A stretch of DNA of 64,000 bases from Candidatus Melainabacteria bacterium 17Bon1m (GTDB taxonomy: Bacteria > Cyanobacteriota > Vampirovibrionia > Obscuribacterales > Obscuribacteraceae): positions 448,001-512,000 of the forward strand of contig JAVLKG010000001.1 of assembly GCA_032128875.1 (NCBI GenBank), given 5' to 3'. Each line of letters opens with the position of its first letter. Within the stretch, counting starts at the first letter, position 1. Below are positions 1 through 64,000 of the stretch, piece after piece. The notes under the pieces are model-generated. The model made no database searches. It was not told the DNA's origin and saw nothing but the letters and a program-made list of their open reading frames with translations. The translations under genes were made by a program, and so were the position numbers.

Positions 1-508
1 GCCCTCCGAAACCTCCAAATGAATGACACATCAGGCAACCTCTTTCATACACCAATTTTTTTCCTTCGCTAACAAGTTTTGCCTTATCTTGAACGGCAGA
101 TTCTGTGCGTTTTACACTATTATTCTTTGCATGCGGCTTTACTTCATAGCCTTCGTGTATCGATGGCAGTGACGCCACGTAAGCTGCTAACTTCTTTGCA
201 CTTGCTGCTGGAACACGTAAATGCGGCATTAGCTCTGCGTGTCCATATAAACGCAAAAACTCTTGCTTCATCTTTGGATCGTTGCTTATTCGCGACTCAA
301 TGAAAGTCTTACTACGCCGCGAACCTTCTCCTGCCAGTACTGGTCCAAGGCAACCGCCGCTTTTCCCGTCGCTGTGGCAGTTTTGGCAACTGGCTTTGAA
401 AAGCGCCCTGCCTTCGTTAAGTTCGCCTGTTCCCTTCCCGTACGAAGAATTACTGAAAAGTGCTGTCGTCAACATGGCAACTAAAAGCGAAAGAGCTCGA
501 AACTTCAA
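1..508 (-). CDS. Exported di-heme c-type cytochrome (3' end runs off the window; absent from the ORF track)
   Basis: Manual translation from TTG at 508 (GGAG upstream): signal-like FRALSLLVAMLTTALF, then CQNCH...GGCLGPVL...ELMPH and a second motif CLMCH near position 30. Colinear with the protein at 52141-52938. Confidence 0.85.
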   Translation of the reverse strand, partial: MKFRALSLLVAMLTTALFSNSSYGKGTGELNEGRALFKASCQNCHSDGKSGGCLGPVLAGEGSRRSKTFIESRISNDPKMKQEFLRLYGHAELMPHLRVPAASAKKLAAYVASLPSIHEGYEVKPHAKNNSVKRTESAVQDKAKLVSEGKKLVYERGCLMCHSFGGFGG

Positions 509-566
509 TTTTTTTCTCCATTTCTTTTCAGTACTCTGAACTAAATATTCCCAGTAACATCATCCT

Positions 567-2264
567 TCATTTTTGCTGCATGAGGGCTATCTGCTTTATT
601 TCTTTGAGATTTAATTTCCCATTTGCCAGGACCGGAAGTGTGTCCACCTTTATAAAATCATCTGCGTTCGGTATCCACAGGTTCGGCAGTTTCCCTTGCC
701 TTAACTCGTCGACGACCGTCTTCGGGTCTTTTGGCATATTCGAGTAAACAACCACCAGTCTTTCACCTCTTTTGTCATCAGGGACGGCAGTTACTGATAA
801 ACTGCCTGGCTGGGCGCCTGCGACATCTAAAATGGCGTCCTCGACAACGATATGTGAAATCATCTCGCCGGCAATCTTGGAAAATTGGCTCAATCTACCG
901 GTTATTGTTAGAAAGCCGTCTTCATCTAAAAAACCAATGTCTCCCGTGTTAAACCAGTCATCTTTTATTGCCTTTGCAGTTGCTTGAGGCTGTTTCAGAT
1001 AACCCAGCATGACCTGCGGTCCTTTGACGCTTATTAAACCTGCTTGTCCTTGTTTGAGTTCTGCACCAGTATTCACGTCAGTAATTCTTATGGCTGTTCC
1101 TGGAATGGGCAAACCGACGGTGCCTATTCTGTTTCCTTCGATTACTCTGCCGTCGGCGGTAGTAACATGATTTGGCACATTGCATGCCACCACCGGCGAT
1201 GTCTCTGCCAGCCCATAGCCTTGAATCGGCGCAAATCCTAGAAATTGCTCGATTTCGTGGCTCTGCTGAAGACTGAGTTTTTCGCCGCCAACAATGCAAT
1301 TACGCAGCGAGCTGAATTGCTCCTTCTTTAGTCGTCGGGCAAAGATATTCATCATCGTTGGTGTGCAAACAAAGCAGGTAGCCTTGAAGGACTCGGATAA
1401 TTCTCCAACGCGACGCGCATCAAATGGGTCATAGTGGTACACCACAGTTTCTCCCAGGCAAAGCGGTGCCCACAGAGTCATTGTCAAGCCAAAGGAGTGA
1501 AAGAAAGGAATAATTCCGAGCAAGATTTCTCCGTTTTTGATTTGTCCCTGCTCTTTTATTGCTCTGATATTGGAAAGTATGTTCGAATGAGAAAGGACCA
1601 CCCCTTTCGGCTCGCTGGTAGAACCGGCCGTAAAAATTACGACGGCTGGGTCATTTATCTTTCCTTCTTTTCCCGGAAAGATAGATTTCTTGCGTAATCC
1701 CAGTTCTTCTAAATTTATCCTGTGATTGTCAGACAGTCCATGTAAGAATTCACCTACAAGCGACTCCGGCAAAAAATTTGATTCTGTTGCCGACTTTAGT
1801 TTCGTAAGAAAGTCAGCCTCCTTTTCCACTGATTCAATAAAAATCAATTTTGCATTGTATTCAAGGTTGATCTTCCGTGCCGCTGGCTTGGCTGTGATTA
1901 TGTGCTTTATTCCGCAGGATTCTATGTAATGGTCGAATGCCTTTTGACCAGCTGTGTAATTTAGATTCACCGCTACTTTGCCAAGAAGGCTAACAGCAAG
2001 ATTGGCAATTACGGACCCTGCTGAGGGGGGCAACATTATTCCGACGCAAACAGTAGAATTCAGAGTCTTCTTCAACAAATTTGCAAGGGCAATCGCTCGA
2101 ACGAGTAATTGACCATAGGTCAGCTTGAAGCCTAAAGAGTCGCACACTGCAAGTGCGTGCGGCTGCAACCGTGCTTGATGGAAAAACGCTTGTGGTAGAG
2201 AGTTTGCCTGAATTGATTGATCAAGCGAAAAGTGTTTGAATTTGTATGCTGGTTTAATTAGCAT
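567..2264 (-). CDS. AMP-binding acyl-ACP/acyl-CoA synthetase resembling the synthetase half of Aas
   Basis: ANL motifs IFTAGSTSEPKGV, GYGLAETSP, TGDIG, RLSQFSKIAGEM and final GK; no PlsC acyltransferase domain seen. Confidence 0.85.
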   Translation of the reverse strand: MLIKPAYKFKHFSLDQSIQANSLPQAFFHQARLQPHALAVCDSLGFKLTYGQLLVRAIALANLLKKTLNSTVCVGIMLPPSAGSVIANLAVSLLGKVAVNLNYTAGQKAFDHYIESCGIKHIITAKPAARKINLEYNAKLIFIESVEKEADFLTKLKSATESNFLPESLVGEFLHGLSDNHRINLEELGLRKKSIFPGKEGKINDPAVVIFTAGSTSEPKGVVLSHSNILSNIRAIKEQGQIKNGEILLGIIPFFHSFGLTMTLWAPLCLGETVVYHYDPFDARRVGELSESFKATCFVCTPTMMNIFARRLKKEQFSSLRNCIVGGEKLSLQQSHEIEQFLGFAPIQGYGLAETSPVVACNVPNHVTTADGRVIEGNRIGTVGLPIPGTAIRITDVNTGAELKQGQAGLISVKGPQVMLGYLKQPQATAKAIKDDWFNTGDIGFLDEDGFLTITGRLSQFSKIAGEMISHIVVEDAILDVAGAQPGSLSVTAVPDDKRGERLVVVYSNMPKDPKTVVDELRQGKLPNLWIPNADDFIKVDTLPVLANGKLNLKEIKQIALMQQK

Positions 2265-3096
2265 GGGCTGAGACAGACTTCTTGTGTTTTTGTTTGGGTT
2301 TGTTGTTGCTGAAGAAAAGCAGCGTTGCCAGACCTGTAAAACATCCAGGAAATGTCAAACTTGGATTTAGTTTCCATGCCAGAGATCCTCCTGCCAGCAG
2401 CGCCGAATATGACGGTGCATGAGCGAACAATCGCTGGATTTTACTAATTTTCGCAATGCTGACGATCTCTATATCCTTCGAATTTTCAAGATCCGAATAG
2501 AGAATCGCAGGTTTGCCGAAAACCTGACTCACATGCAGTTCGATCGCATTCGGCAACTGTTTTAGCGTTTCATATATTAGCTGTGTGCAGTAAAACGAAT
2601 TCGTTTTTGTCAGATCGAATTTGCTGTTGAAGGGCTTTCCGAGTTTGCCGCGCAAGAAGGAAAGAGCAGATTGAATGTCTGCCGAATCTTTGTAGCGAGG
2701 TCTCAATATGGCTATTTTGCTGGCTTTGAGAAACTCATCCACGTCTACTACCGAGACATAAGGTTTTGAGCCGATGTCTATCACTTCATTCGAGCCGGCG
2801 TACACGCCGGAATGAATCCAGTACGATTTGAAGACGCTGGCACTTAGTTGCGCGAGAAGGAATTTGCAGTCGTCCTTCAGCAAAATATCGCCTGCGGCCA
2901 ACTGTGCCTTCAAAGCCTCTCTGCTTTCTTCTGATAGATACGCATTAAGCGTTGGAAAACGAAGATTCATTTTTCTTGCCGCAACCAGGACATAGCCTCG
3001 TCTAAGACGTCTTTCTAAGCGCGATGGCAGTCTGCGTCGGACACTAGCCGGCATTGTTTTTGAGTCGTAACTAGAGTCCCGTTTGTCTTCAGTCAT
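2254..3096 (-). CDS. Permuted papain-like NlpC/P60 (YiiX/YebB-like) hydrolase with hydrophobic C-terminus
   Basis: GDILL...WIHSGVY (His first) ...GKPFNSKFD...FYCTQL (Cys second); overlaps the downstream synthetase by 11 nt. Confidence 0.75.
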   Translation of the reverse strand: MTEDKRDSSYDSKTMPASVRRRLPSRLERRLRRGYVLVAARKMNLRFPTLNAYLSEESREALKAQLAAGDILLKDDCKFLLAQLSASVFKSYWIHSGVYAGSNEVIDIGSKPYVSVVDVDEFLKASKIAILRPRYKDSADIQSALSFLRGKLGKPFNSKFDLTKTNSFYCTQLIYETLKQLPNAIELHVSQVFGKPAILYSDLENSKDIEIVSIAKISKIQRLFAHAPSYSALLAGGSLAWKLNPSLTFPGCFTGLATLLFFSNNKPKQKHKKSVSAHAN

Positions 3097-3113
3097 GGCT
3101 TTCCAAACCCGCC

Positions 3114-3545
3114 CTACTTCAACGTTTGTAAGTACTCAACCAAGCTGTCGATTTCCCACTTCTCTAAATTCTGAGGCGGCATCAAATTTAAGTCGACATC
3201 GAATGATCCTTGCTGTTTGTCGAAGTGTTTGTCCGGGTCTTTAATATGCTCGCGTATGAAATCCTTCGACCGTTTGCTTGCAATGTTGTCCAGCGAATAA
3301 CCATTTTTGCAACCTTTGCCTTCGATGCTGTGGCAATCGAAGCACTGATAAGCTTTATAGAGCAATTTACCTTGTTTGGCAGAGGGCTCAACCGGTTTGG
3401 AATGCCTTGACCGCTTGATTGTCTTAGCTGTTAGCGCCTTTGATTTCTGTGCATCAGCGCCCTCTGTCTGTTTTTGTCCTGCATAAACACCACTGACCGA
3501 CAAAAGAAGTAACGTAAAGGTAGCTGCCGTAAGTCTTTTAGACAA
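3114..3545 (-). CDS. Exported mono-heme cytochrome c
   Basis: Signal peptide, CFDCH, ...FIREHIKDP...LMPP (Met ligand). Start set at TTG 3545, overlapping the usp stop; uncertain. Confidence 0.8.
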   Translation of the reverse strand: MSKRLTAATFTLLLLSVSGVYAGQKQTEGADAQKSKALTAKTIKRSRHSKPVEPSAKQGKLLYKAYQCFDCHSIEGKGCKNGYSLDNIASKRSKDFIREHIKDPDKHFDKQQGSFDVDLNLMPPQNLEKWEIDSLVEYLQTLK

Positions 3546-4452
3546 TGTAATGCACCTTTTTTTCTTTGACTTTCTGCTTTTGTGGAACAACTTCAACCGA
3601 GGACATTGAATGTACCGCAACGGCCTCGGACACGCTTCCTAGTATTAGTTTATCAATGCCCCGCCGACCATGTGAACCAAGGATAACAAGGTCCGCCTCC
3701 CATTCCTTGGCCTTTTCTATCAATTCAGTTTTGGCATCGCCTCTCAGCATCTCCGCGTGGGCTGACTTGTTGCCAAATCTATCATTGAGTTTTACTTCAG
3801 CAGCGTCAAGCCAGCTTGTTCTCTGTGCCACCATCGCATCATAATGCAATTTCATGCTCTTCATTGCTTCGGCGCCCAGGTGAGTGAGCAGCGGACCAGG
3901 TCTCTCCGGTACGACGTTGATGCATTTAAATGTTGTATTTACCGGCCAGTTTGAAGACAAAACATGCTCGACGAGCTTATCGGCGTTGTCTTTGTCGTCC
4001 ATGGCGATAATCACTCTGTTGTCTTCTTTATTTCCAGCCCGTTCCTTCTTTCTTACAACTCGCACTGCACAGCAAGCCTCAAGCAGGATTCTCCTGGATA
4101 CGCTGCCTAATATCAGATAAGTCAAGCCTGAGCGTCCACGGGTGCCTACCATTACTAAATCCGGCTTCCATTCTTGACTCGTACGCAGTATTTCGTCGGC
4201 CGCAAAGCCATCAGGCACAGAACCGGTTACGGTCGCATCAGAATGAGCCTCGCGTAATTTATCGACAGCATGATGGACGAGTCTTTCAGATTCAGCGACA
4301 ACGTGTTCTATAAGATCTACCGGCAAAGGATCGAGGAAGTCCAGGGCAGAAATAACCATAATCTCGCTGCCTTGTGGGAGCGGCATGGAAGCCGCTTCAT
4401 CGATCACTTGGTTGGATGAATCCGAACTGTCGATTCCGATCAAGAGTTTCAT
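3538..4452 (-). CDS. Tandem-domain universal stress protein
   Basis: MKLLIGID; two USP motifs GTRGRSG...LGSVS and GSHGRRG...LGSVS. Confidence 0.9.
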   Translation of the reverse strand: MKLLIGIDSSDSSNQVIDEAASMPLPQGSEIMVISALDFLDPLPVDLIEHVVAESERLVHHAVDKLREAHSDATVTGSVPDGFAADEILRTSQEWKPDLVMVGTRGRSGLTYLILGSVSRRILLEACCAVRVVRKKERAGNKEDNRVIIAMDDKDNADKLVEHVLSSNWPVNTTFKCINVVPERPGPLLTHLGAEAMKSMKLHYDAMVAQRTSWLDAAEVKLNDRFGNKSAHAEMLRGDAKTELIEKAKEWEADLVILGSHGRRGIDKLILGSVSEAVAVHSMSSVEVVPQKQKVKEKKVHYIV

Positions 4453-4646
4453 TTCTTTGTACCTGCTTATGCTGGCTGTGCCACGAATTTCTTCATTGTT
4501 TCTTACTTTCTTGACTGACGTATCAGTCAAATTGACTAATCGAAAAGAGTTGTTGAAAGGACTAATGTTGACCTGAATCATCCTTGAGAACAATGTCCCT
4601 TTAGGCGCAAAGGTCACACAATTAGAAAACTACTTCTTTCAATTAG

Positions 4647-4865
4647 ATGACATTGAAGATGAAAACAAAAAGCGAACGCTCAAGTGATTCAGATGCGCAA
4701 AAGTGCGCGGCAGCACATTGCCACTGCGTTTGCCGCGACCGTGAATACTGCTCGAAGCGCTGCGAATCTGCCTGCGACGGTCAGGAAATATGCCGGTGCG
4801 AGCATTCTCTTTGCGCTGGCAAAGAGTGCTATTCGCCGGAGGAATCGGCAAAAGTTGTAAAGTAA
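4647..4865 (+). CDS. Bacterial metallothionein-like protein
   Basis: 11 Cys and 3 His; pattern KC...HCHC...YCSxxC...CxCxHxxC resembles SmtA/BmtA. Alternative start at 4659. Confidence 0.7.
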   Translation: MTLKMKTKSERSSDSDAQKCAAAHCHCVCRDREYCSKRCESACDGQEICRCEHSLCAGKECYSPEESAKVVK

Positions 4866-4866
4866 A

Positions 4867-4890
4867 GAAGCCACCATTTATGGTGGCTTC
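4867..4890. terminator. Hairpin between convergent genes, probable terminator
   Basis: GAAGCCACCAT-TT-ATGGTGGCTTC perfect inverted repeat. Confidence 0.6.
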
Positions 4891-4918
4891 GCGTGGCTCA
4901 TTCAAAAGTATGAGCCAC

Positions 4919-5680
4919 TCAGACTATGCCGCGCCGCAGTGCATGTACCGCTGCTTGGGTTCTGTCGTCTACAGACAGCTTATTGAGAATGTTTCTGACG
5001 TGCGTTTTTGTTGTAGGCAGCGAAATAAAGAGCTTGTCTGAAATTTGCTGGTTGGACAGACCTTCGACAATCAACCCCAGCACTTCGAGCTCTCTTGTCG
5101 AAAGCGGTTCTACATACGGTCTGTCCGGTACATGACCTTCGTCCGGAGAATCTTTCTTTCCTGCATGGGCCGCCGGCTCTGCATCTTGGTTTTCTTCCCC
5201 GGTCGCTGCTTGCTCTTGGGAGGTATGTGACTGTTGCGAATACAACTTCAGAACTTTGCTGGCAATGGCGGTATCCAGCCAGGCATCGCCTGCCTTTACT
5301 GTGCGTATAGCCATGTAAAGACGCGAATCTTCGACGTCTTTCAAGCAATAACCGGATGCACCGGCAGTGAAAGAAGCCATAACATCCTGGTCATTATCAT
5401 GTTGCGTAAGCATGATGATTTTGGCGTTACTTCCGCTTTCCATAATCTTCTTCGACGCTTGAATGCCGTCCATTATCGGCATGCCTACATCCATCAAGAT
5501 TACGTCTGGTTTGAGCAAGGCAGCTTCTCGAACCGCTTCTTCTCCATTGGATGCCTCCCCGACAACAATTAAATCGCTTTCACGCTTCAAGACTGTTTTA
5601 ATACCAACCCGCGTCAGGGCGTGGTCTTCAACCAATAGAATGCGTATCGTCTTGCCTTCGTTTTTGCTTTCGTCCGTCAT
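4919..5680 (-). CDS. NarL/LuxR-family response regulator (RR1)
   Basis: REC domain (LVEDH, LMDVGMP, MLT, GYCLKD), long polar linker, LuxR HTH (LSTRELEVL...TKTHVRNILNKL...DDRTQAAV). Confidence 0.95.
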   Translation of the reverse strand: MTDESKNEGKTIRILLVEDHALTRVGIKTVLKRESDLIVVGEASNGEEAVREAALLKPDVILMDVGMPIMDGIQASKKIMESGSNAKIIMLTQHDNDQDVMASFTAGASGYCLKDVEDSRLYMAIRTVKAGDAWLDTAIASKVLKLYSQQSHTSQEQAATGEENQDAEPAAHAGKKDSPDEGHVPDRPYVEPLSTRELEVLGLIVEGLSNQQISDKLFISLPTTKTHVRNILNKLSVDDRTQAAVHALRRGIV

Positions 5681-5783
5681 ATTTTAATTTCCAAGCCGGG
5701 ACGTAATTATATATACTCCCAAATCGAAGCAGTAGTCTGCTTGACGACTGGCGTGTGACCGAATAAATACTGTGGGCTTGACA

Positions 5784-7388
5784 ATGAATGTGACTTCTCC
5801 ATTTTCGGAGCTGAGTGAATCTGAGATCAAACAGCGCCAGCGTTGGCTTGAATTCGAGTCGATTTCTGAAGCGGAAATAGCTGCTATTAACGCGCTTCTC
5901 GAAAAACATGCAGATGAGCTCATGGACAGCATGTACGAACACTTTTTGAGCTTCGAGGAAACGCGCAGTTTCTTCCCTACCGAGCAGATAATGCAGAGAG
6001 CCAAAGGCGCTCAAAAGCAGTATTTCTTGCGACTCGGTCGGGGCGTCTATGACACTGATTATGTGAGAGACAGACTCAGAGTAGGATTGACTCACCACCG
6101 AATTGAGCTCGATCCAAAATGGTACATAGGAGCTTACAACAGAGCTGCATCATGGCTTATGCCGAGACTCTTTGCCGAAAACGATTTAAGCGAATCGGCT
6201 AAAGTCGACCTGGCGAGGTCACTTCTAAAACTCATTTTTTTCGACATGGGGCTGGCCATTGAAAGTTATATCGGGTCGAAAGAATTGGCTCTCCTCGAGC
6301 ATCGAGATGCAATTAGAGAGTTAGAGACGGAAAAGAGAGTCACAAAGAGCATTCTCGAAAGTGCTCCTATCGGCATTGTAAGTTTAGATCTCGATTACAG
6401 ATGTCTTGAGTGCAATGAAGAGTTTGCTCAGCTTGTTTCCTGTGATTCCACTTCTGACGTTATTGGAAAATTGCTCTTTGATCTGGCCCCAAAGCTTCCT
6501 CAGGAGCCTTTCAAACACGTAATCGAAACAGGTCAACCAAGCCAGTTCTCGGCCAATGCTCTTAATTTTGCAAAGAACAATCCCACTGAGGTTACTTACT
6601 GGGATTGGGCGGCCTGGCCGGTAAAAAACAAAGGTGTATACGGCATTGTTGCCATGTTCTCGAATGCAACCGATAGAGTTCAGTTGCAACAACAAAGAGA
6701 AGATTTTGTTGCCACTCTTACTCATGACCTAAAAACCCCTGTTTCTGCAACCAATCGTGCGGTCAAGCTCATTCTTGCCGGGGATTTTGGCGAAGTTTCT
6801 GCCGAACTAAGGGAAATTCTCGAGACAGTTTTGCAAAGCAACACAACTCTGTATGCGCTCGTTCAAACTTTGCTTGATGTCTATCGCTTTGACAGCGGTG
6901 TCAAGGTTATGGATATGAAAGAGTGTAACCTGGCCGGGATAGTTACACAGCTTGTCACCGAAATCATGCCTTTGGCTCAAGAAAGGCGCATTCAGCTCAA
7001 GGCTGTTTTGCCATTTGATCTTGAGTGCATAAATTGCGACCAAGAAGAAGTCCGCCGTGTTGTGCAGAACTTGATTGACAATTCGCTTAAATTCACTCCG
7101 GCTGGCGGTACCGTCACCGTCACAATGTCTCAGAACGATGAACTCACCACCGTCTCGGTAAAAGACACTGGAAAAGGCATCCCGCCTGAGAACATGTCCA
7201 AGCTATTCCAAAGATTCTGGCAAGCCGGATCAAGCGGTCGATACTACGCTAGTACCGGACTCGGTCTTTACCTGGCAAGAAAAATTGTCGAAGGTCATGG
7301 CGGCAAAATTTCATGCGAGAGTAAGGTGGGAGAAGGCAGCACATTCTCGTTCGAGCTGCCTAATTCAGGCCAAACTCCAAAGAGCTAG
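5784..7388 (+). CDS. Globin-coupled sensor histidine kinase (globin-PAS-HisKA-HATPase), cytoplasmic
   Basis: HemAT/protoglobin-like N-terminus (MYEHF with B10 Tyr, VGLTHHRIELDPKWYIGAY with proximal His), PAS-like ILESAPIGIV, H-box THDLKTP, NLIDNSLKF, DTGKG, STGLGL; no transmembrane segment. GTG at 5772 is an alternative start. Confidence 0.9.
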   Translation: MNVTSPFSELSESEIKQRQRWLEFESISEAEIAAINALLEKHADELMDSMYEHFLSFEETRSFFPTEQIMQRAKGAQKQYFLRLGRGVYDTDYVRDRLRVGLTHHRIELDPKWYIGAYNRAASWLMPRLFAENDLSESAKVDLARSLLKLIFFDMGLAIESYIGSKELALLEHRDAIRELETEKRVTKSILESAPIGIVSLDLDYRCLECNEEFAQLVSCDSTSDVIGKLLFDLAPKLPQEPFKHVIETGQPSQFSANALNFAKNNPTEVTYWDWAAWPVKNKGVYGIVAMFSNATDRVQLQQQREDFVATLTHDLKTPVSATNRAVKLILAGDFGEVSAELREILETVLQSNTTLYALVQTLLDVYRFDSGVKVMDMKECNLAGIVTQLVTEIMPLAQERRIQLKAVLPFDLECINCDQEEVRRVVQNLIDNSLKFTPAGGTVTVTMSQNDELTTVSVKDTGKGIPPENMSKLFQRFWQAGSSGRYYASTGLGLYLARKIVEGHGGKISCESKVGEGSTFSFELPNSGQTPKS

Positions 7389-7912
7389 TTTTTCCCGGTT
7401 CCAGAAGCCACGGCTTTCTTCTCGGATTTTTCGTCTACCGTTTTTCTGGGAACTCTCACTATCATCACGTTGCAAGGCGCGTGCGAAACGACCGCTCCTG
7501 ATACGCTTCCGAGGAAGAATTTGGTGAAACCGGTACGCCCGTGGGAGCCCACCACTATCATGTCGGCAGACAAACGCTTTGCTTCATCCACAATAACTTC
7601 TGCCGGCATCCCTCCAACCACGTCTGTTTCGATCTCAAATTGAGCCAGTTTTTGTTGCATGTCTGATTTCACCCTAAGCAAAAGCTTTTCGGCGTAATCA
7701 CGTACATCCTTTTCTACCGATTCAAGAAAAAGTGGATAGCTGGCCATTGGGTGATCCATCATGATCGGCGCAATAACATGAATTAGCCTGAACTTCGTCC
7801 CGTCCGTCCATTTGTGATTGGTGAGAAAGTCCACGATAAGAGGTGCGGCCGAACTTTCATCGATTGCAGCCAGGACTAGATATCCACTCTTTTTTTCGTC
7901 TTTGTTGTTCAT
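7385..7912 (-). CDS. Universal stress protein (single domain)
   Basis: VLAAIDE...VVGSHGRTG...LGSVSGAVVSHAPCNV. Confidence 0.9.
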   Translation of the reverse strand: MNNKDEKKSGYLVLAAIDESSAAPLIVDFLTNHKWTDGTKFRLIHVIAPIMMDHPMASYPLFLESVEKDVRDYAEKLLLRVKSDMQQKLAQFEIETDVVGGMPAEVIVDEAKRLSADMIVVGSHGRTGFTKFFLGSVSGAVVSHAPCNVMIVRVPRKTVDEKSEKKAVASGTGKN

Positions 7913-7917
7913 GATGC

Positions 7918-8895
7918 TCACTTGCTTTGTTTTTTGTGATTGGTCGTGATGAGTTCGTTTTTTCTTTCTTCTGTCAATTTGAAGCCTTTGTGATCTTCGG
8001 GCCACAGAAGCAGGCAGGGCAATGTCAAACTGACAATGAAGTCTTCCGGTGCAGTGCCTAGAACCGTTATTCTCTTCTTGCCAATGTCTCGTGTAGGCAA
8101 AACGAAAAGAGTCTCTGCAAAGATACTTTCATCTGTTTCACCGGCCTTGTTTTCGTAAAAGAGATCCTGGCGACTCATAGCTGCATGACCTTCAAAGCAG
8201 TCGATCTCAATGTCTATGCCTTTGGCCTCAGGCAGCTCGGAGAGAAGATCCTTCTTAAAGTTGGCCGGTTTTTCTTCTCTCACACCCGTTGCCCAAAATT
8301 CCAGTTTGGGTGTAAGACCCAGCACCAATGCCAGATTTAGGCAGGAGCGGATGTATTGTATGTTGATGTGGTCCATCTCTGAAACAATGGTCATCCCCTG
8401 CCAGACGGCCGGCTTTGATTGTACGATCAGCACGGGAATGGGCGATTCATGCGCAATTCCTTCGGCAATAGAGCGCCTTATGTAATGATTGAAGTCACGG
8501 TCTACCGCACGAAGCCCCGAAGGAGCATGTCCTAGCACAATCAGATCGTAGTCTTTTGCATCTTGTGCGAGCAATTCCACTGGATTACCTTCTTTGGTAA
8601 TTACTTTTCCTTCGATTTTTTTGCCTTCTGCGATTGCCTCATATTTAGACAGCAACTGGTTGCTTAGAGAGCGCATCGACTCCATAGTCTGGTCATAAGC
8701 TTGTACGTAAGGACCGCTGCCAATAAATCCAGGCTTGTCGCTTCTTAAGAGTTCCCAGACTGTGCGGCAGTCAATAATGTGCTCTGCAGTCACGGTCGCA
8801 TTTATCTTTTCAGCAATAAACCAAGCTAGCTCCGCTGCGTTGCGAGATTGCTCAGACCCGCTCAGTGCAACGAGGATCGAATGTTTGCTCATCAT
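7918..8895 (-). CDS. Universal stress protein with divergent C-terminal half
   Basis: ILVALSGSEQS...GNPVELL...DLIVLGH...SIAEGIAHESPIPVLIV. Confidence 0.8.
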   Translation of the reverse strand: MMSKHSILVALSGSEQSRNAAELAWFIAEKINATVTAEHIIDCRTVWELLRSDKPGFIGSGPYVQAYDQTMESMRSLSNQLLSKYEAIAEGKKIEGKVITKEGNPVELLAQDAKDYDLIVLGHAPSGLRAVDRDFNHYIRRSIAEGIAHESPIPVLIVQSKPAVWQGMTIVSEMDHINIQYIRSCLNLALVLGLTPKLEFWATGVREEKPANFKKDLLSELPEAKGIDIEIDCFEGHAAMSRQDLFYENKAGETDESIFAETLFVLPTRDIGKKRITVLGTAPEDFIVSLTLPCLLLWPEDHKGFKLTEERKNELITTNHKKQSK

Positions 8896-8921
8896 CTATC
8901 TCCTGAAATTTGATTGAAAAA

Positions 8922-9848
8922 CTATCTATAGACAAGAACACTTGTTCTCGTTGCTCGCACTATGTGAGTGGTCGTGCTTCCGACGACATTCTCTTCCGGA
9001 TCCTTAAAACCATATGCGCCTACTATTAAAAGCGCGTTCTGCTCTTCAGCTTGTCTCAGAATAGTGTTGGCTGGTTGACCGACCTTTACATCAAAAACAT
9101 CTTGCATCAAGCATCTAGTCTTTACTGCAACGCCTCCATCATCAGTGCCTTCTTTCTGCTGCTCTGGCGTTTGATAATTGCGCAACAACGATGCACCCAT
9201 TTCTATGATGCTATTAGCTTGCTTGATTTGATCTTCTTCTCTTACTACAAGTATGGCTTTCAGAGGTATGCCGGTGGCGATTGCCAGCTGTTCGCCCAAA
9301 AGAAGCGCTCCTTTTGAGGGCTCGCTGCCATCGTATGCAACCAGAATTGTCTTCAGTGAGTCCGGTGGTGTCACTGAAATCAATACTGACTTTTTCGCAC
9401 CGACTGCCACCCTTTCTGCTACCGAACCGACACGAAAGAATGACAATGCTGCTTGATGATTCTTGTAACCTACGCCTCTATGTCCTACAACGACCAGAGC
9501 TTTATTCTTTCCCGCCTTGAGAATCTCTTCGGTGACATCTCCAAGCACCATATGTGTCTTTGCTGCGCATCCCATGTGTGCTTCTGCATCCGCTTTCCAC
9601 AATTTGAGAATGACAGTGGCTATCTTCTTCAGACCTTGGATAATCTTTGCTGAAGCATCGATTGAAGGTTTGATGCCGAGATCTTCTGCGAATTCCGGGG
9701 AGAGGAAAAGATCGACGATTCGTGGATCTACAACTGATATCGCTTCAAGTTCTGCATCAGTTTTTTTTGCTATCCAGAATGCGGTAAGTGATGCGTTCTG
9801 ACTGTATTCGGAGCCGTCCAGTGCGACCAAAACACGGGTGTTTTTCAT
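8922..9848 (-). CDS. Tandem-domain universal stress protein
   Basis: VLVALDGSEYS...GHRG...VGSVAERV; ILVAYDGSEPS...GAYG...VGSTTTHIV. Confidence 0.9.
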   Translation of the reverse strand: MKNTRVLVALDGSEYSQNASLTAFWIAKKTDAELEAISVVDPRIVDLFLSPEFAEDLGIKPSIDASAKIIQGLKKIATVILKLWKADAEAHMGCAAKTHMVLGDVTEEILKAGKNKALVVVGHRGVGYKNHQAALSFFRVGSVAERVAVGAKKSVLISVTPPDSLKTILVAYDGSEPSKGALLLGEQLAIATGIPLKAILVVREEDQIKQANSIIEMGASLLRNYQTPEQQKEGTDDGGVAVKTRCLMQDVFDVKVGQPANTILRQAEEQNALLIVGAYGFKDPEENVVGSTTTHIVRATRTSVLVYR

Positions 9849-9936
9849 GATATACCTGCTTCTTTCCTTTCCGCAGCTGTAAAGCCGGTGGCTAACCTTG
9901 CTGCTTCTATCATCCGGTTTCTTTCAGCAGGGGATA

Positions 9937-10009
9937 TCGACCGCAATGACTATTGCTGTCTTTTGCCGTCCGGAGGGCTTTTGGTAAGGGCTGTCATCAC
10001 AAAGTATGA
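9937..10009. promoter_or_regulatory. Two putative NarL-type 7-2-7 operator boxes upstream of the usp triplet
   Basis: TCGACCG-CA-ATGACTA (9937-9952) and TCATCAC-AA-AGTATGA (9994-10009). Confidence 0.6.
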
Positions 10010-10010
10010 G

Positions 10011-12449
10011 TTAAGTGGCCGCTGCTGCGGCTGCTTCAGGCAAGCGAGCTTGCAGAAGTTGCGCTTCTTTCTCATAAACCAGCTGAATGGTCTTAACAAC
10101 CACATCTGCGCTCAGTGAAATACTGTCTATTCCTTCTGCGACCAGGAACTCTGCAAATTCAGGATAATCACTTGGGGCCTGACCGCAAATGCCTATTTTG
10201 CGACCTGCTTTTTTCGCTTCCTTAATGACATGAGATATCATCTTCTTGACCGCGGAGTTTCGCTCATCAAAGAGTTCCGCTACGTCTTTCGAGTCTCTAT
10301 CTACACCCAAAACAAGTTGCGTGAGGTCGTTCGAGCCGATCGAAAAACCATCGAAAATCTCAGCAAATTCGTCAGCCAGGATGACATTCGATGGAATTTC
10401 GCACATAACGTAGACTTCCAATCCTGCCTTGCCTCGCTCAAGCCCATTGTCCGCTAATTCCTTGAGAACAAGCAGACCCTCATTAATAGTTCGGCAAAAA
10501 GGCACCATGATTTTCACATTCGTAAGACCCATCTCTTCTCGAACATATTTAAGAGCGCGGCATTCCAGAGCAAAACCGTCTTTGTATGCTTTGTTGTAAT
10601 ATCTTGATGCTCCTCTAAAACCCAGCATCGGATTTTCTTCTACCGGCTCGAATTGACCACCTCCTAGAAGATTGGCATATTCATTGGTCTTAAAATCCGA
10701 AAGTCTGACGATTACAGCTCGAGGATAGAAAGCCGCGGCAATCGTTCCTATTCCCTCGCTCAACCTCTCTACGAAATAGTCTGTCTTGTTTTCATATTTG
10801 CCAGTCAGGTTTTGAATAGCTTCTTTCGCCTCTGAATCGTGCAATTGGTCAAATCGTGTCAAAGCCAGTGGATGCACTTTCACTTCGTTAGCAATGACGA
10901 ATTCTTCCCGCGCAAGTCCTACTCCGTCTACAGGTAAATGAGAGAGCGTAAAGGCTTGATCCGGATCGGCCAGATTGAGCATGATTTTTGTTTTCGGTTT
11001 TGGCAATTCATCAAAATCAAGCTCTAACTTGTCAAACTGAAGCATGCCTGAAAACACTTTCCCTTCAGTTCCTTCGGCACAAGATACTGTCACTTCAGTT
11101 CCTGATTTCAGCATTCTTGTAGCTAATTCCGTGCCTACCACGCAAGGCACTCCCAATTCACGGCTTACAATCGCCGCATGGCAGGTTCTACCACCCCTGT
11201 TGGTGACAATGGCTGCCGCTCTTTTCATAACCGGTTCCCAGTCCGGGTCTGTCATATCGGCGACCAGTACTTCACCGTCTTTAAAGGAAACCAATTCTTC
11301 TTTTGTTCTAATTAACCTTACTTTTCCTGCGCCGATTCGCTGGCCAATAGCGCGTCCCTGAAAGAGCAATTCTCCCTTTTCTTTCAGTGAATACGAAGTG
11401 ATTGTGCTTGCTTTCCTTGCCGAAATGACGGTTTCGGGGCGAGCTTGAACTATGTACAATCGCTGACTAAGTCCATCTTTTGCCCATTCGATGTCCATAG
11501 CCATTGCGTGATTGTTCACTTTGCTATAGTGCTCTTCAATTGAAATTGCCCATTTTGCAAGCGTGTTTACTTCTTCATCGCTCAAGGAAAGTTGATTTCG
11601 AACTTCGTCGGGCACCGGAAGATTTTTTGTTCTTCTGGTTCCGTGATTATCGTATACAAGGCGTTGTTGCTTTAGTCCGACTTTTCGTCTCAGAATTGCT
11701 TTGAACCCTTGCTTAAGGGCCGGTTTGAAGACCAGATATTCATCAGGGTCCACTTTTCCTCCGACCACATTCTCACCCAGTCCCAGTGCCGATGTAATCA
11801 GAACAGCGTCCCTAAATCCGCTTTCTGTATCGAGAGTGAAAATGACTCCCGAAGATGCGAGATCGGAGCGGACCATCTTCTGCACTGCAATCGATAGCTT
11901 GACGCCAAGCTGGTCGAAGCCTTTGTCGTGTCTATAGGAAATCGCTCTTTCTGTGAAAAGAGAAGCAAAACAATCTAAGCAAGCGACAATCAGTGCTTGC
12001 TCACCCTGGATGTTCAAAAACGACTCCTGTTGCCCGGCAAAAGAAGCATCAGGTAAGTCTTCTGCCGTTGCACTGGAGCGAACAGCCACATCTACATCGT
12101 TGCTTTCGCTGTTCTTCGAGAGCAATTTGTAAGCGGAGATCACTTCTCGTTTTACCGGCTCCGGAATTCCTGCTTTTCGTATCAGCTCTCTTGCTTTATG
12201 AGAGCGTTCCTGTAAATCCTGCACACTGCCTGTGAGTGGCGACTGAAAGAGCTTCTCCAGCTCGTTTTTAACGTTGCCTTGTTCGAGAATTGCATCATAT
12301 GCATCGACTGTGATCGCAAAGCCTTCCGGTACATTGATGCCGAGTTGGCTGAGGCATCCTGTCATTTCGCCCAGGGACGCATTCTTCCCTCCGACCTTCG
12401 GCAAGCTGGCCATCGAAATCTCGTCGAATTGCAATATGTACTTGCTCAT
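10011..12449 (-). CDS. ppsA: Phosphoenolpyruvate synthase (pyruvate, water dikinase)
   Basis: VGGKNASLGEM, VAVRSSATAEDLPDASFAGQQES, phospho-His motif GGRTCHAAIVSRE, ENPMLGFRG, FSIGSNDLTQ; GGAG SD. Confidence 0.97.
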   Translation of the reverse strand: MSKYILQFDEISMASLPKVGGKNASLGEMTGCLSQLGINVPEGFAITVDAYDAILEQGNVKNELEKLFQSPLTGSVQDLQERSHKARELIRKAGIPEPVKREVISAYKLLSKNSESNDVDVAVRSSATAEDLPDASFAGQQESFLNIQGEQALIVACLDCFASLFTERAISYRHDKGFDQLGVKLSIAVQKMVRSDLASSGVIFTLDTESGFRDAVLITSALGLGENVVGGKVDPDEYLVFKPALKQGFKAILRRKVGLKQQRLVYDNHGTRRTKNLPVPDEVRNQLSLSDEEVNTLAKWAISIEEHYSKVNNHAMAMDIEWAKDGLSQRLYIVQARPETVISARKASTITSYSLKEKGELLFQGRAIGQRIGAGKVRLIRTKEELVSFKDGEVLVADMTDPDWEPVMKRAAAIVTNRGGRTCHAAIVSRELGVPCVVGTELATRMLKSGTEVTVSCAEGTEGKVFSGMLQFDKLELDFDELPKPKTKIMLNLADPDQAFTLSHLPVDGVGLAREEFVIANEVKVHPLALTRFDQLHDSEAKEAIQNLTGKYENKTDYFVERLSEGIGTIAAAFYPRAVIVRLSDFKTNEYANLLGGGQFEPVEENPMLGFRGASRYYNKAYKDGFALECRALKYVREEMGLTNVKIMVPFCRTINEGLLVLKELADNGLERGKAGLEVYVMCEIPSNVILADEFAEIFDGFSIGSNDLTQLVLGVDRDSKDVAELFDERNSAVKKMISHVIKEAKKAGRKIGICGQAPSDYPEFAEFLVAEGIDSISLSADVVVKTIQLVYEKEAQLLQARLPEAAAAAAT

Positions 12450-12463
12450 TTTTAGCTCCACTC

Positions 12464-12880
12464 TTATGAGTAACGATGGACCTCTTGAAGCAGAAGATCG
12501 AAAATCACGGGTGCAAGATTGGAACAGCTCAGTTGGCAGTCGAGCGGTTTTGCTTTTCCTGAGGCCATCCTTGCTCTGTAATAACTCAATCTGTTCTGAA
12601 ATGATTTCCAGGCTGTTTGCATGTCTGCTGCACTCGTCGTGTTATTCCTGCTTGCGAAAAAGTGCTGTAATACTTTATATGCGGCCTGGCAGCATTCGCA
12701 GCAATCGGTCAGATCATTTTCTGGGTTGCCGACGGTTTCAATCTCTTTCGGGTCACCGCCATCCTCAAATACACCAAACTCCCTTGCTCCTTGCTGAATA
12801 GCCTGAGCTCCAGTCAGTCCGTTGCCCACAAGTAAATCGTGAATATATAAACGGGCGCTTGGAAAGCTTAGCGACTTCAT
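12464..12880 (-). CDS. Hypothetical protein with CCECC cluster
   Basis: Lies within the operon; 4-nt ATGA overlap with the upstream gene; no recognised family. Confidence 0.6.
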   Translation of the reverse strand: MKSLSFPSARLYIHDLLVGNGLTGAQAIQQGAREFGVFEDGGDPKEIETVGNPENDLTDCCECCQAAYKVLQHFFASRNNTTSAADMQTAWKSFQNRLSYYRARMASGKAKPLDCQLSCSNLAPVIFDLLLQEVHRYS

Positions 12881-13458
12881 GTTTCAAAACCGGCCTTTGT
12901 CTCCGAGACCAAAGCGATTGCGTTTTGTTGACCCAGTTCTGTGCCTGTATCGATGCCGTCTTCAACTGTAATCAGATGTTTGCCGCCCGCACAGAAGAAA
13001 TGATGAATGAGTGGACGCAATTCACGAATGCGATCTTGCTTGCTGCCGACAAATTGTCCGAGATCGACTGAAATTAGCCCATCTGCGTTTTCCATTTCAT
13101 CAAGCGCCGCTCTGAATCCAAAAGACGGATGGTCCGAAACATCGCTGAATGTGTCATAAATTTGATAGCCATTCTCGCTGCAGTACGCTTTAATGAGTTC
13201 GAGCTTTTCCTCGAGGTCCTCTTCTTTGAGCACGCGGATGTAGACTACCAGTCGTTCTTTTCTATTGCGATTGACATAGTAGTTTGAGATTGAATTGCTT
13301 TTCTCGGTGCAAAGGCAACGATTCAGCAGGTCTCCTTGATGACTAATTCTAGGAGAGTGCGGTCTTTTCTCTTTGAAAAAGTGTTCCATTAAGGGACGCT
13401 GTTCGTGATCATCCAAAGCGTTCATTGTTTTTACTCCCGGACTTCCGTTGTTTTCCAT
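12877..13458 (-). CDS. Serine recombinase/resolvase catalytic-domain homolog, apparently inactive
   Basis: VYIRVL (canonical YxRVS), ..AYC..NGY.I...F.D, D.LI..DL, LITVEDGIDT.T..G. Catalytic Ser and DRxxR are missing; no HTH. Confidence 0.7.
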   Translation of the reverse strand: MENNGSPGVKTMNALDDHEQRPLMEHFFKEKRPHSPRISHQGDLLNRCLCTEKSNSISNYYVNRNRKERLVVYIRVLKEEDLEEKLELIKAYCSENGYQIYDTFSDVSDHPSFGFRAALDEMENADGLISVDLGQFVGSKQDRIRELRPLIHHFFCAGGKHLITVEDGIDTGTELGQQNAIALVSETKAGFET

Positions 13459-13469
13459 TTGTAATGAGC

Positions 13470-13937
13470 TTATGCGATTTTTTGTTCCTTGACTGCATCT
13501 ATCGGTTTAATAACTACAACCGAGCAGGGTGCATGAGAGACAAGGAACATTGAGACGCTTCCCAAAATAATTCTGTCCAGTCCGTGCCGTCCATGACTTC
13601 CCACGATGAGCATTTCAGGTCTTTCTCTGGTCACTTCCTTCATGATCTCGTCTGCAGCAAAACCTTCTATTATCTGCTTTTGAATCATTGTCTTTGGCAC
13701 AGATCTACTTATGGTGCGAACAAAGTCTTCGACCAGACGAGCTGCCTCGTCTTTTCGCTTCTCCAGCATTTCATCAAGAACTGGACCCGGCAGTACGGCC
13801 ATTAGATTGCCGACTTTGAGAGGCTCGACAACACTCAATACCTTAAAGTCCGTGCCTTCATCCCATTTGTGAGTGTTTACAAATTCAGCAATTGCATTTG
13901 CAAAATTGACTTCATCTATAGCGATCAAAACTTTCAT
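13470..13937 (-). CDS. Universal stress protein
   Basis: MKVLIAIDE...VGSHGRHG...LGSVS...HAPCSV; GAGG SD. Confidence 0.9.
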   Translation of the reverse strand: MKVLIAIDEVNFANAIAEFVNTHKWDEGTDFKVLSVVEPLKVGNLMAVLPGPVLDEMLEKRKDEAARLVEDFVRTISRSVPKTMIQKQIIEGFAADEIMKEVTRERPEMLIVGSHGRHGLDRIILGSVSMFLVSHAPCSVVVIKPIDAVKEQKIA

Positions 13938-14010
13938 TTGCCAAAACCTCTTGTACTGAGTCTCGCCGTCTCGTTGCTGCCATTTGACCACGCTTGAATC
14001 CGTCGACACA

Positions 14011-14135
14011 TCATGCAAAGGGACTAGGGCCAGTCAACCGAAGCTCTCGGTCACTTACTTTCTTTCAAAATTGCCCCGGACCCAACCGCATTATTTAGGA
14101 TAGTCACTACGATTTGCCTTCATACTAAAGGACTA
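14011..14135. promoter_or_regulatory. Two putative 7-2-7 boxes in the divergent usp-ppsA / mgtA promoter region
   Basis: TCATGCA-AA-GGGACTA (14011-14026) and TCATACT-AA-AGGACTA (14120-14135). Confidence 0.65.
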
Positions 14136-14300
14136 TTCATTCGGGTAAGTAAGAGGCAAACTGCTCTGGATTTCCGCTTTTGCTGGTCTTAACAACAGTC
14201 AAACCTGGGAACGATGGGGACATTTCTCCCAGATGGCACTATTAAAGCCAGGCGGCGTTTGCAAAGGTTACTTTGCCGCCCACGTTGGAGAGGCGAGAGT

Positions 14301-14669
14301 ATGCTTTTACAGAACGTTCACCAAGGTTCAGACTTCAGAGACGCCGTGGAAAAGCCCGCACTAGATGCATGTCTTGCGTCGATTCTCGCTTGCACGGGTT
14401 TAGGGGTACTAGTCACTTACCTTTGGCTTGTCGAATCAATACCAGTTGCCAGTCTTTCAGGAGCCGTCATGGCTGGGGCTGCAGTCGGTGCCAGCGCGGG
14501 AATTCTCCTATTCGGACTTGTTGATGTGGTGATCTCTGGACGCCTCGAGGAATCTGCAGAAATTGTTGAAGATGCAGATGCAGTTTTAGACAACGAAGAG
14601 AAATACGAAACGCCGCCAGAATTTCTGGGGCAAGAGGAAGATGACTTCACTCTGCAGAAAGCCTCGTAA
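14301..14669 (+). CDS. Hypothetical 2-TM membrane protein with acidic tail
   Basis: GGAG SD before ATG 14301; two hydrophobic helices; directly upstream of mgtA. Confidence 0.6.
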   Translation: MLLQNVHQGSDFRDAVEKPALDACLASILACTGLGVLVTYLWLVESIPVASLSGAVMAGAAVGASAGILLFGLVDVVISGRLEESAEIVEDADAVLDNEEKYETPPEFLGQEEDDFTLQKAS

Positions 14670-14676
14670 TTTTGAT

Positions 14677-17214
14677 ATGCAAGAAGCGGGGACAAATGCA
14701 ACGGGCTCCTCGCAACTTGAAGCCGATGGTCTTTCCCAGGAAGTGGCCGCGAGACTCCTTGAGAAATACGGGCTCAATGAACCAGCGAGGGCACGCAAGA
14801 ATGACTGGCTCATCGCATTTTTAGAACGTTTCAAAAACCCGCTGGTGATCATACTTATGGGCGCCGGTCTTGTTTCCGCCGCCACTGGAGAAATGACCGG
14901 ATTTACCATCATTTTTGCAATCGTTTGCATAAGCATAACTATGGACTTCTTCCAGCAATACCGCGCCGATAAAGCGGTGGAGAGGCTTTCGCAAAGTGTG
15001 TCCCTGGAAAGTACAGTATTGCGCGACCAGAAAGAAATAAAGCTTCCAAGCAGACAGATCGTTCCTGGTGATGTTGTCTTACTTTCTGCAGGAGACCTTA
15101 TACCTGCAGATGGAGTGCTAATTCGAGCGCGCGATTTTTTTGTCAACCAGTCAATGCTGACAGGAGAAACCTATCCCGTCGAAAAGAAACATTCATGTTC
15201 GGCGGATGTGCGCACGAAAAAACTTAACCAAAACGATCTGAACGAACCGCATTTTGCCTTTGCCGGCAGCTCTGTCGTCAGCGGAATCGGCAGACTTCTC
15301 ATTTTGTCCACTGGTGCAAACACAGTCTTGGGCAGTATCTCGACCAGTCTTGCTGCTCGCCGACCAGAAACATCGTTTGAGTCAGGCGTCAGAAGGTTCG
15401 GCATGATGATTATGCGCGTTACTCTGGTGCTCGTTGTATTTGCATTCGCGGTAAATGTTGCTGCGCATAGACCCTTATTGCAATCTCTGTTATTTGGTGT
15501 GGCATTAGCGGTTGGATTGACTCCTGAGCTTCTTCCTATGGTGATAACAGTGACGCTAAGCAAAGGTGCTCTGGAAATGGCCAGACAGAGCGTCATTGTA
15601 AAACGCCTTTCTGCCGTTCAAGATCTTGGCTCTATGAGCGTTCTTTGCACAGATAAGACCGGGACTCTTACAGAAGGAAAAATCGTGCTGGAAAAGCACG
15701 TCGATCTCTCAGGTGAGGACAGTCAGGATGTTCTTCAACTCGCCTACCTCAACAGTTATTTCGAGACCGGTGTGAAGAGCGCCCTCGATGATGCGATACT
15801 GGCGCACCGAGAAGTAGATATGTCCGGTTGGAAAAAAATTGATGAAGTACCTTTTGATTTCGAAAGAAGGCGAGTCTCTGTTTTAGCTGAACGCGGCTCC
15901 GCACGCCTGCTGGCGGTAAAAGGCGCAGCTGACAGCATTCTGAAACTGTGCAGTAGAGCAGAGCTCTCCGATGCGCAAGTTATCGAAATGAACGCTGAAT
16001 TGAAAGCTAAGATCGACGCTCTTTTTAAAACTCTTGCTGAAGACGGCTTTCATATTCTGGCAATTGCTTACAAGCAAGTCGATGCTTCACACGATCATGC
16101 GCGATTAGATGACGAAAGAGAGCTTGTCTTCAAAGGATTTGCTGCTTTCCTTGATCCTCCCAAATCGTCTGCAAAAGATGCCTTGGTTGCGCTCGGTGAA
16201 GATAATGTGCAGGTGAAAGTACTGAGCGGAGACCACGAACTTGTTGCAAAATATGTTTGCAAAGAGCTCGACTTTGAAATCTCTGGTCTGCTTATTGGTG
16301 ATGAAATAAACAAACTGGACGACCATGCCCTGCAGGCAAGATGCCAAAACACCAATCTCTTCTGCAGAGTCACTCCTTCTCAAAAGACGAGGATAATTGC
16401 TGCCCTAAAGGCTCGCGGAGCTACAGTTGGCTTCCTGGGTGACGGCATCAATGACGCGCCCTCGTTGCATACTGCAGATGTCGGTATATCAGTGGACACT
16501 GCTGTAGATGTGGCAAAGCAAGCCGCAGACATGGTTCTTCTGAAGCATGATTTAAAGGTGCTTCACGCCGGAATAAGAGAAGGGCGCCGCGCCTTCGTCA
16601 ATGTGCAGAAATATATTCTAATGGCGACCAGCTCCAATTTTGGCAACATGTTTAGCATGGCTATGGCTACCCTTTTTCTGCCTTTTCTGCCGATGCTGCC
16701 CGTGCAAATTCTTTTGAATAATCTTCTTTATGACCTTTCAGAACTGGCTTTGCCTATGGACAATGTCGACGAAGAGCTTCTTTCTAAGCCTTCATACGGC
16801 GATATAAGTTTTATCAAAAAGTTTATGCTCTCTATCGGACCAATAAGCTCCATCTTCGACTTCATCACATTTTTTGTGCTGATTTCTATTTTGAAAGCGA
16901 ATGAAAGTCTTTTCCATACGGGCTGGTTTGTCGAATCGCTGGCTACGCAGATACTTGTAATTTTTGTGATTAGAACAAGACGCCCTTGCCTGAAAAGCAA
17001 ACCTGGAAAGTTCTTGGTGCTGCTCAGCCTTTCGATTGTCTTAACTGCTTGTATTTTTACCTTGCCACCTTTCGCACGGACATTTGGATTCAGTCCATTG
17101 CCACCTGTATTCTTTGGCATCCTTGCCTTGATTGCGAGCGTATATCTCGCATTCGTAGAGATTGCCAAGCATGTTTTTTACCGGCGTTTGAGAGGCTCTA
17201 CTATTGCCGTTTAG
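14677..17214 (+). CDS. mgtA: Magnesium-translocating P-type ATPase (P3B)
   Basis: LTGE, AVGLTPELLPM, DKTGTLT, PFDFERRR, GDGINDAP, TSSNFGNMFS, LLNNLLYD, FHTGWFVESL. Confidence 0.92.
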   Translation: MQEAGTNATGSSQLEADGLSQEVAARLLEKYGLNEPARARKNDWLIAFLERFKNPLVIILMGAGLVSAATGEMTGFTIIFAIVCISITMDFFQQYRADKAVERLSQSVSLESTVLRDQKEIKLPSRQIVPGDVVLLSAGDLIPADGVLIRARDFFVNQSMLTGETYPVEKKHSCSADVRTKKLNQNDLNEPHFAFAGSSVVSGIGRLLILSTGANTVLGSISTSLAARRPETSFESGVRRFGMMIMRVTLVLVVFAFAVNVAAHRPLLQSLLFGVALAVGLTPELLPMVITVTLSKGALEMARQSVIVKRLSAVQDLGSMSVLCTDKTGTLTEGKIVLEKHVDLSGEDSQDVLQLAYLNSYFETGVKSALDDAILAHREVDMSGWKKIDEVPFDFERRRVSVLAERGSARLLAVKGAADSILKLCSRAELSDAQVIEMNAELKAKIDALFKTLAEDGFHILAIAYKQVDASHDHARLDDERELVFKGFAAFLDPPKSSAKDALVALGEDNVQVKVLSGDHELVAKYVCKELDFEISGLLIGDEINKLDDHALQARCQNTNLFCRVTPSQKTRIIAALKARGATVGFLGDGINDAPSLHTADVGISVDTAVDVAKQAADMVLLKHDLKVLHAGIREGRRAFVNVQKYILMATSSNFGNMFSMAMATLFLPFLPMLPVQILLNNLLYDLSELALPMDNVDEELLSKPSYGDISFIKKFMLSIGPISSIFDFITFFVLISILKANESLFHTGWFVESLATQILVIFVIRTRRPCLKSKPGKFLVLLSLSIVLTACIFTLPPFARTFGFSPLPPVFFGILALIASVYLAFVEIAKHVFYRRLRGSTIAV

Positions 17215-17221
17215 CAAAGCA

Positions 17222-17237
17222 CCATACTAAAGGTCGA
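17222..17237. promoter_or_regulatory. Putative 7-2-7 box upstream of usp-ftsH
   Basis: CCATACT-AA-AGGTCGA; shares CATACTAAAGG with the box at 14120. Confidence 0.6.
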
Positions 17238-17314
17238 TGGCGAAAGTCGTTTTGCTAACTAGATTAGATGAGATAGCCGCAGCGACTTGCATATTACGAG
17301 CGAGGGCATTGGAC

Positions 17315-17812
17315 ATGAAAGTACTATTGGCAATTTCAGATCGCCTGTTTGGCGATGCAATTGTTCGTTTTGCCTCTCATCACAAGTGGAATGCAGGCAC
17401 TGAATTTAAGCTCATTACTGTGGTTGCTGCGCTTCAACGTCAACCAGGTCATTCGGACGAAGACAAAAAAATCTTCTTTGATGAAGAGATGAAATTGGCA
17501 GACAAACAGCTTTCACAATTAAAATCTGCTCTAATGAAGGCTTTGCCGGATGCATACATCACTTATGAAGTATTAGTTGGCAGCCCTTCTCACGAAATTC
17601 TTGAATGTGCAAAAAATTGGCCAGCTCAGTTTATTTTGCTTGGATCGCATGGACGTGAAGGTTTGGAGAAAATGCTTTTAGGTAGTGTATCTCACTACGT
17701 GGCCTGCCATGCACCATGCTCTTTCAGCATAGTCCGCGTCGCCAACAGCGATGTTTTGGATTTCGAGCTAGAGGAAGAAGACATCCCCCTCGAGATGCGG
17801 GCGTTCGGATAA
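17315..17812 (+). CDS. Universal stress protein
   Basis: MKVLLAISD...LGSHGREG...LGSVSHYVACHAPCS. Confidence 0.9.
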   Translation: MKVLLAISDRLFGDAIVRFASHHKWNAGTEFKLITVVAALQRQPGHSDEDKKIFFDEEMKLADKQLSQLKSALMKALPDAYITYEVLVGSPSHEILECAKNWPAQFILLGSHGREGLEKMLLGSVSHYVACHAPCSFSIVRVANSDVLDFELEEEDIPLEMRAFG

Positions 17813-17820
17813 TAAATAAG

Positions 17821-19722
17821 ATGGTCGATAAGTCAAAAACAAACATGAAGTCACAATCAGAGTCGAATTCTCCCCCAGAGAAATCGAGCACAAAGCAAGA
17901 TATTTTGGCGTGGCTGACTATTGCCGCTTTCTGGTTGTGTTTGCTTTTTCTTCCAGTACTTCACATGGCGAGAGTTGAAACTGTTCCCTATAACCTTTTT
18001 ATGAGCGAACTTGCGGCCGGGCATTTTAGCGAAGTAGTAGTTCATGATGATGAGTTGGAAGCAAAATCAAATTCCGATAAGTTCAAGATCGTCAAAACAA
18101 ATAGGATTCAAGATCCAGCCCTGGTCGGAGTTTTGACAAAGGCAAACGTCAAATTCTCTTCGCCAGGAAAAAACGATTTCTGGTCAACTCTTGGCTCACT
18201 GCTTTTCCCAGCTTTTCTATTCTTCTTATTTTGGATGATCATGCTCCGCAGTTCGGCTGCTGGTGGAATGGGCGGTGCCATGCCCGGAGTAATGTCGATA
18301 GAGAAGAGCAAAGCCAAAGTCTACATGGAAGATAAGGTCAAAGTTTCGTTCAAGGATGTTGCAGGCGTCGACGAAGCAAAAGAAGAGCTCAAAGAAGTAG
18401 TCGGATTTCTAAGGCAGCCAGAGGCATTCACGCGCCTTGGAGGACATTTACCGAAAGGCATCTTGCTAGTCGGACCTCCGGGTACGGGAAAAACCCTGCT
18501 TGCCAGAGCTGTTGCCGGAGAAGCGGGGGTACCCTTTTTCTCCATAAGCGGCTCGGAATTCGTAGAGATGTTTGTTGGCGTTGGAGCGGCGCGTGTTCGC
18601 GATCTCTTTGCCGAGGCGCAGAAAAATGCTCCGTGCATCGTCTTCATCGATGAATTAGATGCATTAGGGCGCGCCCGCGGCATCAATCCAATGATGGGCG
18701 GACATGATGAAAAAGAACAGACTCTCAATCAGTTACTTGTCGAGATGGATGGATTCGATCCACGGCAAGGTGTTGTGCTGCTCGCCGCTACGAATAGGCC
18801 GGAAATACTTGATCAAGCTCTACTTAGAGCCGGCCGATTCGATAGGCATATTTTGGTGGACAGACCTGATAAATCCGGAAGAATGCAGATTTTGCAAGTT
18901 CACTTCAAGGACAAAGTAATCGATGATGCCGTAAGTCTCGAACACATCGCCTCTATGACACCGGGATTCACGGGAGCCGATCTCGCCAATCTTGTCAATG
19001 AAGCTGTGATTATCGCTACCAGAAGATCGGCCGAATCTGTTACTGAAGATGACTTTACGCAAGCCGTTGAGCGTATCGTTGCAGGTTTGGAAAAGAAAAG
19101 CCGCATTTTAAGCCCTGCCGAGCGGAACCTGGTAGCTCACCATGAGATGGGACACGCCCTGGTGGCTATGGCTTTGCCCGGTACAGACCCCGTACACAAA
19201 ATTTCCATTATCCCAAGGGGCATTGGTGCCCTTGGATATACGATGCAACGGCCCAGCGAAGATAAGTATCTTGCTTCCAAGCAAGAACTAGAAAATCGGC
19301 TTGCGGTCCTTCTTGGTGGCAGAGCGGCAGAGAAGCTTCTGTTTAACGAATTATCTACCGGTGCCGCTGACGACTTGGTCAAGGCCACAGACATAGCTCG
19401 CAACATGGTTACGCGTTATGGAATGAACGATGCCTTGGGTGCCGTAACTTATGAGGCAGAACCACAATCTTTTCTCGATGTTGCCTCTCAGTATCATGCG
19501 CACTCGCAGCTAAGCGAAGAGACGCTCAAAGAAATCGACTATGCAATCAAAGAGCTCGTTAGAACCGCAGAGAAGAAAGCGACGGAAGTTTTGGAGCAAT
19601 ACAAGGCGGTGCTAGTTGCTGGTGCCGAGTTGCTTTTGATAAACGAGACTCTCTCCAAGGACGAGTTGGATAAGATCTTTCCCAAACCTAAAGATGCATC
19701 TCACTTGAAGCTCATTAGCTGA
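17821..19722 (+). CDS. ftsH: ATP-dependent zinc metalloprotease FtsH
   Basis: Two TM segments, Walker A GPPGTGKT, Walker [30 protein letters not shown]. Confidence 0.96.
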
Positions 19723-19789
19723 ATAGTGACAGGTATGAATTGGAAGAAAGGAGCACGCTATTGCGTAGTCTTTCTTTCAATTTCAGCGA

Positions 19790-19873
19790 TCAGACTTCAG
19801 GTGTAATGGACTTCTCTGACTAGTCCTTAGGTATTATTCGAGCTTGTAAAAGCTGTCACTATTAGGAGTGACA
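19790..19873. promoter_or_regulatory. Stacked 7-2-7 boxes plus a separate palindrome
   Basis: TCAGACT-TC-AGGTGTA (19790-19805), TAGTCCT-TA-GGTATTA (19821-19836), TGTCACT-N6-AGTGACA (19854-19873). Confidence 0.6.
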
Positions 19874-20008
19874 AAATGCATTCATACACTCCGAATGCCC
19901 CATCTAGCTACCCTCTTCGCAGGTTACTAACAATAGCTTATGTGAATGATACGTAACTCTTGTGGGGAGAATATGCTCTTTATGTGGGCACTGATTGAGG
20001 CAACGGAA

Positions 20009-20530
20009 ATGTTTAACCTGTTTAAAAACTCTGATGAAGACACCGACGAGGTAATGCCGGAATTTCGCCTTTCCTCAATAACATCTCAGTTGCCTAGGCT
20101 TGTAAGAATGCGCATTGATAACGCAAAAGAGTGCGCTTGCGAACGCTGTGGCGATTTGCTCGACAATCTGCATATGAAGACGAAGCTGCTCGAACAACAC
20201 CATCAAGCCGAATTACCAGCATTGTCTTTCTGGACCCGCTTTCACAAAGATGGAGGGTCTCCACACTTTGAAATGCAACTCGACAACAAGTTAAAACTGA
20301 CAACTTCCGAACTTACGCGCCATGATGAATTCATCGACACGCTCTTGGAAGTTGAACACAATTGGCAGCGCTCGCAAAGGAGCACTTGCTCCAACGATGA
20401 TACCGATCGCTTCTGGATGAATCATTACCTTGAACTGAAAAATATGATTGCCGAGCAAAGAGAGCGCGACGAGGAATCGCTCGACGACCTTAGAGCTGCC
20501 GTATTGCAAAATCCAGAGTCTGAGAGTTGA
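20009..20530 (+). CDS. Hypothetical helical protein, possibly a degenerate hemerythrin/RIC(YtfE)-like domain
   Basis: GAGG SD; QLPRL...LEQHHQAE...RHDE spacing recalls RIC di-iron domains; CACERC insert. Confidence 0.5.
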   Translation: MFNLFKNSDEDTDEVMPEFRLSSITSQLPRLVRMRIDNAKECACERCGDLLDNLHMKTKLLEQHHQAELPALSFWTRFHKDGGSPHFEMQLDNKLKLTTSELTRHDEFIDTLLEVEHNWQRSQRSTCSNDDTDRFWMNHYLELKNMIAEQRERDEESLDDLRAAVLQNPESES

Positions 20531-20724
20531 ACATAAGGCTAAGTCTGGTGAAAGAGATAATTTTCAGCGTCTTTTCAAAACTCATACTTCGTGATGATGC
20601 CTGATTGAGCCTATGGCTCTAAACTATAAATGTAGAGAGAGAGAGACAAAGAGAAGGTGAGTCACGAATAAACTTCAAGGCAGACGACAACAGTATCACA
20701 GGCGGTGGCGCCAAGAATAGCTCT

Positions 20725-21528
20725 CTAAGAGCTGGACCAATTCGACGGACGCCATCGCTTGTCTTTTGTCAGACCAATTGAAGTCGTTTTCAATTTGGAT
20801 GCATCGTTTATCCGGCTCACTAAGCCGAGCTTCTGCATCGATCTGATCACCAGCCACGATACGTCAATCTCAAAAGGATGCATGCCGGTGCGTGCAGAAC
20901 CTGGAAATGTGTGATGGTTGTTGTGCCAACCTTCGCCCATGGCGAGTAAAGCAACCCACCAGACATTGACGCTGTCATCTTTGCTTTGGAAGTTTTTATA
21001 ACCAAGGTGCGGGATGTGACAAACAACGTTCAGCATCAGTGGTATTTGCAAAACTGCAAAGCCAGCAAGCAAGCTTGCTAATGCTGCCACCCATCCGAAG
21101 TATGCGAAGATAATCAGCCTAAAGCCAATGTTGATGGCATAGGACAACAAGTGAGAGTGTAGAAGATTGCCGTTAAGTTCGAGACAACGGTAAATAGGAT
21201 CACGAACGAGGTCTTTTGACTGTTTGTAGGGATCCATATGCGCTTCGTATGATTCACGCAGTATCCATCCAATGTGAGCCTTTCGCAATCCGTATCGCGG
21301 TGAATGAGGATCAAGCGGAGTGTCAACATAATGATGATGAGCGCGGTGAATAGTCGCCCACCAAATTGGTGAACCCTCAAAAGACAGATAGCCTAGAAAA
21401 ACCCAAAAATATTCAATGATTTTTGGACACGAAAATGATCGGTGTGAGAGCAGCCGGTGATAGCCAACTGTTACACCAAGACCGTGTAACAAGTAGCTGA
21501 TGGCGAACACGATTAGAAAATCGGTCAT
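20725..21528 (-). CDS. Delta-9 type membrane fatty-acid desaturase
   Basis: His boxes HRLLSH, HRAHH, GEGWHNNHH; DPHSP. Confidence 0.93.
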   Translation of the reverse strand: MTDFLIVFAISYLLHGLGVTVGYHRLLSHRSFSCPKIIEYFWVFLGYLSFEGSPIWWATIHRAHHHYVDTPLDPHSPRYGLRKAHIGWILRESYEAHMDPYKQSKDLVRDPIYRCLELNGNLLHSHLLSYAINIGFRLIIFAYFGWVAALASLLAGFAVLQIPLMLNVVCHIPHLGYKNFQSKDDSVNVWWVALLAMGEGWHNNHHTFPGSARTGMHPFEIDVSWLVIRSMQKLGLVSRINDASKLKTTSIGLTKDKRWRPSNWSSS

Positions 21529-21611
21529 GGGTGTTTCTCTTCAGGTCGCACGCTTACGAGCCGGGAAAAAAATCCCAGCGCTCTGCTCGTTGTAATGATA
21601 GTTCTTCAAAG

Positions 21612-21629
21612 TGTAGTCGCGCGACTACA
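21612..21629. promoter_or_regulatory. Perfect 18-bp palindrome upstream of the desaturase (candidate operator)
   Basis: TGTAGTCGCGCGACTACA. Confidence 0.6.
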
Positions 21630-21738
21630 AAGTGCAGTTATCCAACTATACCACAAGTCGCGCCCGTGTAGATCGTGCTCACACGGGTTGGAGGGTCATT
21701 GGTTTGAGCGATTGCGGGTTTTCAAGGAGGGTGAAAGG

Positions 21739-22104
21739 TTATCCTTCCTGTCCCTTCTTCAGCTTTCGACAATAGTCGAAAAGCTTCCGGACCGTCTCTT
21801 TATTAGACGCAACGCTTTGATAATAGGGCATGTGTCCAGGCGGATCTTCCAGGTACTTTTGAAACAATGCAATTGATCTGAGCATCTTGGAGCCGGCGAT
21901 TGGTTTTGTGGGATTGGCTGCATTGCCGCCGCCAACATGGCACGAACTGCAATACTGCTTGAACAAATCGCTGCCGGAGACTTCTTTGTTTTTCTCTTTG
22001 GAAAGTACCGGCGCAAAACTTGCGAATACAGCCAAGCAGATCATTGAAAACATGAGCGCTTCTTGCCAGTTTTTATTGTTTGTCTCCAGCTTAAACGTCA
22101 TCAT
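21739..22104 (-). CDS. Cytochrome c6-like exported class I cytochrome
   Basis: Signal peptide; GSDLFKQYCSSCHVGGGN...P.K; GHMPYY. Confidence 0.8.
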   Translation of the reverse strand: MMTFKLETNNKNWQEALMFSMICLAVFASFAPVLSKEKNKEVSGSDLFKQYCSSCHVGGGNAANPTKPIAGSKMLRSIALFQKYLEDPPGHMPYYQSVASNKETVRKLFDYCRKLKKGQEG

Positions 22105-22198
22105 CCAATTTCTCCCTGCAGGCATTCACATATCTGTTGCCCAAAATTGGCAATATGAAATCGCATCTTTCCTATTATGAGGCTTCATGCACGCTTAA

Positions 22199-22492
22199 CT
22201 AGCAGGTACCTGGAAAGTTGTCCTCTTCAATCTTTCGAGGTTCGGAAGTTTGCTCAACCTTCGGCAAAGACTCTTCTTCTTTCCATACCTTGGCCAATTC
22301 AGCCCAGGCACTCTCCAGACCGTCTTTCAATTCCTTGAAAGCAAATTGGCTATGACGCACTGCCATTTCTTCCTTTTTTACCAACTGAGTTTTTGCTTTT
22401 ACTGCTGCCTCAATTAGCTGATCAATTTTTGCTCCCACGTCCGCCAGCATTTGCTCGGCTGTTTCGTGCTTTTTTTCGTCTACTTTATTCAT
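22199..22492 (-). CDS. Small coiled-coil stress protein (Sll1863-like)
   Basis: GAKIDQL...FKELKDGLESAWAEL; similar to 33534-33866. Confidence 0.6.
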   Translation of the reverse strand: MNKVDEKKHETAEQMLADVGAKIDQLIEAAVKAKTQLVKKEEMAVRHSQFAFKELKDGLESAWAELAKVWKEEESLPKVEQTSEPRKIEEDNFPGTC

Positions 22493-22549
22493 GGTTGCTT
22501 CCCTCTTCAGTTCTTTCTGCAACATATATGAAATCGCTGGACTACGTTA

Positions 22550-22565
22550 TCGTCCAGACGGACTA
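22550..22565. promoter_or_regulatory. Putative 7-2-7 box in a divergent promoter
   Basis: TCGTCCA-GA-CGGACTA. Confidence 0.55.
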
Positions 22566-22679
22566 GCTTCTCTGGTTGCAGTTTTTTTGAGAGTGATACC
22601 TTTGATTGAAGCTTTGCAGTCGAATTGGTTTTAGATTGGGTGTGTACTGAAAGGGCACGGGGCAAAAGGATCGCAGAAT

Positions 22680-23036
22680 ATGAAACACTGGGGATTTGGT
22701 CGCAAAGGCGCCATAGAAATTACAATAGCAGTCGCTCTTGCTACTGCTGCATTCGCAATACCCTTTATAGTGGCTGCGTTCGGACCGGAGACTTTGTGGT
22801 TTATGACTCTTACCGGCCCGCCTGCGCTGACTGCTCTACTTTTGGGTATTTTTCTTTTCTTGCTGTACGCAGTCGGATTCTACCGATATGCTCATGATAA
22901 AGGCTATAGCGCCGCATTGAGTATCGTCCTCATAATGGCCGCTCTGCCTGGTTTGGTCGCTTTACTGTTGCTGCCTGATTTGACTCATCCTTTGGCTGAC
23001 GTTGTCTCCGACAGAAATAGAACATTCGCGCACTAG
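22680..23036 (+). CDS. Hypothetical 3-TM membrane protein
   Basis: Three hydrophobic helices; YAHDKGYS...LLLLPD; followed by a terminator. Confidence 0.7.
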   Translation: MKHWGFGRKGAIEITIAVALATAAFAIPFIVAAFGPETLWFMTLTGPPALTALLLGIFLFLLYAVGFYRYAHDKGYSAALSIVLIMAALPGLVALLLLPDLTHPLADVVSDRNRTFAH

Positions 23037-23059
23037 CACGTCAATAAATTCCTAAAACT

Positions 23060-23091
23060 GAGCACTACCGAATTAGCGGCGGTGCTCTTTT
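23060..23091 (+). terminator. Rho-independent terminator
   Basis: GAGCACTACCG...CGGCGGTGCTC followed by TTTT. Confidence 0.65.
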
Positions 23092-23150
23092 GTCATTGAT
23101 CCGATGAGCCTGAGATTACTAATCTGAGGTTTGGAAGTTTGACTATTGCA

Positions 23151-24587
23151 TTAGCGTCGCAAAGGAATTTCGATCCAAAATACCGACCCTTTGCCGGGCT
23201 CGCTTTCAACACCTATAAGTCCGCCGTGCGCCTCTACAATCAATTTTGCAATTGCAAGTCCTAAACCTGTCCCTCCCGCGGATTTGCCCTCGCTTGTTTG
23301 AAAAAACTTTTGAAATAATTTGGCGCTTGCTTGTTTGCTGATACCCGGGCCTGAATCGACTACTGCAATGCGCACGAATTTACTTTTGATGTCGCTGGTA
23401 ATCTCAATGGGTGACCCAGGAGTTGAAAATTTGATCGCGTTTGAGAGCAGATTTACAAGTACCTGTCTTACTCTAGATCTGTCTATAGGTAGTGAAATGT
23501 GCTCGCAACGATTTTCCAGTGCGATACCTTTTGCAAGAGCCAGATTTGACACTATTTCAATAGTCTCGCAAGCTAATGCATTGAGATCCGCTGATTCGAT
23601 ATTCAGGCTCAAGTTGCCCACGTCTAGACTTTCAAGCAGGAGCATGTCGTCTATTAGAGAAAGGCAAGTCGAAACGCTCGCATTCAGCCGTTGCAAATAC
23701 TTTCCTCCTTGGCTTTTCGACAACGCTTCTTCTTTGTCAAGTATGCTTGAGGCATTTGTGCAGCGGGTTAGCGACGTCTGCAGATGATGAGCAACAGCAG
23801 TCATATAGATTCGCCTGAACTCTTCTCCCTCGGATAGTTTTTTCTGAGCATCAGAGAGTTCGCTTTCTAATTGTGTTAGCTCGTCTTTGGATGATTCACT
23901 GTAGGAGATTCTTTCTTGAGTAGTCAACGCGTGTGCTTTGCGTGAAACTTCGGAGATTCGCTTAAATACAGCGTTTTTGAAAAACAGCGCGAGAGCCAGA
24001 GCAATCGCTAAATTGAGAATCAATCCTGTTAAGACAATGAATTTTGTTCTGGATAAATCTTCCTTTTGAGTATTGAGAGTTTGACCGAAATTTCGATCGC
24101 TTGCATCTAGCATTGATAAAACGCTGTGCGCGTCTTTCATAATGTCTAGAAATCTATCGGGCAGATTTATCGATACGATATCTGCCTGGCAAAGACCTGG
24201 CTTATCGACTAGAACCCGCAAGGTTTCTCGAACTTGCGACATTGAATTGCGTACCTTCTGAATCGTGGACTTGGTACTACTTCTTTCTTCTGTTCGTTGG
24301 TCAATCTGATTTAACGTGTCTATGAGCTCAAGGGACTCGCCCTCGACACGCTTTCTGATTGATTCATTGCCTGAGCTTTTTACAAAGTTGAATAAGGAAG
24401 TTGTGCATTTGTTGAAAAGTTCAACACTGCGGCTCATCAAGAAAATGATCTCTGCCCTTTTCTCGCTTTCATCAAGTAAAGCAGTCGATCTGTTCAGAGA
24501 ATCCCAATACATGCCAATCCAGATTACATTGACAGTGAGCGGAACGAAAATCATTAGCAGCCCTTTTTGAAAAATCGACAAAGACAT
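23151..24587 (-). CDS. Membrane sensor histidine kinase with intact ATPase domain and degenerate H-box
   Basis: 2 TM, HAMP-like segment, H-box AHHLQTSL, NLLSNAIKF, DSGPGI, LFQKF, GGTGLGL. Confidence 0.9.
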   Translation of the reverse strand: MSLSIFQKGLLMIFVPLTVNVIWIGMYWDSLNRSTALLDESEKRAEIIFLMSRSVELFNKCTTSLFNFVKSSGNESIRKRVEGESLELIDTLNQIDQRTEERSSTKSTIQKVRNSMSQVRETLRVLVDKPGLCQADIVSINLPDRFLDIMKDAHSVLSMLDASDRNFGQTLNTQKEDLSRTKFIVLTGLILNLAIALALALFFKNAVFKRISEVSRKAHALTTQERISYSESSKDELTQLESELSDAQKKLSEGEEFRRIYMTAVAHHLQTSLTRCTNASSILDKEEALSKSQGGKYLQRLNASVSTCLSLIDDMLLLESLDVGNLSLNIESADLNALACETIEIVSNLALAKGIALENRCEHISLPIDRSRVRQVLVNLLSNAIKFSTPGSPIEITSDIKSKFVRIAVVDSGPGISKQASAKLFQKFFQTSEGKSAGGTGLGLAIAKLIVEAHGGLIGVESEPGKGSVFWIEIPLRR

Positions 24588-26077
24588 CAGGCTCGTTTCT
24601 CCGCTAATGCTTCGGTACTTGTGGCTTGAGACAACGGCAACTCCAAAATAATTGAATTGCCATCGCCAAGGCGCTTGTAACTAATCGATCCGTGATGCCT
24701 CTGCAAAATTGGGACTGCTATAGCTAGACCTAGTGTGTGGACTTTGCAGCCGCCGGCTATTTGTGCTTGATGCAGTTTGTCGAAAAGTTTTGACGCTTCT
24801 TCGTCTCCTAGAGGCACTGCTTGGTCTGACACTTCCAGTTGATAACAATCATTCGACGCAGCTCCATTCACTATGATCCTGCTACCTTCTGGCGCCCTTG
24901 AAGCTGAAATGCGAAGTATTCTTTCCAGCACCCGAGAAATTTGCTCTCGGTCGATCTTTAGCGGCGCATCTTCGGTTCGGTTCACCACATGGAAACAACC
25001 AAGATATGATGCTTGCCCTAAAGTATGAGATACCAGATCTTCGCTATTGCAATCCTTCAAATCGAGCTTCACTTCACTATTTTCAAAGCTTTCCATAAGA
25101 AGCAGGTCATTAACTAAAGAGAGGCAATTTTGAAGAGCCTGACTGGCCTCTTCCAGGTTTTGTGATCCGCTTTCGCTTAGTGAGTCAGACATGAATTTGC
25201 TCAATGTTGCGAGTGATATATCGGCAGCCATGAGCGGGCTGCGAACATCGTGAGCCATCATTTGCATGAGCGAGCGACGATAATCCGCTATGTCCGCGAG
25301 TTTCCAACTGACTTTAGCCAATTCAACGCTGATTTCCCGCAACTCGTCGCTGCCTGTAATGACTTCATTTAAGGGTTCATTTAGGGTCAATTTTTTTGCC
25401 ATGTCGGATAAGGCATTTATTCTGCCCATCATGTTTTTGTGAAATTCTCGGTACAAAAACAGCGCTAGAAGGACGTTTGCAACGAGTCCGACCCAGATAA
25501 TCTGAGAGATTAGCGTTATTTCCCGTCTTTGGGACTGGAGCGACTGCAAATAGTTATCTCTGATTGCGGCTTGTTCGTCGTGTAAAAGACGGCTCTCTTT
25601 TCCGCCAATTTTTACCCATTCGTTAATGCGCCTCATCTTTATGAATATGTTGGCGAAGCTCATGCTTGGGTCTTCGGCCTTGATGAAGATTTCTTGTTGT
25701 CTTTTTAAGAGGCTTGATATCTCACGTTGAAAAGTCGCGTGGTTCTCGTCTCTAGGCATATTGTTTTCGACCTGAGCCAGGTCATCACGAACAATCGCCC
25801 AGCCTTGATTGATGAGCGGGCTGAAGAATCTATGCGACCCATTCATCATCGCATTACTTCCACCCAGAAGAATTTCCGTGACAGCATAAATAGCATGCGT
25901 GAGCTTGAGTACTACTGTCATTTGTTTCCGACTCGTTTCTATTTGAGATTCTGCCTGTGTTGCAGCTCTATTCAGAATCAAGAGGAGGAAGCAATTTATG
26001 AGCAGAGGCAGAAGCACCAGGGAGAGTCCTTGTAATAGGAGCCCTGATTTGAAACGTGGTGTCTTTAAGATAGGCAC
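24587..26077 (-). CDS. Membrane sensor histidine kinase homolog with intact H-box and degenerate ATPase domain
   Basis: 2 TM, HAMP, AHDVRSPL; N-box reads RVLERILRISASRA, G1 reads DQAVP, G2 reads HTLGL. Confidence 0.85.
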   Translation of the reverse strand: MPILKTPRFKSGLLLQGLSLVLLPLLINCFLLLILNRAATQAESQIETSRKQMTVVLKLTHAIYAVTEILLGGSNAMMNGSHRFFSPLINQGWAIVRDDLAQVENNMPRDENHATFQREISSLLKRQQEIFIKAEDPSMSFANIFIKMRRINEWVKIGGKESRLLHDEQAAIRDNYLQSLQSQRREITLISQIIWVGLVANVLLALFLYREFHKNMMGRINALSDMAKKLTLNEPLNEVITGSDELREISVELAKVSWKLADIADYRRSLMQMMAHDVRSPLMAADISLATLSKFMSDSLSESGSQNLEEASQALQNCLSLVNDLLLMESFENSEVKLDLKDCNSEDLVSHTLGQASYLGCFHVVNRTEDAPLKIDREQISRVLERILRISASRAPEGSRIIVNGAASNDCYQLEVSDQAVPLGDEEASKLFDKLHQAQIAGGCKVHTLGLAIAVPILQRHHGSISYKRLGDGNSIILELPLSQATSTEALAEKRA

Positions 26078-26219
26078 TCGAGTTCTCGCTTACTTGCCTG
26101 CAAGCAAGTGATGCATACTCATTTATTTTGTCAGGTTAAAGACGAAATTGGCAAATTCGATGCTTGGATTGGTTCATGCAGCCTGGGTTCAGAACCTGGC
26201 TAGATTTTGCGCTGTTCTC

Positions 26220-26235
26220 TCATCCTTGCGTACGA
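26220..26235. promoter_or_regulatory. Putative 7-2-7 box
   Basis: TCATCCT-TG-CGTACGA, between the kinase pair and the small membrane gene. Confidence 0.5.
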
Positions 26236-26306
26236 TATAGGCACTTGCATACCTTGTTATCATTCTTCTGCCTTGGAACTCCGAAATTCGCAAAGGCAGG
26301 TGTGTC

Positions 26307-26522
26307 ATGGAATTCATCGAGCTGAAAAAAGATATTTATCTGGCCCTCATAGTTTTGGGTCTTATTCTCCTTTTCATCGGAATACGAATGGCTCATAACG
26401 CATTCGGTGTCGATCTGGCCGGAACAATCCTTTTCTTGGTCGTTACCATTCAAGGAAGCGTTTGCTTCGGATTCGGTGCATTTACGTGGCTTCTAGAAGA
26501 AGACCCTGAGATTTGGAATTGA
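26307..26522 (+). CDS. Small 2-TM membrane protein
   Basis: AGGTG SD; two hydrophobic helices. Confidence 0.6.
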   Translation: MEFIELKKDIYLALIVLGLILLFIGIRMAHNAFGVDLAGTILFLVVTIQGSVCFGFGAFTWLLEEDPEIWN

Positions 26523-26819
26523 GATATTAGATTCGTAGCCGGATGTTCTTGCACTCGAGGTGACTGTTCATTTTGCTCGGATGGGTACACCCAAGATTAT
26601 TCGGTTTAATCATCCCAAAGAACGATACGCCTGCCTCTGAAAGCGCCGGAGATTAGCGTTTTTCAGTGCTTGTCAGTTGTTCCCGGAATTCGCTGTAAAT
26701 TAGTTTCACCCCTGCAAAACCTGCAACTGACCTCAATTATGGTAAACCTTTCACCATGCAGCGGTTTTGTGCAATCGCTCTGCGTGAAAGTCTTCGTCAT
26801 TACATGCTGGGGTAAAGTT

Positions 26820-29800
26820 ATGCGCTCTTTCGTTTTCGATAAGTGGTTGTCTCGTGGTAGCAAGCGGCGCAGGTCGAAAACAGATATTTCTATTGCACTC
26901 GGGCTGACTGTTGTTTCCCTAAGCATCGCCAGTTCGCAAGCTATGACCGGTAGTATTCCAACTGAATTTTGGAAGAAAACTGCTGCTCAATCGCTCGGTA
27001 GCTCGAATCGTTTTCTTACATTCATGAGCACAGATAAGCCACTCTACAAGAGTGGTGAGAGAGTCTTCGTTCGTGGCGTTATGCTTGACTCTTCAAGTCA
27101 CCAACCCAAAACAGGTTACGGCGGCAACGCATATATTCAAGTGCGGGGGCCGCGCGGGCAAGCCATTGCGAGCGGACAGGCTCAAATTCACGACAGCATT
27201 TGGTCTTATGCTTGGAACATCAGCCGCGATCAAGCCGGCGGTGAATATACGATTGTTGTCAGCTACCCATTTGGAGGGCACGCACCAGCGGAGCGCAAAG
27301 TGGACGTACGCTCATATCGCGCTCCACGGCTGAAGACGCAGCTGATTTTTGCACGCGATGGATACGGACCGGGTGATGTTGTCACTGCATCGCTATACGC
27401 GAAACGCGCCGAAGGCGGCATTCCTGCGAATGCAAAAGTGACGATTAAACCACTCGTAGACGGAGTTCCAATTGAGGCAGGCACAAGCAAAATTGACTCG
27501 AATGGCTTTTGTCGCATTTCATTTAGTCTGCCGCAACACATTGAGCGTGGTGACGGAACGCTTGCGCTTGTGATTGAAGACCAAGGTGTTGTTGAAACAA
27601 CATCCAAGACGATTCCAATTCTGTTGCAGAGCGTCGATTTGCAAATGTTTCCAGAGGGTGGTGACATTGTCGCTGGGTTTAAGAATCGTGTGTATGTGCA
27701 GGCGTTTTTGCCTAATGGCAAACCTGCCGATCTTCAGGCGCGTGTTATAGAAGAGCCGATTTCAGGCAAGAGGGTGGTCGCCAGTGTTTCGCATAAGCCC
27801 AATAAAAAGGGCGCAAAGAAAACGACTGTCGTCCACAATATCGTCAATTCTACGAATGCGCTTGCGTTCTTCCGCACAGAGCATGAAGGAATGGGCCGTT
27901 TTGAATTCACTCCTCAGGCAAACAAAAAATACTTTTTGCAAATTTCAAAACCGTCGGGAATTAAGAAGCTATACCCGCTACCCGCAGTGAAGTCAATCGG
28001 CGCGGTACTCCATTCAGAAAGTGATGTGGTCAAAAAGTTACAGCCGCTTCGCATCAAGGTTGGCAATAAATCTGCATGCCGAATTACCGTATCGAAGCAA
28101 GACAGAGAAATCGCATCGCGAATCATTAGTGCAACAGCCAGAGCAAACGGCACAAGTGGTGAGTTGGTGCCTATCGAGTTTCCTTTACCGCATGATGTTG
28201 ATGGTGTCTTGACTGTGACGGTATGGAATGAGTTCGACAAGCCTCTAGCTGAACGGTTGATTTTCCGTGAGCCCGAGAAGACTCTCAACATCACAGTGCG
28301 CGCAGATAAAAACACCTATGCGCCTGGCGAGAAAGCGCAAATTACTGTGCGCACTACAGATGAGAATGGCAGACCAATATCGGCGATGGTTGGAATGACC
28401 GTCACTGATGACAGTGTTCTGCAAATGATTGAAAAGAGAGACCAGCCACCACGTCTTCCTGTAATGGTTCTTCTCGAGCCTGAAGTGAAAGATCTGGCAG
28501 ATGCGCAGTTTTACCTCAATCCTGCTATTCCGAAATCCAGCCTAGCTACGGACCTTTTGTTAGGGACACAAGGATGGCGACGCTTCGCGTATCTAACTAC
28601 TGATGCGTTTATTCAGCAGTACGGAGATAAAGCTAGACGTGTTTTAGTAATGTCAGAGCAAAGAAACCAGGCACCGCAGCAGTTTCCCATCTCCAGTCCA
28701 CGTCGTAATCGCGCATCCTTTGGTTCTCCTCTTCGCACCAGTATCGGTGCCGGTACCGGCGCAGCCTTAGGAACTGCAATTGGTGCTATCTCTGGAGGGC
28801 GTACGAATGGCAGAGGAGCGTGGTCTGGTACCGCCATCGGTGCTGGAACTGGAGTGCCGTCTCAGCTGAAGCGGAAGTTCGATGCTGACAGTCAGCCGGG
28901 CGCACGTTTTAAATTTGCGCCCAACCAGTATGTGAATGAACCGCTCAGCCTTCCCGAAGAGGTGGGACGAGTTGAGGGTCCACGCGACGTAAATATGTTC
29001 CAGGTCGAACCCACAATTATTGATGAGCGACACTATTCTACTGGGCGTGCAGAGCGTCATCAGAAGACGAGTCCGACACTGCCTGAAGGTGCACCAATTC
29101 CGGACGAAGGGCAGACCGGGCAGCTTGCGCAATTGAGTAGTATGGATAGGTATTCTTTCTACACCCCACCGCGCAGTACGGACACAATCAATTCGATGTT
29201 TGCGGTGCGTGTCTTCTCACACCAAGCTCGACCGAACAGAAGCAGTACTGATCGCAAGGACTTCAGCGAGACTCTCTTTTGGTCCCCCGGAACCAAGACC
29301 GATGCGCGAACTGGCGAAGCAACAATCAGTTTTGATCTTAGCGATAGCATTTCCACGTTTGAAGTTGCGGCCGATGGATTTTCCAGTGGTGGCTTAATTG
29401 GTGCGAAGAAGCTTGAGATCAAATCTCTGAGACCTTTCTATGCGGAAGCGAAAATTCCGCTTGAGGTCACATCTGGCGACCAAATCATGTTGCCGCTCAA
29501 TTTGGTAAACGGTACTAATAGTGTTCTCACCGCAGTAGGTTTGAAAGTCGATCTACCTCAAGCGTTTAAATTGCTTGCTCCTCTCAAACTGCCGCAGCAG
29601 TTGAGTGGTGGCGAGAGAGCAAGAGTGTTACAGCCCATTCAAGTCGGGGCAGCAGACAAGGTATCGCATCTCAGAATTGAAGCAAAGGCCGGCAACAACG
29701 TCGACATTGTCGAAAGAGAAATCGAAGTTAGACCGGTAGGCTTCCCTGTAGAGAAGGCGTTTGCTGGAGTTTTAGAACCCGGCAAATCCGCCAAGATTAG

Positions 29801-31331
29801 TGTGAATATCGAGGAAAGTATGGTACCGGCAAGCTTGGGCACAAAGGCGGAAATTTATCCAACGCCGCTTGCAAATCTCACAAGCGCGCTAGAGCGTTTG
29901 ATTCAGGACCCTTATGGCTGTTTTGAGCAGACTTCATCAACAAGCTATCCGCTGACGATGGCTCAGCAATACTTCAAGTCTCATCCGGATGTTGATCCTA
30001 AGTTGATTTCGACCTCTCGCGAGAAACTTGAGGACGGTTATAAGAAGTTGGTTTCGTTCTGGTGCCCGGATCGTGGATACGAGTGGTTTGGACACAACCC
30101 AGGGCATGAGCCCCTTACAGCTTACGGATTAATGCATTTTGCTGACATGAGAAAGGTCGCCAAAATCGACGAGGTGATGTTTACAACCACACGTGCTTGG
30201 CTGATGAAGCAGAAAGATGGCAAGGGCGGCTTTACACGCAAGGCTCAAAGTATTCATACCTGGACTGCCGACAAGGACTGCTCTAACGCGTATATCGTCT
30301 GGTCTCTACTGGAAACAGGGGAGCAGGCTTCTAATCTTAAATCTGAGTTGGATTCATTAAGAAGCGCAGCGACTGCCAGTCAAGACAGCTATGTTGTTGC
30401 ACTAGCAGCTAACGCGTTCGATTTGGCAGGAGATAAGCAATTTTCGAAGTCATTGATGAAGCGGCTTGCATCTCTGCAGAAGAGTGATGGCAGTGTCGAC
30501 AAGGTGAAGAATTCAGTTGTCGGTAGTTCTGGTGAAGCTCTCGAATTGGAGGGTGTTGCTCTGGCAACTCTTGCGTGGTTACGCAACGACGAGTTTTCGG
30601 CCAATGTTCAAAAGAGCATGAAATTCCTTGCCGAGTCTTGCAAAGCTGGAAGATATGGTTCTACCCAATCTACAGTTTTATCTCTGCGAGCAATTCTTGC
30701 TTACGACAAGAAGAATGCTCACCCAAAGGCACCCGGAAAGATTCACGTCTTTGCCGATGGAAAGCCGGTTGCAGATGTAGCTTTTGATGAGAAAGCAAAG
30801 GAATCCATCAAGCTGCCAGATTTGACCGAAATACTCTCTCCTGGCGAGCATGAAATTGAGTTGAAAATGGAAGGCGGTTCTGCGATGCCATATGCAGTGG
30901 CAGCAAATTACAATCGTTTGACGCCTGAAAGCAGTAAAGACTGTAAGCTTGATCTCAGTGTCAATCTCTCGCAGCACCAACTGATTGAAGGTTCTTCGGC
31001 GGAAGTCATTGCAACGGTCACCAACAAGGTTGATGCTGTCGTTCCAAATCCTGTAGCAATTATCGGTTTGCCAGGAGGATTTGAGCCGCGACATACGCAA
31101 CTCAAAGAACTTGTTAAAGGACGCAAAATTGATGCCTACGAAGTGCGTGGGCGCGAGGTCGTGCTCTACTGGCGCGGACTAGATAAGAACGAAAAGATCT
31201 CGGTACCTATCAGTGTAATTGCTTCTGTTCCGGGTAAGTTCACTGGACCAGCAAGTCGTTCATATCTGTATTACACAGATGAGCATAAGAAGTGGACGGA
31301 TGGATTGACGGTCGAGATTGCAGCGAGGTAA
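26820..31331 (+). CDS. Alpha-2-macroglobulin family thioester protein
   Basis: Signal peptide, STDKPLYKSGE (MG domain), FPEGG, DLLLGTQGWRRF, RKDFSETLFW, thioester motif PYGCFEQ (CFEQ at 29919-29930), YGSTQST, PASRSYLYY. Confidence 0.92.
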   Translation: MRSFVFDKWLSRGSKRRRSKTDISIALGLTVVSLSIASSQAMTGSIPTEFWKKTAAQSLGSSNRFLTFMSTDKPLYKSGERVFVRGVMLDSSSHQPKTGYGGNAYIQVRGPRGQAIASGQAQIHDSIWSYAWNISRDQAGGEYTIVVSYPFGGHAPAERKVDVRSYRAPRLKTQLIFARDGYGPGDVVTASLYAKRAEGGIPANAKVTIKPLVDGVPIEAGTSKIDSNGFCRISFSLPQHIERGDGTLALVIEDQGVVETTSKTIPILLQSVDLQMFPEGGDIVAGFKNRVYVQAFLPNGKPADLQARVIEEPISGKRVVASVSHKPNKKGAKKTTVVHNIVNSTNALAFFRTEHEGMGRFEFTPQANKKYFLQISKPSGIKKLYPLPAVKSIGAVLHSESDVVKKLQPLRIKVGNKSACRITVSKQDREIASRIISATARANGTSGELVPIEFPLPHDVDGVLTVTVWNEFDKPLAERLIFREPEKTLNITVRADKNTYAPGEKAQITVRTTDENGRPISAMVGMTVTDDSVLQMIEKRDQPPRLPVMVLLEPEVKDLADAQFYLNPAIPKSSLATDLLLGTQGWRRFAYLTTDAFIQQYGDKARRVLVMSEQRNQAPQQFPISSPRRNRASFGSPLRTSIGAGTGAALGTAIGAISGGRTNGRGAWSGTAIGAGTGVPSQLKRKFDADSQPGARFKFAPNQYVNEPLSLPEEVGRVEGPRDVNMFQVEPTIIDERHYSTGRAERHQKTSPTLPEGAPIPDEGQTGQLAQLSSMDRYSFYTPPRSTDTINSMFAVRVFSHQARPNRSSTDRKDFSETLFWSPGTKTDARTGEATISFDLSDSISTFEVAADGFSSGGLIGAKKLEIKSLRPFYAEAKIPLEVTSGDQIMLPLNLVNGTNSVLTAVGLKVDLPQAFKLLAPLKLPQQLSGGERARVLQPIQVGAADKVSHLRIEAKAGNNVDIVEREIEVRPVGFPVEKAFAGVLEPGKSAKISVNIEESMVPASLGTKAEIYPTPLANLTSALERLIQDPYGCFEQTSSTSYPLTMAQQYFKSHPDVDPKLISTSREKLEDGYKKLVSFWCPDRGYEWFGHNPGHEPLTAYGLMHFADMRKVAKIDEVMFTTTRAWLMKQKDGKGGFTRKAQSIHTWTADKDCSNAYIVWSLLETGEQASNLKSELDSLRSAATASQDSYVVALAANAFDLAGDKQFSKSLMKRLASLQKSDGSVDKVKNSVVGSSGEALELEGVALATLAWLRNDEFSANVQKSMKFLAESCKAGRYGSTQSTVLSLRAILAYDKKNAHPKAPGKIHVFADGKPVADVAFDEKAKESIKLPDLTEILSPGEHEIELKMEGGSAMPYAVAANYNRLTPESSKDCKLDLSVNLSQHQLIEGSSAEVIATVTNKVDAVVPNPVAIIGLPGGFEPRHTQLKELVKGRKIDAYEVRGREVVLYWRGLDKNEKISVPISVIASVPGKFTGPASRSYLYYTDEHKKWTDGLTVEIAAR

Positions 31332-31373
31332 ACAACCAGCAGGAAGAAAGCCCTTCGGCTGAATTATTCACTT

Positions 31374-31421
31374 CAAACAAAGGAGGTTTCCAGTTAAATA
31401 ACCGGAAACCTCCTTTGTTTG
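31374..31421. terminator. Bidirectional intrinsic terminator
   Basis: CAAACAAAGGAGGTTTCC...GGAAACCTCCTTTGTTTG between convergent genes. Confidence 0.85.
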
Positions 31422-31461
31422 TGCGTTGGGTGAGCTGCTGAAGCTAGCTGCATTTTCCTTG

Positions 31462-31791
31462 CTAGTTCAAGCTCTCAAACTTCAATTGCTTTTCTGCTTC
31501 CAACCAATCCTCGCGATCGAAACCATGTGCGTATCCGCGTTGTTCGAAGAGCAAATAGGCGCGTTGTGCAATTTGCTCGAATTGGATCTGTGAAGACTGT
31601 GCAGTTTTCTTCTCGATTTTTTCAGGTGCCTTGATGGCTTCTGCTGTTTCCGTTTGAATCGGTTTTTCTGCCGGCGTTGGTTTTTCAACTGTTGCAGATT
31701 TGGCTACCGGAGCGCTCTTTGTGGATTTTGCTGCTGTTGTTTTGGGTGCTGGATTTTTTGGTGCTGGATTTTTAGTCGATGTTGTTTTCAC
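31462..31791 (-). CDS. DUF2934-domain protein with K/A/T/P-rich N-terminus
   Basis: EQIAQRAYLLFEQRG...DREDWLEAEKQL; true start unclear (see findings). Confidence 0.8.
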   Translation of the reverse strand: MKTTSTKNPAPKNPAPKTTAAKSTKSAPVAKSATVEKPTPAEKPIQTETAEAIKAPEKIEKKTAQSSQIQFEQIAQRAYLLFEQRGYAHGFDREDWLEAEKQLKFESLN

Positions 31792-32318
31792 TTGAACCTT
31801 CGCTTTCGTAGTTTTGGGTGTAGGTGCCTTCGTTGCCGGTTGTTTAGCGGCTGAAACTGTTGATGCTGGCTAGTAAATGATCTGTGCGCGCCTTTTGGCA
31901 GGCAAAAAATATATATCCAAAAGTACGCCAGGAATCAGACGCATATTATGGATTTGCACTTCCCATTTGTCACGTCGTGTACCAACCAAAGGCGCAGTTA
32001 ACTTAATGTACATTTGTGAACCGGGGCGCTGTAATGCTTATAGATACGGCGTTTGAAGAAGTTCGCAGCCACTAGTGAATCACGTAAACTGTTTTAGTAA
32101 ATTTGCGGCGAGTATATATGTTTTTGGAAATATCACCAGAACTTGCACAAGAAACAATTTGATGCCTAAAGAAAACAGTGTCCCTGCCTTCGGAGCGGAA
32201 CACTGTTTTCAGTTTTTCACGTTTGGGTGGCGTAGTCTTAACTTACCCATGTGTGGCTTTTTTGATGCGTATTATCCGCGTCGAATCGTTTTTCGTAGCG
32301 GGGTGGTTGGCATTGGAA

Positions 32319-33311
32319 TTACGCCGCGCGGCGTTTTTCGTTCTGCTCTTCCTTCTTCTTGATTGCTTTTGCTTCGTCTTCCGGCGTTTCCGAAGTAGGC
32401 TCAGCTTTGCCCGACACATCTTCTCGTCCTATCTTAGACATGATCCAGCGACGGTGGCGCCATACGAAGATAGCTGCAATAGGTGTGCCGACTACAATTA
32501 AGACACCAACGATGAGTACGGCAGCAAGAATCGCAGTGGTTGTAAAACTGACAACTTGCTTCAGTTCTTTCAAGTCAGCCTTCAAAGTGGTTAATTGGTC
32601 GCCAACCCCTTTGACAGGGTCTTTCAACGCGATTACCGGATTTTTCAGTTCGACAATTGGTTCGTACATTTGTCCAAGCTGCCGTTCCATGTGGGCGATA
32701 CGCCTGTCGACCGAGTTCATCCCGTTGTGAATGTTTGTGATGTCACCATGCATGGTGGTCATCTTAGCGTTGACTTCGTCCATGGTGGCATCGACTTGTT
32801 GCATATCATCACGCAAACCGACCATCGGTTTTTGCAAGTTTGCAATTGGTGCTTCTAATCTGACAATTTGTTTCTGCAGTTCGATAACTGTTTTTTGGGT
32901 ATCAGTAACTGGTTTCAAAAGCCACGCAAAAGGATTGAGCGCTTGCAGTCCCATTCCCTTTTTCTTTTTCTTCATTACATTCGGATCAATCTTTTGTCCA
33001 TCTATCTGATTCGACGCCTGGATGGTCTTAGCGTCTAACCGTTCTTGCTCGGTTTGACTGACGCCGGATTTTTTGGCTGCTTTAGCTGCTTGTTTGGCTT
33101 CAGTCTTTGCTGCTTTTGCTTCGGATTTTGCAGCCTTAGCTTCTTCTTTTGATGCAGCAGCTTCTTCTTTTGCTGATTTAGCCTCGTTTTTCGCTTCAAC
33201 ATCGCCTACCACGGTAGGCTGCGCGGTCACCGGTGCCTGCGCCAAAGCCTGCTGGGCGGGGGCGCTCAAAAGCACGGCCGTAATAATTGATAGAAATACC
33301 TTGTTGTACAT
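32319..33311 (-). CDS. Exported coiled-coil protein with C-terminal membrane anchor
   Basis: Signal peptide MYNKVFLSII...ALA, EAKAAK repeats, heptads, TM AILAAVLIVGVLIVVG. Confidence 0.75.
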   Translation of the reverse strand: MYNKVFLSIITAVLLSAPAQQALAQAPVTAQPTVVGDVEAKNEAKSAKEEAAASKEEAKAAKSEAKAAKTEAKQAAKAAKKSGVSQTEQERLDAKTIQASNQIDGQKIDPNVMKKKKKGMGLQALNPFAWLLKPVTDTQKTVIELQKQIVRLEAPIANLQKPMVGLRDDMQQVDATMDEVNAKMTTMHGDITNIHNGMNSVDRRIAHMERQLGQMYEPIVELKNPVIALKDPVKGVGDQLTTLKADLKELKQVVSFTTTAILAAVLIVGVLIVVGTPIAAIFVWRHRRWIMSKIGREDVSGKAEPTSETPEDEAKAIKKKEEQNEKRRAA

Positions 33312-33533
33312 AACGATTCCTTTTTTCTCCGGTGCTGATGAAATGACCGTCTTCAATATCGGAGGTTCCCAAAGATTTTTCCAATGATTTGGAAACAGTA
33401 GGCCTGTCACGCTTGCAGCCAATTATGAACTTAACACGCCAAGCGATGGAACTCTCTGCACTCGAAATCGTCCCACTTTCAGGCTTTATGGGGCGACAGT
33501 GCGCCGGAGCGTTGTTATTAGGGAGATGAGAGT

Positions 33534-33866
33534 ATGGCTAACGAAGAAAAAGATGAAACGAAGAATGAGCTTGCTTGTGAAAGCAGCACCTGCTCTATGG
33601 AAGAAAAACTTTCAAAATTAGGCGCGAAAATTGATGAGTTCGCTGCAAAATCCGCAGAAATGAAAGAAGACGCGAAATGCAAGCTCGACGACCTCAATGA
33701 AAAACGTCAAGCAGCTATGAAGCGCTTTGAAGAATTGAAAACTAGCGCGCCGGAAGCTTTGGCTGAGCTCAAGAGCGGTTTTGAGAAGTCGATCGCTGAC
33801 TTGCAACAAGCATTCGAAGATATTCGCGAAGCCTCGGCTAAGGCGAAGGATAAATTGGCTAGTTAA
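33534..33866 (+). CDS. Small coiled-coil stress protein (Sll1863-like)
   Basis: GGAG SD; GAKIDEF...EELK...ELKSGFEKS. Confidence 0.75.
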   Translation: MANEEKDETKNELACESSTCSMEEKLSKLGAKIDEFAAKSAEMKEDAKCKLDDLNEKRQAAMKRFEELKTSAPEALAELKSGFEKSIADLQQAFEDIREASAKAKDKLAS

Positions 33867-33926
33867 GGGACTTAGGGAGAGGGCGCAGAGTCCTCTCCTT
33901 TTAATGGGAGTAAAAGGGAGAAAGGT

Positions 33927-34400
33927 ATGAATTCAGAAGCTGTAGAAGATTTGAATGCCTTGTTGAAAGGTGAATTGACCGCCGTCGAAACCTACAATCA
34001 GGCACTGCCAAAGGTTGAGAACAAGGAAATCGCCAGTGTATTGAGTGATTGCCTTGCCTCTCACCAAGCGCGAGCCGGAAAACTCTCGGAGGCTATTAGA
34101 GATTTTGGTGGCACACCAGAATGTGATACAGGAGTCTGGGGCAGTTGGGCGAAAATGCTCTCAGGTGGCGCCTCTACGTTCGGAGACGACGCTACTGTAG
34201 CTGCGCTCGAGCAAGAGGAAGATGCGCAAGCTAGCGACTATGAGTGGCGCCTGGTCAAGATGCACGGAGAACACCGCAACTTGGTTAAGAATGAACTGAT
34301 GCCTGAGCAGCAGCGTTACCGTAGCATGTTGGCGAATCTGTTGAATGCTGAGATGAAAGGCAAATGGCCTCCGACACCAGTGAAGGACAAAGAAATTTAG
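33927..34400 (+). CDS. Ferritin-like DUF2383/PA2169-family protein
   Basis: LNALLKGELTAVETY...SHQARA...GGTP...GVWGSW...ALEQEED. Confidence 0.8.
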   Translation: MNSEAVEDLNALLKGELTAVETYNQALPKVENKEIASVLSDCLASHQARAGKLSEAIRDFGGTPECDTGVWGSWAKMLSGGASTFGDDATVAALEQEEDAQASDYEWRLVKMHGEHRNLVKNELMPEQQRYRSMLANLLNAEMKGKWPPTPVKDKEI

Positions 34401-34422
34401 TGTTAGCAAAATCAGCCTGAGC

Positions 34423-34453
34423 TAAAACGACTCGCTAAAAGGCGGGTCGTTTT
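34423..34453 (+). terminator. Intrinsic terminator
   Basis: TAAAACGACTCGC...GCGGGTCGTTTTA. Confidence 0.7.
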
Positions 34454-34542
34454 AATTTAATCGCAGCACGGTGCCACATACGAAGACAAAAACCAAAACC
34501 CAAAACACATACTCAAAAATTTGAACACACAAAGAGACAAAA

Positions 34543-34566
34543 AGACAGCGCAGGTATGCGCTGTCT
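34543..34566 (-). terminator. Intrinsic terminator (minus strand)
   Basis: AGACAGCGCA-GGTA-TGCGCTGTCT with an A-tract on its left. Confidence 0.7.
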
Positions 34567-34590
34567 CTCATCTTCAAGGTTGCTAGCTTT

Positions 34591-34794
34591 CTAGCCGCCT
34601 ATGAAATCGTCTTCAGTGTACATTCTTTCTTCTTCAGGATCGTTTCGGACGTCGATGCGCACCATGTTGTCTGGAGTCAGAGTGCCGCACTTCGGGCAGG
34701 TGAGTGTGCCTGTTTCATATCGAAATTTGGTGTTGCATAACTGGCACAGATACTTTCCTGCCTCTGCAGGCTTATTCTCCATTTTTGCTTTCAT
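34591..34794 (-). CDS. Small zinc-ribbon protein
   Basis: CQLC...CPKC. Confidence 0.7.
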   Translation of the reverse strand: MKAKMENKPAEAGKYLCQLCNTKFRYETGTLTCPKCGTLTPDNMVRIDVRNDPEEERMYTEDDFIGG

Positions 34795-34827
34795 GTGTTT
34801 GCCCCTATGTTTTAGTTTGACTATCAT

Positions 34828-35262
34828 TTAACCATCGAGAACTACGGCGTCGAGCTGATTAGCGACGCTCTCTAATTCTTCTGGGCTAGCACTTTCCTTG
34901 AGTCTCGGAAAGAGAGTGTTTTCGCAGAATTCTTTGTGTCTTTCAAACTTGTATGCGAGTGTTTCCAACCCTTGTTCGAAGCCAGGCTCGTCGACGTGAA
35001 TCATGCAGAGATTTTCGGCATCAGCTCTGAGTTCGTCGCGGTGCTTCTGTGCTTCTTGCACGAGATCGTCAATTCCTTCGGCGTTGATGGTGCTAATCAG
35101 CGCGTTTTCTTTGTTGAAGTTAGATTCCAGACCGTCCAGAATACGCTTCGTTTCCTCAAAGACACGATCTTGCGTCCACTCGGAATAGTGCGCAGCGGTC
35201 TCAGACAATCTGTGGGCTAAGTGAGCCTCGTTTGTGAGGAGGAATTCAAATACATCCATCAT
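34828..35262 (-). CDS. Hemerythrin-like domain protein (partly degenerate)
   Basis: MDVFEFL start; ...KHRDEL...FERHKEFCENTLFP...EEL. Confidence 0.7.
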   Translation of the reverse strand: MMDVFEFLLTNEAHLAHRLSETAAHYSEWTQDRVFEETKRILDGLESNFNKENALISTINAEGIDDLVQEAQKHRDELRADAENLCMIHVDEPGFEQGLETLAYKFERHKEFCENTLFPRLKESASPEELESVANQLDAVVLDG

Positions 35263-35377
35263 GATTTCATTTACCCCTTTGTAATTTCCACTTTGGAGAC
35301 GCAAGAAGCCCTCCAAGGTTCCAATCGAGGGAGTGTTCACGCGGGATGCGCTTCAACCCCGTCCGCTGGAAAAAATA

Positions 35378-35402
35378 GAGGGGTGTCCTTCGGGCACCCC
35401 TC
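35378..35402 (-). terminator. Intrinsic terminator (minus strand)
   Basis: GAGGGGTGTCC-TTC-GGGCACCCCTC with an adjacent A-tract. Confidence 0.7.
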
Positions 35403-35421
35403 AGTACTGCTTTCTTGTTAT

Positions 35422-35901
35422 CTAAGCTTTCTTTCTCAGCTTAATTGGCTCGATTGATTCGCCAGCGCGCAGCTTTGCTACTTCTTCACCAAGCTTGTCC
35501 AAATCGTATTCGGCATTTTCGATGCAAGGAATTAGAGATGTTTCTTCCCGTTCAATTAATTTACAAACGGCTTCTCTAAGCTCTTTCATCTTTGCTTCGA
35601 ACTCTTCCTTGTCGATGTCGGCATATAGACGTTGAACCTGTGCCAAATGCATTTTGACGCTGTTGTCGCTGTCCTTTAGCTCATCAACAAATGAATTGTC
35701 TTCGGCCATTTGCGCAGCCGCTGGGAAAATAATTACTTCGTCGACGCGGGCGTGTTCTTGCAGTTGCATTCCCAGTTCGCGGACGATATTTTCTTTTTCT
35801 TTCACATCACCGGCGGTATCATACTTTTGCAGAAGTTTTTTGATATCTTCGTGGTCTTTACGAATAACCTCACAAGCAGATATCGCTTTATTCTTAGCCA
35901 T
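35422..35901 (-). CDS. Hemerythrin-like domain protein (partly degenerate)
   Basis: IRKDHEDIKKL...LQEHARVDEVIIFP...IEREETSLIP. Confidence 0.75.
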   Translation of the reverse strand: MAKNKAISACEVIRKDHEDIKKLLQKYDTAGDVKEKENIVRELGMQLQEHARVDEVIIFPAAAQMAEDNSFVDELKDSDNSVKMHLAQVQRLYADIDKEEFEAKMKELREAVCKLIEREETSLIPCIENAEYDLDKLGEEVAKLRAGESIEPIKLRKKA

Positions 35902-35927
35902 TGTTATTTCTCCTGGTCAATTAAGTG

Positions 35928-36161
35928 TTATTCGGCTTTGTTTTCGACGAGAAGGCGCCCCAAATGAGCTTTTAGCTTCTCTAAATGTCTCAGTTCGTCA
36001 TGCTTTATTTCCACCAAGATTTGCGTCAAATGAGTGTCTGCCTGTACGTCGGAGAGATATCCCTCGTACGCCGCGAGCGCTTTAGACTTGTGATGCATGA
36101 TAGAAATCAAGTCATAGGTTTTGTCATTGAGCGGAAAACGCTCCGTTTTTGACGATGTCAT
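35928..36161 (-). CDS. Small half-ferritin-like protein
   Basis: GAGG SD; YDLISIMHHKSKALAAYEGYLSD...DELRH (ExxH-like). Confidence 0.7.
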   Translation of the reverse strand: MTSSKTERFPLNDKTYDLISIMHHKSKALAAYEGYLSDVQADTHLTQILVEIKHDELRHLEKLKAHLGRLLVENKAE

Positions 36162-36340
36162 TTTCTGTTTCCTCGAATTCGTTTGGTAGGTAGGCGAACG
36201 CAAGCTACCAAATGTTCCCTGTAACTCAAATGCGGCTACATAGTGAAAGAGGAGTGATACCCCGGTAAAAATATTCAATTAAATAGTGAAAGTTACGACT
36301 AAAATCAAGAATCTGAGGTCTGATCATCGCAAAAGGCAAA

Positions 36341-36360
36341 AGCCGAGCGGGTGCTCGGCT
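36341..36360 (-). terminator. Intrinsic terminator (minus strand)
   Basis: AGCCGAGC-GGGT-GCTCGGCT with an A-tract. Confidence 0.65.
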
Positions 36361-36689
36361 TAGCGGTGGAAATAAAGAAACTCTGCTAGCTCGTCGGGGC
36401 ATGGAAGGGGTCTATGCCAAAAGACGCTTTCACCGTCAGGCAACTTTCCGACTGCCGCCCATACACTTACCACGGGGCCTGAGTTGCGAGGAAGCTCTTC
36501 TTCCAATGTCATCACCATGTTGGGTTTCATATCTTGCGAGCAATTAATCAACCTGCTCTTAATGTCGAATACTTCCGGATCCGTAAGGGGCTGAAAGCCG
36601 GAGAGGTGAGCGCCTAACAAAACTAATAACTTGTGCGCCGTGACGTCTGCTTCTGATGCGTCGGCGCCAATAAACTCTTCCATCACCAA
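36360..36689 (-). CDS. Hypothetical protein (possibly the frameshifted 3' part of a gene starting at 36762)
   Basis: Protein-like ORF ending at a terminator. Confidence 0.55.
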   Translation of the reverse strand: MVMEEFIGADASEADVTAHKLLVLLGAHLSGFQPLTDPEVFDIKSRLINCSQDMKPNMVMTLEEELPRNSGPVVSVWAAVGKLPDGESVFWHRPLPCPDELAEFLYFHR

Positions 36690-37015
36690 AATCCTCTTGC
36701 TTTTCGATTGATGCTAGAAGGACGACGCGGACATGCTCAGGTTCCATCGTGATTGGCTCCATTACTTAATTCCATCAAGGTTTCACTGGTCATTCACATC
36801 CTTTATAGGAGCAATTCGACTGGCGATAACGAGGTGACTTGAAAGGTGTTTCACAAGGCGACTTGGTAAATCCCTGCATGGATACGGGAACTTTTGACGC
36901 TTTTGCGGGCTCTATCCACGCACAAATTGACACTAATATTGACACATCGATTCAGTGCTCGATCCGCCCCCTCGGGAGTTTGCCGGTCGCCTGAATGAAT
37001 AGAGAGGACATCATT

Positions 37016-37588
37016 ATGCATCAAGCAGTTGTTTGTATCGCGCCGAGTATCACGGACGCAGAGCGCCTTGTAGACACGCTCAAAAGCTCGGGTTTCACCG
37101 CCGACGATATTTCGCTTATGATGCCTGACTCTTACGGCGCTCAAGAATTGGCATATGAAAAACACTCCAAGGCATCCTGCGGCTTTATGATAGGTTCGCT
37201 ACTTGGATCGGTTATCGGGGGCGTGCTCGGTTTCTTCGCGCAACGTGGAAGTTTCGGCACTCAAAACCTAGAACAAGTCATTGCAGCTGGACCTACAATG
37301 GCTGTTTTGGCTGGTATCGCAGTATTTGGCTTAGCATTCGCTTTGATAGGAGCGCTTTATGGTATGAGCCTGCCGGTGTTTGAAGCGAAGAAATTCGAGC
37401 GCACCATGCGCTTCGGTAACACCCTGTTGGCAGTTCACACTGAAAACGAGAAGGAAGCACGTGTTGTTGAAAAACTCTTCAAAGACGGTGGCGGACTCGA
37501 AGTTCAACGAACTGCTGAAGAATCAATCAAGAGACCGAAGACCATGGAACAAAGTGTAATTGAACACGATAAGCGCAGAGCCGCTTAA
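37016..37588 (+). CDS. General-stress-type membrane protein
   Basis: AERLVDTLKSSGFTADDISL...Gly-rich TM hairpin...AAGP...GNTLLAVH; GAGGA SD. Confidence 0.75.
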   Translation: MHQAVVCIAPSITDAERLVDTLKSSGFTADDISLMMPDSYGAQELAYEKHSKASCGFMIGSLLGSVIGGVLGFFAQRGSFGTQNLEQVIAAGPTMAVLAGIAVFGLAFALIGALYGMSLPVFEAKKFERTMRFGNTLLAVHTENEKEARVVEKLFKDGGGLEVQRTAEESIKRPKTMEQSVIEHDKRRAA

Positions 37589-37615
37589 TTCTACAAAAAC
37601 GAAAGTGTTCGGCAC

Positions 37616-37659
37616 GGCTAGCGCACCTGAGGATGCATACCTCCAAGGGTGCGCTAGTT
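37616..37659. terminator. Long hairpin between convergent genes
   Basis: GGCTAGCGCACC...GGTGCGCTAGTT. Confidence 0.55.
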
Positions 37660-37668
37660 ATTTGTTGG

Positions 37669-38202
37669 CTATGAAAAGATTGGAGCGGCACTGAGAGGTA
37701 GCATTTGTCTAGTGTCTGAGTCGAAAAATGAAACCCAATTGACCTCGGGTTCGAAGTGCCATGCATGCAGCTTAATCAGGCGCTGCTGACTTCGGTCGCT
37801 TTCTTGCAGAAATCGCGCGGTATCTTGCAATTGTTGCTCTAAGTCAGGTTGGAGCGTGTAGATGCATCCATTGTGCGTGCAAATAATTACGTCTTCTACA
37901 TTCGGCATATTCGATAGTACAGTTTCGAAGAAATTCAACGAATATTCTGGTTTCGGAGGAGGGTGCATTATGTCAGCCGATGCTCGCTGCTCGGCTGTCT
38001 GCTTGTGTAACTGCGCACCTGGAATCAGAATGTATGCGAGTGGTTGCAGTCTCTCTAACTCTTTTAAAGTTGGTATTGCATCTTGCTCGCAACAGGCAAC
38101 GATGACAGTTCTTACTTCTAGCAAGGAATGCTCAGGAACTTTCAGAGAGTAGGCAAAGTGTTCTGGCATCTGTTCGCGGATTTTTTGCAGATACATAAGC
38201 AA
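37669..38202 (-). CDS. Beta-carbonic-anhydrase-like protein lacking the Asp-Arg dyad
   Basis: VIVACCEQD, VEDVIICTHNGC, LIKLHAWHFE. Confidence 0.65.
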   Translation of the reverse strand: MLMYLQKIREQMPEHFAYSLKVPEHSLLEVRTVIVACCEQDAIPTLKELERLQPLAYILIPGAQLHKQTAEQRASADIMHPPPKPEYSLNFFETVLSNMPNVEDVIICTHNGCIYTLQPDLEQQLQDTARFLQESDRSQQRLIKLHAWHFEPEVNWVSFFDSDTRQMLPLSAAPIFS

Positions 38203-38377
38203 CCTCCATCACGATGCCATAGTGTTATCGGTGCGCCAATCTTGCTGGCAAATTGCTTTGTCGCACCGATACTCTTTTACGAGTCTATGTTTTCATTTTA
38301 GCTTAAGCAGGTTTCAAAAAACTTTCCGCAAGCATTATGAAAGTGTGTTGCTTATACTCGTGCACCACTAGAGGTGC

Positions 38378-38863
38378 TTATGCAACTTTAGAAGAACCAG
38401 TAGAACCCTTATGACGTGCTGGTTTTATCACATGCACCGGGATTTTCGCATTGCTCATGATTCTGTTGCTGATTTCAGGTCCAAACCATCGTAGCTTTCG
38501 TTCTGGTTCTGTAACCAGAACGATTTTCGTTGCATTCATAATGTCAGCTTCTTCGAGAATTCCATCGTGAATTGAATCTACAACGGTAGATTTAATGGAG
38601 ATGCGCACACCTTGAAGTGCGTCGACTAAGGTCTTTCCGAGCTCTTCCAAAAAGTGCTGACATTCATCTACTCTGTCTAACTGTTCATCGGCGAGTCTGA
38701 TCGCCTCTGTCGCGCTGAAAAACGAAGGACGGGCTAGCTTGTCCTCAACGCAGTGCAACAAGCGTATTTCAGAGGTATTTGCGTCAGGATTCATTAACAG
38801 TGTCTGTATGGCGAATTTACCCTGCTCGTATGTCTTGATTGGAAGCAGAATCTTGTTTTGCAT
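38378..38863 (-). CDS. Divergent universal stress protein
   Basis: KILLPI...LLHCVE...ILEEA...KIVL...IMSNAKIPVHVI; GGAGG SD. Confidence 0.75.
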   Translation of the reverse strand: MQNKILLPIKTYEQGKFAIQTLLMNPDANTSEIRLLHCVEDKLARPSFFSATEAIRLADEQLDRVDECQHFLEELGKTLVDALQGVRISIKSTVVDSIHDGILEEADIMNATKIVLVTEPERKLRWFGPEISNRIMSNAKIPVHVIKPARHKGSTGSSKVA

Positions 38864-38883
38864 GGTAACCTCCTTCGTATCGA

Positions 38884-38905
38884 CATATTGTAATAATGCA
38901 ATATG
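38884..38905. promoter_or_regulatory. Candidate ArsR/SmtB-type operator
   Basis: Imperfect inverted repeat CATATTGTAA-TA-ATGCAATATG between arsR and usp. Confidence 0.55.
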
Positions 38906-38954
38906 ACAATATTAGTAATTTATCAAAAAGCGCTCATACTGTCAAGGTTTTGAC

Positions 38955-39374
38955 CTAGCGAGAACGCTTTTGTTTAGCCGTTTTGCTCGAAGTTTTTTCA
39001 GTCTTTTGCTTGGACCAAGTCGATCGCGTCGAATTCATTGCAGATAACAAACTGCGCGATTCTTTCTCGTTGGGCGACACAAAGAAAATGCACTCAACCA
39101 CTAGGTCTGCTAGCTCTTGGTGTCGTAAGTGGTAGTAAACATGCCGACCATCGCGGCGTTCTAGCACAACTCTGTTTGCCCGCAAGATTCCCAGATGCTG
39201 AGATACAGTCGCTTGTGGCACCATCAATGCGTCTTTTAGATCCGTCACTGTGCGTTCGCCGTTGCGAAGTTCTTCAATGATGAGCACTCTCAATGGATGC
39301 GCAAGTACACCAAAAAAGCGTGACAGTTCTTCAGCGACTACATTGCGGTCCATATCGGCGAGAGGGTTGCTCAT
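38955..39374 (-). CDS. ArsR/SmtB-family transcriptional regulator
   Basis: FGVLAHPLRVLII...TVTDL...QATVSQHLGILR...RRDGRHVYY. Confidence 0.92.
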   Translation of the reverse strand: MSNPLADMDRNVVAEELSRFFGVLAHPLRVLIIEELRNGERTVTDLKDALMVPQATVSQHLGILRANRVVLERRDGRHVYYHLRHQELADLVVECIFFVSPNEKESRSLLSAMNSTRSTWSKQKTEKTSSKTAKQKRSR

Positions 39375-39426
39375 CCAGAGTTGTGACCGCTTGATCCTAA
39401 CATGTAACCAGCCTCTCGCCGGTTCA

Positions 39427-41073
39427 TCACGTATTGTCAAGGATAGCCACCCCGCTTATTCGCGCCTCTTGCCGTTCGCCTGGTCTTACCCGCGGCCGCC
39501 GGGCATAGCGCGGTATTGTGTGTATATCTGTCGGTGACTGTTCCCAATCAATGAATAGCTTTCCTTTATGCTGCCGCTCCCATTGGGTCAACTGTTGCAG
39601 GCATGCATGGTCCATGTACCGAAGGTTATCCAGGTTCAGGTGCAAGATCTGATCGTCGGCAATTTCACCCAGGACTTCTGTGAGTTTCGGCAGTGCAACG
39701 AATGTCGCCGCACCACTCAGGTGCAGGGTGACCACTCGAGGGTCGTTCGATTTCTGCACATGTATATCCAGGTTTGAAAGGACGAAGAAAGCTTTTGCCG
39801 CGGCGACTACAAATCCGATCAATACACCCGTGAATAAATTAGTGGCGATGATCGCGCTGGCAGTCAGGGCGAAAATCATCAGTTCTCCCTTCTCATAGCC
39901 TTTTATCTGCCCGAATATATTTGAGACCATTCTGTAGCCAATCAGGACCAGCGTTGCCGATAGCACGCAGCTTGGAATAGCCTTCAGAAGTTGTGGTGCA
40001 AGGAAAATGACGGCTAGCATGAGCGCGCCGTGAAGTATATTCGGCGTGTTGTCGGTGGCGCCATTCTGCTTGTTCGCGACGCTTCTGAGAAGCACACCAA
40101 CAATTGGTAGAATGCCGAGAAATCCACATATCGTATTGCCAATACCTTGCGCAATCAGCTCGCGGTCGTGTTTGATATTTCCTCTTGATGCTTGCGGATC
40201 AAGGGCAGTCAGCGTGATCAGTGATTGTGCACTGCAAACAAATGCCAGCATGAATGCTGCGGTCAAAATTTCCTGCTTGCTCACGCAACTGATGAAATTC
40301 GAAACCGTAAGAGGCGTCAGATTCTGCGTCAAATTGGTTGGGAAGTCAACGAGATTTACCGGCAGTTTGAGCCAGTAGGCAACGCTCGAGATGGCAACTA
40401 TTGTCACAAGTACATTCGGAATGGAGCGCAACTTTTTTGGTGCAAAACGCGTCCAGAGCAAGGCGATTGCTATTGCAGAAACGCTCAATACAGCTGCTAA
40501 GAAGTGTGCAGAACCGTCTGCCACGGAGAATGTTTTTATGACAGTCTCGGGAATCAGAACCATATTCATCAACCCGGACTCTTTTGGAGTGTCGTCCAGC
40601 ATTATGTGAAACTGCGTGAAAATAATTAGCAGTCCCATGCCTGCAAGCATGCCGTTGATCAATGCGGGCGAAAGGGCTTTAAACCACTTTGCGGAACTCG
40701 ACAGACCAAGGGCAATTTGAATTAGTCCTGCAGTTAAAACGATAGCGCCGAGATTTTGTATTCCATATTTCCGAATAACCTCGAGAACGAGAACACCAAT
40801 GCCAGCGTCTGGTCCGGAAATTAAGTATGCAGAACTGGAAAACGCACCGCTGATTAGCGACGCGATTACACCCGACATAATGCCGAATTCGGGCGGAACT
40901 CCAGATGCAATTGCTACACCGACATTAAGTGGAAGTGCAATGCAGAGCAATACCAGTGCAGCACAAATGTTGACGCAAGTTAGCTTTCCTCTGGCTTTCG
41001 AGAGGAAGCCTTCCCGTTTGCTTCTCTCCATTAAATCGATCGTTTTTTCCATAGTAAGTTTCTCGCACATCAA
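39427..41073 (-). CDS. SulP/SLC26 inorganic anion transporter (copy 1)
   Basis: ALPLNVGVAIASG, ISGP, RELIAQGIGN, VLLRS, short STAS-like domain GAATFVALP...YMDHAC. Start uncertain. Confidence 0.9.
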   Translation of the reverse strand: MMCEKLTMEKTIDLMERSKREGFLSKARGKLTCVNICAALVLLCIALPLNVGVAIASGVPPEFGIMSGVIASLISGAFSSSAYLISGPDAGIGVLVLEVIRKYGIQNLGAIVLTAGLIQIALGLSSSAKWFKALSPALINGMLAGMGLLIIFTQFHIMLDDTPKESGLMNMVLIPETVIKTFSVADGSAHFLAAVLSVSAIAIALLWTRFAPKKLRSIPNVLVTIVAISSVAYWLKLPVNLVDFPTNLTQNLTPLTVSNFISCVSKQEILTAAFMLAFVCSAQSLITLTALDPQASRGNIKHDRELIAQGIGNTICGFLGILPIVGVLLRSVANKQNGATDNTPNILHGALMLAVIFLAPQLLKAIPSCVLSATLVLIGYRMVSNIFGQIKGYEKGELMIFALTASAIIATNLFTGVLIGFVVAAAKAFFVLSNLDIHVQKSNDPRVVTLHLSGAATFVALPKLTEVLGEIADDQILHLNLDNLRYMDHACLQQLTQWERQHKGKLFIDWEQSPTDIHTIPRYARRPRVRPGERQEARISGVAILDNT

Positions 41074-41277
41074 TATATAAGTGGGTATTGCGTGGGGTGA
41101 AAGCTTGGCGCAAGGGTGAAACCCTTACCGGCTCTGCCTCATGCACATATGCGAATATCGTAATACAACCATATCACACCGTTCTGTAGACGCGCATGAT
41201 CTGGCGAGGTTTCCTCTGAATGCAGAAATTTCTCTCTGTATCTAAACCTTCGTGAAACTTTTGTCGCTTTGTTTTTG

Positions 41278-41339
41278 GTAAACGGCAACGCCATGCGTCG
41301 ACCGTTTAAATACCGGGCCACGCATGGCGTCGCCCCTAC
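41278..41339. repeat. REP-like (GTAG family) inverted doublet
   Basis: Right arm reads GTAGGGGCGACGCCATGCGTGGCCCG on the minus strand; the left arm is a degenerate inverted copy (core ACGCCATGCGT 41288-41298 pairs with ACGCATGGCGT 41320-41330). Confidence 0.55.
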
Positions 41340-41361
41340 ATTATTACGATCAATATTGTGA

Positions 41362-42096
41362 TCAATCGAGCTTCATCAGTCCGTTTCGCACAAGTTGTTT
41401 TGCTCCTTCTCTGTAGCTGAGCGGAGACAGCGTGTTGCGATTCGTTTTCAGAAATTTGATCACCGAATCTGGTGCCTTATAACTATATTCGCGCAATGCC
41501 CAACCAATTGCTTTGCGAATGAAGAATTCCTTTTCGTGCGCTCGCCGCAAGCAAAAATCGTAGAGCAGCTTTTCATCAGTCTTTTCTTTGTGCTTATTCA
41601 TGCTGAGGATGGCCGTGCGACGTATCCACATATCGTCGTCATCAATCCACTCTTTCATGATCGGCTTCACGGTTTTTGGGTCGTTTAAAAATGCAACACC
41701 AATGAGCAATGTTGCCAGCGGATCAACAAGATCCCACCATGCTCCCTCGCGCACCAGTTCTTCATATAATGGAATCATGGATGTGTGGATAAACTTCTTG
41801 CACCGCACTGCGTAATCTAGTGCCGCGTACTTTTCTTCTCTATGTTTTCCATTCCAGATTTTGCGAATTACTTGTGAGTATTCATAGTGATCGGCGGGTG
41901 CAAATTCTTTCGCTAGTTTTCGATAGATAGGCTCCCTATCAGGCTTTTGAATTCCCCAGAACGGCATATCGGTCTTCATGTACGCGGCCATTTCTACGGC
42001 CTTGTCGGCGTCTGCCAATTCTGAAAATTCAGAGACGAGGAACTTATGTGCATCGACTGCAATCTTGCTTGGCGAACTCTTGGATTTGAGTGGCAT
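41362..42096 (-). CDS. DNA alkylation repair protein (AlkD family)
   Basis: MAAYMK...REEKYAA...WWDLVD...DDMWIRRTAIL...EFFIRKAIGWALREY. Confidence 0.9.
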   Translation of the reverse strand: MPLKSKSSPSKIAVDAHKFLVSEFSELADADKAVEMAAYMKTDMPFWGIQKPDREPIYRKLAKEFAPADHYEYSQVIRKIWNGKHREEKYAALDYAVRCKKFIHTSMIPLYEELVREGAWWDLVDPLATLLIGVAFLNDPKTVKPIMKEWIDDDDMWIRRTAILSMNKHKEKTDEKLLYDFCLRRAHEKEFFIRKAIGWALREYSYKAPDSVIKFLKTNRNTLSPLSYREGAKQLVRNGLMKLD

Positions 42097-42158
42097 ATAA
42101 ATCTCCCAGCGAAGTTTAAAGTCTACACGTAAGGACTGCACCTGTGTACAATTTCTAT

Positions 42159-42992
42159 ATGCGTTTTTGGAATATCACCTTACTAGCCTGTGTTCTGTTT
42201 TCCAGCTTTGTCCCATTGGCTGAAGGGGCAAACGCGGACAAACGTGAAATCGCAGCGCAAAGTGGTGCGCCTCTACAAGCGAATGTTACGCACAATAGTG
42301 CTGTCGCTGCTGCAGATGCGATCGCTCCTTTGATGAGATTTCGAGTCCGTTTGACGTCGGTAATTGATGGAGCATTGGCGAAAGTCGGTGATCCTGTGCA
42401 TGGCGAATTACTTGATACAGTGATGCTCCCCAACAACCACTACATTGGTGCAGGGGCTCATGTGCTCGGAGAAGTAACTGCGATTGATCTTTTAAAGACT
42501 TCGCTCAGAGCCGATTTAACTCCCAAGCATTGGCGCAACTGCAACGGAACAATCGGCATCAAAGTGAAGAGTATCGGGGGGCACGATTTAGCAGGGAATA
42601 TTATTCCAGCTCCCAAAACTCGCATAGTTCGAACCGACAAGAAGGCTGCGCCGCTCGGCGTCGACGGCAAGGGCGAGATTACAGTCGTCTACAGCAGTGC
42701 CGGTTACACCGCCGCTAATGTGGCGATATCGGGCGGTTGTCTCGCTGCTGGTCCCGCCGGAATAATCGTCGGACCAATTGTTGGTGGCGTTGCTGGGGCT
42801 GCAGATCCAACTTTTGCGTATGGTCGCCCAGTCACCGGTGATGATCATCATGCTCATGTGAAAGGGTTTTTTAAAGGCGTAATTGGCGGCTTGCCAGGCG
42901 GTTTTCTCATTTCCGGCCTCACCAATCGCGGTATCAATATTTCGCTCACCCCTGGCGACGTTATTGTGTTTCAAGAACACAAAACTGAGTAA
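42159..42992 (+). CDS. Exported hypothetical protein with glycine-rich hydrophobic C-terminus
   Basis: Signal peptide; AKVGDPV.G...GAHVLGEV; GGVAGA-type segments. Confidence 0.7.
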   Translation: MRFWNITLLACVLFSSFVPLAEGANADKREIAAQSGAPLQANVTHNSAVAAADAIAPLMRFRVRLTSVIDGALAKVGDPVHGELLDTVMLPNNHYIGAGAHVLGEVTAIDLLKTSLRADLTPKHWRNCNGTIGIKVKSIGGHDLAGNIIPAPKTRIVRTDKKAAPLGVDGKGEITVVYSSAGYTAANVAISGGCLAAGPAGIIVGPIVGGVAGAADPTFAYGRPVTGDDHHAHVKGFFKGVIGGLPGGFLISGLTNRGINISLTPGDVIVFQEHKTE

Positions 42993-43066
42993 GTGGAATT
43001 CCTGAATAGCGCAGAATGGTAAATTCTGCCAATTACTGAATTTCTGGAATTACCGAATTCTGCTAC

Positions 43067-43489
43067 TTACTGAATTGGACCGGTCTTCCGTTTCCGTTTG
43101 ACGTCGACGATCAACGTAATAAAGGACGCTATTGTGAGTCCTGATCCAAATGCGAAGAAGAGCACGGGAAGGAAGTAGAGGTTTAGCCAACTGTTGATTG
43201 TCCAGTTCTTTGGATCGCCCTTGTCGTAGAGAATTGGGACAGTGTCGCCGGTTTTGAATTCCGGTGGCGACGAACCAACTTTGCCTCTTCCCTCTATTGC
43301 TTCTCCGTTGTCCGGCCGAAATCGGACAATGGGATAGGACGCGCCCTTGCCACTGGCTTCTAGCCTGAGTACAGTACCAGATGTGGTGCCACCTTCTTTC
43401 AACAATCTCTGAGATTGGAAATAGAACGTTACGGCGACGGCATAGAAGACTATTGATAGCGAGCTGAGAAGCAAAATTACCTTGAACAT
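43067..43489 (-). CDS. DUF3592-like membrane protein
   Basis: TM, TSGTV...YPIVRF...GDTVPILYDKGDP, TM. Confidence 0.8.
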   Translation of the reverse strand: MFKVILLLSSLSIVFYAVAVTFYFQSQRLLKEGGTTSGTVLRLEASGKGASYPIVRFRPDNGEAIEGRGKVGSSPPEFKTGDTVPILYDKGDPKNWTINSWLNLYFLPVLFFAFGSGLTIASFITLIVDVKRKRKTGPIQ

Positions 43490-43686
43490 GATTCACACCA
43501 CTTTGTCGGAATCATCAGGTTTCCCTCATCGGTTCGATCAAGAAACGCCTTGATCAATTTGTGCTGCTGATTTCATAGCTGTTTTCACATATGTAGGTAC
43601 ATTGTTGGAATCGCCAGCTGCGGTCAAGTCGACCGGTCGTCAAAAATGTAATTTCTGTAATCTCCTGTTACAGTCCCCACATTCTA

Positions 43687-43715
43687 TTGACAGCTCGGAC
43701 CCTAGACTGTAACGT
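43687..43715 (+). promoter_or_regulatory. Sigma70-type promoter of the arg leader
   Basis: TTGACA (43687-43692), 17 nt, TAACGT (43710-43715). Confidence 0.75.
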
Positions 43716-43750
43716 GGACAAAGGTTTTGTTTTTTCCAGGGCAACCAGAA

Positions 43751-43831
43751 ATGACCTTTGCGAATTACACCAGCAACAACCGACGTACGCGCCGCGTTCT
43801 ATTGAACTCGGGGCCGGCTGGGCTGCGTTGA
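43751..43831 (+). CDS. Putative arginine attenuator leader peptide MTFANYTSNNRRTRRVLLNSGPAGLR
   Basis: 26-codon ORF; CGA CGT ACG CGC CGC at 43781-43795; lies between the promoter and the terminator. Confidence 0.8.
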   Translation: MTFANYTSNNRRTRRVLLNSGPAGLR

Positions 43832-43858
43832 TCTAGGTCACCAGAAACCACACCTTTA

Positions 43859-43895
43859 GCTCCCGAGTTCTTCTAGGACTCGGGAGTTTTCTTTT
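43859..43895 (+). terminator. Attenuator terminator upstream of argF
   Basis: GCTCCCGAGTTCT-TCT-AGGACTCGGGAGT followed by TTTCTTTT; the 5' arm is complementary to GAACTCGGGG (43804-43813). Confidence 0.85.
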
Positions 43896-44001
43896 GTCCG
43901 TAGCCGGGTGACATCGGCAATACAAGCCAGAGTGAGCAGTTCAAGGCGAACAAGCAGCTCATCAACTGAGTAAAAAGCTCAGATATAGAGAGGGAAAGAC
44001 C

Positions 44002-45042
44002 ATGGTATTCACAATGTACAAAAAGCCGCCGACCACGCCTGTGGGCTTCAAGTCCCAGCGCATGTCTCCGCCGCAGCATGGTCGTTCGCCGCTCAACAAG
44101 GTTCTTGTAGAAGACACGCTGAGAGGCAAAGACTTCCTGGGCATCGGCTATTTCACCGCCGCTGAATTGAAGCTGTTTTTGGAAACGGCCGAACTGCTTA
44201 AAGCAAACAAGTTTGACGACACCCAAACCCTCTTCGCCAAAGGGCAGACTCTTGCGCTTTGCTTCGAAAAACCATCGCTAAGGACGAAAGTCACTTTCGA
44301 AGCCGGCATGATCCAGCTTGGCGGCAGTTCAATCTTCCTCGAAGACAAGCTTGGTGTCAGGGAATCCGTGCCGGATATCGCCAGAAACCTGGACAGGTGG
44401 TTGGACGGAATTATGGCGCGGGTGTTTGAACACAACACGCTTATCGTGCTTGCCGATTACGCTCAAGTCCCTGTAATCAACGGGCTTAGCGACCTCGAGC
44501 ACCCCTGCCAGGCACTGGCGGATTTTCTGACTATTAAGGAACAAAAAGCTATTAAAGATTGGAACTTCAAAGGAATCAACCTTGCATACGTAGGAGACGG
44601 CAATAATGTGGCTAATTCACTCATGCTTCTCGCCGCCAAGCTTGGCTGCAATTTCTCAATCGCGTGCCCGTCCGGCTATAAGCCCGACGCCACCCTTTGG
44701 GAAATGGCGATGGAAGAGGCGAAGCACACCGGTGCGCAATTAAAAATGACAGAGTCCCCCGCCGAAGCTGTTGCTAACGCGGATGCGGTCTACACCGACA
44801 CTTGGGTGTCGATGGGGCAAGAAGAGGAGATGGCGGAGAGAATCAAAATCTTCGAAAGCTATCAAGTCAACGAAGCTCTGTTGAAGTTTGCAAAACCGGA
44901 TGCCATCGTCATGCACTGTTTGCCCGCGCACCGGGGGCAGGAAATCACAGATGCCGTGATGGATGGACCACAATCAGTAGTTTTTGAACAAGCGGAGAAT
45001 AGACTCCACGTTCAAAAAGCAGTCATCTCACTAATCATGTAA
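44002..45042 (+). CDS. argF: Ornithine carbamoyltransferase
   Basis: FEKPSLRT, HPCQALAD, VGDGNN, DTWVSMG, HCLPAHRG, QAENRLH. Confidence 0.95.
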   Translation: MVFTMYKKPPTTPVGFKSQRMSPPQHGRSPLNKVLVEDTLRGKDFLGIGYFTAAELKLFLETAELLKANKFDDTQTLFAKGQTLALCFEKPSLRTKVTFEAGMIQLGGSSIFLEDKLGVRESVPDIARNLDRWLDGIMARVFEHNTLIVLADYAQVPVINGLSDLEHPCQALADFLTIKEQKAIKDWNFKGINLAYVGDGNNVANSLMLLAAKLGCNFSIACPSGYKPDATLWEMAMEEAKHTGAQLKMTESPAEAVANADAVYTDTWVSMGQEEEMAERIKIFESYQVNEALLKFAKPDAIVMHCLPAHRGQEITDAVMDGPQSVVFEQAENRLHVQKAVISLIM

Positions 45043-45121
45043 TGCGGCAAAAACGCTGCGGTTGAAGGCTTTCTGCATCACCGACAGCGCAACGCAGCAT
45101 TCAAATCAAGGAGCAAATCAA

Positions 45122-46342
45122 ATGAAGAAAATTCTCTTGGCATACAGCGGCGGACTCGACACTTCCTGCATTCTCACCTGGCTGAAGGAGCAGTACAAGG
45201 TGCCTATCGTGGCTTATTGTGCCGATGTCGGACAGAAAGAAGATTTCGAAGCGGTCAAAGTCAAAGCGATCAAAACCGGCGCTGAGAAGTGCATTATTGA
45301 AGATTTGAACGAGACTTTCGTCAAGGATTACATCTTCAAAGCAATTAAAGCCAATGCGCTGTACGAGTCCTTCTACCTGATGGGAACCTCCATCGCTCGT
45401 CCGTGCATTGCGCAAGGCATGATTACTGCAGCTCTGAAAGAAGGCTGCGACACCATTGCTCACGGCGCTACCGGCAAGGGCAACGATCAGGTGCGTTTCG
45501 AACTGGCTGCTAAATCTCTGGCGCCTCATTTGAATGTGATCGCCCCATGGAGAATGTGGAAATTCGACGGCAGGAACGACCTCTTCGATTACGCGGAGAA
45601 GCACGGCATTCCTTTGCCGGTGACCAAAGAGAAGCCATACTCCATGGACGCCAACCTCATGCATATTAGCTATGAAGGCGGCATTCTGGAAGATCCGTGG
45701 GCGGAAGCTCCGGAGAACATCTATCTGTGGACTAAGAACCCGGAAGATGCTCCCAATAAGCCTGAATTCGTCACTATCGACTTTGATGCCGGCGTTCCTG
45801 TTGCAATCAATGGAGAGAAACTCGGCCCAGTAGAGCTACTCAACAAGGCAAATGCAATCGCAGCCGAACATGGCGTGGGAAGGCTCGATATGGTCGAAAA
45901 TCGCTACATCGGCATTAAGTCGAGAGGCGTTTACGAAACACCTGGCGTGACCATCTTGATGCAAGCGCACAAGGCAATCGAATCTCTTGTGCTCGACAAA
46001 GAAGTTATGCACCTCAAAGATTCGTTCACTCAGAAGCTATCGACCCAAATCTACAACGGTTACTGGTTTGCACCAGAAACCCAAATCCTCTGGAAGATGG
46101 TCGAAGAAACCCAACAACCCGTTACCGGTACCGCCAAGATTAAGCTCTACAAGGGCAATTCGATTGTAGTGGCACGGAAGTCTCCGGCGTCGTTGTACGA
46201 CCTCAAGGTTTCCAGCTTCGAGAATATGTCTGAGTTCCAATCGGCGGACGCAGGCGGATTTATCAATATCGCAGGACTGAGACTAAAAACCTGGAGCAAG
46301 AAAAATGCAAGTTTTGAGAAAAGCCTTCAAGCAACCCCTTAG
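45122..46342 (+). CDS. argG: Argininosuccinate synthase
   Basis: LAYSGGLDTS, HGATGKGNDQVRFE, SRGVYETPG. Confidence 0.98.
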   Translation: MKKILLAYSGGLDTSCILTWLKEQYKVPIVAYCADVGQKEDFEAVKVKAIKTGAEKCIIEDLNETFVKDYIFKAIKANALYESFYLMGTSIARPCIAQGMITAALKEGCDTIAHGATGKGNDQVRFELAAKSLAPHLNVIAPWRMWKFDGRNDLFDYAEKHGIPLPVTKEKPYSMDANLMHISYEGGILEDPWAEAPENIYLWTKNPEDAPNKPEFVTIDFDAGVPVAINGEKLGPVELLNKANAIAAEHGVGRLDMVENRYIGIKSRGVYETPGVTILMQAHKAIESLVLDKEVMHLKDSFTQKLSTQIYNGYWFAPETQILWKMVEETQQPVTGTAKIKLYKGNSIVVARKSPASLYDLKVSSFENMSEFQSADAGGFINIAGLRLKTWSKKNASFEKSLQATP

Positions 46343-47651
46343 TGACGTAGTCACTGAATTCGTTGCCTGCACGCACGCCGATGCGCATCTCGTCAAAGCA
46401 GATTTGACGGGCAGCAAAGCGCATGCTCAAATGCTCGCCGAAGAGGGGCTCATCAGCCCCTCTCAGGGTGAGGCAATTCAAGGCGGTTTGGACACTCTGT
46501 TGGCGAAAGCCGAAGAAGGGAAGTTCGAACTAAAAGTTGAGTATGAAGACGTTCACATGAATGTTGAGAAACAGCTTGAAGAGCTGATCGGTTCAGATGC
46601 TTTGAGGTTGCATACGGCGAGAAGCAGAAACGACCAGGTCGCGCTTGATTTGCGACTCTACACTGTCGGTGCGATTGATTCGCTTGTCGATGGTTTGAAG
46701 TTCCTTCAGGCTGCGATTTTGAAATCAGCGAAGAAGCATGCGGATGTCGTTATGCCGGGCTATACTCATTTGCAGCGTGCGCAGCCAGTTTTATACGCCC
46801 ATGCAGTTCTTGCTTTTCACGAAATGTTTTCGAGAGATATCGAACGTTTCACCGATTGCAAAAAACGCACTGCCGTTTCGCCACTCGGTGCCGGTGCGCA
46901 AGCTGGTTCTGGATTATCAATCAATCCACAATCGGTAGCAGCCAAATTGGGCTTTGAAAAGGTTTTCACAAACTCAATCGACGCTGTGAGCGACAGAGAT
47001 TTTGCAGCTGAGTTTTTGATGGCGTGTAGTTTGACTGCCGTGCACATTTCTCAGATGGCAGAAACATTGGTCATCTGGAGCAGCTCTGAGTTTGGATTTG
47101 TTGAACTGGCAGACAATGTGACGACCACTTCCAGCTTGATGCCTCACAAGAAAAACCCCGATCCACTGGAAATCGCTCGTGCAAAATCTGGTGCTGTAGT
47201 CGGCGACCTGGTTAACTTGCTCATCACGCTGAAGGCGTTGCCGCTTGGCTACAACAGAGACTTGCAAGAGACAAAGCCTCCTGTAATCAACTCTGCCGGC
47301 ATTGTCGGCGAAGCGCTGAAAGTGATGGCGTGCTGTGTAGACGCAGTTACGGTCAACGTTGAGAAAACGTTAGCCGCCGCTTCCGACCCCGCGTTGATGA
47401 CCACCGATCTTGTTGAGTATCTTGTGAACAAAGGCGTCCCCTTCCGTAAGGCGCACGAAACAATCGCTGAGATTGTGGCTGACGCATCGGAGAAAGGCAT
47501 GGCACTTCCTAAGATGGAATTGAGCGAGTATCAGAAGTATGCGGCGGAGTTCCACAACGACCTCTACGCACTCTTCGATCCAAAGCTCTCCGTCTCAGCC
47601 AAAAAATCCCACGGCTCGACCGGAAATGAGCAAGTAAAAAAGAATTTGTGA
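46305..47651 (+). CDS. argH: Argininosuccinate lyase
   Basis: EDVHMNVE, LHTARSRNDQ, MPGYTHLQRAQP, SSLMPHKKNPD; overlaps argG by 38 nt. Confidence 0.97.
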   Translation: MQVLRKAFKQPLSDVVTEFVACTHADAHLVKADLTGSKAHAQMLAEEGLISPSQGEAIQGGLDTLLAKAEEGKFELKVEYEDVHMNVEKQLEELIGSDALRLHTARSRNDQVALDLRLYTVGAIDSLVDGLKFLQAAILKSAKKHADVVMPGYTHLQRAQPVLYAHAVLAFHEMFSRDIERFTDCKKRTAVSPLGAGAQAGSGLSINPQSVAAKLGFEKVFTNSIDAVSDRDFAAEFLMACSLTAVHISQMAETLVIWSSSEFGFVELADNVTTTSSLMPHKKNPDPLEIARAKSGAVVGDLVNLLITLKALPLGYNRDLQETKPPVINSAGIVGEALKVMACCVDAVTVNVEKTLAAASDPALMTTDLVEYLVNKGVPFRKAHETIAEIVADASEKGMALPKMELSEYQKYAAEFHNDLYALFDPKLSVSAKKSHGSTGNEQVKKNL

Positions 47652-47791
47652 TGGCTCATCGTTCCAAGGGATGGTCAAATTACTTTTCTTGGAGCGATTC
47701 CGATAGAGAAGTTATCGTAAGACTGATGTCGGCAACTAACAGTAATGATAAAAAAGGAACATTGCTCTTGCTTTAGTCTTTAGGAAAACGC

Positions 47792-48553
47792 GTGCAGTTT
47801 ATCGATAGTATTCCCATATGGTTTGTCTTCTGCGCCTTTGTCGTGAATGCGTTTTGTTGGATTGAGTGCGGATTTCGTTTTGGGCAGTATCGTAAGAGCA
47901 AGGCGGCGCATGAGCCAGAATCCGCAGTTGCCGCAATGATTGCATCTACGCTCGCTTTGCTGGCGTTTGTACTTGGCTTTACATTCAACATTGCAACCAG
48001 TCGGTTTGAAGAGCGAAGAATATTGGTTGTGTCGGAGGCTAACGCGGTCGGTACTGCATATCTCCGAGCTGACTGTTTAGATGAACCAAGCAGCTCTCGC
48101 ATAAAGGCTCTCTTACGTAAATATGTCGAGATCCGTATTGACCTAGACTCGCGTTCGGTACCCAACATCATTTCAACTTCTGAACAGCTGCAGCGCGAAC
48201 TGTGGAAGGAAGCTACCATCATCGCGAAAAGACATTCAGACTCTCCTGTTTGTGCCCTTTTCATAAGTGCCCTCAATGAAGTGATTGATATTCACTCAAG
48301 ACGCGTTACTGCGGGTCTTTATGCTCGCGTGCCGATAGTAGTTTGGTTGTGTTTATTTTTGGTTTCAAGCTTAGCGATGACTGGGCTAGGATTTTTGTGC
48401 GGAATTTTAGGGCATCGTAGTTATTTCGCAACAAGTACTCTGGTTGCAGCATTCGGCGCTGTGATGATTTTGGTGGCAGATTTAGATCGCCCCCTGCAAG
48501 GTGTAATTCGCACGCCGCAACAAGCTTTGACCGAATTGTACAAAAAGCTCTAA
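47792..48553 (+). CDS. DUF4239/bestrophin-like membrane protein
   Basis: LLAFVLGFTF...RFEERR...EANAVGTAYLR...LNEVID...DLDRP. Confidence 0.75.
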   Translation: MQFIDSIPIWFVFCAFVVNAFCWIECGFRFGQYRKSKAAHEPESAVAAMIASTLALLAFVLGFTFNIATSRFEERRILVVSEANAVGTAYLRADCLDEPSSSRIKALLRKYVEIRIDLDSRSVPNIISTSEQLQRELWKEATIIAKRHSDSPVCALFISALNEVIDIHSRRVTAGLYARVPIVVWLCLFLVSSLAMTGLGFLCGILGHRSYFATSTLVAAFGAVMILVADLDRPLQGVIRTPQQALTELYKKL

Positions 48554-48584
48554 TGCTCCTTAATATCGATTGCGCGTTCTTTGC

Positions 48585-50309
48585 CTACGCAATTAGTTGA
48601 ATGGGCAGAGTGTATTTACGCTCGATTAGTCGTCTTATGGCAGCTCTGCTTTCATCGGCGGATAGTTTTTCGTTCTGCTCTATTTTGACTGTGTCATCAG
48701 CAAGGTTCTCGTCGCCGATCACACTGCGAAACCATCGAGAATAATCGTTGCGCCGCAAATGAAACAGCCATGTATCGCTGTCCACTCCCTCTCCGACTTG
48801 CATGAACATAAAGAGGTTTTGGCACTTTATTTTCAGCTGTCCAAAAGCGCCAGTGTAATAGAAACTCCTTTGCGCGCCGAGATTTCCATCGGCGTATTTA
48901 CGCAAATGTCTATGTTGATCTAATGGTGAAGAAATAACTTTTGCTTTTATTGGTGGGCCAAATTCATGTCTAAACCATGCGCAAACTTCTCCCCAGCCGA
49001 CGGGCCCAAACGTGATCTCCGGCGCGCTCTGCTCAACAAGACTTGCGAAGGCTCCCAGTGTATACGCCGTTTGGTTTCCTACTGCCAAAACTAGGTCGGT
49101 GCTGGAAAGAACGGTTTTCGAAATTTCCTTTGGATCTACTGTTATCGTAATAATAGAGCCGGGTTCGTTCCAAATTGGCTCGAATGTATGGTCCCAGTAT
49201 GGGTGCAGCATATGGTGCGCTTCATCGATAACCAGCCAATGTGGGCGCCCAACAGCTCTGCGAAAATTTTGGACTGCGGCGAAAGTTCGAGCCAAAAATC
49301 CTGCTCTTTCGTGCAATGGAACGCCTAAAAGATTTACGACAGCGTTATCGTTTGGATTGGCCAGGACTCTCATTATGTCGCTGACTTCTGGTATATAGTG
49401 CTGATTGCCAACACTAACAGCGCGAGGAGCCATCTCGTATTCGCCTTCCGGGTCGATAATACAGTATTGATATCCGGCCTCTGCAAACTGTTTTAAGATG
49501 GACATCGAGACCGTAGACTTGCCGCTCTGTGAAGGTCCGGCAATTAGAACTCTGAAGTCATAATTTGGTAATGTCACTGCATCTCCATTTGTGGCGGTTC
49601 CAATAGTCAATCTATGATGTTTTAGGTGTCCTGAGTAGTCGGCTAGATCATTCGCCAGAATTTTATCGATAAGCTCTATCACACCGTGACCGTGATCTTG
49701 TTTCATCGAAACATCCGCAAATTCCTTGACCGATGCGAGTGCATTTGCCACAGCTGCAGAGCACTCGCAAATGGACATCATGGAAAGATCATTCTCAGCG
49801 TCGCCGACGCAAACGGAATTGTGTGCGGAGAGTTTCATCTCCTGCAGTGCAGCTTGCAAACCCGTTCCCTTGTTAATACCTGCAGGTAGGACCATTACTG
49901 CACCTTTATTGAAAGATATGTGCAAATCCAAGCCCAATTCTTGAATGGTTTCTAGAACGCATGTTTCATGAGGGTGCCATGTGGAAACGATTACGCGCCC
50001 AACTTCCAGAGTCAGCCCTTTGACCTTCAGCCTGTCCACGAAGATTTGTGGAGGCGACTCAACAAGCTTACGTGCGATTTTTGTACTTGGCTCGTACAAT
50101 AGTGCGCCATTTTCGCAGACAACAAAATCGAATAAATCAATATGCTGATATGCATTAAAAAGGTCTTCCAACAACCGACCAGTGACAAGTATTATGCTTC
50201 GCCCAGACGCTCTAAGGCGAATTAGTGCTTGTGTAACAGAATCCGGCACGTGACCATCTGTCGCCAACGTCCCGTCAAAATCACATGCTAAGCATGCATA
50301 GCGCACCAA
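48585..50309 (-). CDS. HAD-IIB hydrolase fused to a P-loop (HerA/DUF87-like) domain
   Basis: DFDGT, VTGR, NKGTG, GDAEND; GPSQSGKS, IIDPEGEY, LVIDEAHH. Confidence 0.88.
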   Translation of the reverse strand: MVRYACLACDFDGTLATDGHVPDSVTQALIRLRASGRSIILVTGRLLEDLFNAYQHIDLFDFVVCENGALLYEPSTKIARKLVESPPQIFVDRLKVKGLTLEVGRVIVSTWHPHETCVLETIQELGLDLHISFNKGAVMVLPAGINKGTGLQAALQEMKLSAHNSVCVGDAENDLSMMSICECSAAVANALASVKEFADVSMKQDHGHGVIELIDKILANDLADYSGHLKHHRLTIGTATNGDAVTLPNYDFRVLIAGPSQSGKSTVSMSILKQFAEAGYQYCIIDPEGEYEMAPRAVSVGNQHYIPEVSDIMRVLANPNDNAVVNLLGVPLHERAGFLARTFAAVQNFRRAVGRPHWLVIDEAHHMLHPYWDHTFEPIWNEPGSIITITVDPKEISKTVLSSTDLVLAVGNQTAYTLGAFASLVEQSAPEITFGPVGWGEVCAWFRHEFGPPIKAKVISSPLDQHRHLRKYADGNLGAQRSFYYTGAFGQLKIKCQNLFMFMQVGEGVDSDTWLFHLRRNDYSRWFRSVIGDENLADDTVKIEQNEKLSADESRAAIRRLIERKYTLPIQLIA

Positions 50310-50354
50310 TCAATTTCCTTCAATCTGTGATTAATACGCAGAATAACTAACTTG

Positions 50355-50408
50355 TAGTCGATCGGTATCATCCAATTGGACTTTCAGCAAACTAATACTT
50401 TCGACTGA
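50355..50408. promoter_or_regulatory. Three putative 7-2-7 boxes upstream of the HAD fusion
   Basis: TAGTCGA-TC-GGTATCA (50355), TCATCCA-AT-TGGACTT (50368), TAATACT-TT-CGACTGA (50393). Confidence 0.6.
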
Positions 50409-50565
50409 TGGATGACTGCTTTTTCTTCTCGGAGTTGAGAATGCTGAATAAGCAGTAACGGTCAAATTTTCGAGCAAACCTCTTTCAAAGTTGTATTATC
50501 CAGACGAAGATTGAGAGCAAACTCCACCGAGATTTAACTCCCTTGTGCGACCGCGTGGGAATTTG

Positions 50566-51339
50566 CTAGAGAATTCCGTGATGACTCGAATTCTTCAAGT
50601 TTTCCATTTTTTCGATTTGTGCCGCATTGAGTATTGTGGAAGGTTGCTCGAGATCTTTGAAAATATTGATTGCTTCCTCCACGTGAGGGTGATCAAGTCC
50701 CCTCGTAATACTCACTAGCTGAATTGCTTGTGGGTACAGCTCCGCAGCTTCTTCATATCTGCCCTGCTCAGCCAAGAAGAGTACTTTGACCAGCAGCACA
50801 TCTCCGTAGATCATGGAGTTTTTGCCAAGTTGATTACTGCAGGTTATGAAATCAATTGCTTGGTTCAGATAGTGCTCCGTTTGGGCTGCATGACCGGACT
50901 GCTCAGAAAGTACAGCCAGATGTTTCAAGAGCTTTGCTTTTAATTCGTCCGGTGCATCTGCGCCTGCTCTTTTGGCTAATTCCATTGCCTTCAGCGCGTA
51001 GTTTAGTGATTCGGAGTCTCTGCCGCTTCTCCAGCAAAGTAGGCATAATTGGTGATAGTCCTCTGCACATCCTGCTAATGCATCTGGATTTGCTTCATCA
51101 ATCTTTAGAGCTTCCAAGATGAGAGGCTCTGCCTCAGCATATCTCCCCAGGGCTGCAAGCGATTTGGCCAGACCAGTCTGACTGCGCGCTTTCAATGTGT
51201 CAGCAAGTCCACTGGATTCGACCAGATCGAGAGCAAGTCTGAAATGTCTTATTGCTTGTGCGTAATAGCCCGCTCCATACGCCATTCTTCCAACCGCCAT
51301 TCTTGTTTGCCAACGCAGAAGGCCTTCATTCTCGTTCAT
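50566..51339 (-). CDS. Tetratricopeptide-repeat protein
   Basis: LAKSLAALGRYAEAEPL..., EQGRYEEAAELY...GLDHP. Confidence 0.85.
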   Translation of the reverse strand: MNENEGLLRWQTRMAVGRMAYGAGYYAQAIRHFRLALDLVESSGLADTLKARSQTGLAKSLAALGRYAEAEPLILEALKIDEANPDALAGCAEDYHQLCLLCWRSGRDSESLNYALKAMELAKRAGADAPDELKAKLLKHLAVLSEQSGHAAQTEHYLNQAIDFITCSNQLGKNSMIYGDVLLVKVLFLAEQGRYEEAAELYPQAIQLVSITRGLDHPHVEEAINIFKDLEQPSTILNAAQIEKMENLKNSSHHGIL

Positions 51340-51361
51340 TTGGTTAGTCCTCGAGTGAGCA

Positions 51362-52087
51362 TCAATTTTGATTTGGTGGAAAGCGCTGTCCTTGTTCTAA
51401 CTGGAACTGCTTGAACTTGTTCTGCAGATTTCCGCGTTCGTCGTAATTAATCACTGTAAACGGCTTGATACGCTTTTCTACGCAAACGCTTTGCGATACA
51501 CGCAATGGTTTCCCTGTCACATCAAAGTCTTTTATGATCATTTCAACCTTGATGACTCCATCGCTTAGTGGGCTGTAGTTTACGTCGGTAATCTCAAAGA
51601 AAGTGTCATAAGGCTGCTGTTTGCTCTTCAGGCATCGCACGACCTTTGCTGCTGTCCGAAGGGTCAATCGATCGGTGTGTGATCTAAGTACAGAGACTTG
51701 CACAATTGTTTGGCTTTCAGAATAATCTGCAGTCTCAATACTTCTTACGTAAGGAGTTGCAGTGTAATGCCAAATTCGACCAAGTCCGTCTTGTTGTGTG
51801 CCGATCGTTCGCACAAGAGATATCTGGACATTTGTAGGTTCTGTAATCTGGCGCTGTCCTGTGGCACAATCAGTCGAATCGTAAAACGTCTGGAACTTGG
51901 CTTGCCACGTTCCTGCGAGCCATGGGGGCACCTGAATCCACTGGAAAGACTGCAAATCCGGGGCTGCTGTTGAACCTATCATTGCTTCTGCGCTGCTCAT
52001 GCTCAGTATTAGAGCTAAACAGAGACCGAATAATCTAGCGAAGCGTCTTGCCGTCTTCAAAGCCTGTCCTCCTGCAATTGCACCCAC
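51362..52087 (-). CDS. Exported hypothetical protein
   Basis: Signal peptide ending AEA; WIQVPPWLAGTW. Confidence 0.65.
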   Translation of the reverse strand: MGAIAGGQALKTARRFARLFGLCLALILSMSSAEAMIGSTAAPDLQSFQWIQVPPWLAGTWQAKFQTFYDSTDCATGQRQITEPTNVQISLVRTIGTQQDGLGRIWHYTATPYVRSIETADYSESQTIVQVSVLRSHTDRLTLRTAAKVVRCLKSKQQPYDTFFEITDVNYSPLSDGVIKVEMIIKDFDVTGKPLRVSQSVCVEKRIKPFTVINYDERGNLQNKFKQFQLEQGQRFPPNQN

Positions 52088-52140
52088 ATTAACTGAATTG
52101 CAGTAGGGTCTTTATCGAGCAAAAGGATTAACGAAGGTTC

Positions 52141-52938
52141 TCACTCCTTAGTATGATTGTGTTCTTTACTCTCAGGTAAGGTCATAAGGAAGTTGGCAAT
52201 GTCAGTGGCTTCTTTGGCTGATACCGTTTGCGGTGGCATTCGATACCCCATTTTCTTATATTCACCAGAACGATCAGGTCCGAGCAACGCACCTGTTGTA
52301 ATGCGACTCTCGATAAAGTTATGGCTACGTCTTGCACCTATTCCGAGAAGTGAGGGGCCGATTCTGCCTCCCGCTTCACCAATTGAATGGCAAGCGGCGC
52401 AGCCGTGATCCAAATAAAGCTGTTTGCCATGTTCGCTGGACGCATCCGTCTTTCGTGGGGAAAAACGGGCACCCTGTGGTACTGAATCGGTAACATCGCC
52501 TCCGTGATGCGATATCTTCCATTGCGATTCTGTATTAGGTAATTTGGATAGATACACAGACACAGCCTTGGCCTGCGGCGCAGGCAGCCGGGCATGCGAC
52601 ATGATTTCCTTTGGTGTCAAAAACGGAGGAAATTTTACCTTAGCGGCAGCTTTTGAGAGGCGGCTTTCAATTTCTGCTTGGCTCATGTACTTGCCAATTC
52701 CATCCAGCGGAGGGCCTATGGTACCGCCTTCGCTTTCAATAATGTGACAGCTTCTGCAGCTCAATTCCTGCGCTATTTTGCGACCATCCGGTGCACTATT
52801 TTGATTTCCGGGGCTTTGATTATCTTTTGCGAAAACGTCTGGCGTGGCAGCTCCAAAAAAAAGTACAGCCGATAATACAAATTGAATTGAAAGTCGGGTT
52901 TTTGGAACAGCAATGTACCGCAAGACCGTATTTTTCAT
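52141..52938 (-). CDS. Exported di-heme c-type cytochrome
   Basis: CRSCH...GPPL...EIMSH; CAACH...GPSL...YRMPP. Start uncertain. Confidence 0.88.
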   Translation of the reverse strand: MKNTVLRYIAVPKTRLSIQFVLSAVLFFGAATPDVFAKDNQSPGNQNSAPDGRKIAQELSCRSCHIIESEGGTIGPPLDGIGKYMSQAEIESRLSKAAAKVKFPPFLTPKEIMSHARLPAPQAKAVSVYLSKLPNTESQWKISHHGGDVTDSVPQGARFSPRKTDASSEHGKQLYLDHGCAACHSIGEAGGRIGPSLLGIGARRSHNFIESRITTGALLGPDRSGEYKKMGYRMPPQTVSAKEATDIANFLMTLPESKEHNHTKE

Positions 52939-53078
52939 GTTTTCATATTCAGCCATTGAAATCATCCTTAAACGCGCGACATTATTATTGTCGTTGATTT
53001 CCTCCAGATTCAAACAACCACAAGTAGGATTCTGCTCTGTCTATAGTTATAATTGGCACACGGCTTGGAATTGAACAT

Positions 53079-53834
53079 ATGGGTAACGAAGAACAGGACA
53101 CCAAAACACGCATTCGAATTTTGCTTGTAGAAGATCACGCCCTGACCAGGGTGGGCATCAAAACAGTGCTCAAGCGAGAGGCTGATTTTGAAGTCGTTGG
53201 TGATGCATCAAATGGCGAAGAAGCGATTGCACAAGCTGAAGCGCTTAAGCCTGACATTATTTTGATGGATGTTGGCATGCCTGTAATGGACGGAATTCAG
53301 GCGTCTAAGAAGATTGTTGACAGCGGATCTGCCGCCAAAATAATCATGCTTACGCAGCATGACAACGAGCAGGACATTCTTGCCTCACTGTCTGCCGGTG
53401 CATCCGGTTATTGCCTTAAGGATGTCGAGGCTTCGAGATTGTACATGGCAATCCGGACAGTCAATGCCGGTGATGCCTGGCTTGATTCAGCCATAGCCGG
53501 TAAGGTTCTAAAACTCTATAACACGCAAAATCCTGCTCCCGCGAGCACCCAGCCTCAAGAGCCGGCTTCGCCAAAAGAACACCACTCGGTAGCCGCTGGC
53601 AGCCCTAGTCAAAAGGCATATGACCCAGATCGCCCCTATGCAGAGCCCCTCTCGCCTCGAGAATTAGAGGTTCTTGGGCTTATCGTGGAAGGGCTATCCA
53701 ATCAGCAAATCTCAGATCGGCTAATTATTTCGTTGCCAACCACTAAAACGCATGTTCGCAATATTCTCAATAAGTTAGCAGTTGATGATCGAACTCAAGC
53801 GGCTGTGCATGCTATGCGGCGCGGTATCGTCTAG
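53079..53834 (+). CDS. NarL/LuxR-family response regulator (RR2, orphan paralog of RR1)
   Basis: Same REC and HTH motifs as 4919-5680; 5 differences in the last 63 aa. Confidence 0.95.
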   Translation: MGNEEQDTKTRIRILLVEDHALTRVGIKTVLKREADFEVVGDASNGEEAIAQAEALKPDIILMDVGMPVMDGIQASKKIVDSGSAAKIIMLTQHDNEQDILASLSAGASGYCLKDVEASRLYMAIRTVNAGDAWLDSAIAGKVLKLYNTQNPAPASTQPQEPASPKEHHSVAAGSPSQKAYDPDRPYAEPLSPRELEVLGLIVEGLSNQQISDRLIISLPTTKTHVRNILNKLAVDDRTQAAVHAMRRGIV

Positions 53835-54062
53835 CTTTTGAAGCTTGTTTGCGGCGTTGCCAATGTGTTTGCTGTGCTATTTCATCAGGTGCATCCTTCT
53901 TTGGGATGAATTTTGGGATTTTAATTTTTACGCAGAGTCCTCAAAGTGGCTGCGATGTCCTGCGAAGAGCACCGCAGAATCATTCATCAGTTAGATGTTC
54001 GCAGGCCTGTTTGATGCCAGAGTAGTCTTGTTGAATTAGTGCAGGCGCCTTTGGATAGAAAA

Positions 54063-56837
54063 ATGGCTAGAGTTGGTGATTTCCCCGCCCCCGTAAAGGG
54101 GCCGGATTTCGCTTTTTTCGAACCTGAATATGTACTGGAGCAATTACAAACTGGTTTCGCTGGATTGTCAGCTGAGGATGCTGCTAAACGTTTAATTCGG
54201 CACGGTCGCAATTCTATTGAGATTTTTGTGCCGTCTTCACTGTTTAGAAAGCTGAGCGGAAATTTTTTCCATGCCATGGCAGTTCTTTTGTGGTTGACGG
54301 GGCTTGTTGCACTCGCAGCAAAAATGCCTGAATTGGCAATTGCTATTTGGCTCGTCAACATAGTTAACGGGAGTTTTTCCTTCTGGCAGGAAAATTGCGC
54401 GCAAAAAGCATTAGAAGCGCTCAACAAGCTCCTGCCTGTTAACGTGCAAGTTGTAAGATCTTCTCTTCCGGTGAACATTTCGGCTTCGGATCTTGTTCCT
54501 GGAGATATCGTTTTGCTAAATGAAGGTGATCGCGTATCTGCGGATATGCGAATCCTATCGTGCCAGAGTCTTGAAATCGATCAGTCAATTCTGACAGGAG
54601 AATCGAGACCTGTTCGTAAGCAGGCTGCTACTCTGGAACGTCAGCAGGCAAACGGTGTTTTAAACGCGGATTTTCACAACCTGGTTTTCGCAGGCACGAT
54701 GGTACTGACAGGGCATGCGCAAGCTGTTGTGTTTGCAACTGGCACCAATACAGAATTTGGCAAGATTGCCAATTTAGCGCAAACCATAGTAGACCAACCA
54801 AGTCCTTTGCAGAAGGAGATGGAGCGATTGTCGCGAACCGTCTCGGCAATTTCCATTGCTGTTGGAGCCGCAATGTTTATGGCGGCAAAACTTTTGGCAC
54901 ATACGGAAACACAAGCAGCTTTCATGTTTGCATTAGGAATGATCGTTGCGTTCGTTCCTGAAGGGATGGTGCCGACCGTAACCCTATCTCTGGCCCTTGC
55001 TGTGCAGAGAATGGTCAAGCGAAACGCCCTGGTTAAGAGACTTTCCTCGGTGGAGGCTCTAGGCAGTTGCAGCATAATTTGTACCGACAAAACGGGTACT
55101 ATCACGGAAAATAAAATGACCGTCACTCGTGCTTTTGCAGGAGGAGCAGAGTTTCAACTTACTGGTTTAGGCTATTCGTTCGAAGGAACTCTAATTCCTG
55201 GTCAGGACAGTGGCGCTAATTCTGAAATTTTCGAACTGCTAAAGGCTGGTGTTTGGTGCAACAACGCGAGAATAGAGTTACCGCCTTCCAATTATGTCAG
55301 CGGTGATCCTACGGAAGTAGCTTTGCTTGTTGCAGCTGGTAAAGCTGGGCAGCCAGTTAAATGCATGGCACCAAGGCTCCACGAAAATATTTTCGATTCT
55401 CGCAGAAAAAGCATGAGCACCGTGCATGATGACAGCGGTAGCAAGGTCGCATACATCAAGGGCTCAGCAGCCCATATCATTGCCAATTGCCGAAGGCAGC
55501 TCATAGGCAAAGTGGAGTTGGAATTAACCGAAGAGCAAAGAGCGGTCCTGATAAGACGGGTCGATAGTTATGCGGAAGACGGATTGAGAGTCATCGCAGC
55601 GGCACGCAATCGTATCTCAGAGAACTCAAAAGATTTCTCGGCTCCATCTGTAGAGACTGATGCATGCTTTATTGGACTTTTTGCCATGTACGATCCGCCA
55701 CGGCGAGGCGTTGCCGAAGCAGTTGCGAAGTGCAAAAGAGCTGGAATACAGGTAGTGATGATCACTGGAGATTATGAGATTACTGCTCGTGCCATAGCAC
55801 GTAAGGTTGGAATTATCGAAAGTGATTCACCTACCATTTTTACAGGAGCTCAGCTTGATCGCATCAGTGATGATGAGTTTATCGAATCACTGCGGGAAGA
55901 GGTCGTTTTTGCAAGAGTGAATCCTGATCATAAGCTAAGGATCGTGCAGGCTTTTCAACGGTGTGGACGGATTGTTGCAGTCACTGGTGATGGAGTAAAC
56001 GATGCTCCTGCCCTCAAAAGTGCAGATATCGGAGTAGCGATGGGACAGAATGGAGCAGATGTGGCCAAGGAATCTGCAGATATGATTTTATTGGATGATA
56101 ATTTTGCTTCGATTGTCAGTGCAATTGAAGAGGGGCGATGTGTCTACGACAATATAAGAAAGTTTGCCGTGTACGTGTTCAACAGCAATATGGCTGAGGC
56201 GGTTCCGTTCGTGGTAATGCTTTTTTCGTGCGGACTAATTCCCTTGCCTCTGACTGTAATGCAGGTTTTATGTATTGATCTCGGCACTGATATGCTGCCG
56301 GCCCTTGGCTTGGGTGTTGATCCAGCAGAACCGGGGATTATGCATAGAGTTCCGCGTAATTTGAATGAACCTTTGCTTACACGGGCCCTGCTTGCAAAAG
56401 CGCTCTTGTGGTACGGCGCGATCGAAGCTATTGCCGGAATGAGCGGATATTTCTTTCTCAATTGGCTTCATGGTTGGCCGACTATTCCGCTTGCGCAGCC
56501 ACCCTCAGTCATATGGAAGATGGCGACCTCGATGACCCTTTCTTGCATTGTTTGCGCGCAGGTCGGTGCAGTATTTTGCTGCCGCACCGATCGTGCGTCT
56601 ATTTTCTCTGTAAACCTGCTCGAAAATCGTTTGGTTGTCGCTGGTGTCTTCGTAGAGATCTTGCTTCTGCTGTTACTGTTATTTTTTCCTTTTGCAAATC
56701 AAATATTCGGAACCGCGCCCTTGGGTTTCACAGAGTTGCTGTATGCTGCCTGCTGGATTCCAATTGTGGTTGCATTAGACGAAATTCGTAAGCTCTACTT
56801 AAGGAAATCACGCGGCTTCCGGCAAGCGGAGCGCTGA
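54063..56837 (+). CDS. Cation-transporting P2-type ATPase (prokaryotic P2C/P2A-like)
   Basis: LTGES, VAFVPEG, DKTGT, GDPTE, TGDGVNDAPALK, IDLGTDMLPA. Confidence 0.93.
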   Translation: MARVGDFPAPVKGPDFAFFEPEYVLEQLQTGFAGLSAEDAAKRLIRHGRNSIEIFVPSSLFRKLSGNFFHAMAVLLWLTGLVALAAKMPELAIAIWLVNIVNGSFSFWQENCAQKALEALNKLLPVNVQVVRSSLPVNISASDLVPGDIVLLNEGDRVSADMRILSCQSLEIDQSILTGESRPVRKQAATLERQQANGVLNADFHNLVFAGTMVLTGHAQAVVFATGTNTEFGKIANLAQTIVDQPSPLQKEMERLSRTVSAISIAVGAAMFMAAKLLAHTETQAAFMFALGMIVAFVPEGMVPTVTLSLALAVQRMVKRNALVKRLSSVEALGSCSIICTDKTGTITENKMTVTRAFAGGAEFQLTGLGYSFEGTLIPGQDSGANSEIFELLKAGVWCNNARIELPPSNYVSGDPTEVALLVAAGKAGQPVKCMAPRLHENIFDSRRKSMSTVHDDSGSKVAYIKGSAAHIIANCRRQLIGKVELELTEEQRAVLIRRVDSYAEDGLRVIAAARNRISENSKDFSAPSVETDACFIGLFAMYDPPRRGVAEAVAKCKRAGIQVVMITGDYEITARAIARKVGIIESDSPTIFTGAQLDRISDDEFIESLREEVVFARVNPDHKLRIVQAFQRCGRIVAVTGDGVNDAPALKSADIGVAMGQNGADVAKESADMILLDDNFASIVSAIEEGRCVYDNIRKFAVYVFNSNMAEAVPFVVMLFSCGLIPLPLTVMQVLCIDLGTDMLPALGLGVDPAEPGIMHRVPRNLNEPLLTRALLAKALLWYGAIEAIAGMSGYFFLNWLHGWPTIPLAQPPSVIWKMATSMTLSCIVCAQVGAVFCCRTDRASIFSVNLLENRLVVAGVFVEILLLLLLLFFPFANQIFGTAPLGFTELLYAACWIPIVVALDEIRKLYLRKSRGFRQAER

Positions 56838-58325
56838 CTTTTTGAAGTTCTTTTGGTCGTGCCCCCACTCGAGAGTTACGTTGCCTCCTTGTTCTTTAAA
56901 TTGCTTCTCGAACGCGCGGATTGTTTCTATGCACGCGTGGTCCATGTACATTAAGCCTGAGAAGTCAATGTGAAGGTCCGTGTGAGGATCGAGCTTCTCT
57001 ATTTCGTCAGAAATCTTCGGCAAGCTCAAGAATGTTGCTGCACCGGCGAGACGCATAACAAGCTGGTCTTCCTCTTCTTCCTTGGTGATATCGACTTTGC
57101 AGAAGATATATAGGATTTTGAGAATTGAGAGTGCAACACCTGTGAGCACACCAGTCAGTAAGTCAACTCCAACGATAGTTGCCATCGTAGCCAGAAGAAT
57201 CAACAATTCCGTTTTACTTTGCTTGCCGATTGCTTTGATTTCGTTGATGTTCAACAGTTTGTATCCCGTGTACACCAGCAGCGCTGCCAGCACAGCGGTA
57301 GGAATTTGCTTCAGCAACGCTGGGAAGGCGACAACGAAAAGTAAAAGCCAGACACCGTGCAGGATGGCTGATAGCCTGCTCTTTGCACCCGCTTTGACGT
57401 TGACTGAGCTGCGAACGATGACACCCGTAAGGGGAAGAGCGCCCACGATACCACATAAGGTATTACCCACGCCTTGGGCCACCAACTCCTTGTCGTACTT
57501 CGCTTTGTTTTCTGGTGCCATTCTGTCGATTGCACTGGCGCTCAGTAGTGTCTCCGCGCTGGCAATGAATGCGACGATCAAACCTTGTTGCAAAATCACC
57601 CATCCAAGTGTTGGAATTTGCGAAAGGTCGAGCCAATTGACTGCATTCAGAATGTTGTTGGGCAGCTCAACGTGTTTTACTTCTAACCCCATTGCTGCAG
57701 CAAGAACAGTGGCTGCAAATACCGAGATCAGTGTTGGGGGAACAGCATTGCGCAATTTTGTGAAAGGAAGCTTTTCCCAGAGAATAATGATCGCGATTGT
57801 GATCAAACCAATCAGAGCCGCTAAGTGGTTAAAGTCATGATTGAGAGTGAGGACATCCATCAAAATCTTTGGTATGGCAATGAGATTATCTAAACCACTG
57901 CCTTTTGGCTTGTCGTCAAGCATGACGTGGAATTGACTGGCAAGGATGAGTAAGCCGATGCCGGACAACATACCTTGCACCACTGCTGGTGACACTGCTC
58001 GGAAAATTCTGCCTAGCTTGAGCGCGCCGAATGCAATTTGCGTGATCCCTGCGACGACAAGAATCAGACCAAGCGCCGGCAGTCCGTATTTACTGATGAT
58101 TTCCCAAATGATTACCGCAAGCCCTGCGGCAGGACCGCTGACTTGTAAAGGTGACCCCGACAATGTGCCGACAACAATACCGCCGATGATCCCCGTTATT
58201 AAACCTGCAGCGGGGTGTACTCCTGAAGCGATCGCAATACCCATACAGAGTGGTAGTGCAACGAGAAATACGACCAGCGATGAAAGTAAATCTTGCCGCA
58301 AGTTTTTGCCGGCGATCGATGTCAT
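56808..58325 (-). CDS. SulP/SLC26 inorganic anion transporter (copy 2)
   Basis: VVFLVALPLCMGIAIASG, QVSGPAAG, KELVAQGVGN, VIVRSS, YMDHAC; 30-nt convergent overlap with the ATPase. Confidence 0.93.
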   Translation of the reverse strand: MTSIAGKNLRQDLLSSLVVFLVALPLCMGIAIASGVHPAAGLITGIIGGIVVGTLSGSPLQVSGPAAGLAVIIWEIISKYGLPALGLILVVAGITQIAFGALKLGRIFRAVSPAVVQGMLSGIGLLILASQFHVMLDDKPKGSGLDNLIAIPKILMDVLTLNHDFNHLAALIGLITIAIIILWEKLPFTKLRNAVPPTLISVFAATVLAAAMGLEVKHVELPNNILNAVNWLDLSQIPTLGWVILQQGLIVAFIASAETLLSASAIDRMAPENKAKYDKELVAQGVGNTLCGIVGALPLTGVIVRSSVNVKAGAKSRLSAILHGVWLLLFVVAFPALLKQIPTAVLAALLVYTGYKLLNINEIKAIGKQSKTELLILLATMATIVGVDLLTGVLTGVALSILKILYIFCKVDITKEEEEDQLVMRLAGAATFLSLPKISDEIEKLDPHTDLHIDFSGLMYMDHACIETIRAFEKQFKEQGGNVTLEWGHDQKNFKKSALRLPEAA

Positions 58326-58482
58326 GAGAGTTCTCCCTCGTGTTTTCGGGGTTTGCATTGGTTTGGTGACGGCCAAAGGAAGATTGGTGTTTCAATTTCG
58401 CGGGGATTTTAAGCATTTCCGAACAAAAATAGCTTTCAAGAACCTTTTCTTGAAAGCTTTAAGAAGGGGTCTTGAAAAGGGG

Positions 58483-59184
58483 CTAATCGCGCAGTCCTAT
58501 GAAGGTTTGGATCACAATGGCGTGGTTTGCCTGATCGTCGAAATTGTCCGTCCTGTTTACATACTGCAACTGGTAACCAACCTCAACTCGGCTTCTTTTA
58601 ATGGATTTTAGACCTACGCCAAAGAAGCATCGGTTTTGGTCGATACCTGCTTCTGGTCCGCCATTCAGGGTGTTCAGGTTTATAAATAGCTCGTCTTGAG
58701 CGGTCAGGTACATACGCTTGTTTACGTTGTAATTCAACTTCACGAGGTATCGCAGTCTGTTGCTGACGCCATTAACACCGCCCAAGAAGCGCTGTTCACT
58801 ACGGATTCTGTTGTACAGGGAGAATCTTTTGATTGGCTTGTGATACAAAACCTGCTGCCAGATGCGGTTTTCATGCACGACCTGACTATTTTGGTTGCTG
58901 TAATTTGTTTGCCAGAGATATCCTGCAAAAAAGCCCAAATTATCTGTTTGTCTCCACTCGAGACCAGGTCGAACCAGTAGCTGGCTTATCTGCGAGACGT
59001 TGTACCCTATCCGGGGCGCGACCTCGAAATAACCTCTAAGCTTGCCTTTGATTGGCTCGTCCAACGTCACCGGAGTCCAAAGCTGCATGTCGTGATCGAC
59101 GTTAGCTCTTGCGGCATTAGGTAACGCCGTGCATGCCACTAACAATGCACACGGTAATATCCAACGCCGCGCCCTTACTTTCAT
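58483..59184 (-). CDS. DUF2490-like outer-membrane beta-barrel protein
   Basis: Signal peptide; ENRIWQQ, RSEQRF, RLRY, DELFINLN, DQNR. Confidence 0.8.
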   Translation of the reverse strand: MKVRARRWILPCALLVACTALPNAARANVDHDMQLWTPVTLDEPIKGKLRGYFEVAPRIGYNVSQISQLLVRPGLEWRQTDNLGFFAGYLWQTNYSNQNSQVVHENRIWQQVLYHKPIKRFSLYNRIRSEQRFLGGVNGVSNRLRYLVKLNYNVNKRMYLTAQDELFINLNTLNGGPEAGIDQNRCFFGVGLKSIKRSRVEVGYQLQYVNRTDNFDDQANHAIVIQTFIGLRD

Positions 59185-59253
59185 CCGACTTACCGAGGTA
59201 CCCACATGGATCGCACAGCGAATCACCGGCTACATTGTTGCACAGGATTGTCC

Positions 59254-60558
59254 CTAATCTTTCTCGTTTTCTTGTCTGCCGCCGGTTCTAATAATGCAGG
59301 TGTGTGCGCCACGTCCCTTTACTTTGCTGACCGCAATCGTCAAGCTTTTGTACTTGAAGTTATCTCCAACGCGCGGCGGTCGCTGAAGTCTGTCTAAGAC
59401 CAACCCGCTCAGCGTCTCGATGGCTTCTTCTTGCATGGAAATTTCCAAGTATTCTTCCAGCTCGTACAGGTGAACAGTTCCGTCTACTCTCAATGAACCG
59501 TTCTCCAGCCATTCTATCTTGTGTCGCGTGATAGACTCGTCAATTTCGCGGATGACCTCTTCAAATATGTCATCGGTGCTGATGATACCGGCTGTTCCAC
59601 CGTACTCATCAAGCACGACGGCCATGTGGGTGCGATATTCACGCATCGACTCCAGAACGTTTTTCAGCGGTGACGACAAAGGAACGAAAGGCACAGGATT
59701 AACGGTCAGGGCGTTGTCGTTGTATTCTTCGAGCAGAGCTGCAAGATCTTTGATATGAACAACGCCAATGATGTTGTCTTTATCTTCTGTATAAACTGGA
59801 AATCGAGAATGCGTTGCAGTTCGAATGCACTCGTCCAATTGCTCTTTTGATGGGCGCACCGGCAATGCTGTCACATGAACTCGAGGCACCATGATGTCTT
59901 CTGCGACAAGTTCGCCAAAATCGAACATTTGTTTTATCACTGTACCGATTTCATCGCTGATAATTCCTTCTGTTTCACTCTCTTCTAAAATCAATTGAAT
60001 TTCGTCTGCGGAAAAGGCAGGCACACTAGACTTTGAACGGTCGATTCCAAAAAAAGTTTTCAATAAAAAGGTATTGAGTCCATTCAAAACGTAAATAATC
60101 GGTTTGAATAACGACATGCAGAACAGCATCGGTCGGATTAGTAGAAACATCACCAGCTCTGACTTTTGAAGAGCCAATGATTTTGGAACGATCTCACCGA
60201 GAACGACATGCATATAAGTGAGCAAAACCAGCGATAGAATACTCGCTACGAGGTGTACCGCAGTAAGCTCAACGATGCCTGTCGCGCTCAACTGTTGTGT
60301 GATCCAGTGTGCAATCACTTCCTCGCCGTACATACCCAGCGCCAAACTGGCGATAGTGATACCGACTTGAGACGCCGCAATATACCGGTCTTGTCGTGCA
60401 GGCTCTTTGATGACCGCGATAATTTGTTGTGCGGTCTTGTCCCCATCTAGCGCGCGTTTTTCGATGGACTGTTTGGGCGCAACAACAGTCGCGAATTCAG
60501 ACGCCACAAAGAGAGCGTTGCAAAAGATCAAAAAGAAAATTATGCCGAGCTCAAACAT
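59254..60558 (-). CDS. CorC/TlyC (CNNM-CBS-CBS-CorC) family protein
   Basis: NALFVASEFA, QVGITIASLALG, GEIVPKS, HSRFPVY, VLDEYGGTAG. Confidence 0.92.
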   Translation of the reverse strand: MFELGIIFFLIFCNALFVASEFATVVAPKQSIEKRALDGDKTAQQIIAVIKEPARQDRYIAASQVGITIASLALGMYGEEVIAHWITQQLSATGIVELTAVHLVASILSLVLLTYMHVVLGEIVPKSLALQKSELVMFLLIRPMLFCMSLFKPIIYVLNGLNTFLLKTFFGIDRSKSSVPAFSADEIQLILEESETEGIISDEIGTVIKQMFDFGELVAEDIMVPRVHVTALPVRPSKEQLDECIRTATHSRFPVYTEDKDNIIGVVHIKDLAALLEEYNDNALTVNPVPFVPLSSPLKNVLESMREYRTHMAVVLDEYGGTAGIISTDDIFEEVIREIDESITRHKIEWLENGSLRVDGTVHLYELEEYLEISMQEEAIETLSGLVLDRLQRPPRVGDNFKYKSLTIAVSKVKGRGAHTCIIRTGGRQENEKD

Positions 60559-61891
60559 TTTGTGCCGTTCCCTTTCTTATCACGGTCACAATTGTGGCGG
60601 CATGATGTTCTACCTGCTCAACCGTAATGATGGCAGCCGGCAACTCAACGGTATCCCCTCTTTCTGGAACTCTTCCGAGTATTTCCATAACTAGTCCATT
60701 GATTGTTTCTGCTTCGCTGTCGTAATTTGCACCCAAAAACTTCGTTGCTCTGTGCAATTTATAATTGCCGGAGACGCGTATTCTTCCGTCCTCGAGTACT
60801 TCAAATATGTCCGGTTTCTTAAAGTTGGCGGCGTCGAAATCTTGAATAAGTTCTCCCAAAATATCGCCAACAGTAACAAGTCCGATCATGCTGCCGTGTT
60901 CGTCCATCACGAATGCGACATGAGAATGCTCTCGTTTTAGCAATGTGATTAAGCGGCTCAATGTTAGGTTTTCCGGAATAATTGGAGTCTTTGAAATAAG
61001 TTCTTCCAGTGAGCTTTTTTCACCTTTGTCAAACCAGGCCTGGATAACTTGTTTTACGTTTACACATCCAAGTACATCATCGACATCAGCACCGTGCACC
61101 ACTAGCCGAGTGTACGGGCTGCTCAAGGCACTGCGGTACGCTTCTTGCATGCTGAGTTTGCTAGATATTGAAAGCACATTCGGGCGCGGAATCATGATTT
61201 GCTTTGCGGTTTTTTCGCTGAGTTCGAGCGCCTGGTGCAAGCGTTCATGTTCTTCTGGTTCCAGTAATCCACCATCCTTGCTTTGCGCCAACAGCAAGGC
61301 AATCTCGTCCAGAGAATGAACGTGTTTGTGAGACGACGCGGGCACACCGAGCAGCTTTAATAGTGCGACTCCGCTGCCGTTGAATAGCCATATAAATGGG
61401 CGAAGTATTACAGACGCGACGCGCAACGGCCAGTACATGAATAACGCAATCGGCTCAGAGTGCGTCAGCGAAACCGACTTGGGAAGCAGTTCGCCGATGA
61501 GAATTTGCAGTAAGGTAAAAACGCCAAGAATCGCGACGGCCGCTACCGACTCGGCAAGGACGTGGTCGAGTTTGAAAACTTCAACTAGAAACGCAGCCCA
61601 GATCGGACCAAACTGTGTCTCAGTGTAGGCGCCCAGAACCAGGCTCGAAAAGGTGATGGCTATCTGACAAGTAGCGATATATTCGTCCAGCCTGCGAGGC
61701 GTTTCGAGAATCGGCAGGAGCGAGCTGGCCAACTTATTGCCTGACAAGGCAGCCTTGCGAATAATGGTTGTTCTGGCGGCGACTGTTGCGAATTCGGCTG
61801 CGACGAATATCGAATTGAGAAATATAAAACCTATTGCAATTGCCCAGACGCTTGTCATTACTGTTTTTGGACTACCCTTTGAAGTTGCCAT
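60551..61891 (-). CDS. CorC/TlyC (CNNM-CBS-CBS-CorC) family protein, tandem paralog
   Basis: NSIFVAAEFA, GELLPKS, MIPRP, MDEHG. Start at 61891 or 61858. Confidence 0.92.
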   Translation of the reverse strand: MATSKGSPKTVMTSVWAIAIGFIFLNSIFVAAEFATVAARTTIIRKAALSGNKLASSLLPILETPRRLDEYIATCQIAITFSSLVLGAYTETQFGPIWAAFLVEVFKLDHVLAESVAAVAILGVFTLLQILIGELLPKSVSLTHSEPIALFMYWPLRVASVILRPFIWLFNGSGVALLKLLGVPASSHKHVHSLDEIALLLAQSKDGGLLEPEEHERLHQALELSEKTAKQIMIPRPNVLSISSKLSMQEAYRSALSSPYTRLVVHGADVDDVLGCVNVKQVIQAWFDKGEKSSLEELISKTPIIPENLTLSRLITLLKREHSHVAFVMDEHGSMIGLVTVGDILGELIQDFDAANFKKPDIFEVLEDGRIRVSGNYKLHRATKFLGANYDSEAETINGLVMEILGRVPERGDTVELPAAIITVEQVEHHAATIVTVIRKGTAQNV

Positions 61892-62190
61892 TGGAACGCT
61901 TCTTAACGCTCCAAGAACATTCGTTTGTCGCCTTTTTGCTGCACCCTGGTCAGGTGTTGAGACACCCAAAAGGTACCGGAGTTCCTGCGCCTGCCTCATA
62001 CTTGAGTGTACTACTACCGCCTTTCATGAGGGGCACTACCTCTCCATGACGGTTCTAAACTCTGCGATAACACTCGCAAACCCGAGTCCTGGTTGCCTTT
62101 TGCGCACGTAACAAAAGGCTTTGTTTAGGGAACACATCAATTTTTAGTTGGTCCAACCAGTTGAAAGAAGGTAAAAACATTGGGGGCGTT

Positions 62191-62487
62191 ATGGCGAAAT
62201 CGAATCTTAATGAACCAAACAGAGGTGCGGGCAGGCAGCGCGGCAGTGAGAAGAGCCAGCGTGAAAAGGATTTGGAAGATAAAGCGAAGGGTCACGAGCA
62301 GTCCGGAGGAGAACAATCGAATCGGACACATCAAAATGAAGATGTACAAGCGGAGCGCGCCGATGTCGCTGCGAAATTTCGCGGAAATCAGAAAGGCTTC
62401 GGGAAGAATCAAGGGAAGGAAGCTGGCGATAGAAGTGCACCACATGGAACACGCGCCGAAGGTTCTGAACGCGGAAGTACGTTCTAG
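62191..62487 (+). CDS. Small hydrophilic, probably disordered protein
   Basis: G/E/Q/R/K-rich with almost no hydrophobic core; GGGG SD-like run. Confidence 0.6.
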   Translation: MAKSNLNEPNRGAGRQRGSEKSQREKDLEDKAKGHEQSGGEQSNRTHQNEDVQAERADVAAKFRGNQKGFGKNQGKEAGDRSAPHGTRAEGSERGSTF

Positions 62488-62510
62488 TCTCTCAGCCATT
62501 TGTGCGTTCG

Positions 62511-64000
62511 CTAAAAGTTGTTGCAAATTCCATTTGGAAGTTTCTCTTTCGGCAGAGGACATTTCTGTTTCAGATATGTGTAGCAAGATGGAAAGAGACG
62601 CTCGAACTCGTATGATTTGTGCTTTTCCTTCTCGTTCATGTAGAGGTAAGCAAACATGTCGGCGAACAGCTGAGAACACCCGCGCGTTCCACGCTCTCTC
62701 GCCCAGCGTTGTCTGTAAACCAAGTTTTTTGGCATACGGGCGAAATCATGCACATAACGGTGCTTAAAAACAAGGCTTAGAGATGGTTTTCCCAGGCAGT
62801 GATCGAATGCATGACCGAACTCGTGTAAGACAATTTCAGTTGAAGATTCTCTGCTGTAAGGAATGCAAGAGTTGTCTTCTCCAATAATGACCTGCTTCTT
62901 CTTTTGACTGTAAAGCCCTGCGCACTTTTCCAATTCAGGATCCCATTTTCCGTTTGAGTCTTTGTACAGAGGTATCGCATACTCTGCGATTGTTGGCGAA
63001 ATCACAACAGAAACACCATAGTCTTGTAGCTGCTCAAGCACTGGCTTTGGAATTATTTCAATCGCATCTTCTACGATCTGCTTGGAAGTATTCGAGCGAG
63101 TGGTCTGTCTCAGAATCGTTACTGGAATTGTCGGTTTTGATGTGTCTCTTGCCGGTGGCTTTGGTGGGTTCTTTAGGGATTGTTGGCTGGCTGGAGGCTC
63201 GAAGTGAAGAGCGGAGAAATATTCTTGTGCTGCTTCATTCCAGTTGTGAGTTGTGAGGTAGCAGTCTCCTTTTTGTTCATGATACTTGTAGTTATTTGGT
63301 ACAACCTTGAGCGCCAAATCGAATTGATTTACTGCTTGAAGCGGCATTTCCAAACTCTGCAATAGACGGGCCAAGGCATACCGCCTATTGGGACAAGTCG
63401 GCTCAGCATTAACAGCTCGCTGCCAATATTGAAGCCACATGGTGTCGTTTCTCTGCTCTCTGTAGCAAAGCCCGAGATACTGATATGCGTCTGCATAGGT
63501 TGGGTCGATTGCAATCGCTTTCTTGTAATGTTCGATAGCGGCTGGAATCTCGTTCTTGTACTGATGAAAAAATCCGGACGCAGTTTCGGACACAGCCGTC
63601 TCTGATTGATCCATTGATTTTGCCAACTCTAATTCTTTCAGTGCCTTTTCTGGTTTGTGATGGCGGCTAAAGTAACAGCTGCGTATAAAATGCGTTATGG
63701 TCGAATGGGGTTGTAGCTTCTGTGCTTTGTCGAGTTGCTCAAAGAATTCGTCCTCCTTTTTCATGTTCAAGTAACAATAGGCTCTCCAAATGTGTGAATC
63801 GTATTTGAGTAAAGAATCCTCTGGAACACATTCGAAATTGAATAAGGCACTAGGATAATTTTGTCTGTTTGACGCGAGCTGACCTTGGACATAGGGATCA
63901 CTTTGATTTGACGACAACTGCTCGCTCAACGCTTTGGCGTCTTCGGGGGCACGCCCAGCTTGAAGAGAGCATTGATACAGCATGACGCGCACAAACTCTT
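62511..64000 (-). CDS. TPR protein with C-terminal anthrax-lethal-factor-like (ATLF) zincin domain; probably 5'-truncated by the window
   Basis: Multiple TPRs; IPKPVLEQL...AGLY...LHEFGHAFD...QLFADMF. Confidence 0.8.
   Translation of the reverse strand, partial: EFVRVMLYQCSLQAGRAPEDAKALSEQLSSNQSDPYVQGQLASNRQNYPSALFNFECVPEDSLLKYDSHIWRAYCYLNMKKEDEFFEQLDKAQKLQPHSTITHFIRSCYFSRHHKPEKALKELELAKSMDQSETAVSETASGFFHQYKNEIPAAIEHYKKAIAIDPTYADAYQYLGLCYREQRNDTMWLQYWQRAVNAEPTCPNRRYALARLLQSLEMPLQAVNQFDLALKVVPNNYKYHEQKGDCYLTTHNWNEAAQEYFSALHFEPPASQQSLKNPPKPPARDTSKPTIPVTILRQTTRSNTSKQIVEDAIEIIPKPVLEQLQDYGVSVVISPTIAEYAIPLYKDSNGKWDPELEKCAGLYSQKKKQVIIGEDNSCIPYSRESSTEIVLHEFGHAFDHCLGKPSLSLVFKHRYVHDFARMPKNLVYRQRWARERGTRGCSQLFADMFAYLYMNEKEKHKSYEFERLFPSCYTYLKQKCPLPKEKLPNGICNNF

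Follow-up and report, generated by a model that had tools for sequence, protein, structure and literature searches.

A probable ribosome-mediated transcription attenuator with arginine control codons upstream of argFGH in Obscuribacteraceae

Described systems and the argFGH leader

ArgR is the usual regulator of arg genes, and textbooks usually present arginine biosynthesis as an amino-acid pathway under repressor control, not attenuation. The Escherichia coli leaders trpL, thrL, hisL, and leuL incorporate a short upstream ORF (uORF) with tandem cognate codons, the 1:2, 2:3, and 3:4 stems, and an intrinsic terminator before the first gene, and the argF leader analysed here is likewise built. 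In contrast to the E. coli leaders, it uses arginine, matches no Rfam leader family, and resides in a host in which rho was not detected. Leaders of Obscuribacterales also differ from them in running through segment 2 and in a protector that the antiterminator often outcompetes at equilibrium.

Arginine has been linked to leaders and small ORFs in several other ways, described here as far as the accessible parts of the sources go. The Salmonella orf34-speF uORF likewise carries consecutive Arg codons, and pausing at low arginine alters the RNA fold; its target is ornithine decarboxylase, however, and control proceeds via Rho, RBS occlusion, and RNase G with no intrinsic terminator (PMC6386406), whereas our locus has an intrinsic terminator and an antiterminator before arginine biosynthesis genes, in a genome where rho was not found. 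The fungal AAP (arg-2/CPA1) is also a uORF through which arginine status acts on a gene for arginine synthesis, but it is eukaryotic and translational, and it stalls at high free arginine through conserved residues (PMC11550727). E. coli argL is likewise a small ORF with a regulatory effect on argF; it overlaps the 5' end of argF out of frame and affects argF expression (bioRxiv 10.1101/511675), whereas the leader ORF described here ends 170 nt upstream of argF, with a terminator in between. T-box control of arg genes exists as well, and similar-looking leaders of Streptomyces ilvB and leuA did not act as classical attenuators when mutated (PMC1262725). Arg T-boxes share the target genes and the signal (uncharged tRNA) with our proposal, but the T-box model RF00230 had no match in the host genome, compared with control matches in 5 of 14 reference genomes. 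In Xanthomonas, sRNA-Xoo5 is a 124-nt transcript seen by Northern blot directly upstream of PXO_00353 (N-acetylornithine carbamoyltransferase); its size and position are how a terminated arg leader would be expected to look, but the accessible part of that report does not treat it as an attenuator (PMC3039613), and the Rfam scan of the argF leader gave no sRNA-Xoo5 match.

The first-pass annotation had left the novelty of an Arg attenuator to a literature check, and no published classical one was found by our search. Most subscription papers and older comparative surveys lay outside the reach of this search, and the supplements of genome-wide surveys could list some; in the accessible main text of one such attenuator survey, the word 'arginine' is absent (PMC2965389).

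The window, by which we mean the whole 64,000-nt stretch of DNA analysed, comes from a genome (G000) of 7.55 Mb that is 93% complete, and the closest named relatives of its ArgF belong to Ca. Obscuribacterales (64–67% identity). The attenuator element is 150 bases long. Its parts and neighbours are the following:

43656–43672, no strand assigned: palindrome TGTAA-N7-TTACA, ending 14 nt before the −35 and outside the attenuator proper
43687–43715, plus strand: sigma70-type promoter, TTGACA-17-TAACGT (−35 at 43687–43692, 17-nt spacer, −10 at 43710–43715)
43751–43831, plus strand: leader ORF of 26 codons, MTFANYTSNNRRTRRVLLNSGPAGLR, from ATG 43751 to TGA 43831
43781–43795, plus strand: control codons Arg-Arg-Thr-Arg-Arg (CGA CGT ACG CGC CGC), invariant in 11/11 genus loci
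43789–43814, plus strand: 1:2 hairpin (protector), folding at −13.3 kcal/mol
43804–43813, plus strand: segment 2, antiterminator 5' arm (core CTCGGGG), pairing with 43861–43870
43858–43895, plus strand: intrinsic terminator (3:4 stem; segment 3 is 43861–43870) and U-tract; stem 43858–43888 at −21.9 kcal/mol
44002–45042, plus strand: argF, ornithine carbamoyltransferase (TIGR00658, 385.8 bits; cut-off 280.85)
45122–46342, plus strand: argG, argininosuccinate synthase (TIGR00032, 510.2 bits; cut-off 268.2)
46305–47651, plus strand: argH, argininosuccinate lyase (TIGR00838, 520.4 bits; cut-off 279.5)

The leader ORF, the Arg codons, the 1:2 hairpin, and the 2:3 pairing all lie where the first-pass annotation had placed them, and its assignment of the downstream genes to argFGH agrees with three scores above curated TIGR cut-offs. 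The ORF call for argG opens at TTG 45062; ATG 45122 was taken instead. Arg occupies leader codons 11, 12, 14, and 15, with a fifth Arg at codon 26, and the stop codon falls 15 nt beyond segment 2. The duplex 43804–43813/43861–43870 consists of nine Watson-Crick pairs plus one G-U (−20.0 kcal/mol). The terminator was present as annotated, and its U-tract (43887–43895) ends about 105 nt upstream of the argF ATG at 44002. Folding of the 179-nt leader gave a z of −3.1, a value as good being reached by 2 of 200 shuffles. The stretch is contained in four RNA runs of one sample; three runs returned 0 contigs, and a fourth run only flat contigs.

Transcription of the leader would start near 43722, judging from the promoter. 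The annotated promoter is present and conserved in the genus, with TTGACA in 10/10 and TAACGT in 9/10 of the loci with room for it; a promoter scan by consensus did not list it because the −10 hexamer agrees with the consensus in just 3 of 6 letters. The palindrome upstream, the core of which (GTAA-N7-TTAC) recurs in 10/10 genus argF loci with room, is a possible protein-binding site. It resembles the GlnR/TnrA box, TGTNA-N7-TNACA. DNA further upstream is not conserved in the genus, and a divergent ORF encoding a 140-aa membrane-protein-like product without an NCBIfam match lies at window positions 43067–43489 on the minus strand. The same palindrome also stands at C3:286308-286324 (L281) of the host genome; of the four perfect sites in the genome besides the one at argF, one precedes homoserine dehydrogenase, and the pattern showed no genome-wide enrichment in G000. 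Seven other genomes of the genus have a near-identical site.

Conservation in the family and the distribution of ArgR

A search with ArgF returned matches in 38 of 61 genomes, and 30 loci were retrieved. All 11 argF loci of the genus keep the leader, with the same 26-codon length and identical Arg codons, while the spacer between terminator and argF varies freely in length. We then surveyed 104 genomes of the family, with argJ found in 53, argC in 59, argG in 74, and argR in 22, and examined loci from 75 of them using a detector that called for a terminator below −11, an antiterminator of −11 or lower, and three or more Arg among the 13 codons preceding segment 2, the last Arg being permitted at 6–40 nt before it. 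This detector returned 87 matches, of which 84 were retained; two before argR (G088 and G091) were removed for having neither start codon nor core, and one before argJ (G014) because no start was found. The retained leaders precede argJ (30), argF (29), argC (21), and argG (4), and the design occurs in 49 of the 75 genomes and 18 of the 26 genera. The leader that had been annotated at a single argF locus is thus conserved in both genus and family. Beyond the family, there were no matches at 28 argG/argF heads in 28 loci from other families of the class, and three weak, unconvincing lines at 77 heads of more distant argF-like loci; in both sets, the operon heads may be other genes.

The host genome itself contains three Arg leaders, before argF, argC, and argJ, each with its own TTGACA. 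In a scan of G000 for a uORF followed by a terminator and a gene, 179 candidates were obtained, among which argJ ranked 3rd, argF 5th, and argC 12th by antiterminator energy. Upstream of argS, carA, and the best argD matches of this genome, no Arg-rich uORF was seen within 600 nt. Two of the three Arg leaders lie in one region (L239, C2:673200-677400), before argC and between argC and argJ-argB, with their own promoters and terminators. The argC leader of G000, unlike most in the genus, stops early, before segment 2, and the detector is blind to leaders of this form. In the leader alignment (A1), the part lying between segments 2 and 3 (columns 56–82) is almost identical in the genus argC leader and the argF leaders of g10 and g14, with the genus's own argF leader more divergent there, a hint that Arg leaders may have been copied between arg genes.

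Covarying stems were among the points on which the first-pass annotation proposed to judge the element, and both the 2:3 and 3:4 helices covary across the 27 leaders of this alignment, the mean column identity of which is 53%. In the 2:3 helix, 92% of cells are paired and 16 changes are two-sided (covariation 0.274, compared with at most 0.119 for slid partners); in the 3:4 helix, the corresponding figures are 93% and 32 (0.393, compared with at most 0.133). Neither score was reached by any of 500 shuffles, which ignore kinship, the structure having been read from the same sequences. One position covaries over segments 2, 3, and 4 together: its 2/3 pairs are U-A (17), C-G (6), and U-G (4), and its 3/4 pairs are A-U (17) and G-C (10). 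Since the antiterminator 2:3 shares the 5' arm of the terminator, the two stems are mutually exclusive. A fold of the 1:2 type, at −6.6 to −17.2 kcal/mol, is present in all 27 representatives. A conserved inner hairpin seemed, by eye, to lie between segments 2 and 3; it was set aside because it folds only slightly better than shuffles, with a mean z of −0.7 and only 9 of 27 leaders below −1.

With regard to ArgR, the first-pass annotation had raised whether the genome has argR, and neither ArgR domain was found in G000 (93% complete), compared with control matches in 8–9 of 14 reference genomes. The search for rho was likewise negative in G000, with control matches in 8 of 14 reference genomes. 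By the strict detector, 17 of the 26 genera have the leader without argR, 7 have argR without the leader, 1 has both, and 1 neither; the corresponding numbers for the 75 genomes are 48, 19, 1, and 7. These counts come from incomplete genomes and from fetched gene heads only. Genera with a contiguous argR-argG-argH-argF-argC cluster (g4, g15, g46, and g48) have no leader. Judging from these sequences, ArgR and the leader would mostly alternate among genera, and this alternation is a pattern rather than a test because related genomes are not independent. Strict mutual exclusion was rejected, as genus g6 has both. Visual inspection adds two argR genera with leader-like elements, g22 (upstream of argB) and g3 (upstream of argJ). 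Loci L081–L083 and L095 of g22, and locus L106 (G036), have, between argC and argB, Arg-run leaders with a CTCGG core and their own TTGACA, the terminator of L083 having a weak U-tract. In genome G034, which has argR, an Arg-rich uORF lies some 340 nt upstream of argF and has no intrinsic terminator close by (L042/L019); it may represent a distinct leader type or the remnant of one.

In Obscuribacteraceae, the attenuator module would largely substitute for ArgR, being placed separately before each arg transcription unit. A conserved classical Arg attenuator would fill a gap and explain how bacteria that do not have ArgR can regulate the pathway. As repressor and attenuator alternate among genera, the family would also allow the exchange of one for the other to be traced.

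Ribosome position and folding balance

From sequence and comparison, we consider it very probable that the argFGH element is a classical attenuator of transcription in which a translating ribosome gauges the supply of charged tRNA-Arg, which would make arginine a new amino-acid specificity for this class. Several features of a classical attenuator were found here, namely an Arg-codon uORF, an intrinsic terminator, and an antiterminator sharing its 5' arm, together with the expected spacing in our model. When Arg-tRNA is low, the ribosome would wait on Arg codons 11–15 and cover segment 1, leaving segment 2 free; the 2:3 stem would then form as segment 3 emerges, the terminator would be blocked, and argFGH would be transcribed. 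When arginine is plentiful, the ribosome would pass through segment 2, which would be either covered or refolded into 1:2 behind it. The 3:4 hairpin could then form in the absence of a stall, ending transcription near 43895.

To relate ribosome position to the fold, we assumed that the ribosome covers −15 to +14 relative to the A site and that the transcript ends at segment 3. In this model, the probability of 2:3 in the argF leader was 0.94–1.0 with the ribosome at codons 1–15 and 0 at codons 16–25, so that the predicted switch edge coincides with the last control Arg. A ribosome on the Arg codons gave a predicted probability above 0.5 in 26 of the 27 leaders, and at some later codon the value fell below 0.1 in all 27. 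The predicted edge of the antiterminator is no more than one codon away from the last Arg in 24 of the 27, a result only partly built in by the detector. With the same folding model, the antiterminator window of E. coli trpL and thrL falls on their control codons. A generic measure that counts all pairing of the terminator 5' arm gave no clean switching in most Arg leaders; because this measure was saturated, the one specific to segment 2 was adopted.

The balance at equilibrium is less simple. Without a ribosome, 2:3 is favoured over the protector in 15 of 27 leaders, including the argF leader (0.79–0.83), and with the ribosome at the stop codon, 2:3 re-forms in 11 of 27, the argF leader again included. 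The corresponding values without a ribosome for E. coli thrL and trpL, by a related and less specific measure, are 0.18 and 0.07. As 2:3 beats 1:2 at equilibrium, termination would need a passing ribosome and a kinetic trap. For the argF leader, the estimated barrier to 2:3 was 5.3 kcal/mol while the ribosome sits on Arg, and that for the terminator was 3.2; leaving 1:2 would cost 10.6 kcal/mol with the ribosome at the stop and 14.0 after its release. These values suggest that the choice between 2:3 and termination may be settled by kinetics. The computation of alternative folds that the first-pass annotation proposed came out in its favour, the predicted switch falling at the last Arg codon; as a refinement, 1:2 does not beat 2:3 at equilibrium in the argF leader. 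Likewise, its proposal that stalling at the Arg codons frees segment 2 is reproduced by the ribosome model, whereas termination in the model needs kinetics beyond the stability of 1:2.

Alternative readings and other leaders of the genome

The leaders, 16 to 41 codons long in 18 genera, differ in peptide sequence outside the Arg run, and this bears on the possibility that the same RNA switch is set by a nascent peptide that stalls the ribosome on sensing free arginine, ornithine, or citrulline rather than uncharged tRNA-Arg. Asn/Ser/Thr just before the Arg run is common to the leaders, which is a point in its favour, and within the accessible parts of the sources, an Arg-codon leader with extra layers is known (orf34-speF, PMC6386406) and the fungal AAP responds to free arginine (PMC11550727). 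However, AAP needs conserved residues (PMC11550727, accessible part), whereas these peptides vary in both sequence and length, and a stall here would lead to readthrough of biosynthetic genes, the reverse of AAP and in agreement with stalling at low arginine. We regard control by a peptide of this kind as unlikely; a short hidden peptide motif could nonetheless be present in the Arg leaders.

To evaluate codon usage, we took 27 representatives, one per genus and gene, chosen for Arg. Their control codons are CGC (68), CGA (27), CGT (16), CGG (6), AGA (3), and AGG (1), and Arg makes up 108 of 280 codons inside the control window compared with 31 of 485 elsewhere. These Arg counts, and part of the spacing result above, are built in because the detector requires Arg codons near segment 2. 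The share of CGA, 27 of 121 control codons, would suit a leader that senses a general slowing of translation, whether from slow CGA/CGN decoding, polybasic stalling, or ribosome stress, and not arginine specifically, and Arg-containing leader motifs are stall sites upstream of hflX and resistance genes in the accessible part of one report (PMC8632094). Such a sensor would not be expected upstream of four separate genes of arginine synthesis, for the most part where no ArgR is found, nor in a genome whose other amino-acid genes have leaders with their own amino acid, and we judge it very unlikely.

That the uORF is a genuine reading frame is supported by its start. An in-frame ATG with no intervening stop, at most 110 nt from segment 2, was found in the Arg frame of 76 of the 84 leaders, compared with 9 and 3 in the other frames, and the same comparison in the 27 representatives gave 24 against 3 and 1. 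TTGAC occurs within 70 nt upstream of the leader start in 22 of 27 representatives, and a Shine-Dalgarno-like 4-mer at the start in only 12 of 27; the ORFs extend through segment 2 and stop 10–35 nt beyond its core. The start counts, together with varying third codon positions, argue against a TRAP- or PyrR-like RNA-binding protein or a small-molecule fold that would decide between 2:3 and 3:4, the CGC run being an RNA element and the ORF incidental. That the CGC-rich run also pairs with segment 2 is consistent with this alternative, as is the precedent, in the accessible part of one source, of Streptomyces ilvB/leuA leaders that looked classical until control-codon mutations acted unexpectedly (PMC1262725). 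Nevertheless, the alignment contains no conserved unpaired motif other than the stems and the Arg codons, and an Rfam scan of 15 + 4 sources returned nothing at the gathering score and one chance match for the argF leader (E 6.8), which leaves protein or small-molecule control no more probable than general slowing.

A chance arrangement of an ordinary leaky terminator and an incidental small ORF is scarcely credible given that the element recurs upstream of arg genes in 18 genera and that its stems covary, even though a similar detector flagged 16 of 2469 upstream regions of G000 for Arg (two being argF and argJ, a background therefore of about 0.6%) and an Arg-rich small ORF with a terminator thus stands at 14 of ~2467 non-arg regions.

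Returning to the tRNA-reading attenuator, a broader proposal is that a portable Arg attenuator replaced ArgR as the main control in Obscuribacteraceae, having been copied before each arg unit (at most 3 per genome). It would be one of an unusually broad range of attenuators (Arg, Asn/Asp, Met, His, and Trp), and many of its leaders would be 'on' by default at equilibrium so that a moving ribosome is needed to terminate. If true, transcription and translation would be tightly coupled in this sister group of cyanobacteria, which would do without Rho. We advance this proposal tentatively, as something that falls a little short of an even chance.

Other leaders were observed in G000. One with seven consecutive His precedes hisG (L032, C12:178588-178798), and a Trp leader (WWRW) precedes a trpE-like gene (L236, C14, before 36817); the classical mechanism is therefore within the repertoire of this genome. 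A Tyr-rich uORF candidate before a holB-like gene was set aside. Two long leaders with terminator-like ends and no Rfam match were noted, one (L238, C4, before 494889) upstream of a gene that we take to be glyA-like and the other (L278, C3, before 561884) upstream of the best argD-family match. On the minus strand, an Asn/Asp-rich leader with terminator and antiterminator precedes a non-discriminating aspS (L033, C3, before 619797). Also on the minus strand, a Met-rich leader with three Met in five codons and a −22 terminator (L235, C12, before 42794) has the strongest antiterminator of the 179 candidates and lies upstream of a cystathionine gamma-synthase-like gene, making it a candidate methionine attenuator.
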